From contig JAZDCY010000030.1 of assembly GCA_036679645.1 (NCBI GenBank), positions 1 through 37,579 of the forward strand: 37,579 bases of DNA. The letters are read 5' to 3'. The position numbers were made by a program, and so were the translations under genes. The notes below the pieces were generated by a model that was not told the DNA's origin, ran no database searches, and worked only from the letters and a program-made list of their open reading frames with translations. This DNA comes from Gemmatimonadota bacterium. Its GTDB lineage: Bacteria > Gemmatimonadota > Gemmatimonadetes > Gemmatimonadales > GWC2-71-9. How positions within the stretch are numbered: position 1 is the first letter of the stretch; every line of letters begins with the position of its first letter. Positions 1 through 37,579 of the stretch are shown here, piece by piece.

Positions 1-741
1 TACCTGTATGTCTCGTCCATCTCGGTCTTCTCGGATTTCAGTGCCGTCGGTATGGACGAGAGTGGACCGCTGGCCACGCTCGAGGATCCCACGGCCGAAG
101 AAATAACCGGCCAGACCTACGGCGGCATGAAGGCGTTGTCGGAGCGGGAAGCGCAAAGCGCGTTTCCAGACCGCGCCATCGTGGTGCGGCCAGGACTGAT
201 TGTCGGACCCCGCGACCCTACCGGACGCTTCACATATTGGCCGGTGCGCATCTTCCAGGGCGGCGAGGTGCTCGCCCCAGGGAATCACACCGATCCGGTG
301 CAGTTTGTCGATGCGCGTGACCTGGCTCAGTGGATGGTGCGGTTGCTCGAAGAGGAGCGGAGCGGTGTGTATAACGCTACCGGTCCCGGGTCGCCGCTCA
401 CGATCGCCGAGATGCTCTATGGGATCCGGGCGGCCACCTCGGCAGATGTTTCCTTCACGTGGGTGCCGGCCAGTTTTCTAGCGGAACATGAGGTCCGGGG
501 CTGGCAGCACATGCCGGTGTGGATGCCGCCTAGCGACGAGATGGCGGGGTTTGCGCGTATCGACTGTTCGAAGGCAATTGCGGACGGACTTACTTTCCGG
601 CCGCTGGCCGACACGGCGCGTGATACCGGGACGTGGTACGACGCGTTACCGGCGGAACAGCAGAACGTACCGGGCAACTTTGGGGTTGCGACGGAGCGCG
701 AGACAGAAGTCCTGACGGCGTGGCACGCACGGGAGGGCTGA
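1..741 (+). CDS. NAD-dependent epimerase/dehydratase (atypical SDR, isoflavone-reductase-like), 5' partial
   Basis: Frame open from base 1 (YLYVSSISVF...); YGGMK (YxxxK), VRPGLIVGP, QFVDARDLA, GVYNATGP motifs. Confidence 0.85.
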   Translation, partial: YLYVSSISVFSDFSAVGMDESGPLATLEDPTAEEITGQTYGGMKALSEREAQSAFPDRAIVVRPGLIVGPRDPTGRFTYWPVRIFQGGEVLAPGNHTDPVQFVDARDLAQWMVRLLEEERSGVYNATGPGSPLTIAEMLYGIRAATSADVSFTWVPASFLAEHEVRGWQHMPVWMPPSDEMAGFARIDCSKAIADGLTFRPLADTARDTGTWYDALPAEQQNVPGNFGVATERETEVLTAWHAREG

Positions 742-755
742 CCCGCTGAACGGAC

Positions 756-2036
756 TCAGGACGCTACCGGTATGGGACTGCGGCCGGCCTTCTCCTCCTG
801 CAGCGGTCCGAGCCTTAGACCCAGGATGACCCACACCGCCGCGACCGGCGCCGCGACCAGCGCGATCGCACCAATGGAGAGTCCAACAGCGGAGAGCCCG
901 GCGTAGACCCAGCCATTCACCAGATCGCCCCCCCGGTAGACGGCGGCATCGATGAACGCCTTCGATTTGTACTTCTCCTCACGGCTTACAACGGTGAAGA
1001 GCACCTCGCGCGCGGGTTTCGTGATCCCGTAGCGGCCGGCACGGTATGCCACCTGGAGCACTACCAGCACAGCGAGCAGCGGGTAGATCCCCAGGCCCAG
1101 AAAACCGATGACCGCCGCCGCTGGCACGAGTGCCAGGGTGATCCCAATACCCGCGAGACGGATGATATGGGCAGTGAGATACACCTGGAACAGCAGCGTC
1201 AGGGCGTTCGCCCAAAGATCGATCGTGGCGTAGAACGCAGTCCGCTCGGCGCGATCGGTGAACGCCTCGCCTATCAGATGCGCCTGTTGGAAGTAGAGGA
1301 TGGTCGACGCGAACGTCATGAGCGCAATGAATGCGGCGATGCTCATCAGGTAGCGCGATCGAAACACGATCTTGATGCCGGAAAACGCGCTCCCGCCCAC
1401 TGGCTGATTGGCTTCCGCGGCGCCGTCGTGCTGGTCACCCAAGCGGCGATGTAGATGGCCGACGACCCACGAGGCAATCTCGAGCGGGACGCACGCCACG
1501 AGCAGGAGGGTGAAGTCGGGAAGGACCTCGACCAACGATGCGGTCGTCGCCGATCCGAAGATGCCGCCAAGTGAACTGCCCACCGCAATGAATCCGAACA
1601 GTCGTTTTCCCTGCTCGTTGCGGAAGCAATCGGCCATGAACCCCCAAAAGACGGTCACGACGAACAGCGCGAACACGCTGGCCCACACGTAGAACACCCG
1701 GTCGATCCACGGACGCGCTGTTTCGGGCAGTATTACAAGAGCCGCGTAGAACAAAATGAGGTTGATGATGAAGAACCGGTTCGCCAGCGGAACGAACACA
1801 CCACGCGGAAAGCGGGAGACCGTCCAGGAGTACGCCGACACCGCCATGAGCGTGACGAAGAAGACGGCGGTCCAGAGGACTTGCAGATTCCCCCGGTCCG
1901 CCGAGCTGATCTCGTCACGCACGGCCCTCAGGATGTAGTACGAGAAAAGGATGGCAAAGCCGTACGCTGTGGCCCACAGCATCGCAGCGATCTCGTCGTC
2001 CCTAACCGGCACGACGCGTTTGATGCGCGCTTTCAC
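756..2036 (-). CDS. MFS transporter, NTP/NDP exchange (AAA/Npt-like) family
   Basis: About 12 hydrophobic segments; YYILRAVRD, FWGFMAD..QGKRLFG, KPAREVLFTVV..KYKSK..ID..VYRGGD motifs typical of this family. Confidence 0.8.
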   Translation of the reverse strand: MKARIKRVVPVRDDEIAAMLWATAYGFAILFSYYILRAVRDEISSADRGNLQVLWTAVFFVTLMAVSAYSWTVSRFPRGVFVPLANRFFIINLILFYAALVILPETARPWIDRVFYVWASVFALFVVTVFWGFMADCFRNEQGKRLFGFIAVGSSLGGIFGSATTASLVEVLPDFTLLLVACVPLEIASWVVGHLHRRLGDQHDGAAEANQPVGGSAFSGIKIVFRSRYLMSIAAFIALMTFASTILYFQQAHLIGEAFTDRAERTAFYATIDLWANALTLLFQVYLTAHIIRLAGIGITLALVPAAAVIGFLGLGIYPLLAVLVVLQVAYRAGRYGITKPAREVLFTVVSREEKYKSKAFIDAAVYRGGDLVNGWVYAGLSAVGLSIGAIALVAAPVAAVWVILGLRLGPLQEEKAGRSPIPVAS

Positions 2037-2090
2037 GATGCGCGATCCTGCTCGCTACTCACGGTGCAGCGCGCGTTCACCACGCGCCCG

Positions 2091-2612
2091 TCAACGCTTC
2101 TGGTTGCGGCGCTCTAGGCCCGCGGAGAGAGACTCGCCCGCCGCTTGCATCCCTTCCGCAAAGCCCTCCACTACCTGACCCATGGCCTCACCCATGGCGC
2201 GCCCCATACCCTCCGCCACCTCTTCCAGGGTGGTGCCGAGGAGCGCTCGCGTCATCTCGCTCGTCGTGCGATCGAGATCGACCAGCCACTCGCCATCTTC
2301 CCTTGCGAGTACGGTCGAGAAGCTGATCTCCATGTCGTTCTCGCCCAGACCGTACAGCGTCGTCGCTACTGTTGCTTCGTCACCGTCCACCTCCGCATCG
2401 CCAAGCGAGAAATCACCGATTCCCGTGCCGCCCTCACCCGGCTCCTTGATCTCCGCCGAGCCAGATGGGAGTACGAGCTCGCGCGCGCGCTCGACATCGC
2501 CCTGCTGGCTCGCGAGCCAGAACGCTTCCGCCGTCTCCGCGGGGTCTTCGAGAAGGAAGCTGCATGCCCCTGCGAACATGAGCAGGGAAACGGAAAGCAA
2601 TGCTCGGCGCAT
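2091..2612 (-). CDS. Putative lipoprotein (DUF4878-like) with a G/M/A-rich C-terminal helix
   Basis: ATG 2612 with GGAG SD; signal peptide ending FAGA-C lipobox; EDGEWLVD motif. Confidence 0.6.
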   Translation of the reverse strand: MRRALLSVSLLMFAGACSFLLEDPAETAEAFWLASQQGDVERARELVLPSGSAEIKEPGEGGTGIGDFSLGDAEVDGDEATVATTLYGLGENDMEISFSTVLAREDGEWLVDLDRTTSEMTRALLGTTLEEVAEGMGRAMGEAMGQVVEGFAEGMQAAGESLSAGLERRNQKR

Positions 2613-2734
2613 GAGAGGCTCTCCCTGAGGAATGAGGGTACCGCTCGTGCAGAGCACGAGCGGATGGTGGGGAAGTTAATGACGTGTGAGCAACCGCGGC
2701 ACGGTGGCTAGTCTTTCCGAGTCATGCGGATGCA

Positions 2735-3043
2735 TCAGCGCGTTGGGGTACGGCTGAAAGAATGTCTGGGTGGCGAGAGCCCGGCGCCGTTTCTCCGGGG
2801 CTCTCCATGCTCCGCATGGATCTTGGTGTCCCGGATGCCGCAGGAGGGTGATCGGCTCTTCAGGATGAAGCCGTCAACGTTTGGCAAGCCGTCGAGGAAG
2901 GTCCTGGGGCACACTGGGCGTAATCTCACATGCTTCTGCAACAGCGAGATGAATGGGGTGCGGATTCGTTTGCCGTCGTAGCGGCATGCCGCCAATTCGA
3001 GGCACTTGCTCGCGACCACGACCGGTTTGGGATAGGCGCGCAC
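2735..3043 (-). pseudogene. DUF523 (YbbK / thiouracil desulfurase TudS-like) protein, internally deleted and frameshifted
   Basis: SKCL..CRYDG and PVCP are fused directly to FLDGL..DGFILKSRSPSCG, so the conserved E..GLG.PR segment is missing; frame lost after NGAGL (~2775). Confidence 0.75.
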
Positions 3044-3053
3044 TAAACGTTCT

Positions 3054-4037
3054 TCAAGCGACCGCGCAGAACTCTTCCGGCTCATCGCGTCCTGCTCTCC
3101 GCAGCGATGCTCTTATCTCCTCCCGCGCTCCAGGTGACCCCACGGCGGCGACCACGTATGCCGCACGATACTCGCCGATCGCCGATGGGTGAATCACGGG
3201 AGCACCGTGGATGATCTCGCCAATCTTCCGTGGATCGAGATCGACGAACGCCACGACGGTGTGATCTTCGCGTTGCAACGCACGGGCGAAAGCCTTGCCG
3301 ACGGGTCCAGCTCCCCAGACCACGACAGAGCGGCCTGCTGTACGGCTCCTGAGGTAATGTGCCTTGCACGCGCGGAACGCATCTTCCGAGTACCGGCTGT
3401 CGGTTCGCGACAGTCGGTCAGGACCTTCGCGCCAGTCCAGCAGCACGTCCGGGACCTTGCCGAAGAGGTAGTCGGATTCCCAGAAGCGCAATAGCAGATC
3501 GTAGTCTTCGGGCCACCCGTTGTCCCGGTATTCCCCGACCGCGTCGAACGCAGCCTTGCGCATGACGAGCGTCGGATGCGGGATGGGGCACTCGACGAAC
3601 AGATCACGTTCGATGTCGTCAGCCGTTACCACGCTGTTGATCCACCGCTCGTAGCGGAGTGCACCATCCTTCAACCGTGCACGTGGCATGTAACGGATGC
3701 GGGACCCGCATGCTACGAGATCTCGATGGCTGTCGAGGAACGCGAGTTGTCGCTCGAGTCGCTGCGGCGCCGCAATGTCGTCGGCGTCCATGCGGGCGAG
3801 CACGTCGCCTTGCGCGCACTCAGCGGCCGTGTTGAGCGCCGCTACTATCCCCTTTGGAGGCGTAGAGACTGCGTTGATGCGGCTGTCGCGCCTGGCCCAC
3901 TCAGCTAGGATCGACGGCGTGTCGTCACTTGACCCATCGTCCACCGCGATGAGTTCGAAATCCGATAGCGTTTGCCGTGCAATGGAGGCAAGTGCCTCAT
4001 CCAGTGTGGCTGCGGCGTTCCGACACGGAAGCAGCAC
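3054..4037 (-). CDS. Glycosyltransferase family 2 with a C-terminal Rossmann-like domain; true start uncertain
   Basis: (PRIS)VLLPCRN, VDDGSSD, ARMDADD, HPT, EDYDL, WGAGPVG motifs. Confidence 0.85.
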   Translation of the reverse strand: MLLPCRNAAATLDEALASIARQTLSDFELIAVDDGSSDDTPSILAEWARRDSRINAVSTPPKGIVAALNTAAECAQGDVLARMDADDIAAPQRLERQLAFLDSHRDLVACGSRIRYMPRARLKDGALRYERWINSVVTADDIERDLFVECPIPHPTLVMRKAAFDAVGEYRDNGWPEDYDLLLRFWESDYLFGKVPDVLLDWREGPDRLSRTDSRYSEDAFRACKAHYLRSRTAGRSVVVWGAGPVGKAFARALQREDHTVVAFVDLDPRKIGEIIHGAPVIHPSAIGEYRAAYVVAAVGSPGAREEIRASLRRAGRDEPEEFCAVA

Positions 4038-4307
4038 CGATATCCGTGGCGGCGAGGACCTACCGTGCCTTTAGCTGCAACGAGACGATCAGTGCCACAC
4101 TGGATTCCGGAGCATCTCGTCGAGGTTGATCCGTAGTGCCGTCATTGTACGTCACCTCGCGGGTACGGTGTCACATCGATGCGGATTCTCGAGGTTCTTC
4201 ATTGTTGTAGGGAGACGAAAGGTGCGCACGTTGCGTTCGGAGCGCAACGCTCTTTGATGCGGGCATGCTGTTGCGGTGAACGGAGAGGATACACGATCCT
4301 CGCTCGC

Positions 4308-6671
4308 TTACACCCCCGGCACCCCGATCCGGAACTCGAAGCGCCGCGTTCCATGGTTAGACAACTGCCAACTGAAGAACGCCCCGAAATTGAACGGTGA
4401 GATCCACGGCGTGAGATTGGCGAGTCCAAACCCCAGTTCCGTGTAGGCGCTGGGTGCCGTTGGAATGAGGGCGTTTGCATCCGGTGGCCGGGTGCGACGA
4501 AAATCGGTCCAGAACACGCCGCCGTGGATTAGCAGCGTGAACGGCAGCCTGTCGAGCAAGGGTAAACGGCGAAAGACCAGGCGGTCAAAATCGTGGTTGA
4601 CGACGACGCTGGCGACGCGGTCGCCCGCGAAATTCACCTCGTTCAACGTGTTGAAAACGCCACTCTCGAAGAACGCCCCGCGCCCGAAATCCATCGTGAA
4701 GTATCGTTGTGGCGGGAGGTTGCCCCACCCGATCCCTCCGTATGCGGTCACCCTCGTCAACCCGAACCCCAGCGTCTGCTGCTGCCGGTGGATGCGGAGA
4801 CCGGCGCGCCGGTACCGAAAATCGCTGGCGACGAACGACGGGTCCGAGATCTCGAACTCGCCGGTGATCCTCGTGTATCTCAGGAGTCTAAGACGAAAGT
4901 CACGGCGTTTGCTCTTGAGCAGGGGGCGGGAATCGTAGGTCAAAGAGGCGGTGAACGACCTCAGTCGACCGTCCGATACCGGCAGGTTGATTCGCGCCGC
5001 CCCGTCGCGTTCGAATAACGAATAGCTGGAGACGCGCTCGATGGAGGTGTGCCTCACGTCGCGAAACACGAGTCCCACCGTCGTGAAATTCACGAGTTTG
5101 GAACCCACCGTCAATCGGTACCCGCGTTCACGGTAGTAGTCCAGCGGATCCAGACGTGCGATCAACGCCAGATAGGTCGGATTGTACCGGCCCGAAACGA
5201 GTGTGGGACGGTTGACGATTTGGTCGTGCACGTAGGCGCCGAGCCAGAATCGTCGCCGTTCGCTCAACCGGTAGCGACCGCCGAACTCGTATTGCCACTG
5301 CTTTGTGCCGGTTGCGTACCCCAGCTTCGTGCGCACGACCAGATCGGGTGACCAATCCCGCCACGTCCGCCCCGCCCCGACATAGCTACCCTCGATCCGA
5401 TTGTAGTGGAAGAAATCGTGATTGGTCGTCGCGAGTATCGCCCATCCCAACCCGGTCCCCACATAGCTGCCAACGGAGGCCGGCTGGTTCTCGACCGAGT
5501 CGATGCGAACGTACGCGGCCTGCTCTACCGCCTCGAGCGGATTGGGCCGCGCGGCTTCCCATGTGGCACTATCCGCATCGTCCGCACCCTCGGCAACGAT
5601 GATGAGAAACTCGCCGATATCAGCCGGTGCGTTCCCCTCGTCGAATCGAAAATCGCTGAGCGTCGCAATGTGGTCGAACGCGATCCGTCGGGGCAATCCG
5701 GGGATCGGCACGCCGAAATGAACGTCGCCGGTGAACATGATCTCGAATGGCATCCATCGATCATCTCCATGATCACGCATGCGTTGTCGGTATCGGAGGT
5801 TCTCGAGGAATTCTATTCGGACCGCGTCGTTGAATCCGACATCGATGGCTATGACATCCCATGTCGAATCGGCGACATCGACGAGACCCACGAATAACGG
5901 GGCGTCGTCGGACTTGGGTTGGATCGCGAGCCGGAAAATTGTGGTCTCGTCGCGCATGAGCGTGTCGAGCAAATAGTACTCGTAGTGATCGAGGGCATCG
6001 TCGGCGGTGGGCGAGACAATGGAGTACTTGCCCAGTTCTATGCGATCACGGTTGAAGTTCACGATCTGGCCAACGGAAACGAGATTGTTTTCCGCGTCGA
6101 TGTTCCGTGATTGCCTCCGCGCGACGATCGTTTCCTGATACCGGTCCGGTTTTTCCCAGTAGGCAGCGGTCTGCGTCTCGGTGAGCAGGAGCACCGCGTC
6201 TGCGGAGTCGCGTGCTTTGGCGGCATCGCGGATGACGAGCTTCACGTATGCCGTGTATCGATAGTCGGTGATCCGGTCGAGCAGATCGTTCTTCCGCGCG
6301 ATGGCCGCTCGAATGATGCGGGTGGCCGCGTCCTCGGCCTCACCCGTCACGACCAGGGGATCGAGCCCCACTGGCAGCGGCTCGAGATACAGGTCCTGGA
6401 CGATTGCCGAGTCTCCCACTACGATCGCTACCGACCCCATGCGGTAACCGATCCTCCGCACTTCCAGCGTATGTGAACCGTACGGCAACACCACGCGAAA
6501 ACGGCCGGCGCCGTTTGCCAGCGTCGTCGTATCGATCCCCGGCACTCGAATGACCGCGTGCGCAACGGGGCGGCCCGATACCGTGTTGTACACCGTCCCT
6601 GTGACCGACACCTGTGCCGCCAAGGTCACGGGCAGAAATACGCAGATAGCGAACCAACGCAGAACCTGCAT
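4308..6671 (-). CDS. Outer-membrane protein: carboxypeptidase-regulatory-like domain + DUF5686-type beta-barrel
   Basis: Signal peptide MQVLRWFAICVFLPVTLAA; VTGTV..GRF..RRIGY N-domain; YNRIEG, YTELGFGLANL and aromatic alternating C-terminus. Confidence 0.75.
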   Translation of the reverse strand: MQVLRWFAICVFLPVTLAAQVSVTGTVYNTVSGRPVAHAVIRVPGIDTTTLANGAGRFRVVLPYGSHTLEVRRIGYRMGSVAIVVGDSAIVQDLYLEPLPVGLDPLVVTGEAEDAATRIIRAAIARKNDLLDRITDYRYTAYVKLVIRDAAKARDSADAVLLLTETQTAAYWEKPDRYQETIVARRQSRNIDAENNLVSVGQIVNFNRDRIELGKYSIVSPTADDALDHYEYYLLDTLMRDETTIFRLAIQPKSDDAPLFVGLVDVADSTWDVIAIDVGFNDAVRIEFLENLRYRQRMRDHGDDRWMPFEIMFTGDVHFGVPIPGLPRRIAFDHIATLSDFRFDEGNAPADIGEFLIIVAEGADDADSATWEAARPNPLEAVEQAAYVRIDSVENQPASVGSYVGTGLGWAILATTNHDFFHYNRIEGSYVGAGRTWRDWSPDLVVRTKLGYATGTKQWQYEFGGRYRLSERRRFWLGAYVHDQIVNRPTLVSGRYNPTYLALIARLDPLDYYRERGYRLTVGSKLVNFTTVGLVFRDVRHTSIERVSSYSLFERDGAARINLPVSDGRLRSFTASLTYDSRPLLKSKRRDFRLRLLRYTRITGEFEISDPSFVASDFRYRRAGLRIHRQQQTLGFGLTRVTAYGGIGWGNLPPQRYFTMDFGRGAFFESGVFNTLNEVNFAGDRVASVVVNHDFDRLVFRRLPLLDRLPFTLLIHGGVFWTDFRRTRPPDANALIPTAPSAYTELGFGLANLTPWISPFNFGAFFSWQLSNHGTRRFEFRIGVPGV

Positions 6672-6789
6672 GGTGCCTTCTACGCGCCAGGGGCCAGGGA
6701 GTTTCGCCCCCGGGTCTCCGGCGGAGGTGGAGAAGGTGGGGTGGTAGGCGCACCGTGACTGGACAACACTGCGCTGGTCGCTACAGCTT

Positions 6790-7131
6790 GTGGGCGTGAC
6801 TCGTTTCGCAGCGGCCATCGTCGTCGTCATTGGTATCCCCGCGGCGTGTGCCCCGGCCCCCGCGGGGTTGTCGGATGCCCATGCTGCGGCCATCCGGGAC
6901 AGCGTCGAGGCCGTACTGGAGGTCCACAGACAGCTGAGCGCCGTGCAGGCCTGGGACTCGGTCGCCGCACTCTATGCGGACGACTCGCGTTTCCGCTGGG
7001 TCGAGGACGGGGCAGTCAGGTACCGCTCGGCGGCGGAGATCCGGCGCGCTTTCGCGGCCTTACCCCCGAGCGTGCAGGTGCAGACGACGTACCACGATAC
7101 CGAGATTGTGGCCGTGGCTGGCGCTTCTTGA
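6790..7131 (+). pseudogene. SnoaL/NTF2-like lipoprotein, apparently 3'-truncated
   Basis: Lipobox (PAAC); AAIRDSV..WDSVAALYADD..FRWVEDG; stops after about two-thirds of the expected fold. Confidence 0.5.
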
Positions 7132-7278
7132 ACGGACATACCTCGTCACCTAAGGGCCGAGCGCCGTAGGCGTGATCATTGATCCTTCGCGTGCTGGGAG
7201 GTCAATGCCATCAATCAGTTGTATGATGCCGTGACTCCCCGGAGTTCCCGCCCGCCCTTCCAATCGGAGATCGATCCT

Positions 7279-8931
7279 ATGCTGCAGCGACTTTCTTTAG
7301 CCACGGTCTTCGTCTTTGCGGCTGTGTGCGCCCCGATCGAACTGGCCGCCCAGTCGTCAGACCTGGCCGCCTTCGTGGACTCGATCGCGTCTGAACACAT
7401 CGAGGCCGGCAACCTTGCGGGAATGGGTGTTGCAGTGGTTCAGGGGTCGGACACGCTGCTTCTACGTGCCTATGGGCAGGCCGATCTCGAGTGGGACGTG
7501 CCCATGGCCGAGGACGCGATCTACGAGATCGGGTCAGTGACCAAACAGTTCACGGCCGCGGCGGTGCTCATGCTGTGGGAGCAGGGGAAGATCGACCTGG
7601 ATGCGGATGTGACCGCGTACTTGCCCGACTTCGACACGCAGGGCCACACGGTCCCGGTGCGGCGGCTGCTCGATCACACGTCGGGCATCAAGGGATATAC
7701 CGAGATGCCGGTGTTCGGCACCATCGTCACGCAGGCGCTTCCCAGGGACACGTTGGTGGCGTTGGTAGGTGCGGAACCGTTCGATGTCGAACCCGGTACG
7801 GCAGAGATCTACAACAACTCGGCGTTCTTTCTGCTCGGGCTCATCATCGAAGAGGTCTCGGGCCAGTCGTACGGGGACTTCCTCGAGGAGCACGTCTTTC
7901 CCAAAGCGGCGATGGACCATTCATCCTATTGCAGTAATGCGACCGTGGTCGAGCGACGTGCCCACGGATATCAGGTTTCGTCGAACGGGCTACGACGGGC
8001 CGCCTACCTCGATCACACGTGGCCCTTCGCCGCGGGCTCGCTGTGCTCGACAGTCGGAGACATGATCTCCTGGAACCGGTCCCTGCACGGTGGTGACGTG
8101 CTGGGTGAGGAGGCCTACCGGCTCATGGTCACGCCGGAGCCGCTCCTGGACGGCACGCCGATCCGATACGCAAAAGGGATCGCCCGGTACACGGGGCCCG
8201 GCGGCCGGATCATCGGGCATGGCGGCGCGATCAACGGCTTCCGTGCGGACTCCCGCTACTACCCCGAGGAGGACGCCATCATTGTCGTGTTGCTGAACAC
8301 CAGCGGTCCGGCGGATCCGGCGGGAATCTCCGACGCGATCGGCTGGCAGCTCTTCGGTGACGACACCAATCCCGTAGCCGGAACGTATCCGGGTGATCTG
8401 GAAGATCTCGTGGGTGCGTACACCGGGCCGTCACGGGGCCGAACCATGACCGCCAGGGTCGCGATCGACGACGAGGGAGGGCTGACGATCCGAGCTAGTG
8501 GTACGGCGCAGCCGGTGGAGTTCCTCGAGGGAACGACGTTCTTCCGCGGCAACACCCGCTACACCTTTGAGATGCGAGACGGTGCACCCGTGCGCCTTCG
8601 CGTCGACCAGGTGTACGGCCTCTACGTGCTCGATGCCGGGGAGATGGGTGAGCAAGAGGAAACGTCGGTCTCAGAGGCGGTCATGGCGGAGCACGTCGGG
8701 CGTTACGAGCTCACGGCCACCTTCGCCATCGAAGTGACACTCGAAGACGGACGTCTCTTCGTAGAAGCGACGGGTCAGCCGAAGTTCCCCGTCTTCGCCG
8801 ATGGCGACAACGAGTATCACCTCGAAGTGGTCGAGGCGTCGATAACCTTCGTCGTCGAAGGCGGTGAAACGGTCGCCTTGATCTTGCATCAGGGCGGGAG
8901 GGATCAGCAAGCGGAGAAGGTGTCCGGCTAG
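7279..8931 (+). CDS. Serine hydrolase, beta-lactamase class C/AmpC family, with C-terminal DUF3471-like domain(s)
   Basis: GGAGA SD; signal peptide; SVTK (SxxK), LLDHTSG, YNN (YxN), HGG motifs. Confidence 0.88.
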   Translation: MLQRLSLATVFVFAAVCAPIELAAQSSDLAAFVDSIASEHIEAGNLAGMGVAVVQGSDTLLLRAYGQADLEWDVPMAEDAIYEIGSVTKQFTAAAVLMLWEQGKIDLDADVTAYLPDFDTQGHTVPVRRLLDHTSGIKGYTEMPVFGTIVTQALPRDTLVALVGAEPFDVEPGTAEIYNNSAFFLLGLIIEEVSGQSYGDFLEEHVFPKAAMDHSSYCSNATVVERRAHGYQVSSNGLRRAAYLDHTWPFAAGSLCSTVGDMISWNRSLHGGDVLGEEAYRLMVTPEPLLDGTPIRYAKGIARYTGPGGRIIGHGGAINGFRADSRYYPEEDAIIVVLLNTSGPADPAGISDAIGWQLFGDDTNPVAGTYPGDLEDLVGAYTGPSRGRTMTARVAIDDEGGLTIRASGTAQPVEFLEGTTFFRGNTRYTFEMRDGAPVRLRVDQVYGLYVLDAGEMGEQEETSVSEAVMAEHVGRYELTATFAIEVTLEDGRLFVEATGQPKFPVFADGDNEYHLEVVEASITFVVEGGETVALILHQGGRDQQAEKVSG

Positions 8932-8946
8932 TACACCGATCGCCCA

Positions 8947-9507
8947 ATGACGGGCGGCACGCCGCTCTCGTTGGAGCAACGTCAAGAACTCTCTGAAGCG
9001 AACGAGCGCGCGCGAAAGGTCCTCGGGGCCGCCAAGGTCGCGACGTTCAACGGTTGGACGATCGGCATATTCGCGGCCTTTGGTCTGCTCTTTGGCATCT
9101 TCAGTGTGACTGCCCTGGTCATGGGCGTCGGCATGGGCCTCGTTGCACGAAACGAGTTCCGCGGTCGAACGCTCCTACGACAGTTTGATCCTCTGGGTCC
9201 CCGATTGCTGGGTCGAAATCAGCTTGGTTTCATGGGTCTGATCATCGTCTATTCCCTGTGGAGCATGTATCAGACTGTCAGCAATCCCATTACCGAGATA
9301 GCGGGATTGGAGGCGATTGCCGGTTCCGTCGGCGGTCTCGTTACGGAAGTGACGCTGGCGGTGTACGGTGGCGTGATCGTCCTGACGGCGCTGTTCCAGG
9401 GGCTGAACGCCCGATACTACTTTGTGCGCACCCAGCTCGTGGAAGGTTATCTCAGGGAGACCCCTGACTGGATCGTCGAGATTCAGCGATGCACGTCAGC
9501 GTTGTGA
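8947..9507 (+). CDS. Hypothetical integral membrane protein (about 4 TM)
   Basis: 186-aa ORF co-oriented 15 nt after the hydrolase; four hydrophobic stretches. Confidence 0.7.
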   Translation: MTGGTPLSLEQRQELSEANERARKVLGAAKVATFNGWTIGIFAAFGLLFGIFSVTALVMGVGMGLVARNEFRGRTLLRQFDPLGPRLLGRNQLGFMGLIIVYSLWSMYQTVSNPITEIAGLEAIAGSVGGLVTEVTLAVYGGVIVLTALFQGLNARYYFVRTQLVEGYLRETPDWIVEIQRCTSAL

Positions 9508-9510
9508 CCT

Positions 9511-10171
9511 TCATTCACGTTTCGTCGCCTCCTCGACGATCCCGATCTCCTTGTCCGTCAGGCCGGACAACTCGTAGACGAGCTGGTCGATCGTGTGATC
9601 CAGCCTGACGATTTCCCTGTCGATGACGGTCCGGCTGTGGTGAGACCGGAGAGCGGCCCTCCCGCTGCAGGTTTCCAGCATCTTCTTCGCATGTGTATGG
9701 AGGCGTTCCCGTGTCTTGCCTGTTGACGCCAGCCTGCAATCGGGAACAGGGAGCTGCTCGATCTGCGCACCTTTGATCTTCGGGAACGTACTCTTGCCGT
9801 CGGCAAGAGTATCGAGAGCGGCAGCTTGGCGGACCAGGCGTAGCGACGGAGCTGGAACGCGGGATGGATGTCGCCCTTGATGTCGACCGAGGGCTTCTTG
9901 GCCTCGACAAAGAACTTGCGCACGCCGCCGACCCGGAACGCGTAGTCGGGCGCCTTGGTGAGGCCGCCCACCTTCACCGCGTCCTCGTGGACCACGTCCT
10001 TGTACGCCTCGGCGTAGCCCTGCTCGTTGTCCACGTCCCAGCCGAGCGCCGTGAAGAGCGGGTCCAGGACTCACGCCGGAGCTGGGTCTCGTTGTAGCGG
10101 CCGGAGCGATACGCGTCCCGGTGTGTCGCGAACCGGTCGACGAGATCGAGCACTTCGGAGGGTGCGGTCAT
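9511..10171 (-). pseudogene. Type IIG (Eco57I/TaqI-like) restriction-modification enzyme remnant: N-terminal nuclease fused to the extreme C-terminus, methyltransferase core missing
   Basis: YNETQLRRE / (F)LDPLFTALGWDV..PDYAFR..FFVEAKKP..QLRRYAWSAKLPLSIL (PD-ExK nuclease), then in another frame FPKIK..IDQLVYELSGLT.KEI.IVE; 1-nt frameshift near 10069; junction near 9800. Confidence 0.85.
9789..9811. repeat. Perfect inverted repeat TACTCTTGCCG-T-CGGCAAGAGTA at the R-M deletion junction
   Basis: 11-bp arms with a 1-nt loop, read directly. Confidence 0.9.
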
Positions 10172-10363
10172 ACCATCGGATTCTCCAGTGGACACCCAAG
10201 CTACGGTCCGCCAATGGGTTGAGCAACGGCCACCCGCCCAGCGGAGCATCTTGAAGGACGCTGGTTACACCAACTCGGCGCCGGGGGATGACACTATCCG
10301 TGCTCCCCTCGCTTTGACATCTTTCGGGGTCCATGTTTTTGGGAGTTAATTCAGGGGAGACCG

Positions 10364-10654
10364 ATGGGGTCCATTGGACTGCTTTCTAGGAATCGTGAAG
10401 CCATTTTGCGGCTCGCCGCTCAGCACGGAGCGGCGAACGTCCGAGTGTTCGGATCGGTGGCGCGGGAAGATGCGACACCGGACAGCGATGTCGATTTCCT
10501 TGTCGATATGGAAGCGGGCCGTAGTCTCCTCGATCTAGTGGGGCTATGGCAAGACCTCGAGGACCTGCTTGGCCGAAGTGTGGACGTCATTTCGGAAGGC
10601 GGCATGAGTCCCTACCTCCGGGACAAAATCATTGCTGAGGCTGTTCCCCTTTGA
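10364..10654 (+). CDS. mntA: Minimal nucleotidyltransferase (MNT) antitoxin
   Basis: VFGSVAR..DSDVDFLV (GSX10DXD); GGGGAG SD; 96 aa. Confidence 0.9.
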   Translation: MGSIGLLSRNREAILRLAAQHGAANVRVFGSVAREDATPDSDVDFLVDMEAGRSLLDLVGLWQDLEDLLGRSVDVISEGGMSPYLRDKIIAEAVPL

Positions 10655-10998
10655 AGGACGACCGCGTGTATCTCGCGCATGTACGGGATGCCATCGACCG
10701 AATCCTCGATTACACCGCAGCGGGGAAGGGTGAGTTCCTCGATGACACCAAGACCCAGGATGCGGTCGTTCGCAATCTCGAGATTCTGGGCGAAGCAGCC
10801 AAGAACGTGTCGGGCGAGTTGCGGCAAACACATGAGAACGTTCCCTGGCGCCGCCTTGCGGGTATGCGAGACAAGTTGATCCACGAGTACTTCGGTGTGA
10901 ACCTCGATATCGTCTGGCAGGTCGTCGAACGAGAATTACCTACCTTGAAGCAGCAACTGGATCAAATACTGAAAGAGCTGGAGGCACGTAACAAATAG
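10651..10998 (+). CDS. hepT: HEPN (DUF86) ribonuclease toxin, type VII TA
   Basis: AVVRNLEILGEA, MRDKLIHEY (RX4HXY); 4-nt overlap with the MNT gene. Confidence 0.9.
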   Translation: MKDDRVYLAHVRDAIDRILDYTAAGKGEFLDDTKTQDAVVRNLEILGEAAKNVSGELRQTHENVPWRRLAGMRDKLIHEYFGVNLDIVWQVVERELPTLKQQLDQILKELEARNK

Positions 10999-11052
10999 CC
11001 GACCTTGCCGACGCGTTCGCCCTCACCTGGTGCGACCGGTAGCTTCCTCTGT

Positions 11053-12495
11053 ATGCGGGAGTACCTGGTCGGCATCTCGCCGGATATCACGATCAAGAGC
11101 AAAGGCACGCGTCTCCGGTTCCAGCGTCGCCTGGCGGCGAACCTGCGCGACGCGTTGGCGACATCCGGCGTCGCGGGCGAGATCGAGGACCGCTGGAGTC
11201 GCCTTGTCGTAAGCGTTCCCGAATCAGAAGCGGCGGCCGACCGGATCACGTCGGTGTTCGGCGTGCACTCGGTATCGGAAATCGAAGCGAGAGTTCCCGC
11301 GTCGCTCGACGAGATCGTGCGTGCCGGCGAGGAGTGCTTTGGCGAACGCGTGCGCGACCGCGCCTTTGCGGTCCGTACCAAGCGAGACGGAACCGTGCCC
11401 TTCCGATCTCGCGACGTAGAGGTGCGGCTCGGAGCGGCGCTGGACAGGTACGGTCACGTAAACCTCTCCCATCCTGACATCACGGTACGCGTCGAGGTCC
11501 GGGGCGACGAGGCGTTTCTCTTTGCCAACAGGCGTGCTGGCCCGTGCGGGCTGCCGATCGGTGTCGAGGGCCGGGCGGTGTCTTTGCTGTCCGGGGGGTT
11601 CGACTCGCCCGTCGCCGCATGGATGATGCTGCGACGTGGAATCGGGTTGGACTACGTGTTCTGTAACCTGGGCGGCGAGGCATACGAGCGCTCGGTTCTG
11701 GGTGTGGTCAAGGTGCTCGCCGATCTGTGGAGCTACGGGGACCGACCCACGCTCCACGTCGTGGATTTCGCGGAGCCGGTGGCGGAGATGGAACGCACGG
11801 TGCCGCGCCGCTACTGGCAGGTTACGCTCAAGCGTCTCATGTATCGCGCCGCGGGAGCGGTGGCACAGGCCACTCGGGGGCGGTGCCAAGCGATCGTGAC
11901 GGGCGAGTCCGTGGGACAGGTATCGTCCCAAACGCTTGCCAACCTGCGCGCAATAGAGGATGTGTCGCCGCTGCCGCTGCTGCGGCCGCTGCTGGGAATG
12001 GACAAGGTCGAGATCATCAAGCGCGCGGAGCAAGTGGGAACGGCGGTCCTCAGCGCGCGCATTCGCGAGTACTGTGCGTTGGATGTCAGGAGGCCGGTAA
12101 CCGACGCGACACCTGCCTCGGCGCGCGCCGCCGAGGAGACGATGGATCTGCACGTCCTGACGCGCGCCGTGGCGAACCGGAAGGAACTCGATCTGCGTGC
12201 CCTCGAGGATGCCGATCTCGTGGCACCATATCTCTTCACGAGCGAAATTGCGGACGGATCCGTCGTGATCGACTGCCGCTCACCGGCACACTACGCTCAG
12301 TGGCACTACCGCGGTGCCGAGCGTTGGGACCCACCCGCACTCGCGGCGCGCTTCCAGACCCTCGACAAGGCAAGGCGCTACGTCCTGTACTGCAGTTTCG
12401 GCGTCCAGTCCGCCCACGTCGCCGAGTTGATGCAGGAGGCAGGGTACGAAGCGTACTCGTTCAAAGGTGGAGGGCCCGCGCTGCGGCACTCTTGA
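11053..12495 (+). CDS. thiI: tRNA 4-thiouridine synthase ThiI (THUMP + PP-loop + rhodanese)
   Basis: GLPIG, SGGFDS PP-loop, TGESVGQVSSQTL.NL, RPL.G.DK, EYC, C-terminal rhodanese LYCSFGVQS. Confidence 0.93.
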   Translation: MREYLVGISPDITIKSKGTRLRFQRRLAANLRDALATSGVAGEIEDRWSRLVVSVPESEAAADRITSVFGVHSVSEIEARVPASLDEIVRAGEECFGERVRDRAFAVRTKRDGTVPFRSRDVEVRLGAALDRYGHVNLSHPDITVRVEVRGDEAFLFANRRAGPCGLPIGVEGRAVSLLSGGFDSPVAAWMMLRRGIGLDYVFCNLGGEAYERSVLGVVKVLADLWSYGDRPTLHVVDFAEPVAEMERTVPRRYWQVTLKRLMYRAAGAVAQATRGRCQAIVTGESVGQVSSQTLANLRAIEDVSPLPLLRPLLGMDKVEIIKRAEQVGTAVLSARIREYCALDVRRPVTDATPASARAAEETMDLHVLTRAVANRKELDLRALEDADLVAPYLFTSEIADGSVVIDCRSPAHYAQWHYRGAERWDPPALAARFQTLDKARRYVLYCSFGVQSAHVAELMQEAGYEAYSFKGGGPALRHS

Positions 12496-12519
12496 AAGTC
12501 TTTCCGGTACTAGACTGAG

Positions 12520-13623
12520 ATGCTGCGATCCCGCCGTTTCGCTACGACCTCATTGCTCCTCGCGCTCACCATTCCCGCGTGCACGGGACGCGCGGAGCAG
12601 CGGGCGGCGTCCACGGATTTTGCCCAGCTCGTCACCGAGCTGTCAGAGCCCGGTGGGTACTTCGATACCGATAACCTGATCTCCAATGAGACGTCCTACC
12701 TCCATGTAATCGACCGGCTCCAAGCGTTGGGGGTGCATGGCGGGGCGTACATCGGTGTGGGACCGGATCAGAATTTCTCGTATATCGCAGCCATCCGCCC
12801 CACGATCGCGTTTCTCGTCGATGTGAGGCGAGACAACATGCTCCAGCACCTGCTTTTCAAGGCGCTGTTCGCGCTCTCGGAGACGAGGGTAGAATACATG
12901 TCGCTGCTCTTCGGACGGCCTCCCCCGTCCAACGCCGTTGGGTGGGGCGATCGTGATGTAGAGACCCTGGTACGGTACGTGGACCAGACGCCGGCGACCG
13001 CGGCATCCGCGGAGGCGGCGCGCAGCGTCGTCGACGCACAGATCCGGCAGTTCGGGATCGACCTGTCGTCGCAGGATTTCGCGACGATCGATCGATTCCA
13101 CCGCACGTTCATGGACGCCGGGTTGGGATTGCGGTTCCAGACGCACGGCCGGGCGCCGCGCTACTACTACCCCACGTATCGGGACCTTTTGCTGGAGCGC
13201 ACCCGGTCTGGTCGGCGTGCCAGCTACCTGGCGTCACGTACGGCCTATCGCGCGGTGAAGTCGCTCCAGGATCGCGGGCTCGTCATCCCGGTGGTCGGCG
13301 ATCTTGCCGGCGATCATGCAATCGCAGCCATCGGGGGGTATCTCGAGGAGCGTGGCGAAAGTGTTTCCGCTTATTACACGTCAAACGTCGAGTTCTATCT
13401 CTTCCGAAACCAGGTGTTTGACGAGTTCGTGCGGAATGTTCGCGCGCTGCCGACCAACGGGGAGAGCGTCATCATTCGCAGTGTGTTCCACGGGACCTTC
13501 GGCCCGCATCCACTAGCGGTGCCCGGGTATCACTCCACGCAGGTTCTCCAGCGTATTGCGGAAATAGCAAACGGGCGGTTCACGACGTATTGGGACATCG
13601 TGACCGCCCGTGCCATGAACTGA
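12520..13623 (+). CDS. Conserved hypothetical exported protein/lipoprotein
   Basis: Signal with IPA-C lipobox; LSEPGGYFDTDNLISNE, YIGVGPDQNFSYI, YTSNVEFYL blocks look like a conserved globular family; host-like codon usage. Confidence 0.7.
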   Translation: MLRSRRFATTSLLLALTIPACTGRAEQRAASTDFAQLVTELSEPGGYFDTDNLISNETSYLHVIDRLQALGVHGGAYIGVGPDQNFSYIAAIRPTIAFLVDVRRDNMLQHLLFKALFALSETRVEYMSLLFGRPPPSNAVGWGDRDVETLVRYVDQTPATAASAEAARSVVDAQIRQFGIDLSSQDFATIDRFHRTFMDAGLGLRFQTHGRAPRYYYPTYRDLLLERTRSGRRASYLASRTAYRAVKSLQDRGLVIPVVGDLAGDHAIAAIGGYLEERGESVSAYYTSNVEFYLFRNQVFDEFVRNVRALPTNGESVIIRSVFHGTFGPHPLAVPGYHSTQVLQRIAEIANGRFTTYWDIVTARAMN

Positions 13624-13633
13624 CCGGCGGCGG

Positions 13634-15397
13634 CTAGTTCTTGCCGCCCCGCCGGCGGGACGGTGACCGTCGCGCCGGTCTGGCCGACCGTGACTGCGGC
13701 CTGCTCGCCGGTCGCGCCGACCGCGACCGCGGCCTACTTGCCGGACGTGCAGACCGCGACGGTGGCCTACTTGCCGGACGTGCCGACCGCGACGGTGGTC
13801 TGCTCGCGGGCCGTGCCGACCGGGCCGGCTGCCGATTGCTGGGCCGCGCCGACCGCGTGGTCGATGGCCTGTTCGACGTACGCGCGGAGCGTGAGGTCGA
13901 GCGACGCGGTGATGCACTGCGTGTGGCGGACGGCGAACGCGATGCTCCCGTACTCCTGCGCGTGGGACTGGCGCCGCGGCTCCCACCCGCTGCCGGCCGC
14001 AGACCGCGTGACGTACCGGAACGTGTCGTGCGTCGCGCGGAGGTACCGCTCCGGTTCTGCGGTTGGCTACGAGTCGCAGGCGTCGGCGAGCGCTCGACGG
14101 GTGCCACCGGGAATGAGCGCGGGGTCCCTATGCGCTCCGCTGGCGTGCCGTCGCGGCGGCGTCCGCCAGAAGGCGTTCCGGTATTGGCGCGCCGCGTTGG
14201 CTGGGCTGCCTCGGCGGGCCGGTCGCGCTCTCCGCCAATCAAGGGTGTCCGAGTAGGCGGCGACAACTCGCGGGGAGCCAGGCGCCGGCTCTCACCTGCC
14301 GTTCCACGTGACCGATCGGCGGAGCGTCGCGTGGGTGCCTGAATGCGCCGGGCCGGTGTTGATCGATCGACCGCGGCGGACCGGCGTGTCGGTGTCCGGG
14401 CGGCTGGTGTGGCGCGGCGAGTGGTCGTGGTCGACGCGCTCCTGCGAGTAGCAGGTCCGGTTCGAGTTGCGATACCGGAAGTAGTAGCAACACTGCGGCG
14501 ACGTGGACGCACGACCTCCGGCCGAATACCCCAACGGTCGCCGTTGGACTTGAAGGCATACCGCCGCGATCCAATCGACCGTGAGCCGCCGGCTACAAAG
14601 ACACCGCGCGGTGACGCCCGATGCGGCGCCGACCAGTACACAAATCGCGAACCGTAGCCGTAGAAAAACGGGTCGTAATAAAATGGGTCGTAGTAGAACG
14701 GGTCGTAGTACGTGTAGGCGCCCCGGTAGTGGTGCCGGTAGCCGAAGTAGTACGGATCGTAGTAGCCGCTATAGCCGAAGTACGAGAACGGCCCGAACCC
14801 CAGGTACAGGTTGAACCCGCTCCGGTAGTATGGGTCGTGATAGTACAGCGACGGCTGGTAGCTGTCCGTGTACGCGACATCGTAGCCGACATCGTACTCG
14901 TACACGTCGTAGTCAAACCGGCCCATCACCGCCAACCGGGTGACGAAGCTCGTCAGGTCGGCTTCCGCATCGTCACTCGAAATCCACTCGGGGAGTGTGT
15001 AGTCCCAGTGGTCACCGAGCATGAGAGGGTCGAACACGAACGGGTCGGGTGAAAACGCGGCGTAAATCGCACCGCGTCCCGCCGATTGGTAGACCGTAAA
15101 GGCGTGCCGGTCGCCGCGGCCGCGGATCTCGTACTCGCGGTCGCCGCGCACAAAGTGATCGTCGGCCGGGTCGAGCGGGAACAGCACGCGGACCCGTCCC
15201 TCGGGGTCGGTGTGCAGCACGACCAGGTATCCGTCTGTCTCGGTGCGGACATACACACGCAGCCGGTCGCGCCGCTCGATGTTGCGGCTCTTGTTCAGCC
15301 ACACTCTGACGGGAGGGTCCGCATCCTGGATAACGGGTGCGGCGAGCGTTGTCTCCGTGCCGGAGACTGCGAGTGATAGCAGGACCGCTGTCAACAT
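13634..15397 (-). CDS. DUF4384-domain exported protein with a Tyr-rich segment and a long Arg/Ser/Pro-rich disordered tail
   Basis: GGAGG SD; signal peptide; VRVW..GYLVVL...GRVRVLFP (DUF4384-like); YYDPF repeats; RSARPASRPPS repeats. Confidence 0.75.
   Translation of the reverse strand: MLTAVLLSLAVSGTETTLAAPVIQDADPPVRVWLNKSRNIERRDRLRVYVRTETDGYLVVLHTDPEGRVRVLFPLDPADDHFVRGDREYEIRGRGDRHAFTVYQSAGRGAIYAAFSPDPFVFDPLMLGDHWDYTLPEWISSDDAEADLTSFVTRLAVMGRFDYDVYEYDVGYDVAYTDSYQPSLYYHDPYYRSGFNLYLGFGPFSYFGYSGYYDPYYFGYRHHYRGAYTYYDPFYYDPFYYDPFFYGYGSRFVYWSAPHRASPRGVFVAGGSRSIGSRRYAFKSNGDRWGIRPEVVRPRRRSVATTSGIATRTGPATRRSASTTTTRRATPAARTPTRRSAAVDRSTPARRIQAPTRRSADRSRGTAGESRRLAPRELSPPTRTPLIGGERDRPAEAAQPTRRANTGTPSGGRRRDGTPAERIGTPRSFPVAPVERSPTPATRSQPQNRSGTSARRTTRSGTSRGLRPAAGGSRGASPTRRSTGASRSPSATRSASPRRSTSRSARTSNRPSTTRSARPSNRQPARSARPASRPPSRSARPASRPPSRSARPASRPRSRSARPASRPQSRSARPARRSPSRRRGGKN
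13660..13870 (-). repeat. About six degenerate 33-bp coding repeats (RSARPASRP.S)
   Basis: Visible in both DNA and translation of the DUF4384 protein C-terminus. Confidence 0.8.
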
Positions 15398-15508
15398 GAG
15401 TACCTCCGCGTTCCGGGTCAGCGCCGAACCACTGAGCGCGCCGGGCTGCTTCCAAAGTCTACTTGTGCTATTAGGGAGAGCAAGACAACCATCCCGTGAG
15501 TTTCCAAC

Positions 15509-15523
15509 GCGAGATGTGTGCCA
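15509..15523 (-). promoter_or_regulatory. Putative sigma54 -24/-12 promoter for the DUF4384 gene
   Basis: Minus strand TGGCACACATCTCGC (GG-N10-GC); IHF-like CAACATGTTA just upstream. Confidence 0.55.
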
Positions 15524-15650
15524 CCGCTAACATGTTGTGATGTCATTACTTATGTGGACGTCGGGACTCGATTCTGTCCCCTTTTGGTGACGACAGGCGT
15601 GACATAGGCCACTCCCCGCCCGGCGGTACCGCGCTTAGGTAGTCGGTCAA

Positions 15651-15834
15651 CTGAGCGTCTGAGCGTCTGAGCACCTGAGCGTCTGAGCACCTGAGCACCT
15701 GAGCGTCTGAGCGTCTGCGCACCTGAGCACCTGAGCGTCTGTGCGTCTGAGCACCTGAGCACCTGAGCGTCTGAGCACCTGAGCACCTGAGCACCTGAGC
15801 ACCTGAGCGTCTGTGCACCTGAGCGTCTGTGCGT
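15651..15834. repeat. Tandem array of 23 x 8-bp units CTG[A/T/C]GC[GT/AC]
   Basis: Parsed unit by unit: 11 units end in GT, 12 in AC; no indels. Confidence 0.97.
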
Positions 15835-15845
15835 CTAGCTGTCCC

Positions 15846-16919
15846 CTATCTCCCAATCGTATACGTCAGCGTGGTCGTGAGCAGCCAGTCATGCTTGCGG
15901 ATGTCGTCGGATGTAGGGCGGTTGTTGACCTCGTTGCGCGAGGCAACGCGGAATCCGAGGCCGGCGATGAGTGACGTTGTGACGCTGGCCTCTGAGATGA
16001 AGCGAAAGTCTCTCAGATCTTTGACCGCCGGTGCCCAATCGACCGTCCACGCGAGTATGGCAGGGCCCAATGCCTGCCGCAGCCCGGTTCCCGCCGCGAT
16101 GATCGCCCTCGATTCGGTGGGAGTGGCCGAGGTGAACACCTCGCGTCGGACCCCGCCGGATGAGTAAAAGCGGAGATCGGTCTGATCGGTCGAGAGAATC
16201 TGCACTCCGAATCCGGCGTTGTAGTTCGAGCGAAGGTCGATGTCCTGGAACTCATCTCGTTCCTGGGTGGTCGATGCGAAAGTGAACAGGCGAGGACCGA
16301 AGAACACGTCGGCGCGGGCCGACCCATAGTACTTCTCGACGGTCGTGGCGAGCGGGCTGTTCGCATCAACGGCGGATTCCTCCCGCGCGACCCCGAGCTT
16401 GAAGCTCAATCGGTCTCTTGGGGTCTGCCGGCCGAACTCGAGTTCCGCGGACAGCCCGCGGTTCCGGCTGTTCCCCGTCTTGTTTGAGAAGCCCGCACTC
16501 GCGGTTGCGCTCCAGAAACGTTGGAACGGAGAGAAGAGGCCGATTTGCAGTGGTACGAGCGCGTCGAGTGCGTCCGGGTCCCCGACGGCGGCGAGGTCTG
16601 TCGGAGAGACTGTGCGCGTCGTGCCGTCGGCCGCGGCCAGCTGTAGCCGATTCCCGGCCGTCGTGACGGTCGCCGCCAAGATGGTCCCGTCGGCGAGACG
16701 AATCCCGATGGGCCCGCCACTGGCGAACGAAGCCACCTCCGTCGCAGCGATCTTGAGCTGGCCTCCGCCCCCTGCGTGCACGAACACCCAGGTCCCGCCG
16801 TCGATGGCTGAAAGGGAACCGGTGAGGCGGTCCCCGCTCCGCAGGACCAACGTCTGTTGCGCGTCAGCGGTCGAAGTGGCGAGGACCAGTGCGAGGCACA
16901 GCAGCGCGATAGCTCGCAT
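15846..16919 (-). CDS. DUF481 (YdiY-like) outer-membrane beta-barrel protein
   Basis: Signal peptide; LRSGDRLTG N-domain; GFSNKTGNS, ERDEFQDIDLR, terminal LTTTLTY strand. Confidence 0.8.
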   Translation of the reverse strand: MRAIALLCLALVLATSTADAQQTLVLRSGDRLTGSLSAIDGGTWVFVHAGGGGQLKIAATEVASFASGGPIGIRLADGTILAATVTTAGNRLQLAAADGTTRTVSPTDLAAVGDPDALDALVPLQIGLFSPFQRFWSATASAGFSNKTGNSRNRGLSAELEFGRQTPRDRLSFKLGVAREESAVDANSPLATTVEKYYGSARADVFFGPRLFTFASTTQERDEFQDIDLRSNYNAGFGVQILSTDQTDLRFYSSGGVRREVFTSATPTESRAIIAAGTGLRQALGPAILAWTVDWAPAVKDLRDFRFISEASVTTSLIAGLGFRVASRNEVNNRPTSDDIRKHDWLLTTTLTYTIGR

Positions 16920-17021
16920 GGAGAATCCTATGTTCGTGGCGAGTGTGGCCGAAATCTGATCAGTGCAACTCGTTTTTCAACCCGCGCCCGGAGTTTCCCC
17001 AGCGCTACATCCCAGGCTTCG

Positions 17022-18795
17022 CTAGAAGTGGAACCCGTAGCCGAAGAAGACGGTCTGCATCTGGACGAGCGAAACGACCCCGATTGCCAAACCACCTACA
17101 ATGAGCGTGAACGGCACGTACACCGCCACTCGGGCCAGGGGGTGATCCCATCCCAAGCGATGCAACGCCGGCAACAGCAGGAACGCCATTGCCAGTCCGA
17201 ACGTCGCGGGCTGGAAGAACAGCAGCGCTGTTACCGCAAAGGTAAGTCCGGTGGCGACCTCGAACGCCTGGACGAGCGTTTGGTCCGGGTGGAGCCGTCC
17301 CAATGCTCCCTTGAGGGTCCATTGGCCGCGCCCGCCGGTCTCCGAGGTCGCGCGTTTGTCGCCGGTCACGAGGAATGTCGCGCGCCGGGTTATCAGATAC
17401 GACAGCACCCCGAGAAACGAGAGGGGCCCCAGCGACGCATAGAGCGTGGTGCTCTTGGCGAGAAAGCGCCAGAGACGAAGTGGATGTGCCGCGAGATCGA
17501 CGAGGAAGACCAGCACCGGTGCGGCAAAGGTGAGCAATGTGATTGCCAGAAAATCGGTCGAGTAGATCCGGTTGAACCCGGCGTCGAGGCCCCACCCGGG
17601 AAACACCAACTCCGCCGATCCGACGGCCAGCGTAATGGGCTTGCTCGTCCCGTACAGCCACCCGAGGACGAGATTCGCGTCCACGAGGTAGAGGAACCAG
17701 AACAGGGAGAGCGGGAGTCCCAGCGTGGGGAAGAGAATATCCAATTTCTCCGTCCACGAGATGCGCTTGCTCCTGATCAGTCGCGCTCCCTCCTTCAGCA
17801 GAAACTCGCTCGTTCCCCGCGTCCACTTCATGTGACGGACGCGGAAGGCTCGGACCGACTCGGGAAAATCCTCGAAGCAGACGACGTCTTCCGCGAAGTA
17901 ACCGCGCCATCCGTGCTCGCGCAGGCGCATCGCAAAGGCGAGATCTTCGCTCACGAGGTGAGGAAATCCGCCCACGTCGCGCCACGCCTTGCGGCGGACC
18001 AGCGCTCCGTGACCGAGTAGCATGACAAAACCGTACCGGTTGCGAAGTGGTTGGTACCAACGCCAGTGGATATCAATCCCGATGCCGAGCCCGCGAGACG
18101 GGATCCCCCCAGATCCGCGGCACCAGCCGCGTGAGAAAATCGGGCGGGAGGATCTCGTCGGCATCGACCAGCGCGAAGAGTGGCTCGCGACACACGTGGG
18201 TGAGCGCGTGGTTGAGGTTGCCCGCCTTGAACCCCTTCCGATCAGACCGGCGGACCACAGTTACCTGGTCGGCGTGTCGCGCGGCGAATGCATCGACCTG
18301 GAGCATCGACTCCGGATCGGTGCTGTCGTCGAGAATGTAGACGCGGAAGCTGGGGTAGTCCTGCCGCAGGCACGACGCGACGCTGCGCTCGACGAAGTCG
18401 TTGTATGTGGTGTACAGCAGTGCGACCGATGGTGCCGGACTTGGCATTGGCGGTTGGGCGTGGGGCGCTCGCGTCCATCGATACACGATCGCGGTCGCAA
18501 ACACACCAATGTTGTAGAAGGCGTAGAGCCAAGCGATCTCGATGAACACGATGAAGAACAGCAATGCGGTCCACGAGAACGGGGAAGTGGCCATGTCGAG
18601 CAGCGAGGCCAGGCGCGGATGAAACCACAGCAGCGCCGCCACCCACGCCATGCCGATGCCGAGATACATGTGTGCGCGCGGTGCGCTCACGAGTTGGTGT
18701 GACTGAATCCAGCCACGCGCCGGTGGGCGGGCGCCGGCCGCCGGAGCAGTTACGAGACCGATCGGCTGGGGGCTGACGATTGGCGGGGCGGACAT
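17022..18795 (-). pseudogene. Processive membrane GT2 (cellulose-synthase-like) polysaccharide synthase, split by a short deletion/frameshift near 18100
   Basis: ORF 18073-18795: TM, LDDS, FKAGNLN, VDADE. ORF 17022-18164: GHGAL, VSEDL, RHMKW (QxxRW position), FLVTG, multiple TMs. The FVQ-containing segment is absent at the junction. Confidence 0.8.
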
Positions 18796-18798
18796 GGG

Positions 18799-20130
18799 CT
18801 ACCTCGCCAGGACGCCCAGCGTTGCGCCGAGCGATACGATAGTGAGATCGGTCCCGCCCTCGATACGCTGATGCCGGAGAGAGAAATGCGCTCGCATGGC
18901 CGCGGTGACGGGCAGCGACCACCCGAGGAACGCCTCGCCGACGCTACCCGTGGCATCCGGCGCGATGGCGTTGCGGCCGAAGGCTGCCCCGAATGACCAC
19001 TCCGTTCCGCCACCGGGGCGCAGTGTGGCGAGCAGGAGCCCCCGGACGGCTCGCGTGTCCGATACGCCGTCGCTCGACACGAAGAGACGTGGTTGCAGCG
19101 TGATGATCCGACTCGCGCGCAGCGTGAACCCACCCGACGCGAGCCACTCCGTGGGCCGACGAGAGTTGTCGCCGAGCCACACCCCGCCGCTGACCGCCAC
19201 GCGGCTGCCGAGCGCGATCGTCTGCTCGCCGGCGTAGATGCGTTGGGTGCCTGAGGGGAGCGTACGCCAGCCCGCTTCCACCTTGGTCGTGAGACGTCCC
19301 GCCCAGGTGACGAACGCACCGCCCGTGTAGCTCGGGACATTCTCGCCGGCGGTGGCCAGCGCGGGGTTGTCGAGGCTGAGACCGTTGTCGTAGCGCAGCC
19401 AGACCCGCAGGCCAGGTTGCCAGGCTGCAGATAGCTGTGCCAGCCGGAGTCCCATGCGTCCAGTAGGAGCGCCGGCGAAACTCGTGTAGCCACCCCAGAC
19501 AGCCAGCTCCACGGGCGCTGCCGCGAACCGCGTTCCGTCAATGGCGTCGTGCAGCTCGGTTCGTGAAGGATCGAGCGCCAGCGCCCGCTCGAACGTCGCG
19601 CGGCCACGGTGTGCGCGGCCGGCAGCCACGTACGCCTGTCCCAGCGCGATCGTCAGATCGAGATCGTTCGGCTCCGCGGCGACTAGTGAGTCGAATCGAT
19701 CGACCGCGGCGGACGCCTGTCCGCTCCAGAGGGCCACGAACGCGAGTCCCTCGAGCGACTCTCTTGCACCTGGCGACAGTCGCTGCGCGCGCTCGAAACT
19801 GTCACGCGCCCGGTCGTAGCGTCCCTCCCACGCGTAGGCGTACCCGGTTCCGAGATGCGCAGACAAGTTGGTGGGATCCTGGGCGAAGACGGCGCGGAAG
19901 TCCTCATGTGCGCCGTCGTAGTTGTGCTGCCACGAGCGCAGGTGACCTCTCGACAAGCGCGCGGGAATGTCATCGGCGTCGGCCGCCAGGAGACTGTCGT
20001 AGATCGCCTCCGCCGCGGCGAGTTGACCGGCGCGAACGAGAGAGGCTGCGCTGCCTGTCGTTGATTCCTGGGCGGAGACCCGAGTTGCCGTGAGCCCGAT
20101 CAGCACGGCTACGGCGTACGCGATTTTCAT
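18799..20130 (-). CDS. TPR-repeat + outer-membrane beta-barrel protein (YaiO/NfrA/PgaA-like architecture)
   Basis: Signal peptide; about 5 TPR motifs (aa 25-195); C-terminal amphipathic beta-strands; stop 3 nt before the GT2 start. Confidence 0.7.
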   Translation of the reverse strand: MKIAYAVAVLIGLTATRVSAQESTTGSAASLVRAGQLAAAEAIYDSLLAADADDIPARLSRGHLRSWQHNYDGAHEDFRAVFAQDPTNLSAHLGTGYAYAWEGRYDRARDSFERAQRLSPGARESLEGLAFVALWSGQASAAVDRFDSLVAAEPNDLDLTIALGQAYVAAGRAHRGRATFERALALDPSRTELHDAIDGTRFAAAPVELAVWGGYTSFAGAPTGRMGLRLAQLSAAWQPGLRVWLRYDNGLSLDNPALATAGENVPSYTGGAFVTWAGRLTTKVEAGWRTLPSGTQRIYAGEQTIALGSRVAVSGGVWLGDNSRRPTEWLASGGFTLRASRIITLQPRLFVSSDGVSDTRAVRGLLLATLRPGGGTEWSFGAAFGRNAIAPDATGSVGEAFLGWSLPVTAAMRAHFSLRHQRIEGGTDLTIVSLGATLGVLAR

Positions 20131-20170
20131 TTTGCGATTGCCTCTGTTGGCTTTGACCGTCTGCCCAGAG

Positions 20171-20185
20171 GCAATCGATGTGCCC
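20171..20185 (-). promoter_or_regulatory. Putative sigma54 -24/-12 promoter for the TPR-barrel/GT2 operon
   Basis: Minus strand GGGCAC-ATCGA-TTGC, 40 nt upstream of the ATG. Confidence 0.65.
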
Positions 20186-20416
20186 TATGTCACAACTGCC
20201 CAACGCCAGCCGTAGGCGGGTCTGATCGGACCGGAGCGCCACTCGGGAAGTTGTTGTCGGGTAACGATAAAGCGTACTGTGAGGTGTTCGTCCTGCCGTC
20301 GCCGTGGAGGGGGGCTTGGTGGCTCTTTCGAGGAGTCTATTGTGCGCTAAATCACAGCAGCTGCCTCGAAACGGCGCATCAACTGGCGGTCATGCGGAGA
20401 TGCGGTCAGGTGGTGT

Positions 20417-21706
20417 TCAGAGCGCGGTGACTGCCCACCAGACGCCAACCGCGATCATCGCCCACGGGATGACGTAGCGCACCCAGAGATAGAGCGGTCG
20501 CGATCCCAGTTGCTTGATTGCGGCACCTCTTTTCATCGTCCAGCCGACCGTCACGACGGCGGTGAGCGCGCCCAACGTCTGCATGCCCGAGCCGAAAGTC
20601 AGATCCCAGGGGGTGAATACCTGCATGTTGACGGTCGGTGGGAGCGAGAGCGCAAAGACGAGTGCGATGACGCCCCACACCGCCGGTGCGCGCGCCACAG
20701 CGAGGTTGTCCGTGAGGCCCGCGGCGAGCACCTCGAGCGCCGCGATCGCCGAGAGGAGGGCGACGCCAGCCAGGCCGATGAAGAACAAGAGGCCAAACAC
20801 CGCGCCACCGGGCATCTCGGCGAACACACGGGGGAGAGTCGAGAAGAGCAGGCCGGGTCCCGACGTGGGCTCCTGTCCCAGCGCGAACACGGCGGGGAAG
20901 ATCGCCAGTCCCGCGAGCAGTCCCGCGATGGTGTCACCGCCGGCGGTGATCACGGCGTTGATGCGCAAGTTCTCGCGATCGTCGAGGTACGATCCGTAGA
21001 CGACCATGAACGTGCCGCCAATGGCGAGGGAGAACACGGCCTGGCCGAGGGCCGCGGCGGCAGTTGCGGGACGGATCGCGTCGAGGTCGATCTTCAGCAA
21101 GTACCACCGCACTCCTTCCCACGCACCGTCCAGTGTGAGGGACCGCGCAGTGACCAGGAGCAGCGTGATGAAGAGCAGCGGTGTTAGCACCCGGCTGGCT
21201 CGCTCGATTCCGGCCCGCAGGCCGCGCACCATGACGACCCCGCACACAGCGAGCACGGTCGCGGTCATCGCGGCCTGGAGCAGGTATGGTCGGGCGGCGA
21301 ACCCCCGGTCAGGCGGGAGGATACCGGCAGGATCGAGCGTGCCGCCGACCATATGAAGCGACATGGCCAGCGCGTGGAAGAGCACCCAACCGATGACCGC
21401 CGCGTAGTACGCCGTGGCGGCGCTCACTACTACGAAGAAGAACCACCCTATCTGTCGCCCGAACGGGAGCCCACCGCGCTCCAGTGCCCCTACCGTGCCG
21501 CGCCGCGTCTCGCGCCCCAACGACCACTCCGCCGCAAGCGCCGGTATGCCGATCAGCGCCACGATCGCGAGATAGAGCAGGACGAACGCGGCGCCGCCAA
21601 AACGCCCCACCATGTAGGGGAACCGCCAGACGTTTCCCAGCCCGACCGCGACGCCAATCATCGCCATCAGCACGCCAAAGCGGGTTGTGAACGTTTCGCG
21701 CGTCAC
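20417..21706 (-). CDS. Sodium-dependent transporter, NSS/SNF family
   Basis: RETF..RFG, AVGLGNVWRFPY, GGAAF, GQAVFSL, YGSY, GPGLLF motifs; GTG start at 21706. Confidence 0.92.
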   Translation of the reverse strand: MTRETFTTRFGVLMAMIGVAVGLGNVWRFPYMVGRFGGAAFVLLYLAIVALIGIPALAAEWSLGRETRRGTVGALERGGLPFGRQIGWFFFVVVSAATAYYAAVIGWVLFHALAMSLHMVGGTLDPAGILPPDRGFAARPYLLQAAMTATVLAVCGVVMVRGLRAGIERASRVLTPLLFITLLLVTARSLTLDGAWEGVRWYLLKIDLDAIRPATAAAALGQAVFSLAIGGTFMVVYGSYLDDRENLRINAVITAGGDTIAGLLAGLAIFPAVFALGQEPTSGPGLLFSTLPRVFAEMPGGAVFGLLFFIGLAGVALLSAIAALEVLAAGLTDNLAVARAPAVWGVIALVFALSLPPTVNMQVFTPWDLTFGSGMQTLGALTAVVTVGWTMKRGAAIKQLGSRPLYLWVRYVIPWAMIAVGVWWAVTAL

Positions 21707-21807
21707 GGCCGACCAAGATGGGGCCTGCTGAGGCAAAGTGCCAGAAACGTGGCGAGCCGCTGACGGAAGTTGGAGGAGTGCCTGTGCGTGTCTATCTTGC
21801 ACGCGCC

Positions 21808-22320
21808 ATGCACCATTACTTCGCCTACGGGTCCAACATGTTCGTGCAGCGCATCCGGCAGCCGGATCGCGCGCCCTCAGCCGTTCCCGTCTCTACCGCC
21901 AGCCTGCCGGGATATCGGCTCTACTTCCACAAGCGCAGCGTGCGGGACGGATCGGGTAAGTGCAACATCGTGCGGACCCGTCTTCCCGGTGATGAAGTGC
22001 ACGGCGTCCTCTTCGAGATCGCGGCTGGGAACTTAGGTGACCTGGACGCCGCCGAAGGATTGAAGCGCGGCTACGATCGGCGCGAGATCGAGGTACTTGC
22101 GTCCAGCGGCTGGCAGAAGGCGTTCACGTATGTGGCGCAACGCCACTTCGTGGTCCAGGCGCTGCGCCCATATCACTGGTACAAGGATTTCGTCGTTGCC
22201 GGAGCGGAAGAACACGTCCTGCCAAGCACGTATCGCATGGGCCTGCGGGCCGTGCGGAGCGATCCCGATCCGGATTTGAGGAGGGACAGGGCAGCGCGAC
22301 AGATTCTGAGCCTCACCTAG
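21808..22320 (+). CDS. Gamma-glutamylcyclotransferase (AIG2-like) family protein
   Basis: YFAYGSNM, VHGVLFEI, LDAAEG..GY motifs. Confidence 0.85.
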   Translation: MHHYFAYGSNMFVQRIRQPDRAPSAVPVSTASLPGYRLYFHKRSVRDGSGKCNIVRTRLPGDEVHGVLFEIAAGNLGDLDAAEGLKRGYDRREIEVLASSGWQKAFTYVAQRHFVVQALRPYHWYKDFVVAGAEEHVLPSTYRMGLRAVRSDPDPDLRRDRAARQILSLT

Positions 22321-22937
22321 CGGTTCTTGGTCTTCGCGTAATGCCGCCGCGCCTTGGCGCGGTTGCCGCACTCCCGCATGTCACACCAGCGGCGGCTGCG
22401 GTTGCGGCTTTCGTCCAGAAAGAGCCAGTCACACGTTGCCCCCGCGCACTGTTTGACGAGCCGGAGACGTCCGGAGGTCAGTAGATCGACCGCAGCCCTC
22501 GCGACGGCCCAGAGCATCCTGTCAAGGGCCTCGTCGGGCTCGGCGTAGTCGAGTCGGCAACATGCTCCGCCGGGTTGGAGTTGCAGGTGCTCGAGCGCGA
22601 GCCCGAGTTCGTCGTTCAGCACCGCGAGATCGGCCGCCGCCGGCCTCCCACCGGCCGTCACGTTTTCGAATGCCCGGTGGAGTGACTCCCTCAGCGCGCG
22701 GGCGCGGGTCAGCACCTTGGCCGCCCCGCCCGGATTCCGCCGGGCGGTGCCCAGCAGCTTGCGTGCACCGCGCCCGCCGAAGATGCCGGCACCATAGGCC
22801 CACCAAACGAGATCCGGGTACGCCGTCAACCGTTCGTGGGGCCGCTCGGTCCCGCGATCGCCCAGCGTATTCCCAAAGTCGAGCGCCGCATCTCGGGCCA
22901 GATAGGAGAACTCACCGACGGGGCTGGCAGCTTCCAT
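22317..22937 (-). CDS. ABATE + CGNR zinc-finger domain protein (putative transcription regulator)
   Basis: ALDFGNT N-terminus; C-x4-C..FLDESRNRSRRWC.MRECGNRAK; GGGAGA SD. Confidence 0.92.
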   Translation of the reverse strand: MEAASPVGEFSYLARDAALDFGNTLGDRGTERPHERLTAYPDLVWWAYGAGIFGGRGARKLLGTARRNPGGAAKVLTRARALRESLHRAFENVTAGGRPAAADLAVLNDELGLALEHLQLQPGGACCRLDYAEPDEALDRMLWAVARAAVDLLTSGRLRLVKQCAGATCDWLFLDESRNRSRRWCDMRECGNRAKARRHYAKTKNR

Positions 22938-22952
22938 GATCTCCCGCGTGAC

Positions 22953-23031
22953 TAACCGCTGTAATGCTCATTGACAGGTTAAGTTGTGACGCAGATCATA
23001 TAACCACTGTCTGCTACAATAGTGGTTATAT
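22953..23031. promoter_or_regulatory. Two TAACC-N19/N18-GGTTA inverted-repeat boxes; the second is a perfect 11-bp IR enclosing an extended -10 (TGcTACAAT)
   Basis: TAACC 22953-57 / GGTTA 22977-81; ATATAACCACT 22998-23008 / AGTGGTTATAT 23021-31. Confidence 0.7.
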
Positions 23032-23199
23032 CACATGCCGCAACCCCGACGATCGATAGGGCCTTCATGGGTTCTCACTGCAACGCTCGCGGCGGGGCGA
23101 ACGTCTGTGTCCGTACGGGGTCTTGAATAAGGGGTGGATAAGGTGGCCGCTGTGCGCGGCCGTAGCTATCGTAGCGGGGCCCGCACGGAGACGAGGCCG

Positions 23200-26082
23200 T
23201 TGGCCGACGACATAAGCCGCCTGAATGCCGCCCTCGAAGGACGATACGCGATCGACCGTGAGATCGGTCGCGGTGGAGCCGCGTCGGTCTACCTGGCTGA
23301 GGACCTGCGCCACGGGCGCAAGGTCGCCATCAAGGTGTTGCGCCCCGAGGTCGCCGCACAGATAGGAGCAGACCGGTTCCTGCGCGAGATCAAGATCGCG
23401 GCCCAGCTCCATCACTCACACATCCTCCCGCTGCACGATTCCGGCAATGCCGACGGCGTCTTGTACTACGTGATGCCGTACATCGAGGGGCTTTCGTTGC
23501 GCGGACGTCTTGCGGAGGAAGGACGCCTGGGGGTAGCCGAGGCAGTACGGATGCTGCGCGACGTGGTGGACGCGCTCGACCATGCCCATCAGCGCGGCGT
23601 CGTGCACCGGGACATCAAGCCCGAGAACGTCCTGCTCTCGGGGCGAGATGCATGGGTCACCGATTTTGGCATTGCCAAGGTGTACATCGCCACGAGCGAA
23701 CGGCCGCACGACAGCACCGCCGGGATGGCTCTTGGCACGCCGGCATACATGTCACCCGAACAGGCATCGGCAGACCCTCACATCGATCATCGTGCCGACA
23801 TCTATGCACTCGGTGTGCTCGGGTACGAGCTTCTGACCGGCACGCCGCCCTTTACCGGTCGCACGCCACGCCAGATTCTGGCGGCACACCTCACGGAGAT
23901 TCCGGAGCCGATCCAGGACCGGCGACCGGACGTGCCGAAGACTCTCGCGGCCATTCTCGAGCGATGTCTCGCCAAGGAACCGGCGGATCGGTGGCAGAGC
24001 GCGGCGGAGTTGATGCAGTACTTGGAGAGCCACGTAACACCCGATGGCACGACGCCGCAGGACACGAGGCCCATCGCACCGGTGTCGCTGCCGCGCCGGG
24101 GCCGCACGCTAGCGCTTGCAGCGGTGGGTGCGCTGGCACTCGTCGCGGCGTTCTTTGCGCTCAGGGCACCGGCGGCGGCACTCGACGCCAACCTGCTGGC
24201 CGTTGCCCCGTTCGACGTTCTCGTGCCGGCGCAGGAACTGTGGCGAGAGGGGATGGTGGACGTCCTCTCGGCGAGTCTCGACGGTGCGGGACCGTTGCGC
24301 AGCGTGTCGCCATCGGTGGTCATCAGCCGGTGGGACGGACGGGCCGATCCCGCATCCGCGCAGCGGCTAGGGCGTGATCTCGGAGCCGGCCTCGTTGTCT
24401 ACGGTCGCATCATTGGTACCGGTGAAGACTCGATTCGGCTGGCGGCGTCTCTCTACGATGTGGCTGGCCGGAACGTGATCAGCGAGGTCGAGCTACGCGA
24501 TCAGGCGGCCAACATCGATCGGCTCGCCGACTCGCTCGCGGTCCGGCTGATGAGCGACCTCAGCAGCCGGCGTGGGATCGGGTCGGTACAACTCCAGTCG
24601 TTCGGCTCCACCAACCCGGCGGCGCTCAAGGCTTTTCTCCAGGGCGAACATCACTACCGCAGTGCCGGTTGGGATTCGGCGCGCGCCTATTATGCCCGTG
24701 CCATCTACCTGGACCGTTCGTTCGCCCTTGCGTACAGCCGCATGGGGCGGGTGCACGAGTGGCGCAAAGGCGGTGATGGGTCCGTCCCCTACGCGCTCCG
24801 TGCCGGTGCGCTCAATGCGGGGCTCGCACCGCGGGAGAGCCTGCTCATCACTGTTGACTCGATCGATGCCGCCCTTTACGCGTTCACCGGCGACACCACC
24901 GGTTGGTCGCTGTTGGAGCGACTCTTCGGGACGCTCAACTTTGCTACGGATCAGTACCCACTCGATCCCGGTGTCTGGTATCGATTGGGCGAGGCGCGCT
25001 ACCACTGGGGTGCATCGGCGGCGATCTCTGAGCGTATGTCCCTCGCGGCGTTCGAGCGATCGGTGGCGCTCGACTCTAGCTTCGTACCTGCCTACATCCA
25101 CCTCATCGAATTGGCCGCAAAACTGGACGGCGTGACGGCGGGTCAACGCGCCATCGACGCATACCTCGCGCTGCAGCCCGTCGGGCAGCAGCCCCTTGGC
25201 ATTGCGCTCGCGGGTGAGCTGTTGGGCAGCGTGATCTTCACCGGCGAGTCGCTCGACTCCGCGTTGGATGCCCTGTCGGTCGATGCGCTGCGCGCAGCCG
25301 CCGCTGTGACCGCGCGACTTCCGGATTCCCTCGAGGCCGCCATTCGGATCGCCCGCGCCGCGTACCGTCGGGGACCGACCGAAGCCAACCAGCGCAGCCT
25401 TGCATGGACCGTGGCGTTTCACGGCAAGCTGCTGGAAGCGCACGCCCTCGCCGACCCTGCGGACGTTGGCCTGTATACCGAGTTGGCGCTCCTGGGCACG
25501 ATCCCGGTGGACACCGCATCACGCGTTTTGGCCGGCTGGCTATTCGATGGCGAGGGGGAAGGGATCTGGCACGCGCTGTCGTGGTGGGCCACCCACGGCG
25601 AGGCCGCGTCAATCGATCAAGCGATGCGGCTGTGGGATTCGTTGCGACAAAAAGACGGCCTGACGCCGGTCGACACGGCCGAGATCAATCATCTCGTGAA
25701 CACGGCCGCTGCCTATCTGGCGCTCTCGGCTGGTGACACGACGGCGGCGTTGCGCCGGTTCGCTGCCCTCCAGCCGTGGCCGTGGGAGCCCTACTATCGC
25801 GAACGGCTGACCTACGCGCGGCTGCTGGCCGCACAGGGTCGGGACCGCGAAGCCGCCAATCTCCTCGACCAGATTCCGGTTCCCGCGTCCAAGCCGGCAC
25901 GCCCCGGTGAAGTGCTGTGGCAACTCGAGCGGGCACGCGTGAACGAACGGCTTGGGAATACCGATGTTGCCATCTGGTGTTATCGGTTTGTGGCGAACCT
26001 CTGGCATGCGGCCGACGCGTCGCTCCAACCTTTTGTCGACGAGGCCTTACTGGCCCTCCGCCGGCTCACGCGCGACAGCTAG
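23200..26082 (+). CDS. Hanks-type Ser/Thr protein kinase with TM segment, TolB-N-like and TPR domains
   Basis: IGRGGAASVY, VAIKVL, HRDIKPEN, DFG, GTPAYMSPEQ, DIYALG; TTG start after GGAG/GAGG. Confidence 0.93.
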   Translation: MADDISRLNAALEGRYAIDREIGRGGAASVYLAEDLRHGRKVAIKVLRPEVAAQIGADRFLREIKIAAQLHHSHILPLHDSGNADGVLYYVMPYIEGLSLRGRLAEEGRLGVAEAVRMLRDVVDALDHAHQRGVVHRDIKPENVLLSGRDAWVTDFGIAKVYIATSERPHDSTAGMALGTPAYMSPEQASADPHIDHRADIYALGVLGYELLTGTPPFTGRTPRQILAAHLTEIPEPIQDRRPDVPKTLAAILERCLAKEPADRWQSAAELMQYLESHVTPDGTTPQDTRPIAPVSLPRRGRTLALAAVGALALVAAFFALRAPAAALDANLLAVAPFDVLVPAQELWREGMVDVLSASLDGAGPLRSVSPSVVISRWDGRADPASAQRLGRDLGAGLVVYGRIIGTGEDSIRLAASLYDVAGRNVISEVELRDQAANIDRLADSLAVRLMSDLSSRRGIGSVQLQSFGSTNPAALKAFLQGEHHYRSAGWDSARAYYARAIYLDRSFALAYSRMGRVHEWRKGGDGSVPYALRAGALNAGLAPRESLLITVDSIDAALYAFTGDTTGWSLLERLFGTLNFATDQYPLDPGVWYRLGEARYHWGASAAISERMSLAAFERSVALDSSFVPAYIHLIELAAKLDGVTAGQRAIDAYLALQPVGQQPLGIALAGELLGSVIFTGESLDSALDALSVDALRAAAAVTARLPDSLEAAIRIARAAYRRGPTEANQRSLAWTVAFHGKLLEAHALADPADVGLYTELALLGTIPVDTASRVLAGWLFDGEGEGIWHALSWWATHGEAASIDQAMRLWDSLRQKDGLTPVDTAEINHLVNTAAAYLALSAGDTTAALRRFAALQPWPWEPYYRERLTYARLLAAQGRDREAANLLDQIPVPASKPARPGEVLWQLERARVNERLGNTDVAIWCYRFVANLWHAADASLQPFVDEALLALRRLTRDS

Positions 26083-26300
26083 TCAGTCGCCTCGGGGTTT
26101 CTCGGAGCGACCCAGTCCGAGCGGCGCTCGCCCAGGACCCGGCGCAGGAACTCTCGTCGCTCGGCGCTGGCTCGTCGCTCGGCGTCTTGGGTGATCTCGA
26201 CTTGACGTCGTTGTTCGGATCGGCGCTCATCCTCCTCACGACGATCTGCCGCTGCGCGCGCTGGCAGGTGTTCGGTATCGAAGTTGGCATGATCGCTCAT
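26079..26300 (-). CDS. Small protein with repeated [D/E]RR motifs
   Basis: GGAGG SD; 73 aa with DRR, ERR, QRR, ERR, ERR, ERR. Confidence 0.55.
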   Translation of the reverse strand: MSDHANFDTEHLPARAAADRREEDERRSEQRRQVEITQDAERRASAERREFLRRVLGERRSDWVAPRNPEATD

Positions 26301-26387
26301 GGGACGGCGCCTCCGGCCACTGCGGTGAATGTGGCGTGCTAAATAACATGTCTGCGAGGCGGCAGCAAGCGCGCAGGCGTCACGACG

Positions 26388-27470
26388 TCAGGGCTCGTCA
26401 CCCGAGTTGACCGTTTCCTCTTGGAGAAACTGCAGGACCGCAATCTCTTCGCGCCGCAACGCCGCTGTCGGGCGCTCTCTCCTCCGCGCCGGGCTCGGGA
26501 CGGGGCCGGGTATCGGCGCAATGGTCCCGTTGAGATATGCCTCGATGACCACTGGGTGGATGTAGTACTTGCGGCACACGGCGCGCGTGTTCCCCAGTTG
26601 CTGCGACACGACGTCGATCGCGCGCACGATGTTGTGCCGCGCATCCCGTTCATTAGCGGCGGGTCCCAGTTGTCGTAACTCGGTGGCGGCGAGCATAGTC
26701 CCTGCCCATGTGCGGAAGTCTTTTGCCGTGACGTCCCGCCCGGTGATGCTCTTCAGGTACTGGTTCACGTCACCCGATGCAACGGCTTGCCGTCTCCCGT
26801 CGGCGTCGATGTACTGAAACAACTCCTGCCCCGGAAGATCCTGGCACTGCTGAACGACCCGCGCGAGCCGGCGATCGGTGATCGACACCGTTCGCTGAAC
26901 ACCACTCTTCCCACGAAACTGAAACCGCAGAGTTGCACCGGAGACCTGCACGTGGCGTCTACGCATGGTCGTGAGGCCAAAGGAACGATTGTCACGCGCA
27001 TACTCATCGTTGCCCACGCGAATCAGAGTCTTGTCGAGTAGCCGTACGACGGTGGCCAGCACGCGGCGGCGCGTGAGACCGCGTGACGCGAGGTCCCGCT
27101 CGATGCGCTCGCGGATGTGCGGCAACACGTCACTGAACTCGAGAATCCTGCGGAACTTCGATCGGTCGCGCTCGTCGCGGTACAACGGGTGATAGCGGTA
27201 TTGCTTGCGGCCACGCGCATCGCGCGCGGTCGCCTGGATGTGACCGGAAGGATCAGGGCAGATCCACACGTCTGTCCACGCCGGCGGAATGACCAGGGCC
27301 GCTATACGCCTGCGCTCATCCCTATCGGTGATCAGCGAACCGTCGGGACTATAATACGCCCAGCCCCGCCCGGCACCCCGGCGTGTGATGCCGGCCATGC
27401 CGTCGCTGACATAGTTCAAGCCGACAGCGTACGCGGCTTCCCGGTGCTCGTCGGAGCGGGGTGCGGTCAC
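26388..27470 (-). CDS. DNA topoisomerase IB (bacterial, poxvirus-like)
   Basis: IPPAWTDVWI, GRKQYRYH, IRVGN..Y, FRGKSG, KDFRTW, LGNT.AVCRKYYIHP (catalytic Tyr region). Confidence 0.95.
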   Translation of the reverse strand: MTAPRSDEHREAAYAVGLNYVSDGMAGITRRGAGRGWAYYSPDGSLITDRDERRRIAALVIPPAWTDVWICPDPSGHIQATARDARGRKQYRYHPLYRDERDRSKFRRILEFSDVLPHIRERIERDLASRGLTRRRVLATVVRLLDKTLIRVGNDEYARDNRSFGLTTMRRRHVQVSGATLRFQFRGKSGVQRTVSITDRRLARVVQQCQDLPGQELFQYIDADGRRQAVASGDVNQYLKSITGRDVTAKDFRTWAGTMLAATELRQLGPAANERDARHNIVRAIDVVSQQLGNTRAVCRKYYIHPVVIEAYLNGTIAPIPGPVPSPARRRERPTAALRREEIAVLQFLQEETVNSGDEP

Positions 27471-27486
27471 GGCGTCCGCCGGTTGA

Positions 27487-27687
27487 CTAGCGCCGCTTCA
27501 CCACACGTTTCAACGTCTTCTTCGCACGCTTCACCTTCTTTTTCGCCGCACGCTTGACGCGACGCACCGTCTTCTTCGCCCGCTTGGCTACCCGAGTGGC
27601 TTTCCTCTTCACGCGCTTCACCGCCTTCTTTGCCTTCTTCGTCCCGCGACGAACCGCCTTCTTAGCACGTGTCGTTCTTGTTGCCAT
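27487..27687 (-). CDS. Histone H1-like / protamine-like basic miniprotein (66 aa)
   Basis: GGAGGGG SD; 36 of 66 residues K/R, no D/E, AKK/VKR repeats. Confidence 0.8.
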   Translation of the reverse strand: MATRTTRAKKAVRRGTKKAKKAVKRVKRKATRVAKRAKKTVRRVKRAAKKKVKRAKKTLKRVVKRR

Positions 27688-27733
27688 CTGTCCCCTCCGA
27701 GTATGGGTGGCCAGCCTAATGTAGGGTCCCGTG

Positions 27734-28786
27734 TCACCGCAACCAATCGTCGAGGTGCTCCTCGATGAACCGATCGTCACGCAGTTGGGGGTAAATGGCC
27801 CACACTTGGTCGATCGCTTCGGACTGACCAGGTGAGAGGGTGGCGCTCTCATCCAGACACCACGTCCCCTCGAGCAGGCCTTGGCGGCGCAGCACCTCGT
27901 GGATGCCCGGAATACAGCCGGCGAAGCGGTGCCGCGGATCGAACACCGCGGCGTTGGCGTCGGTGACCTGGGCTGCCGTCACGAGAAGCTCCGCGGGGAT
28001 GGGACCGCCGGTTCGTGCAACGCGGCGGCACTCCGCGTGCTGCTCTACTGCGCGTCGGGTCCAGATTGCCCAGTGGCCCAGCAGACCACCCACGATCCGT
28101 AGCGGTGCGCCCGCTGCCCGCAGGTCGAATGGGGTGAGCAGGTCTAGCAGGATGTGGTCGTCGTTGCCGGTATAGAGGGCTATGTCATCCGCACGGCCCG
28201 ATCCGGCGACAGCGCGTACCACGTCCAGCGTGTCATACCGGTTGAAGGGGGCAATTTTGATCGCCACGACGTTTTCGATCTCGACGAGACCTCGCCAGAA
28301 TGCCGCACCGAGCGGCCGGCCACCGGCGGCAATCTGGAGATAAAAGGCACAGACCGGCATGACGGACGCCACGGCGCGGATGTGGTCGATCAGAGCGGCC
28401 GTGGTCGCGTCGGGCACGGCGCCCAGCCTCACCAGGGCGAGGTCGTAGCCGAGCCGAACCGCGGCCTCGGCTTCCTTCACCGCCTGTGCCAAGGGGCCGG
28501 TGACACCGGCTACCCTGATGAGCTGTGCGGCACCCGCGTCCTCGAGCGAGTCCAGTGTCTCGCCGGCCAACTGCAGCACCGGCTCGTACATGCCCGTTTG
28601 GCGGATCTCGAATTGTGTAGTGTGCACGCCGACAGCGATGCCGCCGGCGCCCGCGGCGGCGTAGTACCGTGTCAGGGCGCGCTGCCGTCGCTCGTCGAGT
28701 GTGCGGTTGGCGGTCAGCGCGAGCGGGTGCGCGGGGATCACGACGCCGCCGGCGAGTAGCGCTCTCCAGCTGGTGCCCCTCTTCAC
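27734..28786 (-). CDS. Dihydrodipicolinate synthase-like (class I aldolase) family protein
   Basis: VIPAHPLAL, GVHTTQF, FYLQ, AIKIAPF (Schiff-base Lys), LYTGNDD; GTG 2 nt after the upstream stop. Confidence 0.85.
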   Translation of the reverse strand: MKRGTSWRALLAGGVVIPAHPLALTANRTLDERRQRALTRYYAAAGAGGIAVGVHTTQFEIRQTGMYEPVLQLAGETLDSLEDAGAAQLIRVAGVTGPLAQAVKEAEAAVRLGYDLALVRLGAVPDATTAALIDHIRAVASVMPVCAFYLQIAAGGRPLGAAFWRGLVEIENVVAIKIAPFNRYDTLDVVRAVAGSGRADDIALYTGNDDHILLDLLTPFDLRAAGAPLRIVGGLLGHWAIWTRRAVEQHAECRRVARTGGPIPAELLVTAAQVTDANAAVFDPRHRFAGCIPGIHEVLRRQGLLEGTWCLDESATLSPGQSEAIDQVWAIYPQLRDDRFIEEHLDDWLR

Positions 28787-28788
28787 CG

Positions 28789-29817
28789 CTAGAAGAGGCC
28801 CTCCCGCTCCTCGAAGTGCGTGGGCCTGCCGAGTGACCGTCCGCCAATCCGCACCCATTCCGCAACCCACTCGATCATGTTGTCGGTCGAGACCGAAGCC
28901 AGACCGAACAACTCATGGCATCGGGTGGCGTCGCTCAGCAGGGCCGTCGCGCGCTCGCGGCCTTCCAGCTGCGCCGTGACGCCGAATAGGTCGGCGAACC
29001 GGCGTGCGACATCGCGCACGCGCAGTTGGTCGATACCGGTCACGTTGAGCATCAGAGGCGGAGACGTCGCATGCTCGAGGGCGCGGAGAGCAATGGCGTT
29101 TGCGTCCCGCTGCCATATGACGTTGACGTATCCCATGCGCAGGTCGATCGGCTGTTCGGCCACGACGCGGTCGGCGATGTCGCGCAGCACACCGTAGCGC
29201 AGCTCGACGGCGTAGTTGAGGCGCAAGATCGCCATCGGCGTGTCGTGCCGCTGGGAGTGGTGCTCTAGGATGCGCTCCCGTCCCAGTGCCGACATTGCGT
29301 ATTCGCCTACGGGGCCGGTCATATCGTCTTCCGTGGGTCCGGGTCGATCGACGGGCCAGAGGGGATAGACGTTACCGGTTGAGAACGCGACTATTCGCGA
29401 CGTCCTGTACCGGTACGCCACGGTGGCGGGAACGAGCACGTTGGTGGCCCACGTTGCGATGTGCCGGGCATCCGTTCCGAACTTTTGCCCGGCCATCAGT
29501 ACTACATTCTCGACCTCCGGTAGTTTGGCGACGGCAGCGCAGTCGCTGAGATCGCAGGGGATCGTCCCGATCCCCTCCCGCTCGAGCGCCTCTCTGGCGG
29601 CCGGATCGGCGAAGCGGGCGACGCCGAGGATCTCTCGTTGCCGCCCGGCTTCCTCGGAGGCCCTGTGCGCGAGACGTGCCAGGCTCGGCCCCATCTTTCC
29701 GGACACACCGAGAACGATGATGTCGCCCTCCAATCGGCGCATCGCATCGATCTCAGCCGGCAGAGGGCGGGAGAGCAGCTCGTCGAGCGCAGCCTCCGGG
29801 GCGTGTGGGTCGGTCAT
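28789..29817 (-). CDS. NAD-dependent epimerase/dehydratase
   Basis: LGVSGKMG Rossmann motif, MAGQKFG, FSTGNVY, YAMSALGRE, RLNYA. Confidence 0.85.
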   Translation of the reverse strand: MTDPHAPEAALDELLSRPLPAEIDAMRRLEGDIIVLGVSGKMGPSLARLAHRASEEAGRQREILGVARFADPAAREALEREGIGTIPCDLSDCAAVAKLPEVENVVLMAGQKFGTDARHIATWATNVLVPATVAYRYRTSRIVAFSTGNVYPLWPVDRPGPTEDDMTGPVGEYAMSALGRERILEHHSQRHDTPMAILRLNYAVELRYGVLRDIADRVVAEQPIDLRMGYVNVIWQRDANAIALRALEHATSPPLMLNVTGIDQLRVRDVARRFADLFGVTAQLEGRERATALLSDATRCHELFGLASVSTDNMIEWVAEWVRIGGRSLGRPTHFEEREGLF

Positions 29818-29951
29818 GACAGCAAAGGATGGGGTCCCTCGGCCCACTGCTCGAGCTTGTCGTTGGCGATCACGGCGATTGCGAGGTGACTTGCGATCTG
29901 GTGTCGCGGCATGATAAATCCTAGACCAACAGTCCAAACGACGGAGGGGTG

Positions 29952-30143
29952 ATGGCAGAACACTCGCTTGATCCGGTGCGCGCGGCGCTCCGGGGATTCG
30001 AAGGGGCCGTGCGGGAAGCCGAGGGCGGGTTCATCAAGAACAGTGTGATGGAGCGGCAAAAGGTCGATCGCGCCCGCGAGCGCCTCATGGAGTCCATCAT
30101 GGAGTTGGTGCGGGCGACGCTAAATGAGAAGGGGGTCTCCTAG
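29952..30143 (+). CDS. Small helical hypothetical protein (63 aa)
   Basis: Strong GGAGGGG SD; fills the gap between the epimerase and infA. Confidence 0.6.
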
Positions 30144-30361
30144 TTTTTGTGCCGGAAGGTGATGCGCCCGCGGCTGAGATCGTAGGGAGAAACTTCCACG
30201 CTGACGCGGTCGCCCGCCAGGACGCGAATGCGGAAACGGCGCATCTTCCCGGCGATTGTGGCCAGAACGGTGTGGCCGTTTTCCAGTTCCACCCGGAACG
30301 TGGCGTTCGGCAGTACCTCCATCACGGTCCCTTCGAGAACGATCGCTTCTTCTTTGGCCAT
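30140..30361 (-). CDS. infA: Translation initiation factor IF-1
   Basis: [48 protein letters not shown]. Confidence 0.98.
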
Positions 30362-30376
30362 ACAGAAACGGGCCTA

Positions 30377-30405
30377 ACGCTAGCGGGCCGTAGGCGTGCT
30401 GTCAA
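30377..30405 (-). promoter_or_regulatory. Sigma70-type promoter of infA
   Basis: Minus strand TTGACA-N17-TAGCGT, 15 nt before the ATG. Confidence 0.7.
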
Positions 30406-30411
30406 AGTCCG

Positions 30412-30957
30412 TCACGGGGTCGGTCTTCCGTAGTGCATGTGCACTGCCCGAGCAGACCCACCGGGTAGCAGTGTCACAATGAAGAGGTCGTCGTATTCGT
30501 TGTCCGCGATCGCCGCCACGTCGGGGACGCCCAGGGCCCGCATCACGTCTGGCGTGGTATTGCTGTGGCCCACGACGAGCACGGTCTGGCCCGCGTAGTC
30601 GGTGCGAAGGCGTGCCGCCAGGTCGCTGGCGAATGTCCTGGTAACGGGCGTCTCTGTGACTGGTAGCCCCATCTGGGCGGCCACCGGCCGACCGGTCTCA
30701 CGAGTGCGGATGAAGGGGGTGGAGAGCACCGCCTCGAACGGGAAGTCGGCCAGTACGTGCGCCAGCTGGTGCGCTCGCTCCTCGCCGGCTTGGCTCAGGC
30801 GGGGATCACGCGAGGCGTCGATTTTCTCGGCATGGCGGACGAGGACCACGGTCGTGACAGCGGGCTCACCCTGTGCAACGACAGGCGGTGCGGTGGTCAG
30901 CACCACCAGCATGCCGATCGTCCACAGAAGTCCCGGCTCTGATCTCGGCACCCGCAT
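30412..30957 (-). CDS. Exported histidine phosphatase (phosphoglycerate mutase/SixA family)
   Basis: GGGGGAG SD; signal peptide; LVRHAEK, RTRET, LVVGHSNT. Confidence 0.88.
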   Translation of the reverse strand: MRVPRSEPGLLWTIGMLVVLTTAPPVVAQGEPAVTTVVLVRHAEKIDASRDPRLSQAGEERAHQLAHVLADFPFEAVLSTPFIRTRETGRPVAAQMGLPVTETPVTRTFASDLAARLRTDYAGQTVLVVGHSNTTPDVMRALGVPDVAAIADNEYDDLFIVTLLPGGSARAVHMHYGRPTP

Positions 30958-30972
30958 TACTCCCCCTTTGGC

Positions 30973-31074
30973 GTGCGTCTGAGCGTCTGAGCGTCTGAGC
31001 GTCTGAGCGTCTGTGCGTCTGTGCGTCTGAGCACCTGAGCACCTGAGCACCTGAGCGTCTGTGCGTCTGTGCGT
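30973..31074. repeat. Second array of the same 8-bp unit: 12 full units (30979-31074) plus one partial
   Basis: Units are CTGAGCGT, CTGTGCGT and CTGAGCAC; abuts the rhomboid stop codon. Confidence 0.97.
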
Positions 31075-31075
31075 C

Positions 31076-31876
31076 TCAATGAGTAGTGCTGAAGCGATCC
31101 AGAAATCCGCGTTCCTTGGCGTTGAGGCTGGCGACCCCGGATGCGGAGATCTTGTCGAGAATCCGATCCAGCTCCTCACGATTCAAGGGGTGCATCTCGT
31201 CGCCGTCGATCTTCTTCCAACGGTCACGCGGATCGACGAACGGCAGCGGCTTGAGGTTGGGCTGTGCGCGCCGTTTGAAGCGAGCCGCGGGGGAGAAGTA
31301 GTCCCCGAACCTGAGAAAGAGAAAAGCGCCGACGAAGCCGCCCAGGTGCGCGAAGTGAGCGATGCCCTGGCCGCCGAAGCCCAGACTGCCCCAGAACGCG
31401 AGCGCGGTTACCCCGATGACCAGCACCCTCGCCGGGACGGGGATCACAAAAAACAAGAGAATCTGCGCCCGGGGAAAGTAGTGCGCGAACGCCCACATCA
31501 CGCCGAAGATCGCGCCAGATGCACCCACGATCGCCGCAGACGGCGTGAAGATCGACAGCGCCGCGCCTCCGAGGCCGCTCACGAGGTACAGCTGGATGAA
31601 CCTGCGCCCGCCCATTCGTTCCTCGACCCGTGGGCCAAAGAAGAACAGCATCAGCATATTGAAGAAGATGTGTCCGAACCCCGCGTGCAGGAACATGTAG
31701 GTGAACGGGGTCCACGGCGTCTTCCACACGGTTGCGGGCACTAGCCGGGTGTACCGGAAGATCACATTGCCGATAGGGTACGGGAACTCCGAGAAACTCG
31801 GGTGGAGACTATAGGTCACCAGAAACACGATCGCGTTCGCGAGCAGGAGCCGCTTCACCCAGGGTGTCAGGAACAT
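31076..31876 (-). CDS. Rhomboid family intramembrane serine protease with a C-terminal soluble (DUF6576-like) domain
   Basis: TYMFLH..HIFFNM, GASG, AHLGG; ELDRILDKIS..G..SL...E. Confidence 0.92.
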   Translation of the reverse strand: MFLTPWVKRLLLANAIVFLVTYSLHPSFSEFPYPIGNVIFRYTRLVPATVWKTPWTPFTYMFLHAGFGHIFFNMLMLFFFGPRVEERMGGRRFIQLYLVSGLGGAALSIFTPSAAIVGASGAIFGVMWAFAHYFPRAQILLFFVIPVPARVLVIGVTALAFWGSLGFGGQGIAHFAHLGGFVGAFLFLRFGDYFSPAARFKRRAQPNLKPLPFVDPRDRWKKIDGDEMHPLNREELDRILDKISASGVASLNAKERGFLDRFSTTH

Positions 31877-31943
31877 CTCATCTCCACCAACGTGCGCATA
31901 CCCCTTTCAGGTTTCGGAAGGACTCCGCGAGTAAGGAGGTCCC

Positions 31944-32918
31944 TCAGGGGACTACCGCTCTCCCTACCGTATTCGCATCCGTGCCAAACCAGATGGATCG
32001 GGTGGCTGCGTGAAAATACATGTGTCGTACGCTTCCCGCGCCGCTCTCGATGGGCGTCACGCCAAAAAACGCCTCGCTAGCGGGGTCGAACCCGACGAGT
32101 CGGTTGGGTCGTGGTCCCGTCTCGACCAACCAGATCCGGCCGCGATCGTCGAGCGCCATCCCGTAGGGGAGGGCGCCACGGCCCGACGGCAGTGGCCACT
32201 CCTCGAATGATCCGTCCTCGGGATCGTAGCGGCCCAGGTATCCACCGCTATAATCCCCGTACCACACCCGGCCATCTGAGGTTACGACAACCCGACGGGG
32301 TCGCGCGTCATCGCGTGGAAGCAGGATTTCGCGCAATTCCATCGTCGCCGGATCCACGGTGGCGAGCTTGTTTGTACCGAACAGCACTATCCACGGCCGC
32401 CCGTCATGCACAACGATGCCATAGGGACGCGCGCGAGGCGTGGGAACCGACACGACGCGAATCTCGTGAGAGGTCATATTCAATACACCCACGTAGTTAC
32501 TCTGCTGTGCCGTAAACCAGATGTTCCCGCGACCGTCGAACACCAGCGTATGGGGGTCGGTAACCTCGTCCGGCGTGGCGATCTTGGTGATCTCTCCCGT
32601 TTCGGGATCAAGCAGCCCAATGTGTTGGGCGCGGTTCCCAGCGTACCACACCATGCCGTCGGCATCGACGATGAGATTGTGTGGTCCGGTCCCGTCGTCG
32701 AGATCGAATCGCTGAAAGACGCCCGATTCCGGATCGAGGGCAGCGAGATAGTGTGTACGTTGGCCCACGAACCACACGCGGCCATCGGGCGCGACGTAGG
32801 GGTCACGCGGTCGACTCTGCGCCCACGGTACCGTCCACTCCCGTACGTCGACCTGTCCGGGTGACGGGGACGCGGCAAGCGCGGTAACCGCAAGGGCGGT
32901 GAGCGTTTGGCGGATCAT
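31944..32918 (-). CDS. Virginiamycin B lyase (Vgb)-like exported beta-propeller
   Basis: Signal peptide; repeated P.....DG.VW units (RPRDP, GPHNL, DPHTL, RPYGI); GGAG SD. Confidence 0.8.
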   Translation of the reverse strand: MIRQTLTALAVTALAASPSPGQVDVREWTVPWAQSRPRDPYVAPDGRVWFVGQRTHYLAALDPESGVFQRFDLDDGTGPHNLIVDADGMVWYAGNRAQHIGLLDPETGEITKIATPDEVTDPHTLVFDGRGNIWFTAQQSNYVGVLNMTSHEIRVVSVPTPRARPYGIVVHDGRPWIVLFGTNKLATVDPATMELREILLPRDDARPRRVVVTSDGRVWYGDYSGGYLGRYDPEDGSFEEWPLPSGRGALPYGMALDDRGRIWLVETGPRPNRLVGFDPASEAFFGVTPIESGAGSVRHMYFHAATRSIWFGTDANTVGRAVVP

Positions 32919-32982
32919 TGAGTGCGCTCCTGGTACGGACGGTGGACGCGTAAGATGTCCGGTAGGCCCCGGTGCCGCCAAC

Positions 32983-33375
32983 TCACTCTGCCCGTTCGGC
33001 TATCGCCACGATAGCGATTCCCCCGCGGACGTTCTGGTTGACTTGCACGCGTAGTTGCCTCGGGGCTATGGCGTACACGATGTCGTCCGCGATCCTCGAG
33101 GCGAGACTCTCGCAGAACGCTCCCTCGTCTCGAAATGACCACAGGTAGTATTTCACGGACCGCGATTCGAGGCATCGAAGTGCCGGCTCGTACTCGATAA
33201 CCACGCTGCCGAAATCGGGTTGGCCGGTGTGCGGGCAGATCGAAGAAAACTCGGTCGCGTCGAGCGTTATGCGCTGTACGTTCGGCGCGGGAAACGATGC
33301 GTCCTTCAGCGCCTCCCGGGCCTCATCTGGGTTCTCCGGGCGCGGGAGTGGGCCCGATGTCGGCAGTTTGTTCAT
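32983..33375 (-). CDS. queF: preQ1 synthase (NADPH-dependent preQ0 reductase), unimodular type I
   Basis: EFSSICPHTGQPDFG (catalytic Cys/Asp), ESRSVKYY QueF motif, RGGI; next to queC/queE. Confidence 0.9.
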   Translation of the reverse strand: MNKLPTSGPLPRPENPDEAREALKDASFPAPNVQRITLDATEFSSICPHTGQPDFGSVVIEYEPALRCLESRSVKYYLWSFRDEGAFCESLASRIADDIVYAIAPRQLRVQVNQNVRGGIAIVAIAERAE

Positions 33376-33430
33376 GCCCTATTCTAGCCGCCCCGCGTGA
33401 CAGTTGTCACGACTCTCTCTAGCTTTGGTC
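33376..33430. promoter_or_regulatory. Overlapping divergent promoters of queF and queC centred on the palindrome CGTGACA-GT-TGTCACG
   Basis: Plus: GTGACA-N17-TAGCTT-N5-ATG; minus: GTGACA-N18-TAGAAT-N5-ATG. Confidence 0.65.
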
Positions 33431-34129
33431 ATGGCCGAACCCGGGGTCGCGAAGGCGGTTGTGCTACTGAGTGGAGGTGTTGACTCGAGTACGACACTGG
33501 CGATTGCCAAACGGGAAGGCTTCCAGCCGTACGCGCTAACGGTGTTCTATGGGCAGCGTAATGCGGTGGAACTGGAAGCGGCGCGCGAGGTTGCCGGATC
33601 AATGGGCGTCGCGCAGCACAACGTGGTGAAGGTCGATCTCCGGTCGATTGGCGGTTCGGCGCTTACGGCCGCCATTCCAGTCCCGAAAAACCGGAGCGAT
33701 GACGAAATAGGGCACGGCGTCCCGGTCACCTACGTTCCCGCGCGTAATATGGTTCTGTTGAGCATCGCACTGGCCTGGGCGGAAGTACTCGGCGCGTACG
33801 ATATCTTCATTGGCGTGAACGCGCTTGACTACAGCGGTTACCCGGACTGCCGACCCGAATTCACCGAAGCATTCGAAGCGCTGGCCAACGTGGCGACCAA
33901 GACGGGCGTTGAAGGGCGCAGAAGGTTCAAAATCCACACACCGCTCATCAGGATGTCCAAGAAAGAGATCCTCGAGGTTGGCTCGAGCCTCGGGGTGGAC
34001 TACGGGCTCACGATCAGTTGCTACGATCCGGACGACGAACGAAGGGCATGTGGCTTGTGTGATGCCTGCCGGCTTCGGTTGAACGCCTTTGCGGCACTTG
34101 GCATGTCCGATCCGGGGAAGTACCGCTAG
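33431..34129 (+). CDS. queC: 7-cyano-7-deazaguanine synthase
   Basis: [36 protein letters not shown]. Confidence 0.97.
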
Positions 34130-34145
34130 CCGGCGGGCGTGTACC

Positions 34146-34781
34146 GTGACGTACTCTGTCAAGGAGATCTACCACACGCTCCAAGGGGAGGGGTATCGCA
34201 GCGGTCGATCGGCAGTCCTTCTCCGGTTTGCGGGTTGCAATCTCTGGTCCGGGAGGGAAGGCGACCGCGCGACCGCGACTTGCGGCTTCTGCGACACGGA
34301 CTTCGTTGGGACTGACGGTGTGGGCGGTGGATCGTTCCGCGGGGCCGCCGCCCTCGCCGACGCGGTAGCCGCGGCGTGGCCGACGTGCGAAACAGCGCAA
34401 CGATACGTCGTATGTACTGGGGGCGAGCCACTCCTGCAGCTTGACGAGGAGCTCATCGCATCGTTGCACGACCTCGGGTTCGAAGTGGGGGTCGAGACGA
34501 ACGGTACCATCGAGGCCCCGGCCGGCATCGACTGGATCTGTGTGAGCCCAAAGGCAGGCGCACCCGTGGTAGTTACGCGCGGCGACGAGCTGAAACTGGT
34601 ATTCCCTCAGGAGGGAGCCGAGCCGGCCTGTTATGTCGGCCGGGACTTCGCGCACTTCTATCTCCAGCCTATGGACGGCCCGGATCGCGATTTCTTTACA
34701 CAGTTGGCGTGTGAGTACGCGGAGCGTCACCCAGAGTGGAAGGTGAGTATCCAGACACACAAAGTTTTTGGAGTTCCCTGA
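34146..34781 (+). CDS. queE: 7-carboxy-7-deazaguanine synthase (radical SAM, CX14CX2C type)
   Basis: TLQGEG, RFAGCNLWSG..CGFCDTDF, TGGEP, ETNG, SPK, QTHK. Confidence 0.96.
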   Translation: MTYSVKEIYHTLQGEGYRSGRSAVLLRFAGCNLWSGREGDRATATCGFCDTDFVGTDGVGGGSFRGAAALADAVAAAWPTCETAQRYVVCTGGEPLLQLDEELIASLHDLGFEVGVETNGTIEAPAGIDWICVSPKAGAPVVVTRGDELKLVFPQEGAEPACYVGRDFAHFYLQPMDGPDRDFFTQLACEYAERHPEWKVSIQTHKVFGVP

Positions 34782-34793
34782 CGGAGAGAGATT

Positions 34794-35308
34794 TCAACCT
34801 GCTAGTGATTGGATGGTGCTATAGCGAAAACACTGGATCAGGTGATCGTTGACCATGCCTGCCGCCTGCATGAACGCGTAGCAGATGGTCGAACCGACGA
34901 ACGAGAAGCCTCGCCCTTTCAGGTCCTTACTCATGGCATCTGATTCTTTCGAGGTGGCAGGAACCCGTTTCATGGTGCGCCAGCGATTCTGCTTTGGTAC
35001 GCCGCCGACGAATTGCCAGATGTAGGCATCGAAAGAACCGGCCGCGGTCTGGATAGTGAGAAACGCACGTGCGTTGCGAATGGTCGCCTCGATTTTCTGC
35101 CGATTCCGAACGATCCCTGCGTCTTTGAGGAGCCGCTCGACCGAATGGTAGACCAACTCAGACCGGCCTGGAACGCATCGAGCACCATGAACTCGAACAG
35201 GCGCCGGTCGTCGTGGATAGGCACGCCCCATTCCTCGTCGTGGTAGGCGCGCATTACGTCATCGCTGTCGGACCACTGGCAGCGGCGCAGTTCTGCGGCG
35301 CGAGGCAT
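34794..35308 (-). pseudogene. tag: DNA-3-methyladenine glycosylase I, disrupted by an internal deletion + frameshift near 35145
   Basis: RC.W..YHDEEWG..LFE..QAGLSWSTI, then in another frame VERLL.DAGIVRNR.KI..FVGSTICYAFMQA.G.VNDH...C; the L.KR..F..AF..FD segment is missing. Confidence 0.9.
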
Positions 35309-35311
35309 GGC

Positions 35312-37579
35312 TCAGCCGATACCGTGCGTGCGGCGCAGGTTGGCAATGCGGGAGCGAACGCTTCCTACGGCGGCGGCAAGATCGGAGTCGGCGCCTTGCC
35401 ACAGCGATACGAAGCGTTCATACGACGCGACGGCTTCCCGGTAGTCGCCACGCTCCTCGTATAACCGGCCGAGCTCGTAGTGTGCGAGCATCCAGGGCTC
35501 CTGGCTCTCGGTTCCGAAGGTGCTGCCGTCTGCCATCCGCTGGTACTCGCGGATTGCGTCATCGATGCGTCCGGCGACGTCGTACGCGTGCGCGAGCGAC
35601 TCGCGGAAGTACTCGTCACCACGGCGCGTGACGGCGAGTTCGAGCAACTCGAGCGCGCCAGCGGTGTCACCGCGGGCCAGGGCGACCTCCCCCTGGAGGA
35701 GTTCGAGCGCGGCGCGGTCGCCGTCGCTCTCTCCCATTGCGGAGTCGATGTCGGTTACCACCGCTTCCGCGGTGACCAGGTCTCCCGCACGCACATGCAT
35801 CTTGCCGAGCAGAAGGAGAAAGTAGGGGCCGATAAAGAAAGAGTCGTCGCTTCGGAAATTGTCCGCGGCTCGCAGCTGTCTCAGGAATCCGGCGCTGTCG
35901 CCGCGCGTGCGTAAAGCCGCAGCGAGATACAGTCGATTGCGCAGCTCGCTCAACCCCTGGTTGGTGATCTGATTTGTGCGAATGGCCTCGCCGAAAAGGT
36001 CCACAGCCTCGCGGTACCGGCCTTGGAACATGTCCAACAGCGCCAGGGAGCGTTGGCCGCGGGCTCGTTGTGAGGGGTCCTCGTCAAACATGAGCCGGAA
36101 CGCCTGCTCGGCGTCATCGAGATACCCGGCCTTCACGAGCGCTGATCCGTACTCGTGGTTGATGAACCCGCGCAGCACCGCGCCGGTATCGATCGCGAAA
36201 GCACTACGGTATAGCGGGATGGCCTCCGTCGGTCGGTCTGCCGAGTTGAGGCAGGTGGCCATTTGGAGATAGGCGTTGACCATGCCGGAATCGAGCGAGA
36301 GCACCCGCTCCAACGCCGGGATCGCCTCGTCGCACCGCTGCAACCGCATGTAACCACTGCCCAGATTGAACCAGGCGTCGCGGTCATCCGGATAGTCGCG
36401 CAGGAACACCTGCAGGATGTTTATCGCCTCCTCCGGCTGGCCCCGGCTCCCGGCGACGAGCGAGCGGATCCACAATCGCTCGCGTTTGGTGAGCCTGTCG
36501 GCACTCGCCAGCGCCCGCTCGAAATGCACCTCCGCTTTGGGCCGGTCGTTGAACCACGCGTCCATCAGGCCCATCGATGCGTGTGCCCATGCGAAGGTCG
36601 AGTCGTAGCCGAGCGCCTCCTCCCAGAGCGACCGGGCTTGCTGATACTCGCCGGCGGTCCAGGCCTGACTTCCGTCCGTGAACGCCCTCAGCGCCTCCAA
36701 CGATGAGGTCGTAGCGCGCGGAAGAAAACCGCCGCTGCGCACCAGGTCGAGGCGGGACTCGCCTAACCGGCGCCGCACGGCTCTCCCCAGACGATCCACA
36801 GCCTCGAGCACCTCTGACCGACTGCTCGCATCTGCGGAGACGGCGGTGAGGTCCACGCCTGTAGTGGCATCGACGATGCGCGCCGATAGGCTGAACGCGC
36901 CGCCCACGCCGGTGATGCTCGGCACGAGTACGACCACCAGGCCTTCGCGCACCGCGACCTCGGTTGCGAGTGGCTCGTCGAGTCGGCTCGTACCCGCCTG
37001 TCCCATCCGCTGCAACGTCTCCCGCGTTCGGGCCTCGGGGAACACGTTGACCTGCCGGGACTGCGCGATACTGCTCGCGAGGGCACGGTCCAGGGTGCGG
37101 TCGAAGATGCTGTCGCCGGTCAGGTTCTCGAAGCTGGCAATCACGATCCACCCGCGCTCCTCGAACGGCACGCTGCCGAACGGGAACAGCATGGCCCCGG
37201 CACCCGCGACAACCGCCAAGACCAGGGCCGCCGCTGCAATCAATACCGGTGGGCGCGATCGCAGAGCCGGGCGCGGAATCGTGGCGGCGCGCTCTGCTTC
37301 CAAGGCCTCGACGACCCGCGACGAGGTCGTAACCCGGCTGATCGCCTCCTTAAACCGCGCCGCCGTGGGGAACCGATCCGCCGGCGTCTTTTGCAGGGCC
37401 GTGAGGATGGCCTCTTCCACCTCCGGTGTCACGGTACTGCGCTGCTGCGAGACGCGCGGCGGTTGGGCGGTCAGCTGCTGCTCGATGATCGTCTCGGCGC
37501 CGCCCGTGAAGGGCGGCTCGCCGGACAGCATCTCGTACAGCATGCAGCCCACGCTGTAGATATCGGAACGGGCGTCGAC
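35312..37579 (-). CDS. Ser/Thr protein kinase with TM segment and extensive TPR domain, 5' partial
   Basis: Frame open to the window end: DARSDIYSVGCMLYEML.GEPPF; FENLTGD; many TPRs. Confidence 0.92.
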   Translation of the reverse strand, partial: VDARSDIYSVGCMLYEMLSGEPPFTGGAETIIEQQLTAQPPRVSQQRSTVTPEVEEAILTALQKTPADRFPTAARFKEAISRVTTSSRVVEALEAERAATIPRPALRSRPPVLIAAAALVLAVVAGAGAMLFPFGSVPFEERGWIVIASFENLTGDSIFDRTLDRALASSIAQSRQVNVFPEARTRETLQRMGQAGTSRLDEPLATEVAVREGLVVVLVPSITGVGGAFSLSARIVDATTGVDLTAVSADASSRSEVLEAVDRLGRAVRRRLGESRLDLVRSGGFLPRATTSSLEALRAFTDGSQAWTAGEYQQARSLWEEALGYDSTFAWAHASMGLMDAWFNDRPKAEVHFERALASADRLTKRERLWIRSLVAGSRGQPEEAINILQVFLRDYPDDRDAWFNLGSGYMRLQRCDEAIPALERVLSLDSGMVNAYLQMATCLNSADRPTEAIPLYRSAFAIDTGAVLRGFINHEYGSALVKAGYLDDAEQAFRLMFDEDPSQRARGQRSLALLDMFQGRYREAVDLFGEAIRTNQITNQGLSELRNRLYLAAALRTRGDSAGFLRQLRAADNFRSDDSFFIGPYFLLLLGKMHVRAGDLVTAEAVVTDIDSAMGESDGDRAALELLQGEVALARGDTAGALELLELAVTRRGDEYFRESLAHAYDVAGRIDDAIREYQRMADGSTFGTESQEPWMLAHYELGRLYEERGDYREAVASYERFVSLWQGADSDLAAAVGSVRSRIANLRRTHGIG

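Follow-up and report, generated by a model that had tools for sequence, protein, structure and literature searches.

Cyanobacterial STRR are short intergenic tandem arrays that are comparable to the arrays described here and are likewise unexplained. The closest described systems are summarized below. In REPIN/RAYT systems, a resident gene of stable position is flanked by a repeat, many gene-less inverted doublets of the repeat are dispersed as hairpins, singlets are their decay products, and a given gene type is matched by a repeat type of its own (Bertels and Rainey 2011, PMC3116915). In Coxiella burnetii, the 23S intervening sequence (IVS) combines a PF05635/S23p protein with terminal inverted repeats and short tandem units of variable number (PMC4990558). 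The bacterial MITEs RUP, NEMIS/Correia, ERIC and YPAL are non-coding and shorter than 200 bp, have terminal inverted repeats with TA in their ends, give hairpin transcripts and occur as filled and empty sites (PMC2229807). The TAACTGA arrays of Beggiatoaceae, cyanobacteria and Bacteroidetes are lineage-specific, comprise 2 to >20 units at gene boundaries, often overlap stop codons, are unstructured on their own and have an unexplained origin; that main text contains no mention of four-helix proteins, S23 or intervening sequences (PMC4679880).

The octamer arrays of the genome studied here are like these systems in the features named. They are unlike REPIN/RAYT in that the gene product is not an HUH tyrosine transposase but a four-helix-bundle protein for which no catalytic site is known, and in that the arm is a non-palindromic tandem octamer array, whereas REP sequences are palindromic. 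The elements lie between protein genes and not in rRNA, and dispersed gene-less copies accompany them, unlike the 23S IVS. Unlike the TAACTGA arrays, they can be linked to both a cognate gene and a hairpin element with defined ends. Unlike MITEs, they have GC-rich arms of tandem units, variable loops and a full-length partner that carries a non-enzyme gene. No description linking four-helix-bundle genes to dispersed tandem-repeat hairpins was found in the literature covered, i.e. main texts with few subscription papers among them; the supplementary files of PMC4679880 list ORFs next to repeats and may be relevant here.

The array in question lies between two genes of the window, i.e. the whole stretch of 37,579 nucleotides that was analysed:

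30412..30957, minus strand: histidine-phosphatase-family gene (PF00300)
30960..30966, minus strand: Shine-Dalgarno-like GGGGGAG of the phosphatase gene (from the sequence)
30973..31077, minus strand: solo octamer arm of 13 units (GAGACGCA once, CAGACGCA four times, CAGACGCT five times, CAGGTGCT three times)
31076..31876, minus strand: rhomboid protease gene (PF01694 and DUF6576)

Our main reading, with a probability of about 0.62, is that this array is a half-element of a hairpin family whose spread is licensed by a protein. The part of it that concerns the array itself, namely that it is a half-element that was lengthened, is held with good confidence.

On the minus strand, positions 31076-30973 consist of 13 exact octamers of three kinds (AGACGCAC/AGACGCTC/AGGTGCTC). 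Tandem Repeats Finder gave 12.8 copies with 92% match. The original prediction had counted 12.5 units; the array is real, but the exact count is 13. Its description of the array as filling nearly the whole gap, with the rhomboid stop overlapping the first repeat base, was confirmed by the coordinates: the stop TGA is at 31078-31076 and its A doubles as base 1 of the array. The phosphatase ATG is at 30957, leaving 15 nt between the array end and the ATG, and the Shine-Dalgarno sequence lies inside those 15 nt. A relative with 82% identity has GAGGGG at the place of GGGGGAG.

The array folded worse than its shuffles (z +1.75). No partner arm was found in the rhomboid-phosphatase gap and, hence, the array cannot form a stem. 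A terminator was not found in this gap either, which is the sole ground for taking the array to be transcribed. The contigs of the best sequencing run break at the array, so that its length allele is not readable from the reads. A role of the array in the expression of the rhomboid or phosphatase gene is not required by the main reading.

Two further observations concern this region. A 255-aa frame (30412-31179, minus strand) runs from inside the rhomboid gene through the array into the phosphatase frame; it is open because the array units contain no stop. It is likely incidental, though the unit number would switch the frame. In the phosphatase-infA gap (30362/30363), a full-depth contig of sequencing run X1 has 85 letters more than the window, possibly a repeat or hairpin that was collapsed in the assembly.

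The window contains a second array:

15654..15837, minus strand: second solo arm, 23 units, the longest of the 81 arms in the genome
15846..16919, minus strand: DUF481 gene upstream of the second arm (gene call and profile match)

The second array starts with AGACGCACAGACGC, as the rhomboid array does, and both are built from a common unit alphabet. Its first TAG unit is located 8 nt past the DUF481 stop and not on it, and the distance to the next gene is ~250 bp. The two arrays had been described as having the same polarity and context and as both starting with this sequence directly after a stop codon. The strand and the start are indeed shared, but the context is only loosely alike because of the 8-nt offset and the ~250-bp gap. 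The longest contiguous stretch common to the two arrays was 38 bases, and 39-40 bases were shared with arrays on other contigs. The window arrays are thus no closer to each other than to arrays elsewhere, and they are not a local duplication. Elsewhere in the window, the DUF4384 gene contains tandem repeats with periods of 33 bp and 15 bp (13683-13857 and 14659-14710), which probably encode peptide repeats.

A strict scan of the genome identified 65 arrays at 52 loci, with none in a 4-Mb order-5 Markov control. A scan with a unit profile gave 84 raw arms, which were merged to 81 arms of 2-23 units; the control gave none at equal score. A dispersed family had been proposed instead of a one-off VNTR, and this is what the 81 arms represent; the alternative that the window arrays are the only two copies, derived by local duplication, does not apply. 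The order of units varied among arrays. All but one of the arms (80 of 81) were outside called genes. Gene calls came from our own hexamer-based caller and ARAGORN, so single distances may be off.

The position of the arms followed the nearest boundary. Among the 79 arms with neighbours on both sides, 63 were at a shorter distance from the boundary at their back than from that in front, and 35 of the 81 had a convergent inverted partner within 400 bp (two had a divergent partner). The arm rule is that an arm points away from its nearest boundary, like the arms of an inverted pair. For 58 arms, the distance from the arm start to a gene or tRNA boundary was at most 30 bp; 47 of these followed an end, and the other 11 preceded a start in antisense. 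The stop-codon bias is therefore strong, but it is not a rule. The arm's own TAG served as the stop codon in 19 cases, and TAG was the stop of 33 of the 43 genes with an arm behind them, compared with 1017 of 2994 genes in the whole genome. Convergent gaps were enriched (21 of 62 arm loci vs 234 of 1764 gaps) and divergent gaps depleted (6 of 62 vs 396 of 1764). Only 17 of the 81 arms began with CTAG.

The bias to gene ends is real, but most of it reflects how inverted arms are arranged when they start at boundaries. Targeting to 3' ends, as in the original prediction, therefore held as a bias (47 of 58 boundary arms, 33 of 43 TAG stops) with exceptions in 11 of 58. A strict orientation to transcription did not hold, given these 11 antisense arms and the solo arms in co-oriented gaps, of which 12 of 17 were in sense (p=0.14). 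GT and AC units did not differ by polarity (p=0.54).

Nine arms were located 3-10 bp from tRNA ends or starts (C9:138835-139185, C64:5756-6051, C99:21543-21630 and contigs C11, C28, C50 and C77), and an orthologous tRNA cluster in four relatives contained hairpins of types A, C or D (defined below). The only arm inside a called ORF, near a contig end (C99:91884-92039), was a mixed array of 19 units that contains a higher-order repeat of 42 bp. No Rfam family was found at the gathering score; six loci gave generic miRNA-hairpin matches far below the cut-off, and the window locus gave none.

Arms that begin exactly at boundaries and differ in unit order could also stem from a reverse transcriptase or a similar activity that writes repeats de novo at the ends of genes, or be independent VNTRs or a local duplication. 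We regard this as highly improbable: RVT_1 matches were absent from the genome (92.67% complete), the elements have defined ends, a conserved inner arm and a cognate gene, and the similarity of the window arrays to arrays elsewhere speaks against local duplication. The earlier suggestion of a footprint of a repeat-writing or mobile system is thus retained for a gene-linked element and not for writing by a reverse transcriptase, none having been found.

The strict octamer pattern was found in 29 of 401 genomes of the phylum, all within two families, with 99 matches in this genome and at most 19 in any other. In the relatives, the usual form was a gene-less rod with arms CTAGACGCACAGACGCACAGnGGTGAACAG and a variable loop. 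Twelve of these hairpins were found, with lengths of 84-106 nt (10 of them at 91-98 nt), and CTAG was present at 11 of 12 left ends and 11 of 12 right ends. The four that were folded had z values of -9.7 to -12.5. For the convergent pairs of this genome, 18 listed pairings gave z -2.9 to -12.3 and lengths of 63-193 nt; both size ranges are within that of MITEs. The pairs retained the inner part of the relatives' arm, with CAGGGGTG...CACCCCTG conserved, and hairpin loops varied from site to site. Like REPIN doublets, the family thus has paired arms (35/81), an extragenic position (80/81) and stable hairpins (z -2.9 to -12.5). Among 10 syntenic loci of relatives, four, at two distinct sites, bear arms in this genome.

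Solo arms behaved differently and, unlike REP sequences, folded worse than shuffles (n=33, mean z +1.1, 25 of 33 above 0). Their reverse complements showed the same lack of structure (mean z +1.2). The idea that one arm is copied from the other by fold-back was rejected, as partners were no more alike than random arms (19.9 vs 20.4 of 24, p=0.93).

A scan of a genome collection with the octamer pattern gave at least 112 loci (flanks available for 80), with most matches in unrelated phyla. Among the 112 loci listed, a four-helix-bundle gene was near the array in two, as detected with a 5-sequence HMM.

In the relatives, octamer arms also enclose a four-helix-bundle gene (PF05635/TIGR02436). The closest solved structure for its product was 2GSC (E 3e-16), a homopentameric toroid according to PMC4990558. 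By similarity to 2GSC, the cassette protein is predicted to be a homopentameric ring. At E 1e-30, 33 of the 171 genomes of the family had an ortholog, and mnmG adjoined it at 31 of 32 inspected loci (29 co-oriented, 2 flipped). Thirty PF05635 loci were present in five arm-rich genomes; one ortholog per genome had these arms, and most of the other loci had different 7-9-nt arm families. Four genomes (G077, G350, G243, G240) had the strict pattern and, with the query used, no close ortholog (best E values of 1e-11 to 1e-27). Other proteins of the family lay between similar octamer arms in G026, G310 and two named genomes.

The gene is under purifying selection: among 26 orthologs, pN was below pS in every one of the 325 pairs (median 0.18 vs 0.76). 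Of 34 orthologs, 23 had a TANNNT box (-10-like, leaderless-type) 4-8 nt upstream of the start, unlike the 23S IVS. By eye, a YGCR-N5-6-GRT-like motif was seen between the arm and the -10 box upstream of many four-helix-bundle genes (L256-L285). No catalytic fusion partner was found: five longer homologues were all read-throughs into neighbouring genes. Unlike REPIN/RAYT, none of the 16 Y1_Tnp loci of five arm-rich relatives had octamer words, and no octamer arms were found within 350 bp of the four Y1 genes of this genome.

In this genome, no intact cognate gene was found in the assembly. A remnant on contig C86 (7389-7579) corresponds to residues 86-119 of the cognate protein with 50-56% identity. 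It is located at the same mnmG-side junction, is flipped and 5'-deleted, and comprises the last 36 codons of the gene, between two octamer arms of the local CTCAG-type units. The remnant may be an assembly artefact, and an intact copy could be located in the missing 7% of the genome. Of the two same-genus genomes, one had a disrupted ortholog with arms and the other an intact ortholog with no recognisable arms; neither matched the four type patterns. A gene between repeats, as in the 23S IVS, is thus seen in the cassette of the relatives, while this genome has only a remnant and the window array is gene-less.

The Coxiella IVS, which RNase III cuts, has the same build as the cassette, with an S23p ORF, a terminal stem of 28 bp and heptamers in tandem (PMC4990558). 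The elements might then be stems that are cut from transcripts in the same manner. RNase III domains were, however, found in only one of 41 genomes of the order and in none of 25 of the family, unlike the IVS setting, whereas 8 of 14 control genomes were positive. The near-absence of RNase III makes excision as in Coxiella unlikely here; moreover, the studied array has no partner, so that no stem is possible. We give this explanation very little credence. The sole RNase III (PF00636) among the 41 genomes was on a contig of G038.

Four unit types of cassette arms (A-D) were assigned by eye. The protein tree grouped by arm type: three types formed clades (FastTree support 0.85-0.96) and the fourth was basal. 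The tree of the adjoining mnmG grouped largely by genus, unlike the protein tree. The near-identical hosts G174 and G230 had different cassette types.

The dispersed repeats were compared with the resident type using one pattern per type. Counts for all four types were available for 28 genomes, two of which had no match, leaving 26. The commonest dispersed type was the resident type in 16 of 26 genomes (permutation p=0.00015 free and 0.00035 within genus); as the patterns had been designed from cassette arms and the matches of each genome's own cassette were subtracted by hand, this test of concordance is post hoc. The mean share of the resident type was 0.53 vs 0.39 under within-genus permutation (p=0.00015 for the share and 0.00035 for the top type). 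The clearest contrast was between G174 (type A; 7 A and 1 D matches) and G230 (type D; 1 A, 7 C and 13 D). In the other 10 genomes, including G368, G376, G277 and G227, the commonest dispersed type differed from the resident type. Gene conversion with no protein recognition could give the same picture. Types B-D had no matches in 18 genomes that lack the ortholog, but presence and absence are not independent since the ortholog carriers are largely one groEL clade.

The original prediction had proposed checking the rhomboid-phosphatase junction in related genomes for filled and empty alleles, and both were found. The array comprises 13 units here and 6 units after CTAG in the 82%-identical metagenome relative. 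The two genes are adjacent in both same-genus genomes too, and the array is absent there (2/2): in G001, the rhomboid stop overlaps the phosphatase start (ATGA), and in G002 a short gap follows C-TAG. Neither filled allele shows a partner arm; that the array was once paired is therefore suggested by other sites.

Within one genus and its neighbours, the alleles of three orthologous gaps comprised the full hairpin, the left arm, the right arm, a single CTAG or nothing, with eight half-element alleles in all. At the L242 site, the alleles were a single CTAG in three genomes, full hairpins in G174 (type A) and G363 (type C), and the left arm only in G230. At the L429 site (15 genomes), there were one full hairpin, one left arm, three right arms or stubs and six alleles with nothing; four were not comparable. 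The L430 site showed two full hairpins, one internal deletion, three left arms and one single CTAG with outer flanks. Of the rest, three had a hairpin of another repeat family and five had nothing. Solo arms thus arise commonly at sites that also have full hairpins. Both palindrome-spanning deletion and the slippage of tandem units are well-established processes. Taken together with the full, half and empty alleles, this makes it likely that the array at 30973..31077 is a half-element that was lengthened by slippage. It would be the surviving arm of a ~95-bp inverted-repeat hairpin element, with arms as around the four-helix-bundle gene, which would have lost its partner arm and then grown to 13 units by replication slippage.

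The same sites bear on the question of whether the hairpins are ordinary MITEs, moved by a CTAG- or TA-targeting DDE transposase of the IS630/IS5 type, with the four-helix-bundle gene as passive cargo and matching types due to gene conversion or segment exchange. Hairpin length was nearly uniform and the ends are CTAG. In the three empty alleles of L242, the lone CTAG is the stop codon, and the filled alleles have CTAG on both sides, which might reflect a target duplication; the empty junction allele of G002 likewise ends the rhomboid gene with C-TAG. MITEs flanked by TA are known from bacteria (PMC2229807). At other sites, however, conserved inverted flanks extended past CTAG, and one allele kept these flanks with a single CTAG. 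CTAG may thus be internal to the element. In this genome, only 17 of 81 arms begin with CTAG, loops differ between sites, and the pairs are gene-less apart from the remnant. No transposase with matching ends was found between the arms, either here or in the fetched loci. As the arm type also follows the clade of the protein and purifying selection acts on the gene, we consider a MITE origin of this kind unlikely.

Downstream of groEL, at least two units within 70 nt of the stop were found in 19 of 34 ortholog carriers vs 0 of 16 controls. These arms mostly did not track the resident type: they were mostly of type A regardless of it, and many were solo arms before an intact terminator. Hence, old copies persist, and there is room for selection. 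An addition of arms around host terminators was considered and rejected: the host terminator is retained in solo groEL alleles, but the loops of paired alleles are of the element type and are found again at unrelated sites. Genomes that lack the family carry other 7-8-nt arrays right after the groEL stop (L388 in G017, L390 in G020, L392 in G038). In G038, the unit of this array matches the arms of its own four-helix-bundle gene.

Proteins such as TRAP and Hfq are rings that bind RNA. By analogy, the arrays could be selected cis-regulatory sites in 3' UTRs or intercistronic mRNA, where the ring would bind unstructured RNA and tune processing or translation, in this case of the phosphatase and infA. 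The sense position of 47 of 58 boundary arms, the poor folding of solo arms (mean z +1.1, 25/33 above 0), the units after groEL and the missing terminator in the rhomboid-phosphatase gap are in line with this. Avd, a distant homologue (NF033474, E 3e-4, below the cut-off), is reported to bind RNA (bioRxiv 2023.10.23.563531). Against it stand the truncated cognate gene in this genome, the empty and half alleles at the same sites in close relatives and the unit number of 13 vs 6 at the junction. Moreover, the reverse complements of solo arms were just as unstructured and their sense bias in co-oriented gaps was not significant (12/17). Sense-strand arms paired better in 25 of 34 cassettes, but mismatched partners gave the same shift (-4.5 vs -4.85 kcal/mol), which means that the strand asymmetry is compositional. 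This was the sole such signal, and selection at the RNA level as its cause was rejected; the RNA-level regulatory element of the original prediction thus finds no support in it. The probability that we give to cis-regulatory sites is low.

In our main reading, each protein subtype would recognise its own arm sequence on the hairpin or on single-stranded nucleic acid. The protein may license hairpins bounded by these arms for copying to gene boundaries, frequently onto a TAG stop or immediately behind it, similar to a RAYT serving its REPINs. As it has no known catalytic site, the cutting and joining activity would come from the host or in trans. As the cognate gene of this genome is truncated, decay of the family is likely here: pairs would lose arms and the remaining arms would drift in length. 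A tension is that this genome has the most and the longest arrays although its cognate gene is broken.

A broader possibility, which we put forward only tentatively, is that the proteins of the S23p family act as adaptors programmed by sequence and that the miniature mobile elements they serve form a new class. A given subtype would read its own 7-8-nt tandem arm and drive the spread of gene-less hairpins to gene boundaries while not being a transposase, and a cassette swap at the fixed locus would switch the repeat family of the genome. Two loose ends would be joined in this way: the 7-8-nt intergenic arrays of unexplained origin and the widespread S23p/four-helix-bundle family. If true, the reading of arms by adaptors would account for the ORF-bearing rRNA intervening sequences as well as for the families of orphan 7-8-nt repeats in many phyla. 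Nature provides four protein-arm subtypes that are swapped at one locus among close hosts, with dispersed repeats that tend to follow the resident type, and the genome studied here is a natural loss-of-gene case.

Three other four-helix-bundle genes of this genome have arm families of their own (C44:7392-8095, C7:93172-93545 and C61:82506-82874). Their units are GGAGATT, GCAGATT/GCAGAGT and GGCGGA-type, with 7, 8 and 3 arrays of at least three units genome-wide. A GxxExxY gene (PF13366, nuclease fold; C63:9706-10107) is bracketed by short inverted arms resembling 9-mers, a packaging like that of the four-helix-bundle genes, and is located 187 bp from an octamer arm.
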